DNA of 64,000 nt from positions 15,429 to 79,428 of the forward strand of contig JAFLBT010000001.1 of NCBI GenBank assembly GCA_017302935.1, in the 5' to 3' direction. Position 1 is the stretch's first letter; every line of letters begins with the position of its first letter. The DNA comes from Flavobacteriales bacterium. GTDB taxonomy: Bacteria; Bacteroidota; Bacteroidia; Flavobacteriales; Flavobacteriaceae. Below the pieces are notes generated by a model. That model ran no database searches, was not told where the DNA came from, and saw nothing but the letters and a program-made list of their open reading frames with translations. Positions 1-64,000 of the stretch are shown here, one piece after another. Made by a program: the position numbers and the translations under genes.

Positions 1-360
1 ATTTCTCATCTCCTTTCTGTTATAACATTATCATCTGTAATGATGGTTAGCTGTAAAAATGAAACAAAAGAAAACACTGATAACCCTACGGCAACTACCG
101 AAGAAACGCAAGATCAACCGGCTCAATTGGCTACTGCATCTTTTACAGTTGAAGGCATGCACTGCGAAGTTGGTTGTGCGGGGCATTTAGAAAAAAAATT
201 AGCGAAATTAGACGGTGTTAAAAAAGCAGAAATTGATTTTGAATCGAAAAAAGCAACCGTAGAATACGATGCAAATAAAATTACTGCTGAAATTTTAGTT
301 CAAACCGTTGAGGGAGCTGCCGACGGAAAAACATATAAAGTAAGTGATGTAAAATCATAA
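1..360 (+). CDS. Heavy-metal-associated (HMA/CopZ-like) domain lipoprotein, 5' truncated
   Basis: Frame 1 is open from base 1 (ISHLLSVITLSSVMMVSCK, lipobox-like VSC). HMA motif FTVEGMHCEVGC and HMA-like tail ATVEYD. Confidence 0.85.
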   Translation: MSHLLSVITLSSVMMVSCKNETKENTDNPTATTEETQDQPAQLATASFTVEGMHCEVGCAGHLEKKLAKLDGVKKAEIDFESKKATVEYDANKITAEILVQTVEGAADGKTYKVSDVKS

Positions 361-390
361 TAAAAAAGAGTTCCTAGGAACTCTTTTTTA
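361..390. terminator. Bidirectional intrinsic terminator (perfect 30-bp palindrome)
   Basis: TAAAAAAGAGTTCCTAGGAACTCTTTTTTA lies between convergent genes. Confidence 0.85.
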
Positions 391-463
391 TTTCTTCCAA
401 CACATTACCAGCATCGATAGTGCGAGTTATTGTCGACTTCATAGCAAAATAAAAACTGTAAAT

Positions 464-1228
464 TTAAATATCCTGAAAACAAACCGTTAACATTTGATAC
501 AAATCAGGGTGTTTCTTTTTCATTTGTTCAGGTTTTTCAAAAAAATATTCGGCAGCCACGGCCAAAAATTCGGCTTGGTTGGTGCCACCATAATGCCGAA
601 TATCGGATTCATTGTTGTTGATTTCCTCCATTTTTTCATGAATGATTTTAAGCCACGGAATTACATAGGGTTTTTGAAGTAACACTTCAGGAACACCATC
701 GGTGCGACCATCAAGTTTATCTATCAAATGCACAAATTCATGAATACCTGTGTTGAATTTTGGTGTAAGGGGCGAAAAACCTTCGTGCAATGCTTTTCTA
801 GAAAGAATCATTTGGTTTTCAAAACGTCCGTTGCCAACCAAACCACCAATATTACGGTTTTTGTCATTTTGAGCAAAACCTAAATCTTCATTAAAATGAT
901 CAGGATAAACCAACACTGTACTTAGGTTGCGGTAATGCCATTCAGAGAAATTAAAAACCGGAATCACAGCACTGGAAGCAATATATACTTTATCTAAATC
1001 ATTCAACTCAAAACCAACGCTTTCCAGATGAATTTCGCTTAAAAAAATCATCATTCTGCTTTGAAAACGTTTTTGTTCTTCTGGAGATAAGTCATCATAA
1101 AACGAGACATGTTTCAAAAGCAAACTGTGCCAATTGGTCGGGAATTCCTGCACATTCTTTTTTTGACTAGTTTTCAACGCAAAAATGACAAAACCAATTA
1201 GTAAAGAAAATAAAATCAGCGTTGTCAT
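464..1228 (-). CDS. MtfA/peptidase M90-like zinc-dependent peptidase
   Basis: HEFVH zincin motif, YGGTNQAEFLAVAAEYFFEKP and HP.LY motifs. Start re-set to MTTLILFS at 1228 (ORF track extends to 1351). Confidence 0.85.
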   Translation of the reverse strand: MTTLILFSLLIGFVIFALKTSQKKNVQEFPTNWHSLLLKHVSFYDDLSPEEQKRFQSRMMIFLSEIHLESVGFELNDLDKVYIASSAVIPVFNFSEWHYRNLSTVLVYPDHFNEDLGFAQNDKNRNIGGLVGNGRFENQMILSRKALHEGFSPLTPKFNTGIHEFVHLIDKLDGRTDGVPEVLLQKPYVIPWLKIIHEKMEEINNNESDIRHYGGTNQAEFLAVAAEYFFEKPEQMKKKHPDLYQMLTVCFQDI

Positions 1229-1355
1229 AAGCAGTTGATTGAATTTAAAGTGAGAAAGTAGTGATGTAAAAATGCAAACAAAAAGTATAATTTTGAATGT
1301 AATTTGGTAAAAGATTTGAGTAATTTCTACATTGTTATATAGACAATTCAACTAA

Positions 1356-1919
1356 TTACTTCTTCCAACTCATTGTCTCCAATAACGTTTTCATATCATC
1401 TTTGATATAACTTGCTGCCGGCATGATGGAATCAAAATTAGGTTTAGTATAAAAATAAACCGAACCGGTCACAAAATGATTGATAGAATCGGTGGCGTAA
1501 AATTGTGTATTAGTAGCGGCATTCCCTCCTACTTGATAAAACATGCCATATACTTTATTTTGAGTATTGATGAACGGCGTTTCAACAATATCATCCGCTT
1601 TGATAACATGTTCATAGGTAAGTTTTTGGGCATCTTTTAATAAATCATTGATGTTATTGTTCACTTTTCGATACGTCAAATAAACCGTAGCTTTCATTTT
1701 AGGATATTGAATCGTGATATCGCATTTTTCATTTACTTTTAAATTAGCATCAATATTGTAATCAAATTGATAGGCACACGGACTATCAAATCGCTCGTAT
1801 TGGGCTAGTTGATAATCCAATCGAAGTAAGGCGTTTGGCTTGGGTAAAAGTTCTTCCTTGCAACTCCACAACAATAAAAAGGATATGCTCAAACATACTA
1901 ACTTGACTATTTTATTCAT
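1356..1919 (-). CDS. gldD: Gliding motility lipoprotein GldD
   Basis: Lipobox WSC, PKPNALLRLDY, QKLTYEHVIKAD, VGGNAATNTQFYATDS. Lies directly downstream of gldE. Confidence 0.93.
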   Translation of the reverse strand: MNKIVKLVCLSISFLLLWSCKEELLPKPNALLRLDYQLAQYERFDSPCAYQFDYNIDANLKVNEKCDITIQYPKMKATVYLTYRKVNNNINDLLKDAQKLTYEHVIKADDIVETPFINTQNKVYGMFYQVGGNAATNTQFYATDSINHFVTGSVYFYTKPNFDSIMPAASYIKDDMKTLLETMSWKK

Positions 1920-3207
1920 CTACCACTACTTTTATTTGTTTTACTCTTTTTTTATCAACCGATTCAATTATAAAAGTACAATTGTCAAAACCAATTTTTT
2001 GTCCTTTACGAGGAAAAGTGCCGAGAATTTCTAAAATAAATCCGGCTAATGTTTCGGCTTCTCCTTTTTTGCTCTCAAACCAATCTTCGTTCACATCCAC
2101 AATTCTGTAAAAATCTTTCAAATTGATTTTGCCTTCAAACAAAAACGTTCGTTCATCAATTTGTGAATAATTGATGTTTTCATCATCAAATTCATCACTA
2201 ATATCACCCACAATTTCTTCAATAATATCTTCCAAAGTAATCACTCCGGAAGTTCCTCCATATTCATCTACCACAATCGCAAGGTGATTTTTCATGCCTT
2301 GAAAATCTTTCAAAAGATTATCCAATTTTTTATTTTCTGGCACAAAAAAAGGTTCTCTTAACAAGGTTGTCCAATTAAAATCTGTTTTGTCTATGTGCGG
2401 TAATAAATCCTTAACGAATAAAACGCCTTCTATCTGGTCAATATTATCACGATAAACCGGAATTCTCGAATAACCTTTGTCTAAAATCTTCGTTAAAACA
2501 TCTTTGAATGATTCTTCTATTTCCAAAGCAAACACATCTATTCTCGGACTCATAACTTGGCTGGTATCTGTATTTCCAAAAGAAACAATGCCTTCTAAAA
2601 TCTTTTGTTCTTCCTGCGAAGTATCTTCATTTGACGTTAATTCTAATGCTTGTGAAAGTTGATTAACAGAAATATTACTTTTTTGTTTCGCTAACTTATT
2701 TTCCAAAAAGAGTGTTATCGCCCTCATAGGCATATTTAAAGGCACTAAAAGCGTATTCAAAACTTCTATCGGCAATGAAATAAAAATTGAAAACGTAACA
2801 TTGTTTCGATTCGCATATACTTTTGGCAAAACTTCACCAAAAAAGAGAATCAAAAAAGTTACTACTCCAACTTCAACGGTAAACCGCAACCATTCATATT
2901 GAATTTGATTAAATAAATCATCCTTAATAAAGGAGAAGATAATGACGATACCAATGTTAATAAAATTATTCGCAATTAAAATCGTTGCCAATAATTTTTT
3001 TGGTTTTTCTAACAGCGAAATTATCCGATTTCCGGCAGTTGTGTTTTTATCTACCGCATCATCTATATCTTTTTGCGAAAGCGAAAACAATGCTACCTCA
3101 GCACCGGAAATCAATGCTGACAATACAAGCAAAAATAGGATACCCAAAATGCCGGGCAATAATCCAGTAGTATAATCGAAAAAAAAACTCGAGGGGTCTG
3201 AGTCCAA
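1912..3207 (-). CDS. gldE: Gliding motility-associated CNNM/CBS-domain protein GldE
   Basis: DUF21 TM region (SGAEVALFSL, FGEVLPK), CBS pair (YSRIPVY, VVDEYGGTSG, TLEDIIEEIVG), CorC domain. Synteny with gldD. Confidence 0.9.
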   Translation of the reverse strand: MDSDPSSFFFDYTTGLLPGILGILFLLVLSALISGAEVALFSLSQKDIDDAVDKNTTAGNRIISLLEKPKKLLATILIANNFINIGIVIIFSFIKDDLFNQIQYEWLRFTVEVGVVTFLILFFGEVLPKVYANRNNVTFSIFISLPIEVLNTLLVPLNMPMRAITLFLENKLAKQKSNISVNQLSQALELTSNEDTSQEEQKILEGIVSFGNTDTSQVMSPRIDVFALEIEESFKDVLTKILDKGYSRIPVYRDNIDQIEGVLFVKDLLPHIDKTDFNWTTLLREPFFVPENKKLDNLLKDFQGMKNHLAIVVDEYGGTSGVITLEDIIEEIVGDISDEFDDENINYSQIDERTFLFEGKINLKDFYRIVDVNEDWFESKKGEAETLAGFILEILGTFPRKGQKIGFDNCTFIIESVDKKRVKQIKVVVDE

Positions 3208-3234
3208 ATGAAAGGGTTTTAATTAAACTTCTAT

Positions 3235-3666
3235 TTAATGATCGTCGTGGCTATTATGTGGGTCAAAATTAGAATTTTTTATTGAATCAGGAACATTCCC
3301 AACTGTATGTTTATTGTATTCTGATTCTTTTTTAGTGGTCAAAAACGTAAATTCAGTAACTTGAATTTCGGTGGTATATTTAGTTTGACCGTCTTCTGCT
3401 TGCCATTGTCTGGATTTAATTCTGCCTTCAACATAAATTTTATCACCTTTGGACAAATATTTTTCACAAATTTCGGCGGCTTTGTTTCGTACAACCAAAT
3501 TGTGCCATTCGGTTGACGTAATTTTTTCATTAGTCGATTTGTTGATGTAAACTTCATTCGTAGCTAATGGAAATCGACCGATACAATTTCCTCCTTCAAA
3601 ATAATGCATTTTTACGTCGTCACCCAAGTGACCAATCAACATAACTTTATTCAATGTGGCATTCAT
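3235..3666 (-). CDS. ssb: Single-stranded DNA-binding protein
   Basis: LNKVMLIGHLG, TEWHNLV, KGDKIYVEGRI OB-fold motifs. Confidence 0.95.
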   Translation of the reverse strand: MNATLNKVMLIGHLGDDVKMHYFEGGNCIGRFPLATNEVYINKSTNEKITSTEWHNLVVRNKAAEICEKYLSKGDKIYVEGRIKSRQWQAEDGQTKYTTEIQVTEFTFLTTKKESEYNKHTVGNVPDSIKNSNFDPHNSHDDH

Positions 3667-3716
3667 ATAATATAATTGTTTTTGGATTAAATCAAAGTTA
3701 CGAATTAATTACAACT

Positions 3717-4754
3717 TTAGAAATACTTTTCAATAAAATTGTAAACAACAATTGGAAATGGTCTTTTTTTAATTTCTTCCCATGAAAGAGCTGCTGTATT
3801 TTTACCTCCCGTTTTAATCCACCAAAATTTGATAAATAACTTTTGATGCGATAGAATATGAATAATACTTTCGTCATTCATTTCAATAATTTCTAAAATA
3901 GAATGTTCGACTACTGATTTTTTTTCAATAAGATTGGAAAGCTCTTTTAAATCTATTTCACCTTCCGTTTCCAACAATGGAAATTCATACAAATTATACC
4001 AAATTCCTTTTTGTGTTCGTTTTTGAATTACGATGTTTTGATGTTCATCTTCTACGATTAAATAATTAAAGTAACGATTCGTTTGCTTAGTTTTTTTCAA
4101 TTTTACCGGAAGCTCATTCACTTTTTTATGTTGTAAAGCAGCACAACTATCTTTTACAACACAAACCGTACAATCCGGATTTTTAGGAACACATTGCAAA
4201 GCTCCAAACTCCATAATGGCTTGATTGTATAGTGATGGATATTGGCGACTCATCACTTCATTTGCAAGTACATTAAATTCGGTTTTCCCTTTTGGGGAAG
4301 AAATATCAGTTGAAATTCCGTAGTATCGAGAAAGCACTCGAAACACATTTCCATCTAAAACAGCAACCGGCTCTTCATAACAAAATGAAGCAATTGCGGC
4401 AGCTGTATAACTACCTACCCCTTTTAATTGTAGCAATTCTTTGTATGATTTTGGAAATTCTCCATCATATTGTAAAGCAATCGTTTTTGCGGTTTGATGT
4501 AAATTTCTTGCTCTTGAATAATACCCTAATCCTTGCCAAAGCTTTAAAATTTCTTCTTCGGAGGCTTCTGCCAAGTCATAAACCGTTGGAAAAGTATTCA
4601 AAAACGATTCAAAATAAGGCAGTCCTTGAGCTACTCTAGTTTGTTGAAGTATAATTTCAGATAACCAAACCGGATAAGGATGAGTTGTATTCCGCCAAGG
4701 TAAATCTCTTTTATTTTCTAAATACCATTCAATAAGCTTTTTAGAAAAATCCAT
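3717..4754 (-). CDS. mutY: A/G-specific adenine glycosylase
   Basis: RDLPWR, SEIILQQT, GLGYYSRARNL, HhH LKGVGSYTA, DGNVFRV, 4Fe-4S CxxxxxxCxxCxxxxxC. Confidence 0.97.
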   Translation of the reverse strand: MDFSKKLIEWYLENKRDLPWRNTTHPYPVWLSEIILQQTRVAQGLPYFESFLNTFPTVYDLAEASEEEILKLWQGLGYYSRARNLHQTAKTIALQYDGEFPKSYKELLQLKGVGSYTAAAIASFCYEEPVAVLDGNVFRVLSRYYGISTDISSPKGKTEFNVLANEVMSRQYPSLYNQAIMEFGALQCVPKNPDCTVCVVKDSCAALQHKKVNELPVKLKKTKQTNRYFNYLIVEDEHQNIVIQKRTQKGIWYNLYEFPLLETEGEIDLKELSNLIEKKSVVEHSILEIIEMNDESIIHILSHQKLFIKFWWIKTGGKNTAALSWEEIKKRPFPIVVYNFIEKYF

Positions 4755-4838
4755 AGTTTTTAATTAGGTTAACAAAAGTATATCTTTATGTGATTAAATT
4801 TTAATCAATTATGCTTGAATATTTGTTTTTTTAATTTG

Positions 4839-4846
4839 TATATTTG
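4839..4846 (+). promoter_or_regulatory. Bacteroidota sigma-70 -7 element upstream of HU gene
   Basis: TATATTTG matches TAnnTTTG, with TTG 21 bp upstream. Confidence 0.65.
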
Positions 4847-4887
4847 CACTCTCAAAAATTTACACATAAAAATTAAAACGAAACAAA

Positions 4888-5181
4888 ATGACGAAAGCAG
4901 ATATCGTAGCGAAGATTTCAGAAAAATTAGGACTTGAAAAAGGAGATGTTCAAGCAACAGTTGAATCTTTTATGGAGGAGGTAAAAAACTCTCTTGAAAC
5001 AGGAGACAATGTTTATTTAAGAGGTTTTGGAAGTTTTATCATCAAAACTAGAGCTGAAAAAACAGGAAGAAACATTTCTAAAAACACTACAATCAAAATT
5101 CCTGCACACAACATCCCTGCATTCAAACCGGCTAAGGTTTTTGTAGAAGGTGTAAAAACAAACACTGAAGTTACAGTATAA
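4888..5181 (+). CDS. HU/IHF family DNA-binding protein
   Basis: MTKADIV, VYLRGFGSF, GRNISK, IPAHNIPAFKP. Confidence 0.95.
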   Translation: MTKADIVAKISEKLGLEKGDVQATVESFMEEVKNSLETGDNVYLRGFGSFIIKTRAEKTGRNISKNTTIKIPAHNIPAFKPAKVFVEGVKTNTEVTV

Positions 5182-5210
5182 ATTATTATTAATAGCAAAA
5201 AGATCACACT

Positions 5211-5303
5211 ATGCCAAGTGGAAAAAAGAGAAAAAGACATAAGGTAGCGACGCACAAACGTAAAAAAAGAGCGAGAGCTAACCGTCACAAAAAGAAAAAG
5301 TAG
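5211..5303 (+). CDS. 30-aa basic protein, 30S ribosomal protein bS22-like (absent from ORF track)
   Basis: Hand translation gives MPSGKKRKRHKVATHKRKKRARANRHKKKK*. Resembles the bS22/mS38 (AURKAIP1/COX24) family from memory. Confidence 0.85.
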   Translation: MPSGKKRKRHKVATHKRKKRARANRHKKKK

Positions 5304-5432
5304 TTCTAAACTACTTTTTTCTTTTACAACAAGTTCTTTGAAATGAAACAGTAAAAAACAATAACTGTTTCACCGGGTACAAAAACTACCTGTTTAAAAT
5401 ATTGTTTAATCCATCCTTACGTAAGGTTGATT

Positions 5433-5491
5433 GGTTAACAGTTGCTAGTTGATGGTTTTACCAACAACAGACAACCGACAACCGACAACTA
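5433..5491. repeat. Converging heptamer arrays (GTT-period-7 arm facing ACAACCG arm)
   Basis: GTT at 5434/5441/5448/5455, then ACAACAG ACAACCG ACAACCG ACAACTA. Confidence 0.75.
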
Positions 5492-5516
5492 AATTGTTCG
5501 GATAAAAATTTACACC

Positions 5517-7061
5517 GTGAATAAAGAATTGATCATTAGGTCAGGTTCCGATGCTGTAGATTTTGCCATATTAAAAGATGGAAAACTAATAGAATTACAC
5601 AAAGAAGAAGAAAGCAAAAACGGTTTTCAAGTAGGCGATATTTTTATTGCTAAAATCAGAAAACCGGTACCGGGTCTTAATGCCGCATTTGTGCATTTAG
5701 GTTTTGAAAAAGATGCCTTTTTACATTACCACGACCTAGGTCCGAATCTACCTTCTTTGTTAAAATTCACTAAACTTGTAAGCACAGGTAAACTAAAAGA
5801 TTTCTCCCTTAAAAACTTTCAGTTTGAAAAAGAGATTGACAAAGACGGAACCATTACCGATGTTTTAAGTGCTAATCAATCCGTTTTGGTACAAATCGTG
5901 AAAGAACCGATTTCAACAAAAGGACCACGTATTAGTTCTGAACTTTCCTTAGCGGGAAGATACATTGTATTAGTTCCTTTTTCTGATAGAGTTTCTGTTT
6001 CTCAAAAAATAGATTCCAAAGAAGAAAAAGACCGTTTAAAAAAACTTGTCCAATCCATCAAACCTAAAGGTTTTGGTGTTATTGTTCGTACAGTAGCACA
6101 AGGCAAAAAAATAGCCGAACTCGACCAAGACATGCAGCAGTTATTAAACAAATGGGCTGCCATGTGTAAAAAATTACCGACGGCTCATCATCCTTCAAAA
6201 GTATTAAGTGAAGTAAACAGAACCTCTTCTATATTAAGAGACATTTTCAACGATACTTTCACCGGAATTTACATTGATGATGAAGAGTTGTTTGAGCAAA
6301 CAAAAGATGCTATTGAAGAAATTGATGCTTCAAAAGCCAACATCGTGAAGCTATATCAATCAAAAGAATTACCAATTTTTGAAAAGTACCACATTGAGCG
6401 TCAAATCAAAACCTCTTTCGGAAAAACAGTTTCCATGAGCAAAGGTGCTTATTTGATAATTGAACATACCGAAGCTCTTCATGTTATTGATGTGAATAGT
6501 GGAAATCGTTCTAATAAAGCTCAAAACCAGGAAGAAACCGCATTGGAAGTAAACATGATTGCCGCTGCTGAAGTAGCCAGACAGTTGCGTTTGCGAGATA
6601 TGGGGGGAATTATTGTCGTTGATTTTATTGACATGCAAAATCCTGAAAACAGAAAAGTACTTTTTGATTTTCTTCGTGAAGAAATGAGCGACGATAAAGC
6701 AAAACACAAAATCTTACCGCCAAGTAAATTCGGTTTAATCCAAATTACAAGACAACGCGTAAGACCGGAAGTCAACATTAAAACCCGAGAAGAAGATCCT
6801 AACAACGGAACTGGAGAAATAGATGCTCCAATTCAAGTGATTGATAAAATTTCTCTCGATGTTGAACGACTAAAAGACCACAAAAAATTGGTGCTAAACG
6901 CCCATCCTTTTGTGGCAGCCTACCTAACCAAAGGTTTTCCATCATTACGTTCAAAATGGTTTTTTGAACATAAAAAATGGGTGAAAATTATACCTCGTGA
7001 TGCTTACACGTTCTTACAATATCATTTTTTTGACAAAGATGGTAATGTAATCAAAGATTAA
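5517..7061 (+). CDS. rng: Ribonuclease G / Rne-Rng family
   Basis: S1 domain (GLNAAFVHLG), KGPRISSELSLAGRY, IDVNSG, ARQLRLRDMGGIIVVDFIDM. Confidence 0.93.
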   Translation: MNKELIIRSGSDAVDFAILKDGKLIELHKEEESKNGFQVGDIFIAKIRKPVPGLNAAFVHLGFEKDAFLHYHDLGPNLPSLLKFTKLVSTGKLKDFSLKNFQFEKEIDKDGTITDVLSANQSVLVQIVKEPISTKGPRISSELSLAGRYIVLVPFSDRVSVSQKIDSKEEKDRLKKLVQSIKPKGFGVIVRTVAQGKKIAELDQDMQQLLNKWAAMCKKLPTAHHPSKVLSEVNRTSSILRDIFNDTFTGIYIDDEELFEQTKDAIEEIDASKANIVKLYQSKELPIFEKYHIERQIKTSFGKTVSMSKGAYLIIEHTEALHVIDVNSGNRSNKAQNQEETALEVNMIAAAEVARQLRLRDMGGIIVVDFIDMQNPENRKVLFDFLREEMSDDKAKHKILPPSKFGLIQITRQRVRPEVNIKTREEDPNNGTGEIDAPIQVIDKISLDVERLKDHKKLVLNAHPFVAAYLTKGFPSLRSKWFFEHKKWVKIIPRDAYTFLQYHFFDKDGNVIKD

Positions 7062-7065
7062 AGAT

Positions 7066-7098
7066 AAACGTCTGCCTTTTGGTGGGCGTTTTTTTTTT
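7066..7098 (+). terminator. Intrinsic terminator
   Basis: AAACGTCTGCC-TTTT-GGTGGGCGTTT followed by a T run. Confidence 0.8.
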
Positions 7099-7129
7099 GG
7101 GGTTTTGTCAATAGATATTCTTGGTTTTT

Positions 7130-7158
7130 GCCACGAATTTCACGAATTTGCACCAATT
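7130..7158 (+). repeat. GCCAC-type iteron cluster (CACGAATT x3)
   Basis: GCCACGAATT T CACGAATT TG CACCAATT. Related copy at 62619-62646. Confidence 0.6.
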
Positions 7159-7232
7159 ATGAGTTTGTATCAAGAAGTGTTTATTTTTTTGATTTCATAA
7201 AAACTGATAATTGATAAAGATTTTCACCGTCT

Positions 7233-7267
7233 CGTCTCCCCCTCCTTTGGAGAGGGTTGGGGGGAGG
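7233..7267 (-). repeat. REP-like GC-rich palindromic element
   Basis: Reverse complement CCTCCCCCCAACCCTCTCCAAAGGAGGGGGAG closely resembles 37744-37779. Confidence 0.7.
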
Positions 7268-7285
7268 TTAAAAAAATTTTACCCT

Positions 7286-8254
7286 ATGAAAATAAAAGTC
7301 TTACTACTCCTTACTTCATGGATAATCTTCCAAACCAAAACCTCAGCTCAATCGGGTTGTACAGACGTTTTGGCTAAAAATTACAATGCCAATGCAGTTG
7401 AAAACGATGGAAGTTGCAATTATAAAAAACTAAAAATAAAAGATTTTACTTCAATTATTTTAAGTGACTCATTAAATGAAACTTCAGGTTTGGTAGAATG
7501 GGAAAAACATTTTTATACGCACAATGACGATACCGATTTGCATCTTTATCAATTGGATAAAAAAGGTTCAATCACAAAAAAAATAATGCTAAGCGGCATC
7601 AAAAACAAAGATTGGGAAGAAATTACACAAGATAAAACCCATTTTTACTTAGGTGATTTTGGCAACAATTCCAAAGGAAACCGAACCAATTTAACCATTT
7701 ATAAAATAGCAAAAGAGTTATTATTTAACCATCCTAAAATTGAAAAAATCACTTTTTCTTATCCAGAACAAACTGACTTTTCAAAACAAAAAAACAAAAC
7801 AACCGACTTTGATTGTGAGGCATTTATTGCCACCGAAAATGAATTATTTTTGTTTACCAAGCAATGGACTAACAATCAAACAGCCGTTTATCGTTTACCT
7901 AAAGAACCCGGAAATCACAAAGCAGAATACATTACCACTTTGCAAGTTAATGGTTTGATAACCGGAGCCAATTATTTAGCATCCAAAAACCTAATCTCAC
8001 TTTGTGGTTATTCCAAAAAATTAAAGCCATTCCTTTTCCTTATTTCAGATTGGAAAAACACAAATTTCGGAAATGCTAATAAACGAAAAATAAAACTCTC
8101 TTTACCTTTTCATCAAATTGAAGCTATCAGTACAACAAATGGGACAGATTATTTCATCACTAATGAACGATTTTCAACTAAAGTAATTGGAACACTTGAA
8201 CAACAATTGCATTCATTTACTTTAGATAATTTAGAAGAAGATACTGAAAAGTAA
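7286..8254 (+). CDS. Secreted hypothetical protein (GCTD..A.NY..DGSC motif plus probable beta-propeller-like domain)
   Basis: Signal peptide from MKIKVLLL, GCTDVLAKNYNANAVENDGSCNY, NETSGL, DWEEI, YLGDFGNN, FDCEA. The upstream extension in the ORF track reads through the REP element. Confidence 0.75.
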   Translation: MKIKVLLLLTSWIIFQTKTSAQSGCTDVLAKNYNANAVENDGSCNYKKLKIKDFTSIILSDSLNETSGLVEWEKHFYTHNDDTDLHLYQLDKKGSITKKIMLSGIKNKDWEEITQDKTHFYLGDFGNNSKGNRTNLTIYKIAKELLFNHPKIEKITFSYPEQTDFSKQKNKTTDFDCEAFIATENELFLFTKQWTNNQTAVYRLPKEPGNHKAEYITTLQVNGLITGANYLASKNLISLCGYSKKLKPFLFLISDWKNTNFGNANKRKIKLSLPFHQIEAISTTNGTDYFITNERFSTKVIGTLEQQLHSFTLDNLEEDTEK

Positions 8255-8436
8255 ACTTTACTAACTTCAATAATGAGATTCTGTAGAATTTGATTTACAA
8301 ATGACAAGATTTTAAGTTTTAATTTATCAAAGTAATTAAAAATCATTTACTTTTGTAATCGAATACTATACATAGGCAATAAACAACATAACTACCTGTT
8401 TTTCAATTATTATTTAAATAATTATACTGATTGACT

Positions 8437-11400
8437 ATGAAAAAAATTCTACTATTATTTTTTGTTTTAACTTGTTTTATGTCAACTGCTCAAGTTGGTA
8501 TTGGTACAACTACACCCGGTGCCACTTTTGATGTGACAGCAACTAATCCAACCGGTCCGTCTACTAATGTAGATGGAATTTTGATTCCTAGAATCTCAAG
8601 ACAAAGAGCACAAGTGATGACTGGTACTCCCACTTCAACTCTTGTGTACATTGATGATGTGGTTTCAGGAACAGCCTCAGGTACAACAGTTAATGTTACC
8701 TCAGTTGGTTTTTACTTTTTTAATGGAACTATTTGGGAAAGAATTGCCGCCGGAGTGAGTACGGATTGGTCGCTAATTGGTAATAGTGGAACAAATGCAA
8801 CTACAAATTTTCTAGGAACAACTGATGATGTTGATGTAATTTTCAGAAGAAATAATTTAAGAGCCGGAAGACTTGGACTCAACAATACTTCTTTTGGATT
8901 AAACTCATTGAATCCTGCCGCTACTGGGATTAGAAATACTGCCATAGGAGCAAATGTCTTAAATGCTAATACAACCGGAACTTTAAATACCGGTGTAGGA
9001 GAAAACACACTATTTTCAAACACAACAGGAAGTGAAAATGTTGCAATAGGAGTTGGTAATTTATTCTCTAATACTACTGGAAATCAAAATACTTCTCTTG
9101 GTAGAAATGCCATGACAACCAACTCTACCGGAAGTTCAAATACTGCCCTTGGTTATCTTGCATTACGAGCAAATACAACAGGTAATTTCAATACTTCAGT
9201 GGGTAGAGCTTCTTTGCTTGCCAATACAACCGGCATTGAAAATACTAGTGTTGGTGTTAACTCTTTGACCGCTAATACAATTGGAATCAGCAATACTGCA
9301 ATTGGTGTTCAATCCAGTAGAGATAACACAACCGGATCAAACAATACAGCTATCGGTTATCAATCACTTTTCAGTAATTCTACAGGTAGTAACAACGTGG
9401 CAATTGGAAATCAAGCCGGTTTCTCTGAAACCGGAAGTAATCGTTTGTATATTGAAAACTCAAATGCAGATGCCAATAATGCTCTAATTTATGGAGAATT
9501 TACAACCGGATCAAAAGTGTTACGTACAAACAGTCAATTTCAAATCGGTAATCCAACTGTAACCGGGTATTCTTTCCCAACAGTAAGACCTGCCACCGTA
9601 GCTGGGCAAATTCTTCAATACAATGCTTTAGGAGCCTTAAGTTTTCAAGCTCCCTCCGCTGCTTTGAACGGATTTGCATGGTTAACCACCGGAAATTCAG
9701 GAACAGTACCGGCTACTAATTTTATTGGAACAACAGATAATGTGGACTTTCGAGTTAGAACAAACAATGCTGAGCGATTTAATTTTACCAGCAATGGTAG
9801 ATTACGAAGTTTAAACGATGGTGATGCAGCTCAACCCACTTATTCATGGAATGTTGCAACAGGTTTAACTATGGGTATGTACAGAATTGGTGCTAACATC
9901 TTAGGTTTTTCCACTAATTCATTAGAGCGATTGAGAATAAATGCTACTGGTCAAGTGATTGTAAACTCAGCAACTGCCTTTGCTACTTCCACTTTATACA
10001 GTTTAGCTACCGGCAATAATGATGCGATTGACGGAAATGCAGCAGGAACAGGCTCAGCTGTATATGGTCAAAATAGCGGAACAGGTGAAGGAGTATATGG
10101 TTTAACAACAAATGCGAATGGAATTGGCGTTGTTGGAGATAATTTAAGTACCGGAACTGGAGTTTATGGTCAAACTGCAGGAGCTACAGGAGCAGGTGTT
10201 TTTGGTGTAGCAAATGTTGCAAATGGTGTTGGTTCTTATGGAACAAGTAATGGAGCTGGAGGTACAGGTGTTTTTGGAAATACTTCCGGTAATCTTGGTA
10301 ATGGTATTTACGGTCAAGCCACCGGAACAAACGGTACAGGAGTGTATGGTTTTGCCAACAATACCGGTGGTGACGGTGTCATTGGTGAAGCGACTCAAGC
10401 AGGCAGATATGGTGTTTGGGGATTTAACAACAATGCTACCGGAATTGGAGTTTTTGGCAGCACAACGGGTACCAATGCGTTTGGGGTAAGAGGTCAAAGT
10501 TCTACAACCGCAACAGGAGTTATTGGAACCAATAATGGTACTGGTAACGGTGTTTGGGGTGATAACACAGGAACCGGTGTTGGTGTAAGAGGACAAAGTT
10601 TAACTTCGGGAATAGGTGTTTTTGGATTCAATAATGGTGCAGGTAATGGTGTTTTAGGAAGTAATACCGGAACAGGTCGTGGTATAGAAGGTCAAAGTGC
10701 ATCAACCGGTATTGGTGTCTTTGGTTTAAACTCAGGAACCGGTGTGGGTGTGCAAGGACAAAGTGTTACGACAGGGATTGGAGTAATTGGATTCAATACC
10801 GGAGCCGGTGTAGGCGTGCAAGGTCAAAATTCATCTACCGGAACTGCGGTTGTGGGTATAAATACAAGCTTAACCGGAGATGGAATAGTAGGACAAACTC
10901 CGGCAGGTTCTGCAGGTTTTGCTGTTTTTGCTAACGGTGATATGGGTGCGTCAGGTATTAAACCTTTCTATATAGATCATCCAACGGAACCGGCAACCAA
11001 ATACTTACGACACTTTGCTTTAGAATCAAATGAAGTTTTGAATGTTTATCGTGGGAATGTTATTTTGGATGAAAACGGAGAAGCAATTGTAACATTACCA
11101 AATTATTTTGAAACCATAAATACAAACTTTTCCTATAATTTAACCGCAATAGGTTCAAAATCTGAAGTGTTCATAAAAGAAGAAATTCAAAACAATCAAT
11201 TCAAAATTGCTGGTGGTTTGCCTAATCAAAAAATATCATGGCAAGTTTATGCAGAACGAAACGACGCATATTTACAACAATTCCCTGAAAAAAGAGCAGT
11301 GGAAATCAATAAAGATGCCAATGATAGTGGTAAATATTTGATGCCTGAATTATTTAATCAACCCAAAGAAAAAGGAATTTATCACCAAAATAATATACAA

Positions 11401-11529
11401 CCGGCACAATCAACAACTGTAAAGCTACAAGAAGAAAACCGATTGGAAGAAAATAAAGAAAAAAATAATAGACAATCCAAAAACGAACCTCAACTTACAG
11501 CTAAAGAAAAAAAAGTTGAACTTGAATAA
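8437..11529 (+). CDS. Large exported Gly/Thr/Asn-rich beta-repeat protein, tail-fibre/adhesin-like
   Basis: Signal peptide, QVGIGTTTP, eleven 17-aa N[TV]xxG repeats, many GVxG repeats, C-terminal FYIDHP..YLRH..ES.E domain. Confidence 0.8.
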   Translation: MKKILLLFFVLTCFMSTAQVGIGTTTPGATFDVTATNPTGPSTNVDGILIPRISRQRAQVMTGTPTSTLVYIDDVVSGTASGTTVNVTSVGFYFFNGTIWERIAAGVSTDWSLIGNSGTNATTNFLGTTDDVDVIFRRNNLRAGRLGLNNTSFGLNSLNPAATGIRNTAIGANVLNANTTGTLNTGVGENTLFSNTTGSENVAIGVGNLFSNTTGNQNTSLGRNAMTTNSTGSSNTALGYLALRANTTGNFNTSVGRASLLANTTGIENTSVGVNSLTANTIGISNTAIGVQSSRDNTTGSNNTAIGYQSLFSNSTGSNNVAIGNQAGFSETGSNRLYIENSNADANNALIYGEFTTGSKVLRTNSQFQIGNPTVTGYSFPTVRPATVAGQILQYNALGALSFQAPSAALNGFAWLTTGNSGTVPATNFIGTTDNVDFRVRTNNAERFNFTSNGRLRSLNDGDAAQPTYSWNVATGLTMGMYRIGANILGFSTNSLERLRINATGQVIVNSATAFATSTLYSLATGNNDAIDGNAAGTGSAVYGQNSGTGEGVYGLTTNANGIGVVGDNLSTGTGVYGQTAGATGAGVFGVANVANGVGSYGTSNGAGGTGVFGNTSGNLGNGIYGQATGTNGTGVYGFANNTGGDGVIGEATQAGRYGVWGFNNNATGIGVFGSTTGTNAFGVRGQSSTTATGVIGTNNGTGNGVWGDNTGTGVGVRGQSLTSGIGVFGFNNGAGNGVLGSNTGTGRGIEGQSASTGIGVFGLNSGTGVGVQGQSVTTGIGVIGFNTGAGVGVQGQNSSTGTAVVGINTSLTGDGIVGQTPAGSAGFAVFANGDMGASGIKPFYIDHPTEPATKYLRHFALESNEVLNVYRGNVILDENGEAIVTLPNYFETINTNFSYNLTAIGSKSEVFIKEEIQNNQFKIAGGLPNQKISWQVYAERNDAYLQQFPEKRAVEINKDANDSGKYLMPELFNQPKEKGIYHQNNIQPAQSTTVKLQEENRLEENKEKNNRQSKNEPQLTAKEKKVELE

Positions 11530-11534
11530 CACTG

Positions 11535-11562
11535 AACCGTCTCACTTGAGGCGGTTTTTTTT
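11535..11562. terminator. Intrinsic terminator between convergent genes
   Basis: AACCGTCTCA-CT-TGAGGCGGTT followed by a T run. Confidence 0.75.
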
Positions 11563-13927
11563 ATTCTACCACCAATTCCACTTTCCGCTTTATCTCTCCT
11601 CCATTTTCATCCACCACTGTAATATAATGAATTCCGGAAGTTGCTTTCAACGGCATATCGTGAAAGTTTTGTGTGATGCCTAAATAGGTATTGTTCACAT
11701 ACCAATACAATTTGATGTTGGGTTGCGAATGGGCTACTTTTAAAACAATCGGCTGTAATTCGCTGTCAAAATTTTTGGTTAAGTAAAGTTTACTGTTCGT
11801 TTTGGGATAAATAAAATCCATAAAAGGCGTTTGATTGTCCTCACAATCCGAACGAAATGGCGGCAACACCCAGTAATCCATGTTTTTACTTTTATAATAC
11901 CATTCCATAACAGGAGGCAACACAAACCATGATTTAGCAACTATTTCGTCGACATTTTCGCAACTGCTGTTCACCCGAAATTGTTCCGTTTTGTCTAAAT
12001 GGATTAGTTTGTGATACGCACATTGTTCCGTTTGTTTGGCTGTAACTGGAATCCATTGCTTGCTTTTCGGACAATTTTCATTGGCTAAATGACCGCTTTT
12101 AGCACAAACATCGGCTTGTTGCATGTTGTTTAATGGCTTTTCAAACCAATTGCTTCTGGGCAATAAATTAAATACGTCAAACAAAATCGGAGCGGCATGA
12201 CTTACACCTGTGAGCAACGGACGACCTTCTCCGGTGGCGTTACCAACCCAAATTCCAACAACATATTTTTTACTCGTTCCAACCGCCCACGCATCCCGAT
12301 TCCCAAAACTCGTCCCGGTTTTCCAAGCGATTGGTAATGACGAATCGTAAAAACGCCACGCTTCATCGCCTTCGGGACGGTTGACTTCTTTCATGGCTTC
12401 ATAGGTTAAATAAATGGAACCTGCTCCTACGATACTTTTTTGATAGGATAATTTTCCGAAATCCACTTTTTTATCCGAATCATAATTCAACTCCGAAAAT
12501 TCATTTTTACGGTATTGAAAATTGTTTTTTGGGTATTGATTCAATGTTCCGGTTAGTCCGGCATACGTTTTACACAAATCCCACAAATTAGTTTCTGCTC
12601 CGCCTAAAATGAGCGACAACCCGTAATGATTCGGATGCCGTTTCATGGTGGTGAAACCGTATTGTTGCAGTTGGTCATAAAACCGATACACACCAAAATC
12701 CTGCAACATCAACACCGACGGAATATTCAACGAACGTGACAAAGCCCGTCTTGCCGGAACCGCTCCATCATACGTCAAGTTAAAATTTTGCGGAGTGTAA
12801 CCCGAAATTTGTGTGGGAATATCGGGAACTAAGGTGTTGGGTAACAATTCGCCTTCATCCAACATTCCTGCAAAAAGCAACGGTTTCAAAATACTTCCCG
12901 AACTTCGCGGTGCCGAAATAACATCTACATCTTTTTGATGGTTTTTGTCGGTGGGAGCATTACCCACATAACCCACAATATTACGGGTTTCGACATCCAC
13001 CACCAAAATGGCCAAGTTGTACACCTCATTTTGTTTGTATTGGTAATAATAATTTTGAGCAATCTGATTCAAGCGTTCTTGCAAGGCAAAATCAATAGTA
13101 GTTTTTACTTTTTGACCTTCTTGTTTTTTAGCTGCTTTTTGTAATAAATGCGGAGCCATTTGCGGTAAGTCAAACGGTTTTTGCGGTAACGGTTCTTGCA
13201 ACGCCATTTCGTATGAAAGTTTATCCAAAACCTTATTCTCATACAATTTTTGCAACAACCGATTGCGTTTTTCAAGTAATCGTTGTTGGTTTTTTCCGGG
13301 ATAAATTAGGCTTGGAGCATTCGGTAAAACGGCTAACGTAGCCGTTTCTGCCCACGATAATTGATGCGATTGCACGCCAAAATACCGCCACGAAGCCATT
13401 TCCAAACCCACAACGTTACTGCCAAACGGAGCGTGAGCCGCATACAATTTTAAGATTTCTTTTTTAGAATGACGCAGTTCTAAGCGAGTAGCCAAAACCA
13501 CTTCAATGACTTTTTCAAAATACGTTCTGTTTTTTCCTTTTCGGGAAAGGCGAATGACTTGTTGGGTTAACGTACTTCCGCCTCGGACGACGCGATTGGC
13601 CTTGCGGTTTTGCCTGAAAGCATTCCACATTGAAATTGGATTAAAACCCGGATGATAATAAAAATGCTGGTCTTCAAAAGCGATGATGCATTGTTGAAAT
13701 TTCTCCGGCACACTATCCGCTGCCGGAAACCGCCATTGTCCATCCCGAGCGATTTTTGCTCCTAATAAATTGCCTTCTTTGCTTTCGATAACGGTGGAAT
13801 ATGGTTCATTAAAAAGCGTTCGTGGCAAACAAAAATAATAGCCAACCAACACCAGCAAAAACAAAATGGATTTGATTTTGTGTTGAAGGATTTTGGTTTT
13901 GGTTTTATGGAGGAGGGGTTTGAGCAC
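11561..13927 (-). CDS. pbpC: Penicillin-binding protein 1C
   Basis: Transglycosylase EDQHF and GGSTLTQQV, transpeptidase SILK and KTGT, BiPBP_C tail. Linked to the alpha-2-macroglobulin gene. Confidence 0.95.
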   Translation of the reverse strand: MLKPLLHKTKTKILQHKIKSILFLLVLVGYYFCLPRTLFNEPYSTVIESKEGNLLGAKIARDGQWRFPAADSVPEKFQQCIIAFEDQHFYYHPGFNPISMWNAFRQNRKANRVVRGGSTLTQQVIRLSRKGKNRTYFEKVIEVVLATRLELRHSKKEILKLYAAHAPFGSNVVGLEMASWRYFGVQSHQLSWAETATLAVLPNAPSLIYPGKNQQRLLEKRNRLLQKLYENKVLDKLSYEMALQEPLPQKPFDLPQMAPHLLQKAAKKQEGQKVKTTIDFALQERLNQIAQNYYYQYKQNEVYNLAILVVDVETRNIVGYVGNAPTDKNHQKDVDVISAPRSSGSILKPLLFAGMLDEGELLPNTLVPDIPTQISGYTPQNFNLTYDGAVPARRALSRSLNIPSVLMLQDFGVYRFYDQLQQYGFTTMKRHPNHYGLSLILGGAETNLWDLCKTYAGLTGTLNQYPKNNFQYRKNEFSELNYDSDKKVDFGKLSYQKSIVGAGSIYLTYEAMKEVNRPEGDEAWRFYDSSLPIAWKTGTSFGNRDAWAVGTSKKYVVGIWVGNATGEGRPLLTGVSHAAPILFDVFNLLPRSNWFEKPLNNMQQADVCAKSGHLANENCPKSKQWIPVTAKQTEQCAYHKLIHLDKTEQFRVNSSCENVDEIVAKSWFVLPPVMEWYYKSKNMDYWVLPPFRSDCEDNQTPFMDFIYPKTNSKLYLTKNFDSELQPIVLKVAHSQPNIKLYWYVNNTYLGITQNFHDMPLKATSGIHYITVVDENGGEIKRKVELVVE

Positions 13928-13936
13928 GGAGATATT

Positions 13937-14566
13937 TTATATTTTTATATACACTTCACCTTTTGAAAATCCATTTTTTTTCACAAATTCTCTAAATTGC
14001 TTTCTAGTTGGTTTTATGACAAAAGTTTTAGAAGAATCTTTTTTGGTTTCTGTTATTTCTTCTAACATTTCAATTTCTTCATTAGTTGAAATATCATTTA
14101 AATTTAATAATCCGTTTTTTAAATGAAGCTTTTTTACGACCCAATTGTTTTCTGAATGTTTTATGTTTAAAAAATAATAGCCTTTCATTTTTTTCAATAC
14201 ATTTTCTTTGTTAATTGAAAAAATGGTGTCTTTAAAAAGGACATTAGTAAATAAAGTATCGTTTAGCTTTTTGACAAAAGTTTTTTCAAATGTTTTTGTA
14301 TTGACCAATGTATCCCCTTTTAAAACCTCAACCTCTGAGAGTACTTTTACATTAAAAGTATCCTTCAAAGTTGATTTTTTAATAATCATTGAGTTCGTAA
14401 TTTCTAAATCAATTTCGTTTTCTGAATCATAGTAATTCCCAATTAACTTATTTGGAAAAAACTTTAGACTTCTAGAATTTTCAGGTTGAGTTTCAGAAAA
14501 TTGAACTAATGGTTCTCTGCAAGAAATCAAAAGTAAAGCGAGTAGTAAAATTGTTAGATTTTTCAT
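13937..14566 (-). CDS. Hypothetical lipoprotein
   Basis: Lipobox LLISC, AT-rich, 209 aa, between A2M and pbpC. Confidence 0.75.
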   Translation of the reverse strand: MKNLTILLLALLLISCREPLVQFSETQPENSRSLKFFPNKLIGNYYDSENEIDLEITNSMIIKKSTLKDTFNVKVLSEVEVLKGDTLVNTKTFEKTFVKKLNDTLFTNVLFKDTIFSINKENVLKKMKGYYFLNIKHSENNWVVKKLHLKNGLLNLNDISTNEEIEMLEEITETKKDSSKTFVIKPTRKQFREFVKKNGFSKGEVYIKI

Positions 14567-14604
14567 TTTTTTATTAAATTTTTAGTTCTTTAAAGCACCT
14601 CCCC

Positions 14605-14744
14605 TAGCCCTGATTGCAGCGAAAAGCCCGCAGCCGTGAACCCGAGTTTTTTTGGTGGTAGGCTGAGCGACCATAGAAGCTCCAGCAAACCGCCTAAAAA
14701 AACCGGGTTCAGGGCGAGGACTTGCAGCGGAAAGCAGGATTAGC
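14605..14744 (+). ncRNA. Structured repeat element, Flavo-1 RNA motif-like
   Basis: TAGCCCTGATTGCAGCGAAAAG ... CTTGCAGCGGAAAGCAGG ends with a long internal hairpin (GAACCCG/CGGGTTC). Similar element at 57793. Confidence 0.55.
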
Positions 14745-14755
14745 TTCTAATGAAA

Positions 14756-17700
14756 CTACTCCTTCACCACTTCCACCCACTGCCCCAAAGTTCGTGCAGC
14801 ATACGTGTTGTCGTACATCGCTTCGGCTTGCATGCCCGGTAAATAGTAACGACCCAAATACGACGCATTCAACAGCACTCGGAACGTTCTGGATTCGTTG
14901 GCTTTGAGACCAAAATAGAAATTGGTGCGGTCGTCGCGAATGTCGATATGGTCGGCTACGTTATTGCCAAAACTGCCAAAATCGGTGAAACGCGTGTTTA
15001 CAATTTCAAATCCGGAGGGTAAAATTTGCGTCAATGCTACGTTTTCCACTCGTTCATTAGTTTGGTTTCGGATGGTGATTTCAGCAATAAACTCGGTTCC
15101 TTGAGTAATTTTGGTTACATTCACCGGTGCTCCGCTTCGGTTTTTGAAAACCAAATTGGTAAACAACTTGCTTTGCATGGCTTTTTCCTGCCCAATCGGC
15201 AAAATACCACTCGTGAGCACCCGCACATACAAGGTGTTGGATTGGGTATTTTTCACCGTAATGGTATTGCTTCCGGTTTTGATTGCTAAGTTTCGATTGG
15301 CCAACGATTTTGAGGTTTTGATGCTCTCCGGTTTTCCATTAACGGAGTAAGTAATCGCTACCCCTTTTCCACCGTTTTGTTGGGCAAATTTAGACATGGC
15401 ATACAAACTATACGCCGTGGTTTGCGTACTCATCCATTGGTTGGAAGCCATGTTTTTAGCCAAATCGGTCGCCATTTTGAACGCACGTTGTTTGTTGCCT
15501 AACAAAATCAAGGTTTCCAATGCCATCGCTTTATTGCGGTCAGACGATCCGTAATAGTAATAATAATTGGGGTTGGAATCATCAATTTTGCTTTGGTTAA
15601 ACACACTTTGAGCCGCTTGTTTTTGTCCCGCCAAGGCATACGCAGCAGCCAAACGCAATTTACTTTCGTTGGAAATTCCGGTGGTTTCTCGCAAACGGTT
15701 CATCGAAGCCATGTCTGGTGAACCTGCGAGTGCTAACGTGTACAAGCGATAGGCTTGAGCAAAATCGTTTCCGTTTTTGGCAAATCGCCATTCTTTGGCT
15801 GTTTTTTGTTGGTATCCTATCCATTTGGCTTTGAAATTCAGTGGCAATACATAGCCTTTTTTCTCTGCTTCAATCAAGAAATGTCCTACGTAGGATGAAC
15901 TCCAATCGTCGGCATAATTTTGTCCGTTCCAATACGAGAATCCGCCATTTGAAATTTGGAAACCGCCTAATTTTTGAATGCCGATTTTGATGTTTTTCTG
16001 AATTTCGTTTTTACGGTTTTGGTCTAAATCGAAAATATCGGCCAAATACAATTGCGGAAACACACTCGACGTGGTTTGCTCCAAACAACCGTGTGGATAC
16101 TGAATCAGATACTGCAATCTTCTGCTAAAATCAATGGTCGGGAAAGACGAAACTTCCAATTGAGCTTTGTTGCTTCCGGCGACACCAAAGGTAGAAACAG
16201 CAATGGTTTTAGAGCTATTGGGTTCTAAAACTACATCGGTAAACTCATTTGTAATCGGGTTTGGATTGGTGATATCCAATTCAACTTCATACGTTGCTTT
16301 TTCATTACCGGATGTGGCAATGATTTGAACTTTTGCCAATCCGGTGGCACTGCCAACTTCCAAATTGAAGTACGCCATTTTTTCATCCGGTTGAGCGAAA
16401 GTCACGTTTTGAGAACTGCTTCCAATGACACGCACACCGTTATTGGTTTTGATTTGTACCGAAACATTTTTCACTTTCGATTCCATGGCAAAAAGCGTTA
16501 CCGGAAGTGTTACTTTTTCGGAAGGTGAAATTTTTCTTGGCAACGAAGCCAACACCATCAATGGTTTTCTAACCGGAGTGGTTTTTTCAGCTGCACCGTA
16601 CGCACTTGAATTTACATCACCGGCCACCACCATTGTACGAACAGAACCCACATAATTGGGCAACTTGATTTGATGTGTTTTACTTTGTCCTTTTTCCAAC
16701 TTGAATGGGCCAAAATACATAACCACCGGTTTAAAACGATTGGCTTTTTTGGCTTTGCTTCCGCCTAAATCTTCGTCACCACCAATGCTGAAAACTTGGT
16801 TAATTCTTCCGCCATACGCTCCAATAACGTCATCAAAAATATCCCAGGTTTTTACGCCTAAGGCTTCACGAGTATAGAAACTGTTCCACGCATTTGGGGT
16901 TTTAAAACGGGTTAAATCCAACAAACCATCATCTACAATCGCCAAGGTATAGGTCATGGCTTTGCCAGATTTTTCGCTTACGCGGATGCTGGTTTTACTC
17001 TCCGGTTGCAACACTTCCGGCATACTTATTTGAGGTTCAAGAATGGTGTTTTTGTCAATCACTTCTATCGGTACAATTCCATACAAACGAATTGGTGAAT
17101 CATTCAAAGTGGACGCGTGGGGTTGCAATAAGGTAATATGCACAAACACATTCGGAGCCATGTCGCCGGTGATTGGAATTTCAACATTGGTTTCACCTTT
17201 TTGGGTGTTGGCCCAAAGTGTTTTTACGACACGCGAACCATTTTCTAACGAAATTAACGCTCTTCCTCCGGCACTCGATGGAAAGGAAATTTTAGCTTTT
17301 TCGCCTACAGAATAATTCTTTTTATCCGTAGAAAACATCAACATCGAAGCGTTAGACGAATCGGTATTTCTAGTTTTTCCGGACCAATACGGCCAATCAA
17401 TCATTACGGTAGAACCGGTGGCATGACCGCCTTCTTCATCCGTTACTCGAATCAAATAGCGACCCCATTCATTTTCTTCGTTTTTGAATTGAAAGCTTGC
17501 TTTTCCAATTGCATTCGTGTTAACGGTAAAATTCTTGAACGCTGTAGTTGAATTAGAGGAAACATAACTGGAAAGATTGTCGTAACTCGCATCCCACCAC
17601 CAACGCCATTCTACTTTATACACTTGTACTTTTAGGTTTTGTACCGCTTTTGGATTTCCTTTTTCATCCACAGTTACAATGTCATAACGGTTCATTTTTC

Positions 17701-20254
17701 CGGTTTCTAACAAGCCGTAACGGTTTGGTTCAGGTGTTTTTAAACCAATATACGTTTGATAAGGCGAAAGTGTTGTTGCCATCACATCAGTACTGAAATC
17801 ACCGCCATTTTCATAGACTTTCGTCATCAAACTGGCTTTCAACATTCCGGGTGATTCAGTGCTTACTTTCGGTTGAAAACTAACGGTAGCTTTTCCTTCT
17901 GCATTTACTTTTCCGCTGAAAATATTTGTTTCTTCCGTTTCAAATTGACGAATCGGATCATCAAAATTGAAATTAGCAAAGCCTTTGAACGTGGTTTTTT
18001 GTTGCATGATTTTAGCTTGCATTTCCATTTTTAAATCTTTGGCAACGGCACCATGCAACCAAGCTACTTCTACTTGACTGGTATTGATCTTGGAAGTAGA
18101 TAAAATCTCGGAATCAAATTTGTTTTTGATTTTTAAACGATTGGGTTTAATAGTTTCAATCTTGATGTTTTTGTAAAATCGAGCTCCACCTACACTGATT
18201 ACCGCTTCCCAACTTCCGGTAGGATGAGCCTCACGAGTAGGAATGATAAATTTGTAATGATTGAGTGGATTGTATTTTTGAACGGATTGAAAAGTCAACT
18301 TTCCGGTTGGATCATTCAATTTGAATTTAATCGGATGTGATTTATCCAATTTACTGGCGGCATCATTAAGCATGAATCCTAAAAACAACGTATCGCCGGG
18401 ACGCCAAACGCCTCTTTCGCCGTAAATATAGCCTTTGAGTCCTTTTTGTAATTTTTCACCGGACACATCAAAATTACTTACGGAGAGCGAATACCCTTCG
18501 TCTAATTTCACATAAGTGGCTTGTTTATCTTTGGAAACAATTGCAAAAAAAGCATATTTTTCCACTTGAAAAGCGGCCATTCCTTCCGCATTGGTGGTTC
18601 CGGAAGCTAATTTTTGTTGTTGAAAATCATACAATTCCACCTTTGCTCCACTTATGGGTTGTGTGTTGACAATATTCGTCACCGCGAAAGTATACGAACC
18701 ATTTTCACCACGTTTGGCAATGACTCCCAAATCAGAAGCCAATACATTCATCCCAATTGGTCCACGACGGTAATAATCCAATTCACAAGGATCTTGACTA
18801 TCATACCAATCGTAATCATCATACCAATAATAATCGTAATAATCGTCATCGTTGGAACGCACTTCTTCGCTCTCTTCTTCACTATCGGATTCCGATTCCG
18901 TTACCGAATTACTACAACTGTACAAAGAATAACTTTTTTTGAACGACATTTCCACGCGATAAATCGCACCGGGTTCGGGGGTAATGATTTTGGATAAATC
19001 GATGGCAAATGTGTTCCATTTACTATAATTGGGTAATTTTTTATCCAATAAATTGATGGTTTGTTTGGCCACGGGTGAAGCTACTTTTCGTAGGTTTCGC
19101 TTTCCGTTCAAATTATTATCTTGTAAAAATTGAAGAATGTTGTTTTTGTAAATTTTATACACTTTAACATCCACCGCTTTCAAGTTGGCCGATTCGAAAT
19201 TGATTTTCAAGTTGTTGGAACTCGGTAAAATGGTTCCGTTTTTCACAAATCGAATATTGGGTTTCATTTCGTTAAAAGCCACTCTTTGCGAATGGGTTTC
19301 TTTCATTTTATAGCCTTCGTCACTCGAAATTCCCTGAAAAACTTCTACCAACAAATCACCTTTGAGTGGTTCGCTAAAATAAACTTTAAGCAAATTCCCT
19401 TCGATGATGAATTTGGATGTTTGAGCCGTTTCAACCGCAACCAAACCTTGTAAATCTTGCCCTTTTTTTATCGGGTCAGAAAAATTAATGAACAACGATT
19501 GGTTGTCTTCATCGCCTACTTCCATCCCTACAATTTTGAAATTATTTTTTCCGGGAATTTCATATTCCAAACTTCCTTTTTGGTCGATGTTGAATGATTT
19601 TCCGTTCCATGAAATAATAATTTTACTGTCTTCAACCTTACGCTGAATGCTATCAATGATGAATTTGAATTCGGTTTTTGTGCTAAGTGCTTTATCGAAT
19701 TTAAGTATTAAGTTTTTACCGTTTTGAGTGGCTTCCACCAATTTTGTAGCCGTTTCAAAATCCATCCAGTCACTGGTTTGAATCGTTCCGTTTAAATAAT
19801 TCAACTCTCGGCTATACGATTGTAAATCCAGAAGGTTTACTGTAAAATCTTGTTTGACTGTTTTGACAGAAAACTTGAATTCTTCCAACCCTTTTTCCGT
19901 TTTGATAAGTTTGGCTAATTTGAAAATAATACGATATTCGGTGTCTTGTTCTAAAGGCTTTTCGGGTACAAAAGCAATAGTGTTGGAGGCCAATGCTACC
20001 ATTTTTCCTTTCACACTTGGAGAAATATCAAATAAACCCGCATCAATTTCCTGATTCGGTTGCCATTCTTGTTTGTCAAACGCTAACGTCACCCTGATAT
20101 CGGAGTGAGCCGATTGCAATCCGGAACTAAAACTAAGGATATAGTTTTGGTACTTCGAAAAATCAGAATTGAATTCTTCGGTAGAAACTTTTTTGCCACA
20201 AGAGTGTAGCACAACAACCGCAACAAAAAGTTGCATCAAATGTTTGATTGACAT
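14756..20254 (-). CDS. Bacterial alpha-2-macroglobulin family lipoprotein
   Basis: Lipobox HSC, MG2 motif YGERGVWRPG, intact thioester YPHGCLEQ, PGMQAEAMY tail. Confidence 0.95.
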   Translation of the reverse strand: MSIKHLMQLFVAVVVLHSCGKKVSTEEFNSDFSKYQNYILSFSSGLQSAHSDIRVTLAFDKQEWQPNQEIDAGLFDISPSVKGKMVALASNTIAFVPEKPLEQDTEYRIIFKLAKLIKTEKGLEEFKFSVKTVKQDFTVNLLDLQSYSRELNYLNGTIQTSDWMDFETATKLVEATQNGKNLILKFDKALSTKTEFKFIIDSIQRKVEDSKIIISWNGKSFNIDQKGSLEYEIPGKNNFKIVGMEVGDEDNQSLFINFSDPIKKGQDLQGLVAVETAQTSKFIIEGNLLKVYFSEPLKGDLLVEVFQGISSDEGYKMKETHSQRVAFNEMKPNIRFVKNGTILPSSNNLKINFESANLKAVDVKVYKIYKNNILQFLQDNNLNGKRNLRKVASPVAKQTINLLDKKLPNYSKWNTFAIDLSKIITPEPGAIYRVEMSFKKSYSLYSCSNSVTESESDSEEESEEVRSNDDDYYDYYWYDDYDWYDSQDPCELDYYRRGPIGMNVLASDLGVIAKRGENGSYTFAVTNIVNTQPISGAKVELYDFQQQKLASGTTNAEGMAAFQVEKYAFFAIVSKDKQATYVKLDEGYSLSVSNFDVSGEKLQKGLKGYIYGERGVWRPGDTLFLGFMLNDAASKLDKSHPIKFKLNDPTGKLTFQSVQKYNPLNHYKFIIPTREAHPTGSWEAVISVGGARFYKNIKIETIKPNRLKIKNKFDSEILSTSKINTSQVEVAWLHGAVAKDLKMEMQAKIMQQKTTFKGFANFNFDDPIRQFETEETNIFSGKVNAEGKATVSFQPKVSTESPGMLKASLMTKVYENGGDFSTDVMATTLSPYQTYIGLKTPEPNRYGLLETGKMNRYDIVTVDEKGNPKAVQNLKVQVYKVEWRWWWDASYDNLSSYVSSNSTTAFKNFTVNTNAIGKASFQFKNEENEWGRYLIRVTDEEGGHATGSTVMIDWPYWSGKTRNTDSSNASMLMFSTDKKNYSVGEKAKISFPSSAGGRALISLENGSRVVKTLWANTQKGETNVEIPITGDMAPNVFVHITLLQPHASTLNDSPIRLYGIVPIEVIDKNTILEPQISMPEVLQPESKTSIRVSEKSGKAMTYTLAIVDDGLLDLTRFKTPNAWNSFYTREALGVKTWDIFDDVIGAYGGRINQVFSIGGDEDLGGSKAKKANRFKPVVMYFGPFKLEKGQSKTHQIKLPNYVGSVRTMVVAGDVNSSAYGAAEKTTPVRKPLMVLASLPRKISPSEKVTLPVTLFAMESKVKNVSVQIKTNNGVRVIGSSSQNVTFAQPDEKMAYFNLEVGSATGLAKVQIIATSGNEKATYEVELDITNPNPITNEFTDVVLEPNSSKTIAVSTFGVAGSNKAQLEVSSFPTIDFSRRLQYLIQYPHGCLEQTTSSVFPQLYLADIFDLDQNRKNEIQKNIKIGIQKLGGFQISNGGFSYWNGQNYADDWSSSYVGHFLIEAEKKGYVLPLNFKAKWIGYQQKTAKEWRFAKNGNDFAQAYRLYTLALAGSPDMASMNRLRETTGISNESKLRLAAAYALAGQKQAAQSVFNQSKIDDSNPNYYYYYGSSDRNKAMALETLILLGNKQRAFKMATDLAKNMASNQWMSTQTTAYSLYAMSKFAQQNGGKGVAITYSVNGKPESIKTSKSLANRNLAIKTGSNTITVKNTQSNTLYVRVLTSGILPIGQEKAMQSKLFTNLVFKNRSGAPVNVTKITQGTEFIAEITIRNQTNERVENVALTQILPSGFEIVNTRFTDFGSFGNNVADHIDIRDDRTNFYFGLKANESRTFRVLLNASYLGRYYLPGMQAEAMYDNTYAARTLGQWVEVVKE

Positions 20255-20375
20255 TGTTCAAAAAGATTAAAAAATGGAACGAAAATGGTGTGGGTACTTA
20301 TTGACGATAACACAAAAAGTATTCCAAATATTGTGTTAAAGTTAATTATTTTTTAAGAAGAATTTTTGGAATAAA

Positions 20376-20819
20376 TTATTTCCGTTTGGAGGCAAAAAAA
20401 CGCAGCATTAAATCGGCTGCTTCATTAGCTAAAACCCCTGAAACCACTTCTGTTTTCGGGTGAAGTTGGGTACCCATCGTCATAAAACCTCTTTGTTCAT
20501 CTCGGGCTCCAAAAACGATTTTAGAAATCTGACTCCAATACAAAGCACCGGCACACATTTGACAAGGTTCCAAAGTAACGTAAAGCGTGCATCCTTTTAA
20601 ATATTTTCCGCCTAAGAAATTGGCTGCAGACGTAATGGCTTGCATTTCGGCATGAGCCGTCACATCGTGAAGCAATTCGGTTAAATTATGCGTTCGAGCA
20701 ATGATTTTATTATCCACCACTATCACGGCACCAACCGGAATTTCACCTTTTTCAAATGCGGTTTCAGCTTCTTGCAAAGCTTTTTTCATGAAATAAGTGT
20801 CGTTGAAAGGATTTTCCAT
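20376..20819 (-). CDS. tadA: tRNA adenosine deaminase / nucleoside deaminase
   Basis: EIPVGAVIV, HAE, TLEPCQMC. Confidence 0.9.
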   Translation of the reverse strand: MENPFNDTYFMKKALQEAETAFEKGEIPVGAVIVVDNKIIARTHNLTELLHDVTAHAEMQAITSAANFLGGKYLKGCTLYVTLEPCQMCAGALYWSQISKIVFGARDEQRGFMTMGTQLHPKTEVVSGVLANEAADLMLRFFASKRK

Positions 20820-20824
20820 AGAAA

Positions 20825-20853
20825 CAAAAATACAATTTCAATTCGTACATTTG
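20825..20853. promoter_or_regulatory. Back-to-back divergent -7 promoter elements for tadA and dxs
   Basis: TATTTTTG on the - strand (20825-20832) and TACATTTG on the + strand (20846-20853). Confidence 0.6.
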
Positions 20854-20857
20854 TCCA

Positions 20858-22630
20858 ATGGTTGATAATTTACTGCAACATATCGAATTTCCTTCTGATT
20901 TACGCAAACTAAACGTAAATCAATTGCCGCAATTGGCTCAGGAATTACGCGACTTTATCATTGATATTGTTTCGGTTAAAGAAGGACATTTGGGAGCTAG
21001 TTTAGGTGTGGTAGAATTAACCATTGCTTTGCATTATGTGTTCCATACGCCGGAAGATTTGCTCGTTTGGGATGTGGGTCATCAAGCTTACGGCCACAAA
21101 ATTTTAACCGGACGAAAATCAGTTTTTCATACCAATCGCCAATTAAATGGCATTTCAGGTTTTCCGAAGCGAAGTGAAAGTGACTATGACACCTTTGGTG
21201 TTGGGCATTCATCTACTTCTATTTCTGCGGCGTTGGGCATGGCAATTGCTTCTCAATTAAAAGGAGAAAACAAACATCATATTGCTGTGATTGGCGATGC
21301 TTCGATTGCTAGCGGCATGGCGTTTGAGGGATTGAATCATGCGGGAGTAACTGATGCTAATTTACTCGTGATTTTAAACGATAATGCAATTGGAATTGAC
21401 CCTAGTGTAGGAGCGTTGAAAAACTACCTTACCGCTGTAAAAGAAGGCAAAAATCCGAAGGTGAACAACATGATTAAGTCGCTGAATTTTGATTATTCAG
21501 GTCCGATTGACGGTCATGATATTTTTGCTTTGATTTCAGAATTGGAACGATTGAAAAAAGTTAAAGGTCCGAAGTTTTTGCACGTTATCACTACCAAAGG
21601 TAAAGGTTTACAAAAAGCGGAAGAAGATCAAGTAAAATACCATGCTCCTGGAAAATTTGATAAAATTACCGGGGAAATTCATTTAAAAGAAGAAAGCCAT
21701 TTACCACCAAAATTTCAAGATGTTTTTGGGTTGACGTTAGTAGAATTGGCTAAGCAAAACGAAAAAATTATCGGCATTACGCCTGCCATGCCAACCGGAA
21801 GTTCACTCAAATTTATGATGGATATTTTTCCGGAAAGAGCTTTTGATGTAGGCATTGCCGAGCAACATGCTGTGACATTATCCGCGGGAATGGCAACACA
21901 AGGAATGGTTGTTTTTTGCAACATTTATTCCACTTTTTTGCAACGAGCATATGACCAAGTAATTCACGATGTGGCGTTACAAAATTTACCGGTTATTTTT
22001 TGTTTAGACCGTGCCGGTTTAGTTGGTGAAGATGGAGCAACGCATCACGGCGTATTTGATTTGGCTTATTTGCGATGCATTCCGAATATGATTATTTTCT
22101 CACCACGCAATGAAATTGAATTGCGAAATATACTTTATACCGCTCAATTGGGATTAAATCATCCAATCGCAATTCGTTATCCGAGAGGAAGAGGTGAAAT
22201 AGTCGATTGGCAAAAACCGTTTCAAAAAATTGAAATTGGAAAGGCTACTTTGCTAAAAAAAGGATCAAAAACGGCCATTTTATCAAATGGTTTTATCGGA
22301 CGAAATGCAACGTTAGCAATAACTGAAATTAGTAATGCTACACTTTTTTCGCATTATGATTTTTCGTTTGTGAAGCCTTTAGATGAAGAACTTTTACATT
22401 CCATTTTCAAAGAATATGAAAACATCGTAACGATTGAAGACGGAACAATTATTGGTGGTTTTGGTTCGGCTATTGCTGAATTCAAATCAAAATATAAGTA
22501 TAAAAATGATGTTCAAATACTTGGAATTCCTGACCAATTTATCGAACAAGGAACCGTTGAAGAGCTACAACGTTTTAGTGAAATTAGTGTAGAAAACCTT
22601 ATTGTTGTTTTGTCAACTTATTCAAAATAG
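20858..22630 (+). CDS. dxs: 1-deoxy-D-xylulose-5-phosphate synthase
   Basis: GHLGASLG, WDVGHQAY, GDASIASGMAFEGLN, GIAEQHAV, DRAGLVGEDGATH. Confidence 0.97.
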   Translation: MVDNLLQHIEFPSDLRKLNVNQLPQLAQELRDFIIDIVSVKEGHLGASLGVVELTIALHYVFHTPEDLLVWDVGHQAYGHKILTGRKSVFHTNRQLNGISGFPKRSESDYDTFGVGHSSTSISAALGMAIASQLKGENKHHIAVIGDASIASGMAFEGLNHAGVTDANLLVILNDNAIGIDPSVGALKNYLTAVKEGKNPKVNNMIKSLNFDYSGPIDGHDIFALISELERLKKVKGPKFLHVITTKGKGLQKAEEDQVKYHAPGKFDKITGEIHLKEESHLPPKFQDVFGLTLVELAKQNEKIIGITPAMPTGSSLKFMMDIFPERAFDVGIAEQHAVTLSAGMATQGMVVFCNIYSTFLQRAYDQVIHDVALQNLPVIFCLDRAGLVGEDGATHHGVFDLAYLRCIPNMIIFSPRNEIELRNILYTAQLGLNHPIAIRYPRGRGEIVDWQKPFQKIEIGKATLLKKGSKTAILSNGFIGRNATLAITEISNATLFSHYDFSFVKPLDEELLHSIFKEYENIVTIEDGTIIGGFGSAIAEFKSKYKYKNDVQILGIPDQFIEQGTVEELQRFSEISVENLIVVLSTYSK

Positions 22631-22636
22631 TGATTT

Positions 22637-23611
22637 TTGCATTTTGCAATACAACCTTTACTGATGAAAATTAAGCTTTTTACTCTCCTTTTTATCATTT
22701 CTTTTGCATTGAATGGGCAAAATTTAGAATCTGAAACTGACCCAACAAAAAAAGATACTTCGTATTGGACCCACAAAAATCAAGCAGGATTAGATTTTAG
22801 CCAAATTGCTTTTGTGAATTGGAATGCCGGTGGAAATAGCTCCATTTCAGGATTACTAAAAGGTGATTTTGTACGAAAATATGTGAAGGGAAATGTCATT
22901 TGGAACAATGAAATGTCTATTCGATATGGAATCAACAAACAAGAAGGTCGAGAACTTCGAAAAACGGATGATGCATTTAGTTTTTTATCGCATTATGGTT
23001 ATCGAAAAGTAGAAAGTTCAAATTGGTTTTATTCGGCTCGTTTTAATTTCAATACACAATTTACGAATGGATATGCTTATCCAAATACAGATAAATCTAT
23101 TTCAACCATTTTTGCTCCTGCCTACATTTTTTTAGGTGTTGGTTCTGAATATAACCGAAAAGATAAAAATTTCAATATCTACTTTTCTCCATTAACCGTT
23201 AAAACCACTCTAGTACTTAATCAGCGATTAGCAGATTTGGGGTCCTTTGGTGTAACAAAAGCCTTGTTTGATGAAGAGGGTAATCTGTTAAGAAGAGGAA
23301 GAAAAAGTAGAAATGAAGTGGGTTTATTGGTAACAAATTATTGGAAGAAGGAATTTTACAAAAACATGTTTATTGAAAACAGACTCTCCTTATATTCTGA
23401 TTATATCAACAAATTTGGTAACATAGATGTTGATTGGCAGATTCAAATGGAAATGGTTGTCAATAAATATGTGAGGGCGAATATTGGTGTTCATTTGATT
23501 TATGACGACGACATCAAAGCAAAAGAAGAAGTGAATGGTCAACAAGTTACAGTAGGTCCAAAAATTCAGCTTAAACAAGCATTAGGAATTGGATTAATCT
23601 ATAGTTTTTAA
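22637..23611 (+). CDS. DUF3078 family outer-membrane beta-barrel protein
   Basis: NWNAGG, RKTDD, T(Q)FTNGY, N.DVDW motifs. C-terminal aromatic residue (YSF). Confidence 0.8.
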   Translation: MHFAIQPLLMKIKLFTLLFIISFALNGQNLESETDPTKKDTSYWTHKNQAGLDFSQIAFVNWNAGGNSSISGLLKGDFVRKYVKGNVIWNNEMSIRYGINKQEGRELRKTDDAFSFLSHYGYRKVESSNWFYSARFNFNTQFTNGYAYPNTDKSISTIFAPAYIFLGVGSEYNRKDKNFNIYFSPLTVKTTLVLNQRLADLGSFGVTKALFDEEGNLLRRGRKSRNEVGLLVTNYWKKEFYKNMFIENRLSLYSDYINKFGNIDVDWQIQMEMVVNKYVRANIGVHLIYDDDIKAKEEVNGQQVTVGPKIQLKQALGIGLIYSF

Positions 23612-23613
23612 AC

Positions 23614-23647
23614 AAAAATGCCGAAGAACTTTCTCCGGCATTTTTTT
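23614..23647. terminator. Bidirectional terminator
   Basis: AAAAATGCCG ... CGGCATTTTTTT between convergent genes. Confidence 0.75.
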
Positions 23648-23664
23648 ATGATTTTACAACTGAT

Positions 23665-26286
23665 TTAGTTTTTAATAATCTTTTTCGAGAAACTTAATTG
23701 ATCTGCTTCAACATTGATGATATACATACCGGATTGAAGGTGAGACAAGTTGATTTCTTTTGAAGAATTAAACGAAGCGTCTTTTTCAGCATATACAACT
23801 CTTCCATTCAAATCTGTCACTCTTAAAGAAATTTTACCAAAGAACTTGTTAATTTGAATATTGAAAATTCCGTTTGAAGGGTTTGGATAAACATAGAACA
23901 TTTCGTTGTTTACAAAATAATCAACTGATAACGTACAGTTTGGCCCATCCGGTGGTACGGCATAATCTTCAATTTGATCTGTAGCACTAGTTCTGCTTCC
24001 TGAAGAAGCGTTTAAGCCTAAACCTCTATTCGCAAAAACAGCCCAAATCATACAAAAATCTTGACCTCCTGTTGTTGCTTGATCTGCTGCAATTAAAGCA
24101 TCCCTGGCTTCTACAAAAGTTGGTGAACATGGTTGCAATTTTAATCCATCTAATACTAATTGCATGATTTTATTATTTCCTCCTGTTCCGGTATAGATAT
24201 TAGGGTCATAACCATATTTACTGATATACGCCCACGTTAAATCCCATAACATTGTAGCCCATACCGATCCAACACCGTGTGGAATCGCTTCAGTATTTGA
24301 ACTTGCAAATGTCATTGGATTTAAGGCCGTACTAGTACTGTATGGAAACGAACGAATTCCGACACCATCTGTTGATTGACTAACTGCAAAAGTTCCAATA
24401 CCTCTACTAGCCGTTCCAACATCACCAGGTTTTAATTGCATCATCAAAGCAAACCAATCTGACCAACCCTCACCCATTTGTTCTGCATTATTCAAACAAC
24501 TTGAATTATTTCTTCCTCCGGCCAATCGAATGGAAATTCCATGACCAAACTCGTGCGAAATAATTCCATTGTCAAATGATCCATCAGCATTAATGAATAC
24601 TTCCAAAGGATCTTGTAAAGTTGCATTTACTGTTCCTAACGCCATTTGAGCAATGATAGCCTCACCAATTTCTTGTGTTACACTGATAGCCGGAATAGTA
24701 ATTGTAGCATCTCCTCCACCCATAATAATATTTCCTTCCACATTATTTACAACAATTACTGCCAAAGCTCCTGCATTTTGAGCATTTTTCACTTTTTCAA
24801 CAAATAAGCAATTTCCTCTTCTTACTACACAAATTTTTCCGGCGATTTCGGAAGCATTGATAGCCGGTGCACAAGCTTGGGTTGGATTTGCACCTCCATC
24901 ATTATACAAAACCAAATTAGCAGTAATTCCATTTGGTGCTGTTGGTAATGGTACATAACCGGGATTAAAATTATTTACACGTGTGGCATAAGATCCGGCA
25001 ATATTAGAAGGTGAATTTACAATCAATGAAAGTGTTGGTGGTCCTACATCCCACAAAAACATCTGTACTCTACCTCTTTGACCATCTATTGGGGCAGAAA
25101 AGTTTGCATTATTGGTACCTGAACCATCTTGAGCATCAGCAAAAACATAATCGCCTTGTGTTCCACCACGTCCATAGTTATTTGACTGATAATTACCATT
25201 TGCCTCGTTAAATCCATAACGGTACCATACATCATGCATGATGTTCGTCATGTAAAATAAATTCGTAATAGAAGCATCTGTATAAGAAGTTGGCTGGGCA
25301 CTATTCCCACCATAAGGATAATCAAAAACTAAATTAGCTCCACCATTAGGTGCTTGACCATTACCGTTTAAACCGGCAATATCTTCTTTTGCCCATGTAT
25401 TATTTCCTCTGGTCGTAGTAAATTCAGCTCCAACTGCTCCATTAGTGTCGTGCCATCCAAAAGGTGAAGCAAGAATATCATGTGGAGTGGAAATCAATTG
25501 TCGCTGTCCGTGATTTGGACTTTCAATATTGAAAGGAAACACTCGATACGAACCAGATTGTGCTTCTACTACACTTAATTCCTCTTTTACAATTTGCTTT
25601 GTGAAAGGTACATTATGAGCATGATTAGAGTGATTAGAACCAAAGCTACAATTCACAACCAAATCAAATTTCTCTAAAATTTCACCATTAACGGCATCTA
25701 CACGAACACTCCATAAGTTTATATATTCAGGAGAATAAAAAGTAAAATCCCAAGCTAATCTGAGTTTGTTTTCTTCTGTTAATTGAAAAACTAATTTTGC
25801 AAAAACGGGTTCTTCTAATCCAATTCCGTTAGATAATTTATAATAATTCGTACGAATCGTTTCTTCAATAGAGAATGGTCCGGCATAATTGATGCCACTA
25901 TTATTATAAGCAGCCGCTAACGCCTGACTAAATGAATACTGTGGGGTAACTGTATTTACCCTTTGAGCGATTGAAGATTCAAATCGATTAGCTACATAAA
26001 AAACCTCTCCGTTTTTGATAGAAAAGTTTGTTTGTGCATGAAAAAGCTCTATTCCTTGATGTCGCTGTTTGATGTAATAATTCGTGATTCCTGTGGCATC
26101 TGAATTTGCTTCACTTTCCACTATCCAATCTTGAACATCTGCAAACGAAACCTCCAATTTTGCATAATTTTCATTCAGATAAGATTGAATTTTTGCCGTA
26201 GGAACTTGTGCATGAAGCAGACAAGAAAAAGCAAAAAGCATCAAAATTGTAATTTTTCTTCTCATTTTTTTTAATTTAATTGCCAA
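23665..26286 (-). CDS. M36 (fungalysin) metallopeptidase with PA domain and T9SS type A C-terminal domain
   Basis: Propeptide, AQDGSGTNNANF, HEFGHG, MGEGWSD, PA insert (RRGNC.F..KV.NAQ.AGA), CTD VYPNPSNG ... SGMYII ... KKIIKN. Confidence 0.92.
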   Translation of the reverse strand: MAIKLKKMRRKITILMLFAFSCLLHAQVPTAKIQSYLNENYAKLEVSFADVQDWIVESEANSDATGITNYYIKQRHQGIELFHAQTNFSIKNGEVFYVANRFESSIAQRVNTVTPQYSFSQALAAAYNNSGINYAGPFSIEETIRTNYYKLSNGIGLEEPVFAKLVFQLTEENKLRLAWDFTFYSPEYINLWSVRVDAVNGEILEKFDLVVNCSFGSNHSNHAHNVPFTKQIVKEELSVVEAQSGSYRVFPFNIESPNHGQRQLISTPHDILASPFGWHDTNGAVGAEFTTTRGNNTWAKEDIAGLNGNGQAPNGGANLVFDYPYGGNSAQPTSYTDASITNLFYMTNIMHDVWYRYGFNEANGNYQSNNYGRGGTQGDYVFADAQDGSGTNNANFSAPIDGQRGRVQMFLWDVGPPTLSLIVNSPSNIAGSYATRVNNFNPGYVPLPTAPNGITANLVLYNDGGANPTQACAPAINASEIAGKICVVRRGNCLFVEKVKNAQNAGALAVIVVNNVEGNIIMGGGDATITIPAISVTQEIGEAIIAQMALGTVNATLQDPLEVFINADGSFDNGIISHEFGHGISIRLAGGRNNSSCLNNAEQMGEGWSDWFALMMQLKPGDVGTASRGIGTFAVSQSTDGVGIRSFPYSTSTALNPMTFASSNTEAIPHGVGSVWATMLWDLTWAYISKYGYDPNIYTGTGGNNKIMQLVLDGLKLQPCSPTFVEARDALIAADQATTGGQDFCMIWAVFANRGLGLNASSGSRTSATDQIEDYAVPPDGPNCTLSVDYFVNNEMFYVYPNPSNGIFNIQINKFFGKISLRVTDLNGRVVYAEKDASFNSSKEINLSHLQSGMYIINVEADQLSFSKKIIKN

Positions 26287-26327
26287 ATATAAAATTTTTA
26301 ACGTTTTATTTTACAGTTTATTTATTT

Positions 26328-27674
26328 TTAACTTTTGTTCGCCGAAAGTATCGTGTGCATTTTCATTGCATTTCCATCACTCAATAACGAAACAAAGTGC
26401 GTAATATGTAATAATCTCGAATATAAATCGCTTTTTTCAACATGGTATTTTTCAGGTAAAAGATTCAACAACAGTTTGTCATAATTCGACATTTTACCAT
26501 TGTGTTTGTTTTCAAAAGCGGTAATGAATTTATCCAACAAATGATTGATGACTTGATAGCCGGTAATTTCTTTATGAATAACTTCCTGAGATTGATAGAT
26601 GTTTTTCACACTCAATTTGATAATATCATCCATTTGAGCTTTGTATTTACTTTTGTCCATCAATGCATAAGGAAAGTTACCTTTTAGAATGGATTCTTCA
26701 TTTTCTATAAAAACTCTAACTGCATCATTAATAAGGCTTCCGATGGCTAATGCTCTTAAATAACTGATTCTATCTTCTTTAGTTTGTAAACTATTGTACT
26801 TGTTGACATCAATGGTATCTTTTACCAATTTAATCAAGTATTCTAAAGCAAAATCTTCATTGACCAATCCTAAATTTATCCCGTCTTCAAAATCGATTAT
26901 CGTATAACAAATATCATCTGCAGCTTCAACCAAATAAGCCAACGGATGCCGTTCATACCCAATATCATCACCCGATTTGTTTGGTATTAGACCCAATTCT
27001 TCTGCAACTTCCTGAAAAAAAGGTTTGTCTTGCTGAAAAAAACCATACTTTTTATCAGCTATGTTTGAAGTTGGTTTTTTAGGAAGGCTTTCTTTTGGAT
27101 ACTTCATAAACGTTCCTAAAGTGGCATACGAAATTCTCAATCCGCCTTCATTACCGGGACGATTAGCGGTTAAAACAGAAAAACCGTTCGCATTTCCTTC
27201 AAAATCAATTAAATCTTGCCACTCTTTTTCAGTTAGTTGACCTTTATATTGTAACCCATTTCCGTTTTTAAAGTATTCGCCAATAGCTTTTTCACCTGAA
27301 TGCCCAAAGGGCGGATTACCAATATCATGAGCCAGACAAGCGGCGGCAACAATGGCCCCAAAATCATTCATGTGATACCCGTGCACATCTTTTAAATATG
27401 GATATTTTTCGATAATTTTTTTTCCAACCAATCTGCCAATGGAGCGACCCACAACGGAAACTTCCAAACTATGCGTTAATCGTGTATGCACAAAATCGGT
27501 CTTTGAAAGTGGAATAACTTGCGTTTTGTCTTGTAAACTTCGAAACGCTGCCGAAAAGATAATTCGGTCATAATCAACTTCAAAGCCCAATCGGGTATCA
27601 TCTTGTTCAGAACGTAATCGTTTTCCCGTGTCGCCTTGTCTTTTTAGCGATAAAAGTTGTTCCCAGTGCATCAT
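26328..27674 (-). CDS. dgt: Deoxyguanosinetriphosphate triphosphohydrolase (HD domain)
   Basis: FRSLQDKTQV, TRLTHSLEV, HDIGNPPFGHSGE, FEGNANG, EAADDICY. Confidence 0.95.
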   Translation of the reverse strand: MMHWEQLLSLKRQGDTGKRLRSEQDDTRLGFEVDYDRIIFSAAFRSLQDKTQVIPLSKTDFVHTRLTHSLEVSVVGRSIGRLVGKKIIEKYPYLKDVHGYHMNDFGAIVAAACLAHDIGNPPFGHSGEKAIGEYFKNGNGLQYKGQLTEKEWQDLIDFEGNANGFSVLTANRPGNEGGLRISYATLGTFMKYPKESLPKKPTSNIADKKYGFFQQDKPFFQEVAEELGLIPNKSGDDIGYERHPLAYLVEAADDICYTIIDFEDGINLGLVNEDFALEYLIKLVKDTIDVNKYNSLQTKEDRISYLRALAIGSLINDAVRVFIENEESILKGNFPYALMDKSKYKAQMDDIIKLSVKNIYQSQEVIHKEITGYQVINHLLDKFITAFENKHNGKMSNYDKLLLNLLPEKYHVEKSDLYSRLLHITHFVSLLSDGNAMKMHTILSANKS

Positions 27675-27676
27675 AA

Positions 27677-28189
27677 TTATTCTTGTTCTTTTCCAATTTC
27701 GTCAATGGCATCATATGATTCCAAAGCTTGATTATATCTTTTAACATCTACCACAACCGTTTTGGCTATTGAATCATGCCATCCTTTAGGTTTATCAGCT
27801 AAAAAGGAAAACTGTTCAAATGGAATCAATCGTGAAACTGAACGAATAAATACCGCATGAGTGGTTGGCTCTGAACCATCTTCCATCAATACTTTTGTGT
27901 TGGTTGCTAATTTCCCTAATGATCTTCCGGTTAAGGATTCAAAAGTGAAATAATATAAAACTACAATCAAATATCCAATTAAAAAATCAACCACCGGATT
28001 AATATCATCTAACCAAAAAGAAAGGTCATAATGTCCGAAAAACTCACTCATAATAAAGGCAATCATTAATGGAATAACACCAATAATGTTATGGGCAAAC
28101 ATATCGATTAAATAATTACCAAATCGTTGCCCTTGTGAGGCTAACATTTCATTGGTGATAGGAATGGTTTTAGGCTTAGAAAGATTCAT
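27677..28189 (-). CDS. RDD family membrane protein
   Basis: RFGNYLID, GRSLGK, R...HDSIAKT. Confidence 0.88.
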   Translation of the reverse strand: MNLSKPKTIPITNEMLASQGQRFGNYLIDMFAHNIIGVIPLMIAFIMSEFFGHYDLSFWLDDINPVVDFLIGYLIVVLYYFTFESLTGRSLGKLATNTKVLMEDGSEPTTHAVFIRSVSRLIPFEQFSFLADKPKGWHDSIAKTVVVDVKRYNQALESYDAIDEIGKEQE

Positions 28190-28192
28190 GAA

Positions 28193-28423
28193 TTAAGTTG
28201 CTTTTTTGTCGTTTGCCAAGAAGAAATGCTTGGATTTTTTTGGATATTGATTATAACTAATATCACTTGGATTTTCGATAACCGATTTGATGTTGACTAC
28301 ATCGCCAAGCTTAAAATTTGCTGCAGTATATTTATAATCCAACAAATATTCACCACAGAAATAATTTCCTTTTTCATCTTTTTCAATTACTCCGGTGTAA
28401 ATTCCTTTTTTTTCTTTTGACAT
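28193..28423 (-). CDS. Small hypothetical protein (76 aa)
   Basis: Start re-set to MSKEKKGIYTGVIEKD. The longer ORF overlaps nrdA. Confidence 0.65.
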   Translation of the reverse strand: MSKEKKGIYTGVIEKDEKGNYFCGEYLLDYKYTAANFKLGDVVNIKSVIENPSDISYNQYPKKSKHFFLANDKKAT

Positions 28424-28523
28424 GATTTTGATGTTATTTTTCAAATGTACGAATTGGAATTGAAATAAAACAGAACAGCTCCTCACAAAATGAAGAGCTG
28501 TTTTTTGATTAAATTGAGGTTTT

Positions 28524-30956
28524 TTACGATCCACACATCTCACAATCTTCCGGTCCTGAATTTCGAGCTCGTTCAATCATGGCTCTGTATTCTTCTTGTG
28601 ACATTTCAACAGGTTCGTTAACCACCGCAATGGTTTCCAATTTCTGTGGCGAAGGTTGCTCAATAATTTGAACCGGCTCTGCTTTTTTATCATTATTTAA
28701 GGTAAACTTGATGGCATCTACTGCCGATTTGGTTCTCAAATAATACATACCCGTTTTTAATCCGGATTGCCAAGCATAGAAATGCATCGACGTTAATTTA
28801 GCATAAGTTGCACCTTCCATAAACAAGTTCAACGATTGTGATTGGTCAATAAAATAACCGCGTTGACGAGACATATCGATAATGTCTTTCATGCTCATTT
28901 CCCAAACCGTTTTATACAACTCTTTTATGTCTTGTGGAATAGCATCAATATTTTGAACCGAACCGTTGTGTCGCATGATTTCTTGCTTCAACGTCTCGTT
29001 CCATAAACCTAATTTTACCAAATCTTCCAACAAATGTTTATTCACAACGATAAACTCACCTGATAAAACTCTTCGTGTATAGATATTAGAAGTATAAGGT
29101 TCAAACGCTTCGTTGTTTCCAAGAATTTGAGAAGTGGAAGCCGTTGGCATTGGAGCCACAAGCAATGAATTTCTCACCCCGTGTTCTACTACTTCTTTTC
29201 TCAAACTTTCCCAATCCCATCTTCCGGATAGATCGCTGTCTTTTAATCCCCACAAATTGTATTGGAATTCTCCTTGAGAAATAGGTGACCCTTTGAAAGT
29301 TGAATACGGCCCTTCTTCTTTAGCCATTTCCATAGAAGCGGTTACGGCTGCAAAATATAAGGTTTCAAAAATTTCCTGGTTCAATTGTTTAGCCTCATCA
29401 CTTGTAAAAGGCAAACGCATCAAAATGAATGCATCGGCTAAACCTTGTACACCCAATCCAATGGGTCGGTGACGCATATTGGAATTCTCCGCTTCAGGAA
29501 CCGGATAATAATTTCTGTCAATTACGCGATTCAAGTTGCGTGTTACACGTTTTGTTACATCATATAATTTTTGGTGGTCAAATTTTCCATTTTCAACAAA
29601 CATGGGTAGCGAAATAGAAGCCAAATTACACACAGCAATTTCATCTGCTGATGTATATTCTAAAATTTCGGTACACAAGTTGGAAGAACGAATCGTTCCT
29701 AAGTTTTTCTGATTCGATTTTCGATTTGCGGCATCTTTATAAAGCATGTATGGTGTTCCGGTTTCAATTTGTGATTCCAGAATTTTTTCCCATAACTCAC
29801 GTGCTTTGATGGTTTTTCTGCCTTTTCCGGCTACTTCATACGAAGTATATAACGCTTCAAATTCGTCACCATATACATCGCACAACCCCGGACATTCATT
29901 CGGACACATTAAGGTCCAAGTAGAATCTTCCTGTACCCGTTTCATGAACAAATCGGAAGTCCACATGGCAAAGAATAAATCTCTGGCACGCATTTCTTCT
30001 TTTCCATGGTTTTTCTTCAAATCCAAAAATTCAAAAATATCAGAATGCCAGGTTTCTAAATAAATAGCAAAACTTCCTTTGCGTTTTCCGCCACCTTGAT
30101 CTACGTAACGAGCAGTATCGTTAAATACTCGTAACATCGGAACAATTCCGTTTGATGTTCCGTTTGTGCCACGAATATATGAACCTGTTGCACGCACATT
30201 ATGAATTGAAAGTCCAATACCACCGGCAGATTGCGAAATTTTCGCGGTTTGTTTTAACGTATCGTAAATTCCGTCAATACTGTCATCTTTCATGGTCAAC
30301 AAGAAACATGATGACATTTGCGGTTTTGGTGTTCCGGCATTGAATAAAGTGGGTGTAGCGTGCGTGAAGAATTTTTTCGACATCAATTCATACGTTTCTT
30401 TCACGGCTTCAATGTCATTTAAATGAATACCAACCGAAACACGCATTAACATGTGTTGCGGACGCTCCACAATTTTTCCGTTTATTTTTAATAAATACGA
30501 ACGTTCTAGTGTTTTAAAACCAAAATAGTCATAATTAAAATCACGGTTGTAAATAATCATAGAGTCCAATACTTCTGCATTGTTTTTGATTACTTCATAT
30601 ACCTCATCTGAAATCAAAGGAGCTTTTTGACCCGTACGTGGATTGACATACAAGTACATATCAGTCATGGTTTCAGAAAATGATTTTTTGGTATTTTTAT
30701 GTAGATTCGATACCGCAATACGTGCGGCCAACTGGGCATAATCAGGATGTGTTACCGTCATGGAAGCAGCGGTTTCTGCGGCTAAATTATCCAATTCAGA
30801 AGTGGTTACACCGTCATATAAACCTTCAATTACTCGCATGGCTACCTTTACGGCATCCACTAAATCATTCAATCCGTAGCAGAGTTTTTTAATTCTGTCG
30901 GTGATTTTGTCAAACATTACCGGTTCTTTGTGCCCGTCTCTTTTTACTACATACAT
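28524..30956 (-). CDS. nrdA: Ribonucleotide reductase class Ia alpha subunit with ATP cone
   Basis: ATP cone [31 protein letters not shown]-terminal CEMCGS. Confidence 0.97.
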
Positions 30957-31040
30957 ACGCTTTAGTTTTTTGTAAAACAGAAAATCCCTTTTGCTGTTTT
31001 GGTTATTTGTAAATTGGTTTTTGGGAAACTACTCCCTGAG

Positions 31041-31069
31041 CCCATCGAGGGTTTGAAACCCTCGATGGG
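31041..31069. repeat. Perfect 14-bp inverted repeat between nrdB and nrdA
   Basis: CCCATCGAGGGTTT-G-AAACCCTCGATGGG. Confidence 0.8.
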
Positions 31070-31076
31070 TTATTGA

Positions 31077-32054
31077 TTAAAAATCAGCATCAAAACTAAT
31101 TTTTTGAGCTTCTGAATCGTTGTTCATTACCCCGGCTTTTTGGTATTCTGCCACTCTCTTTTCAAAGAAATTGGTTTTTCCTTGCAGCGAAATCATGTCC
31201 ATAAAGTCGAACGGATTGGAAGAATTATAAACTCTTTCACATCCTAATTCAACCAACAAACGGTCGGCAACAAATTCAAGATATTGGGTCATCAGGGTGG
31301 AATTCATACCAATCAAACTTGCAGGAAGTGATTCGGTAATGAACTCTCTTTCAATGTTTAAAGCATCCGTAATAATTTCGGTAATTCTCGTTTTTGAAAC
31401 TTTATTAACCAAATGGTGATTGTGTAAATGCACAGCAAAATCACAATGCACTCCTTCGTCTCGCGAAATCAATTCGTTTGAAAAGGTTAATCCCGGCATT
31501 AAACCTCTCTTTTTCAACCAGAAAATCGAACAAAACGCACCTGAAAAGAAAATTCCTTCTACTGCTGCAAAAGCAATTAATCGTTCTGCAAATGAATCTG
31601 ATTTTATCCATCGCAAAGCCCAGTTCGCTTTCTTTTGAATAGCCGGAAATACCTCAATAGCGTGAAACAAAATGTTTTTTTCTTTTTCGTCTTTTACATA
31701 CGTATCAATCAATAACGAATAAGTTTCACTATGAATGTTTTCCATCATAATTTGAAAACCATAGAAAAATTTTGCCTCCGGATATTGTACTTCATTTACA
31801 AAATTTTCAGCTAGATTTTCATTTACAATACCATCAGATGCCGCGAAAAAAGCTAAAATGTGCTTAATAAAATACTTTTCATCATCATTCAATTTGGTAT
31901 TCCAATCGGTTAAATCTTGGTGTAAATCAATTTCTTCTGCGGTCCAGAAACTAGCTTCCATTTTTTTGTACCATTCCCATATATCGTGGTGTTTAATTGG
32001 GAAAATTACAAATCTGTCTTTATTTTCTTGCAAAATTGGTTCTACTGCTGCCAT
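31077..32054 (-). CDS. nrdB: Ribonucleotide reductase class Ia beta subunit
   Basis: [16 protein letters not shown] (radical Tyr), [21 protein letters not shown]. Confidence 0.97.
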
Positions 32055-32313
32055 CTTTTTCGATTTTGGTTTTATTGAGGGTTAAAATTTTTGCGTTTTG
32101 CGAGTTACAAAGATTGCAATTCAAAATGGTAAATGAAAGTCAAACTTATTCACAATCGGGCTTAGTTTTTAACAACCAATGAGGAATTTCTTACTTGAAA
32201 AATAGAAATGTAAAAAACTACATATCAACTACTTAAAAACCTATTTACTAGCTGTTACAACGGAAAACGAAATTATTTTAAGAAATAATTAAGCAGGAAA
32301 GTAAGTAAAAATA

Positions 32314-32886
32314 TCAATCTTTTTTATGGTATTCTTCACCCACTTTTTCAAGTTCTTGGTACCAATCTTCGCCAAATTTTCGAATCAGAGCTTCTTTTAC
32401 GAATTTATACACCGGAACTTCCAATTCTTTACCTAACGAACAGGCCGGACTACAAATATCCCAACGGTGATAATTGACTGCAGCAAAATCGGAAAAGTCT
32501 TTTACGCGAATAGGATACAAATGACAAGAAACCGGTTTTTTCCAGGAAATGATGCCTTGGTTATACGCTTGTTCGATACCACACAAAGCTGTTTTGCCGT
32601 CAAAGATTACATACGCACAATCTTTACCGTCAATTAAAGGTGTTTCTAATTCGCCATCCCATCCGGTAATCCAGGCACCTTGAGCCTCAATGGCTTCAAT
32701 TCCCTCTTTGCGTAAAAAAGGTTTTACTTTCGGAAATATTTCTTCTAAAATTTGAGTTTCTTCCTTAGTTAAAGGAGCTCCGGCATCACCATCCACACAA
32801 CATGCTCCATGACAAGCAGTGAGATTACAAACGAATTCTTTTTCCAGAATTTCTTCTGATACGATGGTTTTTCCTAATTGAAACAT
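32314..32886 (-). CDS. DUF3109 family Cys-rich protein
   Basis: MFQLGK start, CNLTACHGACCVDGDAGAPL, KP.SCHLYP, C..AC.LG. Confidence 0.85.
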   Translation of the reverse strand: MFQLGKTIVSEEILEKEFVCNLTACHGACCVDGDAGAPLTKEETQILEEIFPKVKPFLRKEGIEAIEAQGAWITGWDGELETPLIDGKDCAYVIFDGKTALCGIEQAYNQGIISWKKPVSCHLYPIRVKDFSDFAAVNYHRWDICSPACSLGKELEVPVYKFVKEALIRKFGEDWYQELEKVGEEYHKKD

Positions 32887-33001
32887 GTTAAGGATGCAAG
32901 GTTTAAAGGCACAAAGGTACAAAGGTTTCCGATAAACTGATTGTTATAATTTATCGTATTTCATGGAAAAGCCATATTAAAACTTTAATTTTGCCAAAAA
33001 T

Positions 33002-33586
33002 TTGAACGATATGGAAATTGATTTGAGAGAAATTTTTACCGCTACCATGGTGCTTTTTGCAGTAATTGATATTGTAGGTAGCATTCCTATTATTATTGAT
33101 TTGAGGCAAAAAGTGGGTCATATTCAATCTGAAAAAGCGTCAATCGTTGCGGCTTGCATCATGATTGCTTTTTTATTTGTGGGAGAAACCATTTTAAGTT
33201 TAATTGGAATTGATATAAATTCATTTGCCGTTGCAGGTTCATTTGTGCTTTTCTTTTTGGCTTTGGAAATGATTTTAGGCATTCGTTTATATCGTGATGA
33301 AAATCACGGGTCTGCTTCCATTGTTCCGATTGCCTTTCCGCTGATTGCCGGTGCCGGAACTATGACTACAATTCTTTCCATTAGAGCTGAATTTCAAACG
33401 ATTAATATTATCATTGCAATAATATTGAACATTATTTTAGTGTATGGTGTATTAAAATCTTCTGCCAAAATTGAACGATTCTTAACCAAAAACGGATTAA
33501 GTGTAATTAGAAAAGTATTTGGGGTCGTATTATTGGCTATTGCTGTTAAATTATTTGCAGCTAATGTTAAAGGTCTTTTTGCTTAA
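33002..33586 (+). CDS. MarC family membrane protein
   Basis: Six hydrophobic segments, PIAFPLIAGAG, R..G..LLAIAV. Confidence 0.9.
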   Translation: MNDMEIDLREIFTATMVLFAVIDIVGSIPIIIDLRQKVGHIQSEKASIVAACIMIAFLFVGETILSLIGIDINSFAVAGSFVLFFLALEMILGIRLYRDENHGSASIVPIAFPLIAGAGTMTTILSIRAEFQTINIIIAIILNIILVYGVLKSSAKIERFLTKNGLSVIRKVFGVVLLAIAVKLFAANVKGLFA

Positions 33587-33624
33587 GCCGATAAAACATA
33601 CCTTTGTACCATTACTTTATTAGC

Positions 33625-33825
33625 ATGAAAATTTTTACTTACATTGTTATTGCTTTAGCTATTGGATTGGTGATTTTCAACGTAACGCAGTTGGACTTTT
33701 CTAACCTTTTTGGGCATGACAGTATGATTGCTTTGATTGGAATTGTGGCTGCCTTCTGTGCCATTTTGATTTTATTGATATTTCGAATGTCAAAATCCAT
33801 CGAAGACAAATTGAAAGATCAATAA
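33625..33825 (+). CDS. Small two-TM hypothetical protein
   Basis: MKIFTYIVIALAIGL, two hydrophobic helices, tight spacing in the operon. Confidence 0.7.
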   Translation: MKIFTYIVIALAIGLVIFNVTQLDFSNLFGHDSMIALIGIVAAFCAILILLIFRMSKSIEDKLKDQ

Positions 33826-33827
33826 AG

Positions 33828-34436
33828 ATGTTGGATGTCCTCATTATTGGCGGTGGTGTTTCGGGCGTTTCTTGTGCTCTTATTCTTGGCTCTGCTCATT
33901 CTAAACCATTTGCATCTGATAAAAAAATCGCACTACTTTCTCACCAAAAAGCTTCTTCACTTCAAGATGCTTTGTTTAATAATGCATACGGTATTGAAGC
34001 CGGAAAATTGGGTAGTGAGTTATTAACTGAAAGTTTAGCTCATTTAACTTCGGTTTATCCACATATTCAACAAATTCCAAACGAAAAAGTCTTGAAAATT
34101 GAAGGTAAAAACGGGAATTTTTCGGTTACAACCAACAAAAATGTTTATTACACAAAATTAGTTGTGATTGGCATTGGAGCAGGAAATCCTTTTACGATTG
34201 AAGGTTTAGAAGAATTTGTGATGCCGCACCAAAAAGTCAATCCGGAGAAAAACCGCATTCAATTAAGGAATCACGACCACTTGGTAAAAGACGGTATTTA
34301 CGTTTGTGGTGTTTTGGCCGGATGGCGAAGTCAACTCTCAATTGCCTCCGGAAGTGGTGCTGCTGTTGCGACAGATATTTTAACGTTGTGGAATGGTGGT
34401 GTGCACGTTCAGGTGCATGATAGTATAAAGAAATAG
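33828..34436 (+). CDS. FAD-dependent pyridine nucleotide-disulphide oxidoreductase-like protein
   Basis: DVLIIGGGVSG Rossmann motif, GIYVCG, SQ..IA.GSG. Confidence 0.85.
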   Translation: MLDVLIIGGGVSGVSCALILGSAHSKPFASDKKIALLSHQKASSLQDALFNNAYGIEAGKLGSELLTESLAHLTSVYPHIQQIPNEKVLKIEGKNGNFSVTTNKNVYYTKLVVIGIGAGNPFTIEGLEEFVMPHQKVNPEKNRIQLRNHDHLVKDGIYVCGVLAGWRSQLSIASGSGAAVATDILTLWNGGVHVQVHDSIKK

Positions 34437-34477
34437 TTGTCGGTTGTCAGTTGTCTGAAAATCAGAACCAGAAACTA
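34434..34477. repeat. Heptamer array at the stop codon (CGGTTGT family)
   Basis: TAGTTGT CGGTTGT CAGTTGT CTGAAAA followed by CAGAAC CAGAAACT. Confidence 0.65.
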
Positions 34478-34482
34478 AAAAA

Positions 34483-36051
34483 TTACTTCTTCAATACCTC
34501 CTGAATCATCAAATCGTTTTTCAATTTTAGCTCAAACGCTTTTTCTTCATCAAAAAGTTGACGAATAAATTCGGCTAACAAATAATTATTGGCCATTTCG
34601 CGATTGTTTTTTAACTCAATTGAAACGCCACTTTGATGAAGATAAGCAGTGAATTTATCCAGATATTTATTTTCGCCAAACTTCTTTTTCATGGTTTCTA
34701 GCGTAAGTCCTTCAAACTGTTTTCTGTTTTTTTCCAGTTGCTCAAATACAAAGTAGCTCACAATTCCGGATTGCATAAGCATTTCGGTGGCTTCATCGCC
34801 ATGTTTCCCGTTTAAGGGGACAAAAACATCCGGAATGATTCCGCCGCCACCAAAAACCGTTCTGCCTTTTAGAGTTTTAAATTTTAGACTATCAGCTACT
34901 TTGATGCTATCTTTTTCGTATAATTCGCCGCTGTAAAAACGTTTTTCAAACTCATTAAAATACATTTCATTTCCTTCAACGTAGGGTTTTTGAATCGAAC
35001 GACCGGATGGCGTATAATAACGTGCCACCGTTAATCGAACAGCAGAACCATCGCCTAGAGGCATTTCACGCTGTACTAATCCTTTTCCAAAGGAACGTCG
35101 ACCGATAATTAACCCTCTATCATTGTCTTGAATGGCTCCGGCTAAAATTTCGGAAGCGGATGCCGAATTTTCGTTAATCAAAACGATTACTTCCCCATTT
35201 TCAAAAAGTCCGTTCTTAGTTGCTAGGGTTTTATCTACTTTTCCTCTTTTGTTTTTGGTAGAAACTATCGGAGCGTTTTCAACCAAAAAATCATCCACAA
35301 TTTTTACAGCTTGATCTAAGTATCCTCCGCCATTATCACGAACATCTAACACAATGGTTTGTGCACCTTGTTTTTTTAACTTTAAAAGTCCGTTTTTAAA
35401 TTCTTTATACGTTGACTCCGCAAATCGATTGATTTTTATGTATCCAATACGCTCGTTTAACATCAAAGCAACATCAACACTTTTAATGGGAATAACGTCT
35501 CGTTTAAGCTTTACTTTTAATTTTTTATTTACGCTTTTGCGATAAACGGTCAATTCCACTTCTGACCCAATTTTTCCCTTCAAACGAGGAAAAAGCGAAT
35601 CATTGGGTAATTTTTTTCCAAATAGTTGATAGTTATCAGCAAATAAAATGCGATCACCTGCCTTAATTCCGGCTTTTTCAGAAGGCCCTCCCGGTAAGGG
35701 TTTAATGACGGCTACTGAATCATTGTACATATAAAAATTGACTCCAATTCCAACAAAATCTCCCCGCATGGATTCCGCCACTTGATCAATTTCGTTTTTT
35801 GCAATATAAACCGAGTGAGGATCTAATTTTTCTAAAATACCATTGACCGTTAAATCAACTATGCTATCCGTATTGATTTGATCAACATAATTCTGTTCAA
35901 TTAAATTGATAAGCCGATTGAGCTTGTTTTTATGATTATTGACAGACCCGGAAACGTCCTGAGAAAAATAATTTAATTTACCGCCAATAAGAACGCCTAG
36001 CCCCAAAATGGAGAAAAAAACAATTGGCCAATATATTTTCTTTATTTTCAA
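34483..36051 (-). CDS. S41 family C-terminal processing peptidase
   Basis: LDPHS, PDZ domain, DVRDNGGG, ENSASASEI, SFGKG.VQ. Confidence 0.95.
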   Translation of the reverse strand: MKIKKIYWPIVFFSILGLGVLIGGKLNYFSQDVSGSVNNHKNKLNRLINLIEQNYVDQINTDSIVDLTVNGILEKLDPHSVYIAKNEIDQVAESMRGDFVGIGVNFYMYNDSVAVIKPLPGGPSEKAGIKAGDRILFADNYQLFGKKLPNDSLFPRLKGKIGSEVELTVYRKSVNKKLKVKLKRDVIPIKSVDVALMLNERIGYIKINRFAESTYKEFKNGLLKLKKQGAQTIVLDVRDNGGGYLDQAVKIVDDFLVENAPIVSTKNKRGKVDKTLATKNGLFENGEVIVLINENSASASEILAGAIQDNDRGLIIGRRSFGKGLVQREMPLGDGSAVRLTVARYYTPSGRSIQKPYVEGNEMYFNEFEKRFYSGELYEKDSIKVADSLKFKTLKGRTVFGGGGIIPDVFVPLNGKHGDEATEMLMQSGIVSYFVFEQLEKNRKQFEGLTLETMKKKFGENKYLDKFTAYLHQSGVSIELKNNREMANNYLLAEFIRQLFDEEKAFELKLKNDLMIQEVLKK

Positions 36052-36066
36052 TTTTTGATAAAATGA

Positions 36067-36495
36067 CTATTCCAAATCAGTAATCAATTCTATTTCAACT
36101 CCTGCTTTTTCAAGAAATTGAATACCGCTATCATCTTTGTAACCTTCGTGATAAACCACTCTTTTGATACCGGATTGATGAATTAATTTGCTACATTCTT
36201 TACAAGGCGATAAAGTAATGTATAATGTAGCTCCTTCACACGATTGCGTGGACCCGGCTACTTTTAAAATAGCATTCGCCTCAGCATGCAACACATACCA
36301 TTTGGTGAGGTTGTTTTCATCTTCACAACAATTCTCAAAACCGGAAGGTGTTCCGTTGTATCCGTCTGAAATAATCATGCGGTCTTTCACAATAATGGCA
36401 CCAACTTGCTTTCGTTTACAATACGATAAACGGCTCCATTCTTTTGCAATTCGGAGATAGGCTTTGTCGTATTTATTTAATTTTTTCTTGTTCAT
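36067..36495 (-). CDS. dCMP deaminase family protein (ComEB-like)
   Basis: GYNGTPSG, HAEANAI, SPCKEC. Confidence 0.92.
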   Translation of the reverse strand: MNKKKLNKYDKAYLRIAKEWSRLSYCKRKQVGAIIVKDRMIISDGYNGTPSGFENCCEDENNLTKWYVLHAEANAILKVAGSTQSCEGATLYITLSPCKECSKLIHQSGIKRVVYHEGYKDDSGIQFLEKAGVEIELITDLE

Positions 36496-36504
36496 GAGGG
36501 TTCA

Positions 36505-37098
36505 TTAATTTGTCCAAATATCGCTTTCAATAATCATTGGAAGTACTACTCCAATTACAAAAGCTGACATAACCAAAGTCCAATCTCTTTTTGAAAATCG
36601 GAAAAACGTTTGAACAATATACGACAAAAGTAAAACAATTAAGACTACAATTATTTGAGCCGCTTCAATACCGAGTGCAAATTCTAAAAGTGGTAATAAT
36701 TTATCCACTTTTTCACCGGGTAAAATGGACTTGAAATAGTTTGAAAAACCTAATCCATGAACAATTCCAAAAAACAGAGTAACGAAAGCAACAAACGTGA
36801 TACTTTCTTTTTTACCTGATTTTCCGGCCGTAAAAAGATGAAAAAGTGCGGTAATTAAAATGGTAATGGGTATAAGAAATTCAACCAAACTCGCTTTGAT
36901 AATGATGACTTCAAACACAGCAAGCATCAAAGCCAACGTATGACCTAGTGTAAAAAGCGAAACTAAAATCAGCACACGTTTCCAGTCTTTAAAAGCATAA
37001 GGAACCGTTAGAGCGATAAGAAAAAGCACATGATCGTAGCCCTCAATATCTAGGACGTGTTGAAGACCAATGTTAAAGTATAACCAGAATTCTGACAT
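36505..37098 (-). CDS. HupE/UreJ family membrane protein
   Basis: GYDHVLF, FTLGHTL, FG.VHGLGF, F.LGIE..Q. Confidence 0.88.
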   Translation of the reverse strand: MSEFWLYFNIGLQHVLDIEGYDHVLFLIALTVPYAFKDWKRVLILVSLFTLGHTLALMLAVFEVIIIKASLVEFLIPITILITALFHLFTAGKSGKKESITFVAFVTLFFGIVHGLGFSNYFKSILPGEKVDKLLPLLEFALGIEAAQIIVVLIVLLLSYIVQTFFRFSKRDWTLVMSAFVIGVVLPMIIESDIWTN

Positions 37099-37243
37099 AG
37101 ATTAATAGATTTTAAACTTAGGGTGTTCAAACTTACGATTTATTTTGAAACAGTTGAATCTGAAACCACTAAAATGATGTTAAAGAATAGTAATTTTTGA
37201 AAAGAATTTTTGCGGATTTCTTAAAAAAAATTGGAAATAGAAT

Positions 37244-37251
37244 TATATTTG
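37244..37251 (+). promoter_or_regulatory. -7 promoter element
   Basis: TATATTTG, 22 nt upstream of the TerB-family start. Confidence 0.55.
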
Positions 37252-37273
37252 CACAACTATTTAAAACAAACTT

Positions 37274-37705
37274 ATGTCAATTTCAGATTTATTTGATAGC
37301 GGATTTAAAAACAGAAATAAAGGTCACTTTTCAGCGATTGTTCGTGTGGCATTAAGCGATGGAGACATCACTGTTGAAGAACGTGAATTCATTGATAAAC
37401 TTGCTAAAAATTTAGAAATTTCAGCCGATGAATATGAGGAAATCATGGAAAACCCTATGAAGTATCCAATTAATCCTCCTTATTTATACATTCACCGTTT
37501 GGAACGCTTATATGATTTGGCTCGTATGGTTTATGCAGATCACGTTTTAGGACCAAAACAAAAAGAAATCTTAACCAAATTTGCCTTGGCTTTAGGTTTT
37601 ACACCCGGGAATGTGAATTACATTGTAGATAAAGCCCTTTCGCTTTTGATTCTAAATGTTGATTTAGACACCTTCTTATTTGAAATGCAACACATGAATA
37701 AATAA
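37274..37705 (+). CDS. TerB family (tellurite-resistance-like) protein
   Basis: VALSDG.I..EE..FI..LA..L, MVYADH. Confidence 0.85.
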   Translation: MSISDLFDSGFKNRNKGHFSAIVRVALSDGDITVEEREFIDKLAKNLEISADEYEEIMENPMKYPINPPYLYIHRLERLYDLARMVYADHVLGPKQKEILTKFALALGFTPGNVNYIVDKALSLLILNVDLDTFLFEMQHMNK

Positions 37706-37713
37706 AAAAAAAG

Positions 37714-37739
37714 AAGCCCTGAGAAATCGGGGCTTTTTT
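37714..37739. terminator. Intrinsic terminator
   Basis: AAGCCCTGA-GAAA-TCGGGGCTT followed by Ts. Confidence 0.75.
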
Positions 37740-37743
37740 GTCA

Positions 37744-37779
37744 CCTCACCCCCAACCCCCTCTCCAAAGGAGAGGGGAG
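37744..37779 (+). repeat. REP-like GC-rich palindromic element
   Basis: CCTCACCCCCAACCCCCTCTCC-AAA-GGAGAGGGGAG. Confidence 0.7.
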
Positions 37780-37812
37780 CGGAACTGAAATACTAAGCTT
37801 TTTTAAATTAAT

Positions 37813-38826
37813 TTATTCTTGTTTGTACTTTGCCATAAACTCTTCTGCTTTCTCCACCATTTTTCTGCTTCCGCAAAAGAAAGGGACGCGTTGATGCAAT
37901 TCGGTTGGCTGAATTTCCATAATGCGTTGATAACCATCTGATGCTTTTCCACCCGATTGTTCCGCTAAAAAAGCCATTGGATTACATTCATACAGCAAAC
38001 GTAATTTACCGTTCGGTGCTTTTGAACTCGTTGGATAAATATAAATTCCTCCTTTAATCATGTTGCGATGAAAATCGGAAACCAAACTTCCGATATAACG
38101 AGAAGTATACGGACGATCTTCTTCCTCTAACTGACAATATTTGATGTAATCTTTTACCCCTTGCGGAAAATGAACATAATTTCCTTCGTTTATGGAATAG
38201 ATTTTTCCGGTTTCGGCATATGTCATATTCGGATGTGAAAGATAAAAAGTACCAATAGCCGGGTTTAAAGTAAATCCGTTTACACCGTGACCGGTTGTGT
38301 ATACTAACATAGTGGATGTTCCATAAATCACATAACCCGCCGCCACTTGATTCACACCGGGTTGCAGAAAATCCTCCAAAGTTACCGGAGTTCCCACGGG
38401 GGTTTTGCGTCTGAAAACCGAAAAAATGGTTCCCACCGAAACGTTTACATCAATGTTGGATGAACCATCCAAAGGATCCATTAACACCACATATTTATTG
38501 TTGTGTGAGTTATCGCTTCCGGCTACCGTAATAAAATCATCGTTTTCTTCGGAGCCGATTCCACACACAATTTCACGGTTGATAAGGGTTTGAATAAACA
38601 CTTCATTGGCATATACATCCAATTTTTGTTGGTCCTCGCCTTGAATATTTTGTTCACCGGCTGCTCCAACAATATCCACCAATCCGGCTTTATTTACTTT
38701 GTAGTTGACAACTTTTGCAGCTAATCGGATAGAGTTAATGATGCGTGATAATTCTCCGGTTGAATATTGAAATTCTTCTTGTTTCTCGATGATGAATTCA
38801 CCAAGGGTTTTGTTTCTTTCTTCCAT
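37813..38826 (-). CDS. fbp: Fructose-1,6-bisphosphatase class 1
   Basis: [33 protein letters not shown]. Confidence 0.97.
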
Positions 38827-38985
38827 TACGAAAACGTTGTAGTTGTATTAGTGGCACAAATATCGAAATTTTTGTGATACAAATAAGATTATTATTTTGT
38901 TATGTTAAAGAATTGTATTTTTGTGCACGATTATTAGCCTTTACACTAGCTTAACTGCCTTACTAACAAAGATAAGCGTTTCAAA

Positions 38986-39459
38986 ATGAACATCAGAAAA
39001 GGAAAAATAAACGATATGCCAGCCGTTTTAAGCTTGATTCTTGAACTCGCTGTTTTTGAAAAAGAACCGGACGCAGTGGTGGTAACAGTTGCCGATTTAG
39101 AACGTGATGGTTTTGGTGAAAATCCGCTTTTTCACACTTTTGTGGCGGAAATGAATGACGAAATTATTGGCATGGCGTTGTATTATTATCGGTATTCGAC
39201 TTGGAAAGGGAAAACGATTCATTTAGAAGATTTGATCGTGAAAGAAGCTCATCGTGGTACCGGAGCGGGCTTGGCATTGTATACTGAAATCATTAAACAA
39301 GGTAAGAAAGATAATGTTCGACGTCTTGAATGGAATGTATTGGATTGGAATGAACCCGCCATTCGATTTTATGAAAAATCAGGAGCAAAAGTTTTGGAAG
39401 ATTGGCGAGTAGTCCAAATGAATGAAGAAGGAATAAATAGATTTTTGATTGAAGATTAA
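38986..39459 (+). CDS. GNAT family N-acetyltransferase (SSAT-like)
   Basis: YSTWKG, LEDLIV....RG.GAG, NVLDWNEPAI.FY. Confidence 0.92.
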   Translation: MNIRKGKINDMPAVLSLILELAVFEKEPDAVVVTVADLERDGFGENPLFHTFVAEMNDEIIGMALYYYRYSTWKGKTIHLEDLIVKEAHRGTGAGLALYTEIIKQGKKDNVRRLEWNVLDWNEPAIRFYEKSGAKVLEDWRVVQMNEEGINRFLIED

Positions 39460-39521
39460 CGATTTTTGATTTTTGAAATAAAATAAATTGATACATTGCC
39501 ACATCGGCAAATTGACACATT
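39440..39521 (+). repeat. Junction with a GATT heptamer array and an ATTG octamer array
   Basis: GATTTTT GATTGAA GATTAAC GATTTTT GATTTTT, then ATTGATAC ATTGCCAC ATCGGCAA ATTGACAC. Confidence 0.6.
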
Positions 39522-39527
39522 TAAGAC

Positions 39528-40781
39528 ATGAAAATATTCAAATTTGGAGGAGCATCCGTGAAAGATGCTGAAGGTGTAAAAAATGTATTATCCGTTTTGC
39601 AAAAAGTGGGACACGATGATGTGTTGCTCGTGATTTCTGCCATGGGAAAAACCACGAACGCATTGGAAGTTGTGATTAAACATTATTTTGAAAAATCGCC
39701 TGAGTTGAAAGCATCGATTCAGGAAGTGCGAAAATACCACAACCAAATTTTATTAGAACTTTTTGAAGACGACAAACATCCGGTTTTTAGAGCTGTAAAC
39801 GTTCATTTTGAAGAATTAGATTATTTTTTGAGCCACAATAAATCGCCCAACTATAATTTTGTGTATGACCAAGTTGTGAGTTATGGAGAAATTATTTCGA
39901 CCACCATTGTTAGTCATTATTTTAATTATAGTGGACTGAAAAACAATTGGTTAGATGTTCGTCAGTTTATTAAAACCGATGCCACGTATCGTGATGCGAT
40001 TGTGGATTGGGAACAAACGCAAAAATTAATTTCGAAAAATGTGAAGAAAAAAACGTTGAACATTACGCAAGGTTTCTTAGGTTCAGATGAAAATAATTTT
40101 ACGACTACATTAGGTCGTGAAGGTTCGGATTATACCGCCGCTATTTTTGCCTATTGTTTAAATGCCGAAAGTGTAACGATTTGGAAAGACGTGCCGGGTG
40201 TTTTGAATGCTGACCCCAGATATTTTGAAAATGCGATTTTATTGAATCAGATATCTTATCGTGAAGCGATTGAGTTGGCGTTTTACGGTGCTTCTGTGAT
40301 TCACCCCAAAACATTGCAACCGCTTCAAAAAAAGGAAATTCCGTTGTTCGTAAAATCGTTTGTGAATCCGCTTTTGCCGGGAACTAGAGTGTATAAAGGA
40401 GCGGATTTAGAACCGCAAACGTCTTGTTTTATAGTGAAAAAGAATCAATTACTGATTTCGCTTTCGTCGATTGATTTTTCGTTTATTATGGAAGAAAACA
40501 TTAGCGAAATTTTTGCTTTGTTTCATGATTATAAAATAAAAGTAAGTTTGATTCAGAATACCGCCATTAGTTTTTCGGTATGTATTGAAGATAAATTTGG
40601 TAGCTTTCCGGAATTAAAAACCATTCTTTCTAAAAAGTTCAAAGTGGCATATAACGAAAATGTATCGCTTTATACCATTCGTCACTTCACTGAAAAAGCG
40701 GCTCAAATGGTAGAGGAAAATAAAACGGTTTTGGTAAAACAGATTAGTAGAGAAACGTTGCAGGTGGTGACGAAAGAGTAA
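39528..40781 (+). CDS. lysC: Aspartate kinase
   Basis: KFGGASV, VISAMG, TTLGREGSDYTA, WKDVPG..NADP. Confidence 0.93.
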   Translation: MKIFKFGGASVKDAEGVKNVLSVLQKVGHDDVLLVISAMGKTTNALEVVIKHYFEKSPELKASIQEVRKYHNQILLELFEDDKHPVFRAVNVHFEELDYFLSHNKSPNYNFVYDQVVSYGEIISTTIVSHYFNYSGLKNNWLDVRQFIKTDATYRDAIVDWEQTQKLISKNVKKKTLNITQGFLGSDENNFTTTLGREGSDYTAAIFAYCLNAESVTIWKDVPGVLNADPRYFENAILLNQISYREAIELAFYGASVIHPKTLQPLQKKEIPLFVKSFVNPLLPGTRVYKGADLEPQTSCFIVKKNQLLISLSSIDFSFIMEENISEIFALFHDYKIKVSLIQNTAISFSVCIEDKFGSFPELKTILSKKFKVAYNENVSLYTIRHFTEKAAQMVEENKTVLVKQISRETLQVVTKE

Positions 40782-40903
40782 TTCTAATCTTTCTTTAGTT
40801 CTAAGTTTACTTGTAATTGTATAGTAAACTTCGAATAATCTGTTCTTATTGATTTTTACCCCCTCAAAAATACTACTTTTGAGTTTTTAGAGTTAGTATA
40901 TCT

Positions 40904-43900
40904 ATGTTGAAAAATTGCTTTTTAGGGATGTTGTTGCTCTTGGTTTCCGGGTTGTGGGCTCAGGAAAGCGAAACACCTTATAAAAAGAAAAAAATTACCG
41001 TTTCAACCGATACCATTTCGCTTGAAAAAGTGAGTATTAACAAAGAGTTTTTTAAAATTTTGGATGGAAATGGCAATCCGATTGACACAACTTTTTACAA
41101 CGTAAACTTTCAAAAAGGAAAACTTGTTTTTAAAAATAATTATCAATCTAACGACACATTAACAGTTCGTTACCTCACTTTTCCTGACTATTTAACCAAA
41201 ACCTATAGCGTTTACGATGAAAGTAAGGTCGTTCCCAACTCCAGAGGAAACGGTCAATTGTATTCGCTTTCTAAGGATCGAGTCAATAATTTTAAACCGT
41301 TTGACGGACTCACTACTTCAGGAAGCATCACACGAGGTGTAACCATTGGAAACAATCAAAATGCAGTAGTAAACTCCAATTTAGATTTGCAAATCACAGG
41401 AAAACTGTCAGATAAAGTGAGTTTGCGGGCTTCTATTCAAGACAGTAATATTCCGTTGCAAGAAGGCGGTTATTCACAAAAATTAGATGAATTTGATCAG
41501 ATTTTTATCGAATTATATTCTGATAAATGGAACATTCGTGCCGGAGATTTATTTTTAGAAAACAGACAATCTCGTTTTTTAAATTTCAACAAAAAAGTAC
41601 AAGGTTTATCTACACAATTTCGCTTGGGCGAAGAAGGAAACAGAACCACCATTTTTGCTTCGGCTGCATTGGTTCGTGGTCAATATGCCAAAAGCACTTT
41701 TGTGGGTCAGGAAGGAAATCAAGGTCCGTATAAATTGCGAGGTAATAATGGCGAATTGTATGTTTTGGTTATTTCGGGTTCCGAACGGGTTTTTGTGAAT
41801 GGTGTTCTGCTTCAACGTGGCGAAAACAATCACTACACAATTGATTACAATGCCGGAGAAGTTACGTTTACTTCGCTTTTTCCCATTAATTCCGAAATGC
41901 GGATTAACATTGAATACCAATATTCTGATCGAAGTTTTACAAGGTTTGTTACTTATGGAGGCGTAACGCATGAACGTGAAAAATGGAGCATTGGCGGATT
42001 CATTTATTCTGAAAATGATGTCAAAAATCAGCCTTTACAACAAGATTTGTCGCAAGAACAAGTTGAAGTTTTACAAAATGCCGGCGATAATATCAATCTT
42101 ATGAATGCTCCATCTGCTTTTGTCGATTCATTTTCGGAAAACAAAGTTTTGTACCGAAAAACACTCATTTCAGGTGTGGAAGTATTTGAATTTTCTAATA
42201 ATCCGGAAGAAGTTTTATACAATGTTCGTTTTTCATTGGTGGGAAATAATCAAGGAAATTACATCTTAGCCAACAACCAAGCTGTAGGAAGAATTTATCA
42301 GTATGTTGAACCTTTAAATGGTATTCCACAAGGGAATTTTGAACCGATTATTCGACTGATTGCTCCAACCAAAATTCAAATTGCCACGGTGATGGGAAAA
42401 TATAATCCGTCTGACAAAACCAATATTGATTTTGAAATTGGAATGAGCAATAACGATTTGAATTTATATTCCAACCTTGATAACGACGACAATCAAGGAT
42501 TTGCCGGAAGAATAAATGCCAATCAACGCCTTTTTACCAAAAAATGGACATTGGATGCCTTTGCAAATGTGCAATTTATACAAAAAGATTTCAGAACCAT
42601 TGAACGATTATTTACGATAGAATTTGATCGCGATTGGAATTTAACTTCTCCAATCGGTAATCAGAGTTTGGTTATTTCCGGTTTGCGATGGAACGATACT
42701 GAAAAAGGTTTTGCCACTTATCAATTAGAAAAATTAGACTTTTCCGATAATTTTTCCGGAATCCGACATGTGTTGAATGGACGATTTCGGCATAAAAACT
42801 GGACCATTTCCAACAACAGTAGTGTGATGAAAAGCGATGGTTCTGTTGCCAATTCCACTTTTGCCCGAAGCGAAACCTTAGCCAAATATGATTGGAAGAA
42901 AAATTGGGTCGGAGGAAGCCTTCGATTAGAAGACAATAGCGAAAAAATAAACGCCACTAACACGTTTTCACAACTTAGTCAGCGTTTTGTGGAATATGGT
43001 GGTTTTGTGGGAAGAGGTGATTCTACTAAAGTTTATATGGAAGTTGGCTATTTGCATCGCGTGAACGACAGTTTACAAAACGGTTTTGTGCAACGAGTGA
43101 ATCGTTCACATTCGTATTATTTAAAATCAAGGTTATTACAAACCGAAAAAAGTGATTTGAGCGTTTTTATCAATTATAGAAATTTAGAATTTGAAGACAA
43201 AACGCGTCCAAACGAACCTTCGTTGAATTCACGAATTTTGTATAACGATCGTTTTTTCAAACAATTGCTTTTGCTCACAACGGCTTATGAAACTGCTTCA
43301 GGAACCTTGCCACAACAAGAATTCACTTATTTGGAAGTAGAACCCGGTCAAGGTGTTTTTATGTGGAATGACTATAACGGCAACGGAATTCAAGAACTGC
43401 AGGAATTTGAAATTGCTCCGTTTCCCGACCAAGCTAAATATGTTCGGGTATTTTTGCCCAACCAAGTTTTTGTAAAAACCCATCAAAATAAATTTTCGGT
43501 TTCGCTTACGCTGAATCCATCCATTTGGCAGAATGAAACAGGATTTAAAAAGTTTTTGTCTTATTTCTACAACCAAACATCATATTTAATCGACCGAAAA
43601 ATTGAACGTAATTCGGATAATTTCAACCTCAATCCGTTTGATGATGATGAATCAGAATTATTAGGATTGAATTCCAGTTTCATGAATAGTTTTTTCTACA
43701 ATCGAGGCAAACAAAAACATTCGGTTACCTATACGATTTTAAATAGTAGAACCCGCAATTTATTATCGATTGGATCGCAAGAAAACATCAATTTTGCTCA
43801 TCAATTGCAATATGCTCATTTGCTAAAAAAGAGTTGGCTGTTTGCCATGTCCGGAAAAACATTTACCACCGAAAGTATTTCTGATAATTTTCCGGCACGT

Positions 43901-44311
43901 AATTTTGATATTTTAGGCTATCAAATGGCTCCAAAAGTGAGTTATTTATTTTCAAAAAACACGAGCTTAGATGTGTTTTTTGAAGTGCAAAACAAAGAAA
44001 ACCAATTAGGCAATAGCGAAACCCTGAACCAAAGCAGATTAGGAACTTCGTTCACCTATGCGGGGGAAAATAAATTCACCATGAACGGCGAATTTTCACT
44101 TTACAACAATGATTTTACAGGCGATGCTTTATCCGCAGTGGGTTTTCAAATGCTAGAAGGACTTCAACCGGGAAGAAATCAAACCTGGCGATTACTCATC
44201 CAAAAAAACCTGACACAATATTTAGATGTGAATATCAATTACCAAGGAAGAAAAAGCGAAACCAGTGATACGATTCACACGGGAAGTATCCAGTTACGAG
44301 CATTTTTTTAA
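40904..44311 (+). CDS. Large (1135 aa) predicted outer-membrane beta-barrel protein of unknown function
   Basis: Signal peptide, amphipathic strands over about 800 aa, C-terminal QLRAFF beta-signal. Confidence 0.75.
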   Translation: MLKNCFLGMLLLLVSGLWAQESETPYKKKKITVSTDTISLEKVSINKEFFKILDGNGNPIDTTFYNVNFQKGKLVFKNNYQSNDTLTVRYLTFPDYLTKTYSVYDESKVVPNSRGNGQLYSLSKDRVNNFKPFDGLTTSGSITRGVTIGNNQNAVVNSNLDLQITGKLSDKVSLRASIQDSNIPLQEGGYSQKLDEFDQIFIELYSDKWNIRAGDLFLENRQSRFLNFNKKVQGLSTQFRLGEEGNRTTIFASAALVRGQYAKSTFVGQEGNQGPYKLRGNNGELYVLVISGSERVFVNGVLLQRGENNHYTIDYNAGEVTFTSLFPINSEMRINIEYQYSDRSFTRFVTYGGVTHEREKWSIGGFIYSENDVKNQPLQQDLSQEQVEVLQNAGDNINLMNAPSAFVDSFSENKVLYRKTLISGVEVFEFSNNPEEVLYNVRFSLVGNNQGNYILANNQAVGRIYQYVEPLNGIPQGNFEPIIRLIAPTKIQIATVMGKYNPSDKTNIDFEIGMSNNDLNLYSNLDNDDNQGFAGRINANQRLFTKKWTLDAFANVQFIQKDFRTIERLFTIEFDRDWNLTSPIGNQSLVISGLRWNDTEKGFATYQLEKLDFSDNFSGIRHVLNGRFRHKNWTISNNSSVMKSDGSVANSTFARSETLAKYDWKKNWVGGSLRLEDNSEKINATNTFSQLSQRFVEYGGFVGRGDSTKVYMEVGYLHRVNDSLQNGFVQRVNRSHSYYLKSRLLQTEKSDLSVFINYRNLEFEDKTRPNEPSLNSRILYNDRFFKQLLLLTTAYETASGTLPQQEFTYLEVEPGQGVFMWNDYNGNGIQELQEFEIAPFPDQAKYVRVFLPNQVFVKTHQNKFSVSLTLNPSIWQNETGFKKFLSYFYNQTSYLIDRKIERNSDNFNLNPFDDDESELLGLNSSFMNSFFYNRGKQKHSVTYTILNSRTRNLLSIGSQENINFAHQLQYAHLLKKSWLFAMSGKTFTTESISDNFPARNFDILGYQMAPKVSYLFSKNTSLDVFFEVQNKENQLGNSETLNQSRLGTSFTYAGENKFTMNGEFSLYNNDFTGDALSAVGFQMLEGLQPGRNQTWRLLIQKNLTQYLDVNINYQGRKSETSDTIHTGSIQLRAFF

Positions 44312-44379
44312 ACCAATTTGTTAAAAATAAAAGCGTTTCTTTTTAAATGATTATATTTGAATGGATAAAAACGAATGTT

Positions 44380-44955
44380 ATGCAATCAAAATCGATACTA
44401 CTTTTCCTTTTGGGAAGTTCACTTTTTTTCACTTCCTGTAAAAAAACAGAGGAAGCACCGGCTTCAACAGAACAAAAAACAGAAACAACGGCGAAGGAAA
44501 CACCGGCTTCAAATGAAGTTTCCAATATAACCACCACTCCGGCTCCGGCAGCAACGCAAACGGCTACTCCGGCAGGGCAACCACCAAAATTAAATCCGCC
44601 ACATGGGCAACCTTTTCACCGCTGTGAAATTGCCGTTGGAGCACCTTTAGATGGTTCCGCACCGGCACAAGGACAAGGAGCAACGCCACCTCCGGCTCCT
44701 GCTCAACAAAATGCCCCGAAATCATTTTTTAAAACCGTTCAAAGTCAGCAACAAACTAGCTCAACTCAGCCTGTAGCAGCTGCTCCAACACCACAAGCAA
44801 CACAAACAACGCAAACAGTACAACCAAAACCGACTCCCACTCCGGCACCAACCACCGCAAAAGCGGATGGCCCAAGACCAAAAAACAATCCACCTCATGG
44901 TCAACCGCATCACCGATGTGATATTAAAGTGGGTGATCCGTTACCGGATGCATAA
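44380..44955 (+). CDS. Lipoprotein with two NPPHGQPxHRCxIxVG motifs in a Pro/Thr/Gln-rich backbone
   Basis: Lipobox FTSC. Motifs at 44593-44649 and 44887-44943. Confidence 0.8.
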   Translation: MQSKSILLFLLGSSLFFTSCKKTEEAPASTEQKTETTAKETPASNEVSNITTTPAPAATQTATPAGQPPKLNPPHGQPFHRCEIAVGAPLDGSAPAQGQGATPPPAPAQQNAPKSFFKTVQSQQQTSSTQPVAAAPTPQATQTTQTVQPKPTPTPAPTTAKADGPRPKNNPPHGQPHHRCDIKVGDPLPDA

Positions 44956-44996
44956 TAAAATTATTCTACTGATTAGCGTATAAATAATTAATTAAA

Positions 44997-45031
44997 AAAA
45001 CTCCGTAAAGTCAAAATCTTGACGGAGTTTT
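44997..45031. terminator. Bidirectional terminator
   Basis: AAAACTCCGT ... ACGGAGTTTT. Confidence 0.7.
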
Positions 45032-45059
45032 ATTTTGAAAAAAAATCAAAATCTATAAT

Positions 45060-45521
45060 CTAAAAACTTTCTGAAAATTTAAATAATCCTTTTAGATTTT
45101 CTTCTTTTTCTTTGAAGACAACCGGAACGGTTTGATTACCAAGTCTAAACTCCTTAATTTCACTTTTTGATAATTTTGTATACAATTCCGGGGTTAAGAT
45201 AATGCTTCCCATTAAATTAAATTTTCTTGTTTCCGATGGAGTACAATTGACTTCCAAATTATCAAATTTCAAAACTTCTCCATCTGAAAGAGTTAGTTCG
45301 ATACCATAACCATCGGGACATCTCTTTGATTCTGTTTTTAACACCAAACTAATTTCGTTGAGGGTAGAAGATTTGTATTTTGAAATGATGATGGAACTGT
45401 TTTCCTGTATAAGTTGCGATTCATAATCGTGTTGATATAAAGGATCTCTTTGCTCAACTTTGGTTTGACCAAAACAACTTAGATGAATAAAAAACATTAG
45501 GATAATTATCTGTACTTTCAT
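45060..45521 (-). CDS. Hypothetical exported protein
   Basis: 153-aa ORF with a hydrophobic N-terminus (SCFGQ), AT-rich, no family recognised. Confidence 0.65.
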   Translation of the reverse strand: MKVQIIILMFFIHLSCFGQTKVEQRDPLYQHDYESQLIQENSSIIISKYKSSTLNEISLVLKTESKRCPDGYGIELTLSDGEVLKFDNLEVNCTPSETRKFNLMGSIILTPELYTKLSKSEIKEFRLGNQTVPVVFKEKEENLKGLFKFSESF

Positions 45522-45765
45522 GATATTTCAATTTTAAGGTTTTGAAAACAATAAATAAAGAGTTAAATGCTATTTTAATTTAACGAATTAGGTATGGATT
45601 TAGTATACTAGTTTCTCAATCTCAATAAGTATAAAAATTGGGGAGTTTTTATGGAAAACTGTTGTAAACTCTCAGATAGCGGTTTTCTATTTTTCAATGA
45701 AATGCCTCTATTAATGCCCCTAAAAACACAAAACCTCGTAAATAAAGACTTTACGAGGTTATTAG

Positions 45766-45839
45766 TGGAGAAGATGGGGCTCGAACCCACGACCTTTTGG
45801 CTGCCAGCCAAACGCTCTAGCCAACTGAGCTACATCCCC
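45766..45839 (-). tRNA. tRNA-Ala (GGC)
   Basis: GGGGATGTAGCTCAGTTGGCTAGAGCG-TTTGG CTGGCAG CCAAA-AGGTC GTGGGTTCGAGCCCCAT CTTCTCCA. G3:U70 alanine identity pair present. Confidence 0.96.
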
Positions 45840-45961
45840 AAAACGATGGCAAATTTAAGTAAATTTATTTTATTTATTCTCTTTTCTGTTTTTAATTTTT
45901 CTGAGGCATCAATTGTACTTTATTTTGTAATTTTGTTCTGATTCTTTTACTAAAATCGAAA

Positions 45962-46138
45962 ATGAAAAACTTGCTTTTATTCGTTCAAGCTGTTGATATT
46001 GAAGATAAACTAAAAAATGCTCCTGATGATTCCTATCAAATTGGTTTGATCATTGGCTCATTTATTCCTTTTATTGTGTTGGTGGGAATTGCCTATTGGA
46101 TGTATTATGCGGCAAAAAAAAGAGAAAATAAATCCTAG
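45962..46138 (+). CDS. Small single-TM membrane protein (58 aa; absent from ORF track)
   Basis: MKNLLLFVQAVDIEDKLKNAPDDSYQIGLIIGSFIPFIVLVGIAYWMYYAAKKRENKS*. Confidence 0.7.
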   Translation: MKNLLLFVQAVDIEDKLKNAPDDSYQIGLIIGSFIPFIVLVGIAYWMYYAAKKRENKS

Positions 46139-46171
46139 CATTACCTATCTTTGTGCCGAAATAAATGTGAA

Positions 46172-46624
46172 ATGGCAAAAATCAGAATTACCAAACAATT
46201 TAGTTTTGAAACCGGACATGCTTTATACGGTTATGATGGAAAATGTAAAAATGTACACGGCCACAGTTATAAACTTTCCGTGACGGTTATTGGAACACCA
46301 ATTGTTGATTCTACGAATGTGAAATTTGGCATGGTCATCGATTTTGGCGATTTAAAAAAAATCGTGAAAGAGGAAATTGTTGACCTATTTGATCATGCAA
46401 CCGTTTTTAATCAAAATACACCACATATTGAATTGGCTAAAGAGCTAAAAAATCGTGGCCATCATGTTATTTTAGTAAACTACCAACCAACCAGTGAAAA
46501 TATGGTGATTGATTTTGCAGAAAAGATTAAAAATCGACTTCCAAAATCAATTGAATTACATTCTTTAAAATTACAAGAAACTGAATCTTCATTTGCAGAG
46601 TGGTATGCAACTGATAATTCTTAA
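46172..46624 (+). CDS. queD: 6-carboxy-5,6,7,8-tetrahydropterin synthase
   Basis: F.FETGHAL, CKNVHGHSY, MVIDFGDLK, PTSEN. TATCTTTG promoter at 46146-46153. Confidence 0.92.
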   Translation: MAKIRITKQFSFETGHALYGYDGKCKNVHGHSYKLSVTVIGTPIVDSTNVKFGMVIDFGDLKKIVKEEIVDLFDHATVFNQNTPHIELAKELKNRGHHVILVNYQPTSENMVIDFAEKIKNRLPKSIELHSLKLQETESSFAEWYATDNS

Positions 46625-46643
46625 CGTATTTTTATATATACAA

Positions 46644-46679
46644 AAAACCTCGGATTCCCTTTAGAAAATCCGAGGTTTT
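46644..46679. terminator. Bidirectional terminator
   Basis: AAAACCTCGGATT ... AATCCGAGGTTTT. Confidence 0.8.
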
Positions 46680-46696
46680 ATAATTCTAAAATAACC

Positions 46697-48577
46697 CTAC
46701 TTCTTCACAATCAAGAACTCACTTCTTCTGTTTTGAGCGTGTTGTTCTTCTGTGCATTTGTCTTTACAATCCACTTTTGGTTCGGATTCTCCCATGCCTT
46801 TGCCGGAGATTCTATCGGCAGCTATGCCTTTAGAGATGATATACTGAACCGTTGATTTGGCTCTTCTATCCGACAAGCTCATGTTGTACTTGTCGCTTCC
46901 TCTATTGTCCGTGTGTGATTTAGCTAAAATAACCATGTTTGGGTTGTTTTTCAACACTTGAACCAGTTTGTCTAACTCAAAGGCTCCCTCTTGGTTAATG
47001 TTGCTTTTGTTAAACTCAAAGAATATCGGGTTCAAGATTATTTCTGTCTCCGTTACAATCACCTCAATTGGGTTAAGTGGTGCATCTATTTTCTTGCTCG
47101 GTCCTTTGCTTGAGGCTACCGGAAAGGTGTTGCTCTCGTATCCGTCTTTTGAAGCTTGAATCGTGTAAGCTTTGTCACATTCTACGTAGTAGGTTACCTC
47201 TCCTTTTGCGTTACTCATTTCAGTTGAGATAACGTTTTTCTTCTCATCCACAATGGCTACTTTCGCATTGGCTAAGATAGCTCCTGTTTTGGCATCGGTT
47301 ACAATGGTCATTACCTCTACCCCACATACCGGAGTAGCCAAGTAAATGTTATCCACTCCGCCTCTGTTACTCGATACAAAGCCAATGTTCTTCTCTTTGT
47401 TGAAGGTAAAAGCAAAGTCGTCTTTCTCACTGTTTACCGGTTTACCCATGTTGGTCGCTTCACCTTTATTCATGTCAAAGGCAAATACATCATATCCACC
47501 AAATCCCGGACGACCGTTTGAGGCAAAATAAAGCATCTTGTTATCCTCTGAGATAAATGGAAAACTCTCATCTCCTTCCGTGTTGATTTTGCTTCCCAAG
47601 TTCTCCGGTGTGCCGAAGCTTCCGTCTTGGTTTACGGCTACTTTCCAAATGTCTATCCCGCCCATTGAACCGGGCATGTTAGAAGAAAAGTAAAGCGTTT
47701 GTCCATCATTGCTAAGGCTTGGGTTACTAGTTGAGTACTCCTTGCTATTGAAGGGTAGTGGAGTAATATTGGTCCACTTGCCATTGGTGTTGGTAGCCTT
47801 GAAAAGGTTCACCTGACTCATCTTTAACGTGGTGCTGCTTACCTTTTCTTTCTCGTATAGTTTTTCTTTAAAACTCTCACTGGCAAAGTAAATCGTGTTT
47901 CCGTCTTTGCTAATGGTAACCGGACCATCATGCCATTTTGAATTCAACTCCGTTACCGGCTCTGCATTGGTAATAGTACCATCTACATTGTGAGTCGCTT
48001 TATAGATGTCTAAAAACGGCTCATCGGTCCATCCGTAGTTCTTTTTGGCTCCGTTTCTGGCACTGGCAAAATACAAACCGTTTTGGTGCAATACCGCTCC
48101 AAAATCTGATTTATCACTATTGATATCCAATGCTTTTAAATCATACTGCTTTTGCTTATCCATAAGCTTAGGCAAGTAATTCGGATTGGCATTGAACTCT
48201 TTTGAGCGTTGGTCGTTAGGAGCCTTGCTAGCAAAGGTTTTCATTTGCTTGTTGGCCTCTTCGTATTTGCCTTGTGCTTTTAGCATCTGTGCATAGCGGA
48301 AGTAGGTCTCAGCATCTTGTGGTGTTTCAATGGCCTTGGCATACCACTTGGTGGCTTCTGTAGCATTGAACATGTGGTAATACGTGTCGGCTAATTGTTT
48401 ATGGACATATCCATCGGCTTTGCCATTCTCGGCTAGCTTTAGGTATTCCTGTGCCGCTGAAACATATTCCAATCGTTTGAATAGTTTATCGGCCTTCTGC
48501 GTGTCTTTATTCTGTGCACTCATGCTCGCGGTACTGATCACCAGAGCACTAAGTAAGGATATATAGGTGTTTCTCAT
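46697..48577 (-). CDS. OmpA family protein with TPR, PD40 and carboxypeptidase-regulatory domains (PorE-like)
   Basis: TPR N-terminus, PD40 repeats (YFASAR, YFSSNMPG, YFASNG), OmpA C-terminus (SHTDNRG, LSDRRA, NRRSEF). Confidence 0.92.
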   Translation of the reverse strand: MRNTYISLLSALVISTASMSAQNKDTQKADKLFKRLEYVSAAQEYLKLAENGKADGYVHKQLADTYYHMFNATEATKWYAKAIETPQDAETYFRYAQMLKAQGKYEEANKQMKTFASKAPNDQRSKEFNANPNYLPKLMDKQKQYDLKALDINSDKSDFGAVLHQNGLYFASARNGAKKNYGWTDEPFLDIYKATHNVDGTITNAEPVTELNSKWHDGPVTISKDGNTIYFASESFKEKLYEKEKVSSTTLKMSQVNLFKATNTNGKWTNITPLPFNSKEYSTSNPSLSNDGQTLYFSSNMPGSMGGIDIWKVAVNQDGSFGTPENLGSKINTEGDESFPFISEDNKMLYFASNGRPGFGGYDVFAFDMNKGEATNMGKPVNSEKDDFAFTFNKEKNIGFVSSNRGGVDNIYLATPVCGVEVMTIVTDAKTGAILANAKVAIVDEKKNVISTEMSNAKGEVTYYVECDKAYTIQASKDGYESNTFPVASSKGPSKKIDAPLNPIEVIVTETEIILNPIFFEFNKSNINQEGAFELDKLVQVLKNNPNMVILAKSHTDNRGSDKYNMSLSDRRAKSTVQYIISKGIAADRISGKGMGESEPKVDCKDKCTEEQHAQNRRSEFLIVKK

Positions 48578-48597
48578 CGTTTGTTGTGCTTTTTAGG

Positions 48598-49530
48598 TTA
48601 GAAAAATCGTGGTGAACGGGATACCTTCTTGGGGAAATTCACATCAAATAATAGGAAAATCTCATGCGAAGACGGTGTGGTTACATTCAAATCCGATACG
48701 ATATGGTCATAGGCATATCCGATACGTAAGTTCGGCGATATGGCATAATTCACCATTGCTCCAAAGCTGTCCTCTAAACGATACGTAGCTCCGATTTCAA
48801 ACTTCTCATAAAATAAAAAGTTCGTCGATACATCTAATGAGGTCGGTGCATTAAAGGCTGATTTTAACATCGCAAAAGGTTTGAATTTCGTGTTGGCACT
48901 CAAATCAAATACATATCCCGCTGTTAAAAAGTAATGCGATACCTCTGAACCAAACTCTCTTACCTCACCACTATCGCGTAAATCCAAATGCTTTGATTTT
49001 AGCATATTGGGTACCGAAAAAGCAACATAATACTTATTGGTGTAGTAAAAAAGTCCTGAACCAATGTTCAAATACGTATTGTTGATGTTTTGGCTAAAGG
49101 CCGGATCATCCGGTTGTGGTAAGGTACTGTTAATCTGGCTAAACAATCCTACGTTGTGAAAGGTTAATCCCCCTTTTAATCCAAAGGCTAACTTATGCTC
49201 GCCTCCTAAATTAAGCGTATAAGAGAAATCCGCATACACATTGTTCTCCTCAACAGGTCCTATCTTATCCGAGATAACGCTAAGTCCTAATCCAACGTTT
49301 CTCCCCACAGGCATGTGTCCCGAAAAAGTAGCCGTTGTAGGGGCATCCTCTATCTCTACCCATTGCTTGCGATACAGTAATCCAAAGGATAAGTTCTCCT
49401 TGCTTCCCGCATAAGCCGGGTTTATCACGTTCATATTGTACATATACTGTGTATAGTGAGGATCTTGTTGTGCACTAACCTCTGTTAAACTAAACAAGGC
49501 CAACAGTGCTCCTAAATATATTTTCTTCAT
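48598..49530 (-). CDS. PorP/SprF family T9SS membrane protein
   Basis: QQDPHYTQYMYN...INPAYAG, YRKQW, GYAYD, SHEI. Confidence 0.93.
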   Translation of the reverse strand: MKKIYLGALLALFSLTEVSAQQDPHYTQYMYNMNVINPAYAGSKENLSFGLLYRKQWVEIEDAPTTATFSGHMPVGRNVGLGLSVISDKIGPVEENNVYADFSYTLNLGGEHKLAFGLKGGLTFHNVGLFSQINSTLPQPDDPAFSQNINNTYLNIGSGLFYYTNKYYVAFSVPNMLKSKHLDLRDSGEVREFGSEVSHYFLTAGYVFDLSANTKFKPFAMLKSAFNAPTSLDVSTNFLFYEKFEIGATYRLEDSFGAMVNYAISPNLRIGYAYDHIVSDLNVTTPSSHEIFLLFDVNFPKKVSRSPRFF

Positions 49531-49602
49531 CTTTTTTTGTTTTGTAGGGTTAAAGTAACCGGCTCAAGTTTGACTTCCCTCACCGGTTACTCCTGTTCTC
49601 TT

Positions 49603-52600
49603 TTATCGCTCTCTATTGATATAAATCCATCCCGTTTTAGTTGGGTTGTCGCTAAACTCTATTACATAATAGTATGTCCCATCCGGTAAATCATCTCCCT
49701 TATCCGACTGACCATACCACTCATTCTCATAATTACCTCGACTATATACCTTCACTCCGTAACGGTTAAAGATACTCAAGTTACGTACATTAAAGTTCGC
49801 CAAATCAAAGAAGTCATTTCTTCCGTCTCCATTTGGTGAGATACCTTTTTGTATCGCACACCCTACAATGGTTACCTCAAAACTAGACTCTGCTGTACAT
49901 GCTCCACTAGTGGCTAAAATGTAAATCGTTTGAGTGGTTGTCACTTCACTACCCGCTTGTAACTGCGTGCCGGTTCCATTTGGTCCCGTGTAGTAAACAT
50001 TACCCGCATCCAATGACGGTAATACAAAACCTCCACACTCCTGTACATCCGATAACTCCTGTGCTACTGCCTCCACTACCGTTACCGTAAAGCTGCTCTC
50101 TGCCGTACAATTTGGTACAGTGCCTGATTGTGCATAAATGTAAATCGTCTGTGAACTAGAAACCGTTGATCCTTCAGCTAAACTCAATCCACTTCCGTTT
50201 GGACCCGTGAAATAAGAGTTGTTTGCCGGTAAAGATGGTAGTGTAAAGGATTGACCTGCACAAATCGTTTGTGGTGCAATTTGATCTACTGTTGGAGTAG
50301 CAAATACTTCAATGGTCATTGTTGTACCTAATGCACATAAACCAGTTGTTGGAGTAAATATGTAAGTGGTAATACCTGCACTCGCTGTATTAATTGTCGA
50401 AGGATTCCATGAACCGCTAACACCGTTATTCGATGTCTGTGGTAGCGATGGAGCCGTTGAACCTTGACACAAATTAGCAATTTGCGTAAAGACAGCTTGT
50501 GTTGGTGCTGTTATGGTAATGGTCATTGTTGTACCAAGAGCACACAAACCACTTGTAGGAGTAAATGTATAAACAAAATCACCCGCTACACTTGTATCAA
50601 TTGTGGATGAATTCCAAGTACCGGTAACTCCTTCCAAAGAAGTTGTTGGTAACGAAGCAACAGTATCATTCTGACAGAATGGCCCAACTTGCGTAAATGT
50701 TGCTTGCGTTGGTGCCGTAATCTCAACCGTTAATGTTGCCTGTGAAGCACAAATTCCATCAGCAGGTGTAAAGGTATATACCACACTACCCGCAACCGAA
50801 GTGTCAATTGCAGCAGGATTCCATGTACCCGAAATTCCATTTGTAGAAACCAATTCTAAAGCAGGTGCTACTCCATTTAAACAAATAGGAGCAATAGCCG
50901 CAAAAGTTGGTGTGATTCGCTCTTCAACTGTAACAGTAATCGTCACCGGTAAAGCACATTCAAAACTTGTATCTGGTGTAAAGGTATAGTTTGAATCTCC
51001 TACTACACTTGTATCGATTGTAGAAGGCAACCATGTACCAGTAACTCCATTATCAGATGAAGCAGGTAATAACGGTGCTTCGCTAAATTGACATAATGTT
51101 GGATAAGCTGTAAATGTTGGTGTTATCGAATTAGAAACATTCACAATCAACGAGCCTTGTGTTGCACACACTCCAGCATCAGGTGTAAAGATAAAAGTAA
51201 ATTGACCCGCTACCGATGTGTCAATAGTTGAAGGTGACCACGTACCATTTACTCCATTTGTAGAAGTAGCCGGTAAAGATGGTGCTGTTGCATTCAAACA
51301 CAAATCAGCTATTGGATCAAAGGTTGGTGTTAACTCTTCCTCAACTGTTATATCTACAGTATAGGTAGTTGCACAAACTCCTGCCTCAGGAGTAAAAGTA
51401 AATGTAGTTATTCCCGCTACCGAAGAATCAATTGTATCCGGTGACCATGTTCCTGTAATACCATTTAATGAAGTTAATGGTAAGGTTGGTGCGGTACTGT
51501 TCTGACAAATAACCGCGATAGGGTCAAAAGTTGGGGTTACTAATTCTTCTACCGTTACATCTAATGTGGCTGAAACAGCACACTCCTCAGAAGCATCCGG
51601 GGTAAAGGTATAAGTCGCAACACCAAAAACAGATGTGTCTATTGTAGATGGCGACCAAGTACCGATAACTCCATTCAAAGAAGTTGAAGGTAAAATAGGT
51701 GCCTCTGAGTTTTGACAAAGCGTTGGAATCGCATCAAAAGATGGAATGATTTCTGAAGCAATCGTTACGTCTAGAGTTACTATAGCGGCACATTGTCCGG
51801 CATCTGGAGTAAACGTAAACGTAAATGTACCGGATGTTGCCGTATCAATTGTAGCAGGACTCCAAACACCTGTAATATCATTCGTTGACGTTGTTGGTAA
51901 TGTAGGAGCTGTTGAGCCTTGACATAAATCAGGAATAGCATCAAAAGTTGGTGTTATTTCCTCATTGACTGTAATATCTATAGTTGTAGAAGTAGCACAA
52001 CTTTCCCCTCCAAAAGGAGTAAATGTGTACGTAAATGTTCCCGGAGTAGCTGTACTAATTGTACTTGGCTCCCACAAACCATTTACTCCATTTGTAGAAG
52101 TAGCAGGTAAACCAGGAGCTACTTCATTCACACAGAAAGTTGAGAATGCATTAAACTCAGGTACAATCTCATCAGTAATGTTTACTTGGAAACTTCCTTC
52201 TGTTGAACATGTACCGTTAGTGCCATTAATAACAGCATAAACATAAATTGTTTGTGGTGTGGTGATTACATCTCCTGCATTTAATTGCGTACCTCCACCG
52301 TTTGTTTCAGTAAAGTAGTTACCAAAAAGAAGAGCAGGTAATTCATAACCATCTGCTTCACAAACGGTAACATCGTCTTGAACATCTAATTCTGTTCCAA
52401 CTACATTCAATAGAATAGTATCGGTTGTAATGGTTTGTTCTCCGCCACAAGCAGTGTAAACAGCTTGAGCAGTCATACTTGTAGTCTCAGTAACACAAAC
52501 ATTAATATCTAAATCGTTACTATAAAATTCTCCGTCTTTTAACCAGGTAAAAGTTACGTTAGATGGTCCGGCAGGAGTAAATCTCCAAGCCTCATTAGAA

Positions 52601-55600
52601 GCAGACCATGTGCCTGTATTTCTTCCAGGAGGAACGTGTGCTTGTGTACCTGCTTGGTTTTGAATACCAATTACTCCATTTCCAGAATTCCAAGTTAAAC
52701 ATGGAACACGATTTTGTACATATACTTCTATTGCATTAGACGTTTCATACAATACTATTTGACTCGTTTGTAACGGAACGTTTGTGTTACAACTAAATTG
52801 AGCTACTTCAGAGAAGTTAACCACCAATACTCTACAAGGAGCTGTACCCAATACTTGATAGTTAATACTTGGTTGAGCCGGTGGTGTTGTTACGTTAGGA
52901 TTAATATCTTGATAAGGACCATAAATCGCAGCTTTAATTGGGAAACCGGCATTTGGTATTGTTTGTGTAAATGGCCAAGCACAGTATCCTCCCGGTGCTT
53001 GAGCACCACCTGGAACTACACCTTGTATGTCAAAAGAAATTACACCATTTGAACCTACTAATGCTTGTGTATAATTTTGTCCGAAGAAACAGAAATTAAA
53101 CGGCAGCGGAATAGCTGGCGACCACACGTCATCTGTATTTACAGAGGTTGGAATACCTCCTGTAAATGGGAAGGGTGGTGTAAAAGGAATAGCCGTCACT
53201 TCATAAGTGGTTGTATCCCCCGTTTCAAAGAAAGAAGCGGATAAATCTACACAACTTTCACCAGGACATAAATTCAATACACCCGGAGTTGACGTTTGCA
53301 AATCAATATCTACACCCGCACAACCCGGTAAAGCGGCTAATATAAAGAAATTCTGTGGTCCTGCCCAAGCACTGATATCAGATGCAGAACAAATCGCACG
53401 AACATAAAATTCATAGAATCCTGCACTTAAACCAGTGGCAGTATATGGGTTTTGAGAAGTAATCACTCCTGCAACCGTTGGAACTCCTGAGCCTACCGGT
53501 TGTACTACAATTTCAAACAATGTAGCGGGAGCAATATTTGTCCAAGACAATGTTGCTGTATTGGTATCTGCACCTAAAACAGTTAAGTTAATTGGTTGTG
53601 GACATGTTGGTAAAGTTGTTGCAGTAGCCGGACCTGCCCACGCACTTGCAGGATTGTTTCCAGTACACAAAGCTCTTACATAAAAATCATAAGCTGTACT
53701 TGGATTTAGACCTGTTACTACAAATGGATTTGATGTAGCCGGAATACCAGGAGTTGCTAATGTTGGAGCTGGTGAACCAGCTGGAACAGCAATAACTTCA
53801 AAGTTAGTCCCTCCATTTGGATTCCATCCCACACTAATTTGATTGATTCCAATGTTTGATGTTGTTACATTTAATGGTGCAATACATTCCGGATTCAAAC
53901 AATCTACCAAGCCAGAATATAAAACTGTATTCACTAAACCTGCAGAAGCAGTGTTCATGTTATATAAAGACTGAGCAAAAGGATTGATAATCTCAACTCT
54001 TACCTCTCCTGGGAAACCACCACCTACACTCCAAAATAAATCAAAAGGAATACCATTACACAATGGTACTTGAACATCGATTGGTCCAGCTCCTGCATTG
54101 AAGGTTGCTCCAATAGTAGCTATTACAATTCCGTTTTGTCTCACTTGCATTCTGGCTCCATTCCATCCATCGCCAAAACTGTCTCGCATTCTAAAGGTAT
54201 ATAAACACTGGTCTGCTACCTCACACAATGTCGTGTTGAATGTAGTAACCGGTGTCCAGTTACTTGGTGTTGGAGTTGAACATATCGCTCTAACATACAC
54301 ATCATATAATGTTGCTGAAGTTAATCCGTTTATCGTAAATGGATTGTCTGATGTTACCGTTCCGGTTGAAGCTGCCGTCGGTGCAGGTGAACCCGCAGGT
54401 AAGACAATCACTTCATATTGAGTAATTCCGGGAATTGCTGTCCAACCAACTTGTGCCGATGTCCCTCCAATATTAGTTACTGTTACACCACTCGGTGGTA
54501 AACATGCAGGAAAATCACAATCTACCGTGCCAGCATACAATACTGAATTAACCAATCCGGCAGATGCTGTGGTCATGTTATATAATGTTTGGTTAAACGG
54601 ATTTATAATTTGAACCCTTACCTCACCGGCGAATGTTCCTCCTGCATTCCAGAATAAATCAAATGGTAATCCGTTACAAAGTGGTACTGTAATATTGATT
54701 GGTCCACCACCTGCCGTGAAAGTTGGCCCTAGTGTGGCCACTACTATACCATTTTGTCTTACTTGCATCGTAGCTCCGTTCCAACCATCACCAAAACTAT
54801 CTCTTAATACAAAGGTATAGTTACATTGGTCTCCCGGTTCACAAATTGTAGTGTTAAACAAGAAAGGCCCTGCCCATGCACTAAATGTACCATCTCCACA
54901 ATCTGCTCTTACGTAATATTGATAAGCGGTTGCAGCGGTTAAGCCTGAAACAGGGAAATTAGTATTGGTATTGGCTGTTACCCCTGCTCCTGTTGGAATA
55001 GGTGAACCTGCCGGTTGAACTGCTACTTCCCATGAAGTTGCTGCCCCGGGGTTTGCCCATGACAACTCTGCACTAGTCTGACCAATATTTCCTGCAGTCA
55101 ATCCTGTTGGCGGTGGACAGTTCACTATTTGTAAAGTCAACGTATATCCAACACTCTGTGGTGCTGTATTGGTTGAGATCACAATAAAATAAGTTTGGCC
55201 TGCCGTTACAGGTAAATCAATTACACGTGGAGTGTTGGCTGAGTTACCAACTCCCGCAATACAACTTACTCCAATATTGGTACAGCTATTATACACAAAT
55301 ATACCTGACCATGTTCCCGTTGGAGTCATCGTAATATTCACTACTCCGGTAGTGGGTGCTGTAAAACTATAGAAAACATCATCTCCCGTTAAATAGTTCG
55401 TTGCTGTTCCACATCCTGCTGCTGGTCCCTGTGGGCCATTATAATCATCTCCATAATTACCCGTATTATCTGTTGTAGAATACGGTAATGATGTTATCTG
55501 TATCGGAGCCTCACACGTTACTCCGGGTGAAGTTGTTAAAAAGTTGACCGGCCCTACCCAAGCACTATTGCTTTGTGAACAAACCGCTCTTACATAAACT

Positions 55601-56358
55601 TGATATTGTGTGGTTGCCGATAAACCATTAGCCACAAATGGACTTGGCCCTGTTAATACACCTACTCCCGTTGGAGCATTTGGCACTTGAACTACCTCTA
55701 CTTCAAACTGTGTAGCTCCACCAGGGTTTAACCAACTGATACTAGCACTGTTTTGTGTAATTCCACCCACTGTTATATCAGTTGGGTCTATACATTGCTC
55801 TACTAAACGCAAATCATCAACAATCCATCTATCTCCAGTTAATCCGGCAGCAGGTTGGTTCATCACCACTACAAAAGCCAAATAAACCTGTTGACCTGAA
55901 AGACCAGATAAACTAACTGTTTTCTCCTCACAAATATTAAATACCGCTGTTAAATCCGTATCCGCCCATGACTGAATCGTAGTAAAACTATTGATATCCG
56001 TTTGTGAGGTTGTGGAATAACGAACTTGATATGTTGTATTATCCGGTCCATTAATGGTAGAACGCGTACTAAATATCAACTGCCCATTAGTAGGAACTGT
56101 TATCAGTGGCGTTACTAAATAATTTTGTGAAGTGTTGCCCGCTCCAATATTCTGACGAGCGTTCATAAAGGCTGATGTGGTGCCTTCACAAACCGTTGGC
56201 GGAGTCGTTACCGCACTAGTTGTGGTCCATGTATTGGTCCCAATACCATTGTTAAATACTGCCCACGTCCCTGGTATACCACCTTCGAAATTCTCCGTCT
56301 GTGAATACCCAAAACCCGTTAGCATTAACAATAGTAAAACTAAGGTAATTCTTTTCAT
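49603..56358 (-). CDS. 2251-aa surface adhesin with T9SS type B (gliding-motility/CHU_C) C-terminal domain
   Basis: Cleaved-adhesin-like N-domain, several Fn3 domains, two DSFGDGWNG domains, nine ~70-aa repeats, CTD GISPNGDGRND...FNRYG...LPDGTYYY. Confidence 0.92.
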   Translation of the reverse strand: MKRITLVLLLLMLTGFGYSQTENFEGGIPGTWAVFNNGIGTNTWTTTSAVTTPPTVCEGTTSAFMNARQNIGAGNTSQNYLVTPLITVPTNGQLIFSTRSTINGPDNTTYQVRYSTTSQTDINSFTTIQSWADTDLTAVFNICEEKTVSLSGLSGQQVYLAFVVVMNQPAAGLTGDRWIVDDLRLVEQCIDPTDITVGGITQNSASISWLNPGGATQFEVEVVQVPNAPTGVGVLTGPSPFVANGLSATTQYQVYVRAVCSQSNSAWVGPVNFLTTSPGVTCEAPIQITSLPYSTTDNTGNYGDDYNGPQGPAAGCGTATNYLTGDDVFYSFTAPTTGVVNITMTPTGTWSGIFVYNSCTNIGVSCIAGVGNSANTPRVIDLPVTAGQTYFIVISTNTAPQSVGYTLTLQIVNCPPPTGLTAGNIGQTSAELSWANPGAATSWEVAVQPAGSPIPTGAGVTANTNTNFPVSGLTAATAYQYYVRADCGDGTFSAWAGPFLFNTTICEPGDQCNYTFVLRDSFGDGWNGATMQVRQNGIVVATLGPTFTAGGGPINITVPLCNGLPFDLFWNAGGTFAGEVRVQIINPFNQTLYNMTTASAGLVNSVLYAGTVDCDFPACLPPSGVTVTNIGGTSAQVGWTAIPGITQYEVIVLPAGSPAPTAASTGTVTSDNPFTINGLTSATLYDVYVRAICSTPTPSNWTPVTTFNTTLCEVADQCLYTFRMRDSFGDGWNGARMQVRQNGIVIATIGATFNAGAGPIDVQVPLCNGIPFDLFWSVGGGFPGEVRVEIINPFAQSLYNMNTASAGLVNTVLYSGLVDCLNPECIAPLNVTTSNIGINQISVGWNPNGGTNFEVIAVPAGSPAPTLATPGIPATSNPFVVTGLNPSTAYDFYVRALCTGNNPASAWAGPATATTLPTCPQPINLTVLGADTNTATLSWTNIAPATLFEIVVQPVGSGVPTVAGVITSQNPYTATGLSAGFYEFYVRAICSASDISAWAGPQNFFILAALPGCAGVDIDLQTSTPGVLNLCPGESCVDLSASFFETGDTTTYEVTAIPFTPPFPFTGGIPTSVNTDDVWSPAIPLPFNFCFFGQNYTQALVGSNGVISFDIQGVVPGGAQAPGGYCAWPFTQTIPNAGFPIKAAIYGPYQDINPNVTTPPAQPSINYQVLGTAPCRVLVVNFSEVAQFSCNTNVPLQTSQIVLYETSNAIEVYVQNRVPCLTWNSGNGVIGIQNQAGTQAHVPPGRNTGTWSASNEAWRFTPAGPSNVTFTWLKDGEFYSNDLDINVCVTETTSMTAQAVYTACGGEQTITTDTILLNVVGTELDVQDDVTVCEADGYELPALLFGNYFTETNGGGTQLNAGDVITTPQTIYVYAVINGTNGTCSTEGSFQVNITDEIVPEFNAFSTFCVNEVAPGLPATSTNGVNGLWEPSTISTATPGTFTYTFTPFGGESCATSTTIDITVNEEITPTFDAIPDLCQGSTAPTLPTTSTNDITGVWSPATIDTATSGTFTFTFTPDAGQCAAIVTLDVTIASEIIPSFDAIPTLCQNSEAPILPSTSLNGVIGTWSPSTIDTSVFGVATYTFTPDASEECAVSATLDVTVEELVTPTFDPIAVICQNSTAPTLPLTSLNGITGTWSPDTIDSSVAGITTFTFTPEAGVCATTYTVDITVEEELTPTFDPIADLCLNATAPSLPATSTNGVNGTWSPSTIDTSVAGQFTFIFTPDAGVCATQGSLIVNVSNSITPTFTAYPTLCQFSEAPLLPASSDNGVTGTWLPSTIDTSVVGDSNYTFTPDTSFECALPVTITVTVEERITPTFAAIAPICLNGVAPALELVSTNGISGTWNPAAIDTSVAGSVVYTFTPADGICASQATLTVEITAPTQATFTQVGPFCQNDTVASLPTTSLEGVTGTWNSSTIDTSVAGDFVYTFTPTSGLCALGTTMTITITAPTQAVFTQIANLCQGSTAPSLPQTSNNGVSGSWNPSTINTASAGITTYIFTPTTGLCALGTTMTIEVFATPTVDQIAPQTICAGQSFTLPSLPANNSYFTGPNGSGLSLAEGSTVSSSQTIYIYAQSGTVPNCTAESSFTVTVVEAVAQELSDVQECGGFVLPSLDAGNVYYTGPNGTGTQLQAGSEVTTTQTIYILATSGACTAESSFEVTIVGCAIQKGISPNGDGRNDFFDLANFNVRNLSIFNRYGVKVYSRGNYENEWYGQSDKGDDLPDGTYYYVIEFSDNPTKTGWIYINRER
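50283..52159 (-). repeat. Nine tandem ~70-aa two-Cys repeats in the adhesin
   Basis: Consensus TF..i..lC....AP.LP.tS.NG..GtW.PstIdT...G...ytFTP....Ca. Confidence 0.9.
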
Positions 56359-56548
56359 AAAATGAAAGTTTAGGTTGTTTTTGATTAATTTTTTGTAGGT
56401 TTAGAACGTCAAATTTAACAAAAATTAAGAATTAGCTAACATTATTTTGTTTTTTAACTAAAAAATGGACTAAAAAAAAGTTTTTCTTTGTTATAAATTT
56501 GTTTTTAACCCTTTGGAAATCCCTAATTTTGCAAGACATTTATAAATT

Positions 56549-57772
56549 ATGTTGGAAAAAGAAAAAATAAATTTTGAAAAAACGGTTGTTGTAGGAATTG
56601 TCACGAAAGAGCAAGACGAATCTAAATTGAATGAATATTTAGATGAATTAGAGTTCTTGACTTTTACGGCAGGAGGTGAAGTAATAAAACGTTTTTGGCA
56701 AAAATTGGAAAAACCGAATCCTAAAACGTTTGTGGGAACCGGTAAAATGGAAGAAATTCATCTTTACATTAAAGACAATGCTGTTTCAACTGTTATTTTT
56801 GACGATGAACTTTCTCCGGCTCAACAAAAAAATATAACCAAAATTTTAGATTGTAAAGTTTTAGACCGAACCAATCTAATTTTAGACATTTTTGCTCAGC
56901 GTGCCGAAACTTCGTATGCGAGAACGCAGGTGGAATTGGCTCAATGTCAATATTTACTTCCAAGATTATCGGGAATGTGGACACACTTGGAACGTCAGCG
57001 AGGAGGAATTGGAATGCGTGGCCCGGGTGAAACGGAAATTGAAACCGATAGAAGAATTGTGCGTGATCGAATTGCTCTGTTGAAAGACAAAATTAAAACG
57101 ATTGACAAACAAATGTCGGTGCAACGCGGCAATCGTGGTGCAATGGTTAGGGTTGCTTTGGTGGGTTATACCAATGTTGGGAAATCAACGTTAATGAATG
57201 CCGTTGGAAAAAGCGATGTTTTTGTTGAAAATAAATTGTTTGCTACATTAGATACAACGGTGCGAAAAGTGGTGATTAAGAATTTGCCTTTTTTGCTTTC
57301 GGATACGGTTGGTTTTATTCGAAAATTGCCTACGCAATTGGTGGAATCGTTTAAAAGCACGCTGGATGAAGTACGCGAAGCCGATTTGTTGCTTCACGTG
57401 GTGGATATTTCACATCCGGATTTTGAAGATCATATTGCTTCGGTAAATCAGATTTTACAAGATATTAAGAGTGCAGACAAGCACACGATTATGGTTTTTA
57501 ATAAGATTGATGCTTACAAACCTGCTTATTTTGATGAAGATGATTTGATGGTGGAAAAAACCAGTAAACATTATTCGTTGGATGAATGGAAAGCAACTTG
57601 GATGAGTAATGTGGGCGAAAATAATGCTTTGTTTATTTCGGCTACGAATAAAGAGAATTTTGAAGAGTTTAGAGAAAAAGTGTATGAAGCTGTGAGGGAA
57701 ATTCACGTGACTCGTTTTCCGTATAATAAATTTTTGTATCCGGATTATAAGGATGCTGTGGATGAAGAATAG
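56549..57772 (+). CDS. hflX: Ribosome-splitting GTPase HflX
   Basis: HLERQRGGIG.RGPGETEIE, GYTNVGKST, LFATLD, DTVGF, NKID. Confidence 0.97.
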   Translation: MLEKEKINFEKTVVVGIVTKEQDESKLNEYLDELEFLTFTAGGEVIKRFWQKLEKPNPKTFVGTGKMEEIHLYIKDNAVSTVIFDDELSPAQQKNITKILDCKVLDRTNLILDIFAQRAETSYARTQVELAQCQYLLPRLSGMWTHLERQRGGIGMRGPGETEIETDRRIVRDRIALLKDKIKTIDKQMSVQRGNRGAMVRVALVGYTNVGKSTLMNAVGKSDVFVENKLFATLDTTVRKVVIKNLPFLLSDTVGFIRKLPTQLVESFKSTLDEVREADLLLHVVDISHPDFEDHIASVNQILQDIKSADKHTIMVFNKIDAYKPAYFDEDDLMVEKTSKHYSLDEWKATWMSNVGENNALFISATNKENFEEFREKVYEAVREIHVTRFPYNKFLYPDYKDAVDEE

Positions 57773-57792
57773 CATTTAGCACAGTCTGCGAC

Positions 57793-57920
57793 AGGGATTG
57801 CAGTGGAAAGCTTTTTTGATTTTTTTGTACAAATGCCCGAGCGAGGAAGCGACCAACGGAAGCTACCGCAGCTGGAGCAGTTGTTGAAAAAAATCAAAAA
57901 ACTTGGAACGGAAAACCCGG
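57793..57920 (+). ncRNA. Structured repeat element, Flavo-1 RNA motif-like
   Basis: GGGATTGCAGTGGAAAG ... GGAACGGAAAACCC ends, internal 15-bp stem TTTTTTGATTTTTTT/AAAAAAATCAAAAAA. Confidence 0.5.
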
Positions 57921-58024
57921 CCGTTCGCCCAAAAAAAAGCAAATTTCATACTATTTTGACAGATGAAATTTGCTTTTCTATTTGGTTAACTAGTGTCGTA
58001 TGTTTAAAAAAGTCTCGTTTTTAA

Positions 58025-58948
58025 TTAGAAAACATAGTTTACGGCTACACCCAACACTTGACGCGTTTGAAAACCTCTAAAAGCGTTATCGTCATAAATG
58101 GTTTGGAAAGAAATATTGGTTGATAAAAACTTATTGATTTTCATTACAACATTTAATTGATAATCTATATCCACATTTTGTGGGTCTTCAAGATAATTAG
58201 AATATACACTCATGATGTTTTCTGCTGTAACGTTTTCAAATAATTTGAATTTATAATACCCCGCAGCATAAAAACCTAGTTCGTATCGAATAGATTTATT
58301 TGCATCAACTCCAAAATAAGAACCATCAACATATCCTGGAACAGAAGTATAATCTTTATCAACAATGGTAAGTTTAGAGGAAAGTGGTGCTAAGTTAAAT
58401 TTAAAATCATCTCTTTTTTTCCACATCATACCGGGTCCAAAAGTTAAGTAACCGGGTGAAAGCAAGTTGGTGTTTTCTGTTCTAACCTCAACACCGTCCA
58501 CATTTGAATACGCAAAACCTTTTGTAAATTGGGTTCTAAAGTTTAAAAAAGCCGAATAATACCAATATCCTTTTGCTTTTTTACCGGCAAGTGAGTTGAA
58601 CTCAAAACGGTCATCGGTTTTCTTTTCGAATTCTGAGTTTTTGGTTTTAACCAAACCATATGAAGCAATTACTTTATTGTCCCAAGAAATATCTTTTCTT
58701 TTGTAGTTAAAATCATAATTTACCCCAAGATTCCCAGAAATATTATCTTCACCACCCGCTACCCAGTTATTAAAAGTAGATTGATTGAACAAAAATGAAA
58801 TATTTCCTTTTTTTGTCCATCCGGAAGTTCTGGTAGTATCTTCTACTGCTTTTACAACATCATCTACGCTTTTTACTACTTCTTTTTGAGCAGAAGCTTC
58901 CCACCCAAAAATAATACATAATAGAAAAATTAATTTTTTCATGTCCAT
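58025..58948 (-). CDS. DUF3078 family outer-membrane protein
   Basis: NNWVAGG, KKTDD, RTQFTKG, N.DIDY motifs. C-terminal YVF. Confidence 0.82.
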   Translation of the reverse strand: MDMKKLIFLLCIIFGWEASAQKEVVKSVDDVVKAVEDTTRTSGWTKKGNISFLFNQSTFNNWVAGGEDNISGNLGVNYDFNYKRKDISWDNKVIASYGLVKTKNSEFEKKTDDRFEFNSLAGKKAKGYWYYSAFLNFRTQFTKGFAYSNVDGVEVRTENTNLLSPGYLTFGPGMMWKKRDDFKFNLAPLSSKLTIVDKDYTSVPGYVDGSYFGVDANKSIRYELGFYAAGYYKFKLFENVTAENIMSVYSNYLEDPQNVDIDYQLNVVMKINKFLSTNISFQTIYDDNAFRGFQTRQVLGVAVNYVF

Positions 58949-59027
58949 ACATTTTTATTGATTATGGGACAAAGGTAGTAATTGTTCTTTTATTAACAAT
59001 TTTAACAAAATTTGCTTCTGTACTAAT

Positions 59028-59534
59028 TTATTTTGGAGCCTTGAATAACGGAACAGCGGAACAAGCTTCGCCAAACATCACACTTTTGGCTACTTTTTGA
59101 AGGTTTTGCATAGCAAAAATGTATGCCGATTCAGGTACCGGTTTTTTAGAACATCCTTTTATGATTACCGGTTTATCGCTGTAGATGGAATAATCGATTT
59201 GATTAAGGATTTCGCTATATAATAAGGTGTCGATTTCTTCTTTTTTTCCTAAAATAATTTTCTTAGCAAACGGTTGTAGGTGTACCGTAACTAAAATGGT
59301 TGCCCAAGCCGGTAAAATGGCATCGGTTGAGCAATGAATCGCCACAAAATGGTTTTGATACTGCGACCAATCGTGGTTTTTTAATGCTTCACGGAAGTTT
59401 TTTTCTTTTAGTAAAAAACCTTCTTCCAACCATTGAGCAACATCAATTTGTGTTCGATTTCCGGAAGGATAATAATCTTCTAAATCGAACACTTCGAGTG
59501 ATGAGTTGGCTACTTTGTTGATGATTTCGTTCAT
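59028..59534 (-). CDS. DUF2480 family protein
   Basis: EIINKVANS, LKEKNFR, CSTDAILPAWA, KGCS, MFGEACS.VP. Confidence 0.85.
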   Translation of the reverse strand: MNEIINKVANSSLEVFDLEDYYPSGNRTQIDVAQWLEEGFLLKEKNFREALKNHDWSQYQNHFVAIHCSTDAILPAWATILVTVHLQPFAKKIILGKKEEIDTLLYSEILNQIDYSIYSDKPVIIKGCSKKPVPESAYIFAMQNLQKVAKSVMFGEACSAVPLFKAPK

Positions 59535-59536
59535 TT

Positions 59537-59651
59537 CCGTTGTCGGTTGTCGGTTATCGGTTGTCGGTTGTCGGTTATCGGTTGTCGGTTATCGGTTGTC
59601 GGTTGTCGGTTATCGGTTGTCAGAAAACAGACAACGGATAACTGACAACGG
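59537..59651. repeat. Heptamer tandem array: 12 x CGGTT(G/A)T plus 3 inverted units
   Basis: Twelve units at 59537-59620, CAGAAAACAG spacer, then ACAACGG ATAACTG ACAACGG. Confidence 0.92.
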
Positions 59652-59653
59652 TC

Positions 59654-59977
59654 TTACAGCATCCCCAATTCTAATTTGGCTTCTTCGCTCATTAAATCTT
59701 TGCTCCATGGCGGATCAAAAGTGATTTCTACTTCGCAGGATTTTACGGCATCGAGTGATTTTATTTTTTCTTCAACTTCTCTTGGTAATGTCTCAGCAAC
59801 GGGACAATTTGGTGAGGTTAGCGTCATTAACACTTTTACATCGTTGTCTTCATTGATCATTACGTCGTAAATTAATCCGAGTTCGTATATGTCAACGGGA
59901 ATTTCCGGGTCGTAAATTCCTTTAAGTACTCTTACGACTGATTCGCCTAGGTTTATTTCGTCTTTGTATTCTTCCAT
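59654..59977 (-). CDS. SUF system Fe-S assembly protein, DUF59/SufT-like
   Basis: YDPEIPVDIYELGLIY, TLTSPNCP, FDPPW. Confidence 0.92.
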   Translation of the reverse strand: MEEYKDEINLGESVVRVLKGIYDPEIPVDIYELGLIYDVMINEDNDVKVLMTLTSPNCPVAETLPREVEEKIKSLDAVKSCEVEITFDPPWSKDLMSEEAKLELGML

Positions 59978-60005
59978 TTTGTTAATTTAAAAAATTGAAT
60001 GTTTA

Positions 60006-60485
60006 TTAACCATATAAGTAGTATAAGGGAATATAAGTTAATCCCAAATTTGATTATATAAATTGTTAATATACGTTTTCTGGCCTTCTTTGTAAATGTT
60101 TGTTACATTAAAATTGATTAATAATCCTATTGGTATTTTTAATAAATTCATGTAAGATAAAATCTGAGCTTCAAAAATCGGTTTCATTTCTGTGACCGAT
60201 TTTAATTCAACTACTAATTTATCATCAATTAAAAAATCACATCTTAATTCGGCATCAACTTCAATACCTTTGTATTGAATGGGTATTAATAATTCCGATT
60301 TGAATTTAATTTTTCTTAATTCAAGTTCGTGTTTAAGACATTTATAATAAACACTCTCAAGCAATCCGGGACCAAGACTTTTATGAACTTCAATTGCTGC
60401 TCCATTTACTTGATAAATCAAATCCTTTAAATCTTGTTTTGTATAATTCATAAATCTTATAATCTTATATGGCTTATAAGGTTAA
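60006..60485. mobile_element. Candidate miniature mobile element: GxxExxY gene between inverted iteron ends
   Basis: Both ends read TTAACC(A/T)TATAAG inward, each with three TATAAG iterons. Confidence 0.6.
60038..60451 (-). CDS. GxxExxY protein (PD-(D/E)XK nuclease-like)
   Basis: LGPGLLESVY, RCDFLIDDKLVVELKS, Q..SY, GLLINFN. Confidence 0.93.
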   Translation of the reverse strand: MNYTKQDLKDLIYQVNGAAIEVHKSLGPGLLESVYYKCLKHELELRKIKFKSELLIPIQYKGIEVDAELRCDFLIDDKLVVELKSVTEMKPIFEAQILSYMNLLKIPIGLLINFNVTNIYKEGQKTYINNLYNQIWD

Positions 60486-60490
60486 AAAAG

Positions 60491-60910
60491 TTATTGCTTC
60501 GCTTCAAATGCTAAAGCATACATTTTTATCTGCTTGATCATTGAGACCAAACCGTTTGCTCTAGTTGGTGATAGATGTTCTTTTAACCCAATTTCATCAA
60601 TAAAATCAGTATTGGCATCTAAAATATCAGCAGGTTTTTGGTTGGAAAACGCTCGAATTAAAATAGCGATGATTCCTTTAGTCAAAATAGCATCGCTGTC
60701 GGCAGTAAAAGTAATTTTTCCATCATTTTCTTCACCTTGCAACCACACTTTGGATTGACACCCTTTGATAATGTTTTCATCGGTTTTGAATTTTTCATCA
60801 ATCAGCGGCAACGATTTTCCGAGTTCGATAATGTATTCGTATCGTTGCATCCAATCATCAAACATCGAAAATTCATCTACAATTTCATTTTGAATTTCTT
60901 GAATAGTCAT
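60491..60910 (-). CDS. sufE: SufE family sulfur acceptor protein
   Basis: RYEYIIELGK, IKGCQSKVW, DSDAILTKG, SPTRANG. Confidence 0.95.
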   Translation of the reverse strand: MTIQEIQNEIVDEFSMFDDWMQRYEYIIELGKSLPLIDEKFKTDENIIKGCQSKVWLQGEENDGKITFTADSDAILTKGIIAILIRAFSNQKPADILDANTDFIDEIGLKEHLSPTRANGLVSMIKQIKMYALAFEAKQ

Positions 60911-60911
60911 T

Positions 60912-61334
60912 TTATTCTTTTATGGTTAAAAGCACTAATTTATTGATAAAATTTTCAATTTCAACCGGAGGATAACCATGGTCAAAACCATCCGTAGTAT
61001 AGGTTTTACCCTCTAAACTAATGGTAATGTTGGCATGAGCTGCACCGTCATAAAGTCTTTTAGACGTTGGAGCTTTTAAGTTTTTCATGTTCTCTAAATT
61101 GATTTCACGAAACGCTTCTACTAGTTCTTTCCAATCTTGCTTTGTAAGGGTTAACTCGGTTGGTTTTTCATCACGAGCATTTACCACAGATACATTTTTA
61201 TTTTCAATTTTTATTGTTTTATAAAAACCCCGAGACAACGCTTGGTATTCAATTACAGCATTGTCAATATCGGAAGTGTCAGAACATCCTTTGGCTAGAA
61301 AAAAAGATAAAAAAATGGTAAAAATAGTTTTCAT
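60912..61334 (-). CDS. Hypothetical lipoprotein
   Basis: Lipobox LAKGC, motif DGAAHA ... FDHG.PP. Confidence 0.75.
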   Translation of the reverse strand: MKTIFTIFLSFFLAKGCSDTSDIDNAVIEYQALSRGFYKTIKIENKNVSVVNARDEKPTELTLTKQDWKELVEAFREINLENMKNLKAPTSKRLYDGAAHANITISLEGKTYTTDGFDHGYPPVEIENFINKLVLLTIKE

Positions 61335-61350
61335 GTGCTTTTATTTTAAA

Positions 61351-62565
61351 TTAACTCAACATCATTTGTGCTTTTTTAACGGCTTCTACCAACGCATCAA
61401 TTTCTTCTTTGGTGTTGTAAAACGCAAACGAAGCTCTCAAAGTTCCCGGTATTTGATAAAAATCCATAATGGGTTGAGCACAATGGTGTCCGGTGCGAAC
61501 CGCTATACCTAATTTGTCAATAATCGTACCAACATCATACGGATGAATGCCGTCAAGATTAAACGAAATTACGGAAGTTTTTTGGTTTGATGTACCATAA
61601 ATTTTCAAACCTTCTATTTCCAGCAATCTTTTAGTTCCGTATTCAAGTAATTCGTGTTCGTAGGCGGCAATGTTTTCAAAACCAATTGTATTGAGGTAAT
61701 CAATGGCGGTTCCGAGGACAATTCCACCCGCAATATTTGGAGTTCCGGCTTCAAATTTATGGGGTAATTCGGCATAAGTTGTTTTTTCAAACGAAACGGT
61801 CGCAATCATTTCGCCCCCGCCTTGGTAAGGTGGTAATTGGTTTAACCAAGCTTCTTTTCCGTATAAAATTCCGGTTCCGGTTGGTCCGCAGATTTTGTGT
61901 CCGGAAAACACATAAAAATCACAATCTAAGTCTTGCACATCGGGTTTGAGATGCGGTGTGGCTTGTGCTCCATCGATTAAGACCGCCGCACCAACTTCGT
62001 GGGCTTTCTCAATCATCCATTGAATAGGATTGATAGTTCCCAACGCATTTGAAATATGATTAACGGTTACGATTTTGGTTTTTTGTGAAAGTAATCGTTC
62101 GTATTCAGATTGAATTAATTCGCCGGTTTCGTTCATCGGAATCACGACTAATTTCGCTCCGGTTTTTTCGCAAAGCATTTGCCACGGAACGATGTTACTG
62201 TGGTGTTCTAACGCAGAAACCATGACTTCATCACCCGGTTTTAAGAAACTCGCAAAACCATTTGCCACTAAGTTAATACCGTGCGTAGTTCCGGAAGTAA
62301 AAAGCACTTCGTGACTGAATTTAGCATTGATATGCTGTTGAATTTTATGACGAGACGCTTCGTATGCATCGGTAGCCAATTGACTCAAAGTATGCACTCC
62401 GCGGTGAATATTGGCATTAATTTCTTTGTAATAATTCGCTTCGGTATCAATTACCACTTGAGGTTTTTGCGAAGTGGCGGCGTTATCGAAATAGACAAGC
62501 GGTTTTCCGTTTACGGTTTGAGAAAGTATCGGGAAATCGGCTCTTATTTTTTGACTATCTATCAT
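61351..62565 (-). CDS. sufS: SufS-type cysteine desulfurase
   Basis: YFDNAATSQKP, EHHSN, FSGHK (PLP Lys), RTGHHCA. Confidence 0.96.
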   Translation of the reverse strand: MIDSQKIRADFPILSQTVNGKPLVYFDNAATSQKPQVVIDTEANYYKEINANIHRGVHTLSQLATDAYEASRHKIQQHINAKFSHEVLFTSGTTHGINLVANGFASFLKPGDEVMVSALEHHSNIVPWQMLCEKTGAKLVVIPMNETGELIQSEYERLLSQKTKIVTVNHISNALGTINPIQWMIEKAHEVGAAVLIDGAQATPHLKPDVQDLDCDFYVFSGHKICGPTGTGILYGKEAWLNQLPPYQGGGEMIATVSFEKTTYAELPHKFEAGTPNIAGGIVLGTAIDYLNTIGFENIAAYEHELLEYGTKRLLEIEGLKIYGTSNQKTSVISFNLDGIHPYDVGTIIDKLGIAVRTGHHCAQPIMDFYQIPGTLRASFAFYNTKEEIDALVEAVKKAQMMLS

Positions 62566-62618
62566 TTTTATTTAGAAAAATTCTAAATACAAAAATAGTA
62601 AAAAAGGAACTCGTAACC

Positions 62619-62646
62619 GCCACAAATTCACGAATTTTTATGAATT
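62619..62646 (+). repeat. GCCAC-type iteron cluster
   Basis: GCCACAAATT CACGAATT TTTA TGAATT, related to 7130-7158. Confidence 0.55.
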
Positions 62647-62720
62647 GTGAGAGCTGAAATACCTCAAATGCTGTTTTTTATTTCTTATTATTTTATACAT
62701 TGCACGAAATAACATTTCAA

Positions 62721-64000
62721 ATGAAAAAGATTTTCAAATTTTTAGGTGTTTTGCTTTTATTGGTTGTCGTTTATGTGGGGGTAACCACCTATCCCAAATT
62801 GGATATTGTATCCGGTTTTTCGGCTAAAAGTGTGGCTTCGGGACATTTTATTGATGGTCGTTCTCTGGAAGTTATTGAAAGTGGCGATAATGACATAGAT
62901 AATGTTCGTTTGGCAACTAATGAAATCCATGAAGAAGGAAAATTTGTTATTTCTTCTGCTTTCGGATTAAAAAAACGCAAAGCCCTTTACCGAGAAGGTT
63001 TGGGAGCAACATTGATAAATGATGATTTTGATGAAACACAACCGTATTTGGTTCCGAAACGAAATAAAACAGCACTTAACTTATCTTTTCCGTATGGAAA
63101 TTTGGAACCCAAAGACAGCGTTTTTCCGGAAGTGAATTACGAAAAACTGAATCAAGCGGTTGATAATGCTTTTGATAAAAAAGGTGAAAAAAACAAACGA
63201 ACACGAGCTCTTTTGGTCCTTTATAAAGACCAAATCATTGCTGAGAAATACGAAAACGGATTTTCTAAAAACACCAAATTCTTAGGTTGGTCGATGACCA
63301 AAAGTATCACAGCGACTTATTTTGGAATTTTGCAAAAACAAGGAAAAATTGACATTACTAAACCCGTTGGTTTACCGGAATGGGCAAATGATGAACGTTC
63401 TAAGATTACATTACACCATTTGATTCAAATGAATTCCGGTTTGGAATGGGAAGAAGATTATGGAAAAATTTGTGATGTAACAGAAATGCTTTTTTTGGCC
63501 GAAGATATGCCCAAAGTGCAATTGGAAAAACCGGCTGCTTATGCCCCTAATACGCATTGGAATTACTCTTCGGGAACAACCAATTTGCTTTCCGGAATTT
63601 TGCGAAGACAATTTACAACGCATCAGGAATATTTAGATTTTTGGTATGCTTCACTAATCGATAAAATCGGCATGCATTCGATGTTGATTGAACCGGATAT
63701 GGCCGGGAATTTCGTAGGTTCATCGTATGGTTGGGCAACCGCTCGCGATTGGGCGAAATTTGGCTTGCTTTATTTGCACGAAGGCAATTGGAATGGTGAA
63801 CAAATTTTTGATAAAAGCTGGGCGAAGTATGTGGCGACTCCTACTCCTACTTCTAACGGTGCTTATGGCGGTCATTTTTGGTTAAATTCGGGTGGAACTT
63901 ATCCTGATGTGCCGAAAGATATGTATTATGCCAGTGGTTACCAAGGGCAAAAAGTTATCATTATTCCATCGAAAGAAATGGTAATTGTTCGTTTTGGATT
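62721..64000 (+). CDS. Serine hydrolase (class C beta-lactamase-like), 3' truncated; absent from ORF track
   Basis: Hand translation from MKKIFKFLG gives the SxxK motif WSMTK at about 63291 and WNYSSG. Frame is open to the window end. Confidence 0.9.
   Translation, partial: MKKIFKFLGVLLLLVVVYVGVTTYPKLDIVSGFSAKSVASGHFIDGRSLEVIESGDNDIDNVRLATNEIHEEGKFVISSAFGLKKRKALYREGLGATLINDDFDETQPYLVPKRNKTALNLSFPYGNLEPKDSVFPEVNYEKLNQAVDNAFDKKGEKNKRTRALLVLYKDQIIAEKYENGFSKNTKFLGWSMTKSITATYFGILQKQGKIDITKPVGLPEWANDERSKITLHHLIQMNSGLEWEEDYGKICDVTEMLFLAEDMPKVQLEKPAAYAPNTHWNYSSGTTNLLSGILRRQFTTHQEYLDFWYASLIDKIGMHSMLIEPDMAGNFVGSSYGWATARDWAKFGLLYLHEGNWNGEQIFDKSWAKYVATPTPTSNGAYGGHFWLNSGGTYPDVPKDMYYASGYQGQKVIIIPSKEMVIVRFG

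Follow-up and report, generated by a model that had tools for sequence, protein, structure and literature searches.

Intergenic heptamers of bacteria, including TAACTGA repeats, STRR and a general excess of 7-nt simple repeats, have been noticed repeatedly, and to our knowledge no function or origin has been accepted for them. The cyanobacterial STRR are heptamer repeats. REP/BIME and REPIN-RAYT elements are dispersed intergenic palindromes, often located in operons, with conserved positions and a single-copy gene flanked by the repeat. The intervening sequences of 23S rRNA in Leptospira, Coxiella and other bacteria consist of a long stem, either bare or carrying a four-helix-bundle ORF, at a site where they are tolerated or processed out. 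TAACTGA repeats are intergenic direct heptamers, mostly in forward orientation, that lie a few nucleotides from start codons and usually lack a ribosome-binding site (MacGregor, 2015, Front Microbiol 6:1397, PMC4679880). They are patchily distributed, occurring in marine Beggiatoaceae, Cyanobacteria and five Bacteroidetes, and are one-sided, apart from one inverted instance in the type genome; strains differ by indels in steps of 7 nt, and the suggested binders are S1, Csp or CsrA-like proteins (PMC4679880). A regulatory role was also proposed for the start-codon-proximal heptamers of Nostoc PCC 7120 (10.1101/2022.06.06.494920). A literature search for heptanucleotide repeats in Flavobacterium yielded nothing relevant.

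The repeat described here comprises 115 bases (59537–59651) of the window, i.e., the whole stretch of 64,000 nt that was analyzed, and is a hairpin of 7-base words in the gap between two operon genes. With a probability of roughly one half, we regard it as a slippage-prone intercistronic RNA hairpin with a leader, a local copy of a dispersed family of tandem-word hairpins, rather than as the footprint of a lost gene.

On the plus strand, the repeat begins with twelve adjoining heptamers (59537–59620), the first being CCGTTGT and the other eleven CGGTT(G/A)T, followed by a 10-nt core, CAGAAAACAG (59621–59630), and an inverted arm, ACAACGG ATAACTG ACAACGG (59631–59651). The reverse complements of the inverted units are CCGTTGT, CAGTTAT and CCGTTGT, all of which fit the consensus CNGTTRT. 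Tandem Repeats Finder reported 11.9 copies of a period-7 unit at 59539–59621, with a score of 138 and 89% matches. Shuffling predicts 1.04 occurrences of the two-unit pattern in the window; 21 are present, a number that none of 100 shuffles reached. An inverted-repeat search found a pair of 20 nt with 90% complementarity and an 8-nt gap, as well as longer pairs of 27–29 nt with 78–85% complementarity. The sequence-only reading, which described twelve units facing three inverted ones and filling the space from the SufT-like stop codon to the DUF2480 start, is thus borne out, with the first unit reading CCGTTGT and a spacer of 119 nt (59535–59653).

All flanking genes are on the minus strand. 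The cistron upstream of the array encodes a SufT-like Fe-S assembly protein (59654–59977, stop codon 59654–59656; PF01883, TIGR02945), and the downstream cistron encodes a DUF2480 protein (59028–59534, ATG 59532–59534; PF10652). In the mRNA sense, the spacer consists of the stop codon, GAC, three G/T-rich units, CUGUUUUCUG, twelve A/C-rich units, AA and AUG. The G/T-rich 5' arm (59631–59653, minus strand), delimited by the sequence, the pattern and inverted-repeat searches and the fold, reads GAC-CGTTGTC-AGTTATC-CGTTGTC and directly follows the SufT-like stop. The core or loop, placed by the sequence and the fold, is followed by the A/C-rich 3' arm (59537–59620, minus strand) of twelve units ACAACCG/ATAACCG (in another register, CAACCGA/TAACCGA) ending in ACAACGG-AA-ATG; this arm was defined by the sequence, Tandem Repeats Finder, the fold and comparison with PMC4679880. 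The last heptamer ends 2 nt before the DUF2480 ATG. This ATG-side unit, ACAACGG in the sense strand, and the stop-side CCGTTGT are perfectly complementary, so that the two ends of the spacer could pair foot to foot. The predicted fold of the sense RNA (−29.7 kcal/mol, z = −2.2) pairs about 3–4 units of the 3' arm with the 5' arm and leaves about 8 A/C-rich units single-stranded. An ORF of 72 aa across the array is encoded by the repeat itself. Only the 10-nt core separates the arms, and no gene of PF05635/TIGR02436 or TIGR04256 is enclosed.

Next to this locus, the minus strand carries a gene for a GxxExxY protein (PD-(D/E)XK-like, TIGR04256; 60038–60451) within inverted arms of the CATATAAG word, the whole unit extending over 60006–60485. 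This neighboring unit is a cargo-bearing version of the architecture of the array. Upstream of it are a sufE-like gene (60491–60910) and sufS (61351–62565), with a lipoprotein gene between them, all on the minus strand. Repeat and pattern searches revealed two more arrays of the CNGTTRT word in the window, both on the plus strand. The first, with the sense ACAACAG ACAACCG ACAACCG ACAAC (5464–5491), is located about 25 nt upstream of a plus-strand start and is preceded by a degenerate G/T-rich partner arm. The second, located between convergent genes, is AGTTGTC GGTTGTC AGTTGTC (34434–34454); it begins at the stop codon of a plus-strand gene, and a short loop and a degenerate A/C-rich arm come after it.

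A stable predicted stem-loop directly after a stop codon could terminate transcription intrinsically, or attenuate it, between sufT and DUF2480, and ordinary terminators with T runs do occur among the spacer-spanning hairpins of this genome. This explanation is highly improbable here. No U tract follows the stem, which is succeeded by an A-rich run and the next start within 2–10 nt; no terminator-like site was found at 59535–59653, where the stem is followed by GGAA-ATG, and this candidate was rejected. In addition, nearly all genomes examined have sufT and DUF2480 next to each other, frequently overlapping or 1–4 nt apart, which indicates that they are co-transcribed. A search of Rfam 15 assigned the spacer to no family and returned only sub-threshold microRNA-precursor look-alikes, with 18–21 bits against the 60–95 needed.

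The order sufT–DUF2480 is found in almost all of 120 same-genus genomes. The spacer was read in 105 of them, and with metagenome contigs about 165 junction copies were readable, most of which contain a hairpin of 40–130 nt. Among the 105 genomes, the spacer measures at least 30 nt in 77 (30–120 nt in 67 and 121–260 nt in 8), the two longer ones containing an acetyltransferase-like ORF and two reverse-strand ORFs, respectively. In the other 28 it is shorter than 30 nt, often being TAAAATG or an overlap of stop and start; the hairpin is therefore dispensable, since these congeners do without it. The junction picture at the metagenome loci (n = 80) is like that of the same-genus genomes. One allele, L143, carries 4 and about 10 units of the CNGTTRT word in unbalanced arms without a gene, and L144–149 retain a collapsed 34-nt remnant. 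Same-species alleles of the junction were not found in the metagenomes, the best match being 93% identical.

Of the 66 spacers of 40–120 nt, 61 fold far better than their shuffled versions (z < −2), and their predicted folds have a median z of −5.8, −23 kcal/mol and 23 pairs. Across 92 hairpins, pairing begins a median of 3 nt downstream of the stop codon and ends 9 nt upstream of the start codon. The words that build these stems belong to several types: CAGTNNN (27 junctions), GTTTMAN (16), AAAGTCN (13) and other words (18). The GTTRTCN type is represented by three, those of the window's genome, G108 and G076, with a 147-nt version in G107 as a fourth. Chimeras assembled from halves of different word types reach a mean of only −10.3 kcal/mol, compared with −23.1 kcal/mol for native spacers and −22.0 kcal/mol for chimeras within a type. 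The arms thus match within a word type and not across types, and at least four types are interchangeable at the junction. What persists at this place is the fold, not the sequence.

The junction word does not follow the phylogeny closely. On a sufT tree, word type changes 48 times, compared with about 61–67 changes after shuffling, a weak signal from a tree of only 324 nt, and two words alternate among the four closest genomes; the nearest genome to the window's genome, G061, has the word GTTTCAA at its junction. The proposition that the word tracks phylogeny was rejected on these grounds, and replacement or insertion fits the data at least as well as drift in place. The proposition that the junction carries the dominant word of its genome was also rejected, as G105 has 203 hits of GTTTMAN and an AAAGTC-type junction. 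The GTTRTCN/GTTGTC-type junction is confined to genomes with that word elsewhere (4/4, compared with 33/121 genomes overall). Target-site duplications are not claimed, as the A-rich flanks seen on both sides in many alleles are the normal composition of the spacer.

The assembly holding the window (3.09 Mb, 34% G+C, 253 contigs) was scanned for at least three adjoining CNGTTRT units, and the matches were positioned relative to 2806 genes (90% coding) predicted with a simple gene caller of our own. The scan yielded 73 arrays in about 61 loci, 47 of which are intergenic although the genome is 90% coding. Arrays within 15 nt of a stop codon are G/T-rich in the sense strand in 27 cases and A/C-rich in 4, while those within 15 nt of a start are A/C-rich in 15 cases and G/T-rich in one. 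At all nine two-armed loci the arms converge, with the G/T-rich arm first, and when all words are pooled, arrays near starts have C in excess of G in 21 cases versus G in excess of C in 5. The orientation of CNGTTRT arrays is thus far from random, and the sequence-only reading, which listed random orientation among its refuting conditions, stands on this point. The exact word TAACTGA (= CAGTTAT) is present in the 5' arm of the sufT–DUF2480 array and at many of the 61 loci. More generally, a spacer-spanning hairpin was found in 164 of the 630 co-directional spacers of 40–150 nt in the genome. Mixed-word loci also exist, e.g., C175:19415-19577, where the 5' arm consists of one word and the 3' arm of another, with no pairing possible; arms may therefore also act singly.

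These data bear on the view that the locus is a DNA-level or neutral repeat without an RNA role, either a slippage-prone palindromic microsatellite in a permissive spacer or a set of binding sites in duplex DNA. Such an origin is consistent with the free variation in unit number, with the congeners that have no spacer of this kind and with the mixed-word arrays that do not pair. The evidence for selection on the sense-strand RNA is likewise weak: in the mismatch test, 114 G-U-compatible mismatches were counted versus 84 A-C ones (p = 0.04), a marginal value from phylogenetically related sequences. We consider it unlikely nevertheless, because strict polarity relative to transcription and stems ending at stop and start codons are unexpected under neutral slippage, because the order of a G/T-rich 5' arm and an A/C-rich 3' arm, seen in nine cases out of nine, is not required of a duplex site that is symmetric between strands, and because the fold is kept at one junction through at least four word types. 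The retention of the fold, the stem ends at the stop and start codons, the exchange of words and the drift in unit number together point to a structural, strand-specific role near the start codon.

Within the genus, the CNGTTRT word is present in 33 of 121 genomes, with reversed-pattern controls near zero. The window's genome has the highest number of overlapping hits (109), followed by G076 (86), G017 (31) and G108 (29). Since the GTTTMAN word occurs in 97 of the 121 genomes, genomes evidently carry several word families at once. The flanks of 25 arrays from G108 and G061 were located in the window's genome; 19 of these arrays lie at junctions that have the CNGTTRT word there too, and the remaining six junctions have another word or no repeat. 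The shared junctions give little sign of recent movement. Unit numbers differ at orthologous loci (4 vs. 14, 4 vs. 9 and 7 vs. 5). Array positions are thus stable between species, while unit number and word are labile.

Similar arms enclose genes elsewhere in the genome, which encodes six GxxExxY (TIGR04256) and seven four-helix-bundle (TIGR02436/PF05635) proteins. According to the sequence-only reading, small four-helix-bundle genes of Flavobacteria are flanked by heptamers of this kind; in this genome, all 13 genes of the two families are located between inverted arms of short tandem words, with nearly every gene having its own word. The genome-wide search for arrays and enclosed genes, also suggested there, identified a single four-helix-bundle gene with CNGTTRT arms among the loci (G000:C175:20809-21171). 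After the stop codon come 5 units, then the gene, a further 4 units, the loop and 10 inverted units, which end 3 nt before the start codon, so that a hairpin of the gene-less type lies immediately downstream of the gene. The gene is single-copy, and about 20 other genomes encode members of this protein subfamily (58–76% identity) at the same junction, flanked by two amidinotransferase-like genes. Their arms consist of CAGTTAT, GAGTTGT, GGGTTTT or AAGTTGT, and both arms change together; CNGTTRT units are found in an arm beside the gene in, e.g., G094, G078, G027 and G087, so that relatives with a gene beside such units do exist, while most members have other NNGTTRT variants. In other species the junction is empty or contains another insert or a gene-less hairpin of a different word. 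No paper on four-helix-bundle or GxxExxY cassettes with word arms was found in the literature.

None of the cassette words of the genome is confined to cassettes, as each occurs in gene-less hairpins too. The words CATTAAG (at least 7 loci), GAACACAGATTT, CACGAATT, TGATTAG and TAGATTN occur in strong spacer-spanning hairpins, as does the word of the GxxExxY arms described above, at C114:2970-3043. Among the GxxExxY paralogs, those with similar words are most closely related to one another. The cassettes and the repeat at 59537–59651 have in common inverted tandem-word arms, a 5' arm at the stop codon, a 3' arm at the next start codon and the same polarity. They differ in that the cassettes enclose a gene while the repeat has only a 10-nt loop, and gene-less forms far outnumber gene-bearing ones. 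The description of the locus as an empty iteron element is therefore right about the architecture, which is that of the cassettes, and about the word, which is common to the C175 gene; it is not supported in that a gene-less hairpin is the normal, long-standing state of this junction in the genus.

A cassette of the form arm, gene, arm, loop and opposite arm could have lost its gene at sufT–DUF2480 by recombination between the direct arms, leaving 3 versus 12 units. The C175 and C207 cassettes have precisely this order, so that their genes are flanked by recombinable direct repeats, gene-bearing and gene-less forms alternate between species at the C175 gene junction, and the arms at sufT–DUF2480 are unbalanced. 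Inspection of the orthologous junctions for a gene, as the sequence-only reading had proposed, turned up one case, in a distant lineage: at the metagenome loci L212 and L213 (58% DUF2480 identity), CATTAAG/CTTAAG arms enclose a GxxExxY gene that is frameshifted and lies on the opposite strand. This only gene-bearing allele found differs from the window's locus in its word, which is not CNGTTRT, and in its gene family. Neither a four-helix-bundle nor a GxxExxY gene lies between sufT and DUF2480 in any of the 105 same-genus genomes, nor was one found in metagenome relatives with more than 60% identity; as a rule the junction has a gene-less hairpin. The loop contains no gene remnant, and unbalanced CNGTTRT arms recur without a gene in L143, where slippage explains them. 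A deletion footprint is accordingly quite improbable, and that part of the sequence-only reading is not supported.

The sharing of words between gene-less hairpins and cassettes is a hint of a trans-acting protein, although the RNA-hairpin explanation does not require one. The gene-less arrays could be partners, in the manner of REPINs or MITEs, of a protein specific for their word (that of PF05635 at C175, GxxExxY nucleases for other words) that binds the heptamers and spreads, copies or maintains them, the sufT–DUF2480 array being a dependent copy. The CNGTTRT units in arms of the C175 gene and of some members of its subfamily agree with this, as do the gene-less copies of every cassette word, the relatedness of GxxExxY paralogs with similar words and the RAYT-like occurrence of the C175-type gene as a single copy at one conserved junction in about 20 species. 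The word is also patchy in the genus, and the window's genome, which holds the gene, has most copies. Other genomes speak against this. G076, a complete genome with its 86 hits, encodes nine four-helix-bundle proteins, none of them with CNGTTRT arms (0/9), and CNGTTRT arrays are present in G108, G061, G019 and G033, where the C175-type gene is absent. Array positions are largely conserved between species, and the word drifts between species at the orthologous four-helix-bundle junction. Two weak hits to the Y1 transposase family PF01797 were obtained, on C40 and C114, and neither contig has an array; a RAYT was thus rejected. We know of no transposase or nuclease activity for the four-helix-bundle fold. 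On balance this explanation is doubtful, and nothing in the data demonstrates dependence of the sufT–DUF2480 array on a cognate gene.

The intercistronic RNA hairpin thus remains the preferred reading, and the following mechanism may be envisaged. Bacteroidota are not known to use Shine-Dalgarno pairing, and the element would act at the RNA level in such a lineage. The stem would hold the sufT stop codon and the DUF2480 start codon together, and a ribosome terminating on sufT would melt its lower part, freeing an unstructured, G-poor A/C leader just before the DUF2480 AUG. The 30S subunit, ribosomal protein S1 or some other binder of single strands could land on this leader. With a 3' arm grown to 12 units, about 8 units would be permanently unpaired, and DUF2480 translation may be raised or uncoupled. 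The arms probably lengthen and shorten by replication slippage, pairing in multiple registers would make the fold tolerant of such changes, and the complementarity of the arms may be kept by selection or by copying between arms. The four-helix-bundle and GxxExxY cassettes would then be cargo-carrying versions of this hairpin class, and the sufT–DUF2480 locus would not be the scar of one.

More speculatively, and in our estimate with a rather low likelihood, tandem-word hairpins could be a general, Shine-Dalgarno-independent means of coupling or gating operon translation in Bacteroidota and perhaps in the phyla with TAACTGA or STRR repeats. The A/C-only heptamers, exposed once the terminating ribosome has opened a stem that ties a stop codon to the next start, would be recognized one unit at a time by S1 or a dedicated binder, the pentameric four-helix-bundle "IVS proteins" would be word-specific readers travelling inside the hairpins, and unit number, inherited and altered by slippage, would set the stoichiometry of operon products like a dial. 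The sufT–DUF2480 junction offers a comparative case, in which one operon junction is followed through more than 100 congeners, and a concrete system for asking whether unit number sets downstream expression. Placing the four-helix-bundle and GxxExxY families as passengers of a hairpin class also narrows what these proteins might recognize.

Overall, the repeat at 59537–59651 most resembles the TAACTGA repeats: its sense units TAACCGA/CAACCGA differ from TAACTGA by 1–2 nt, and it is likewise forward and 2 nt from the ATG (PMC4679880). Unlike these one-sided repeats, it has an inverted arm of three units and forms a hairpin as long as the spacer, and the genome contains nine two-armed loci. Other words fill the same junction in congeners, and the TAACTGA study makes no link to four-helix-bundle or GxxExxY genes (PMC4679880). 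New relative to that literature are the inverted partner arm, the conservation of the fold through several words and the stem ends at the stop and start codons. The STRR and the heptamers of Nostoc PCC 7120 are, like the units described here, contiguous, near starts or promoters and suspected of regulation; their words and phylum are different, and the hairpin form and the conservation of a junction are not described there. Unlike REPIN-RAYT systems, the family has no conserved REP sequence of 20–35 nt and no adjoining Y1 transposase, its copies having only a degenerate heptamer in common and differing in unit number and word from locus to locus and species to species, and unlike REP/BIME elements its arms are internally tandem, with a word that changes between species. 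Finally, the 23S rRNA intervening sequences lie in an rRNA helix and are excised by RNase III, while the repeat at 59537–59651 is located in an mRNA spacer between protein genes and has arms of tandem heptamers.

Within the source genome (G000), the short tandem words that flank GxxExxY genes (TIGR04256) recur in hairpins that enclose no gene. These words are CATATAAG, which also builds the arms of the GxxExxY unit at window positions 60006-60485, and the CATTAAG/CTTAATG family, which also surrounds the GxxExxY gene on contig C194. Gene-less hairpins with GxxExxY-type words are located at C114:2970-3043, C101:5131-5237, C246:3921-3998, C64:3843-3933, C1:80916-81032 and C207:15444-15551.

At the sufT-DUF2480 junction, which in the window holds the CNGTTRT hairpin (59537-59651), a distant relative carries a GxxExxY gene. 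In this organism, represented by metagenome contigs B570J29032_109959045 and Ga0208222_1000255 (loci L212 and L213), a 563-nt spacer upstream of DUF2480 contains a frameshifted copy on the opposite strand, split into two fragments (TIGR04256 positions 1-49 and 33-111) and flanked by arms of CATTAAG/CTTAAG words. The same spacer in two same-genus genomes, G105 (L084) and G097 (L108), comprises two complete word hairpins in tandem (156 and 163 nt), which suggests a duplication or a second insertion at this junction.

Over the whole genome, a hairpin spanning the spacer, defined by z below -3 and at least 14 pairs, was found in 164 of the 630 co-directional spacers of 40-150 nt. The stem starts at a median of 4 nt past the stop codon and ends at a median of 10 nt before the next start. 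Many of these structures are word hairpins, and others among them are standard T-run terminators.

Outside the window, at C175:19415-19577, an (AGTGATT)n array immediately adjoins an (AACAGAT)n array. On the coding strand of the neighbouring genes, the G/T-rich arm of one word is followed by the A/C-rich arm of another; because these two arms are unable to pair, arms may also function, or persist, singly.

Two other repeats were observed in the window. Positions 62754-62774 weakly match the CNGTTRT word over three units (TGGTTGT CGTTTAT ...), about 55 nt within a plus-strand ORF whose start was called at 62700 by the gene caller; its real start may lie downstream of the match. A 99-bp tandem repeat (10481-10708; 2.3 copies, 72% matches) lies within a long repeat-rich ORF.

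The junction occupied in G000 by a four-helix-bundle gene (C175:20809-21171) contains a tandem repeat of about 135 bp in about 2.5 copies in G108 (L252), a G+C-rich palindrome, CCTAACCCCCGAAGGGGGAATT...AATTCCCCCTTCGGGGGTTAGG, in G111 (L262), and a 706-nt insert in G061 (L253), the latter encoding two small same-strand ORFs of 81 and 110 aa. This junction is a hot spot with varied inserts.
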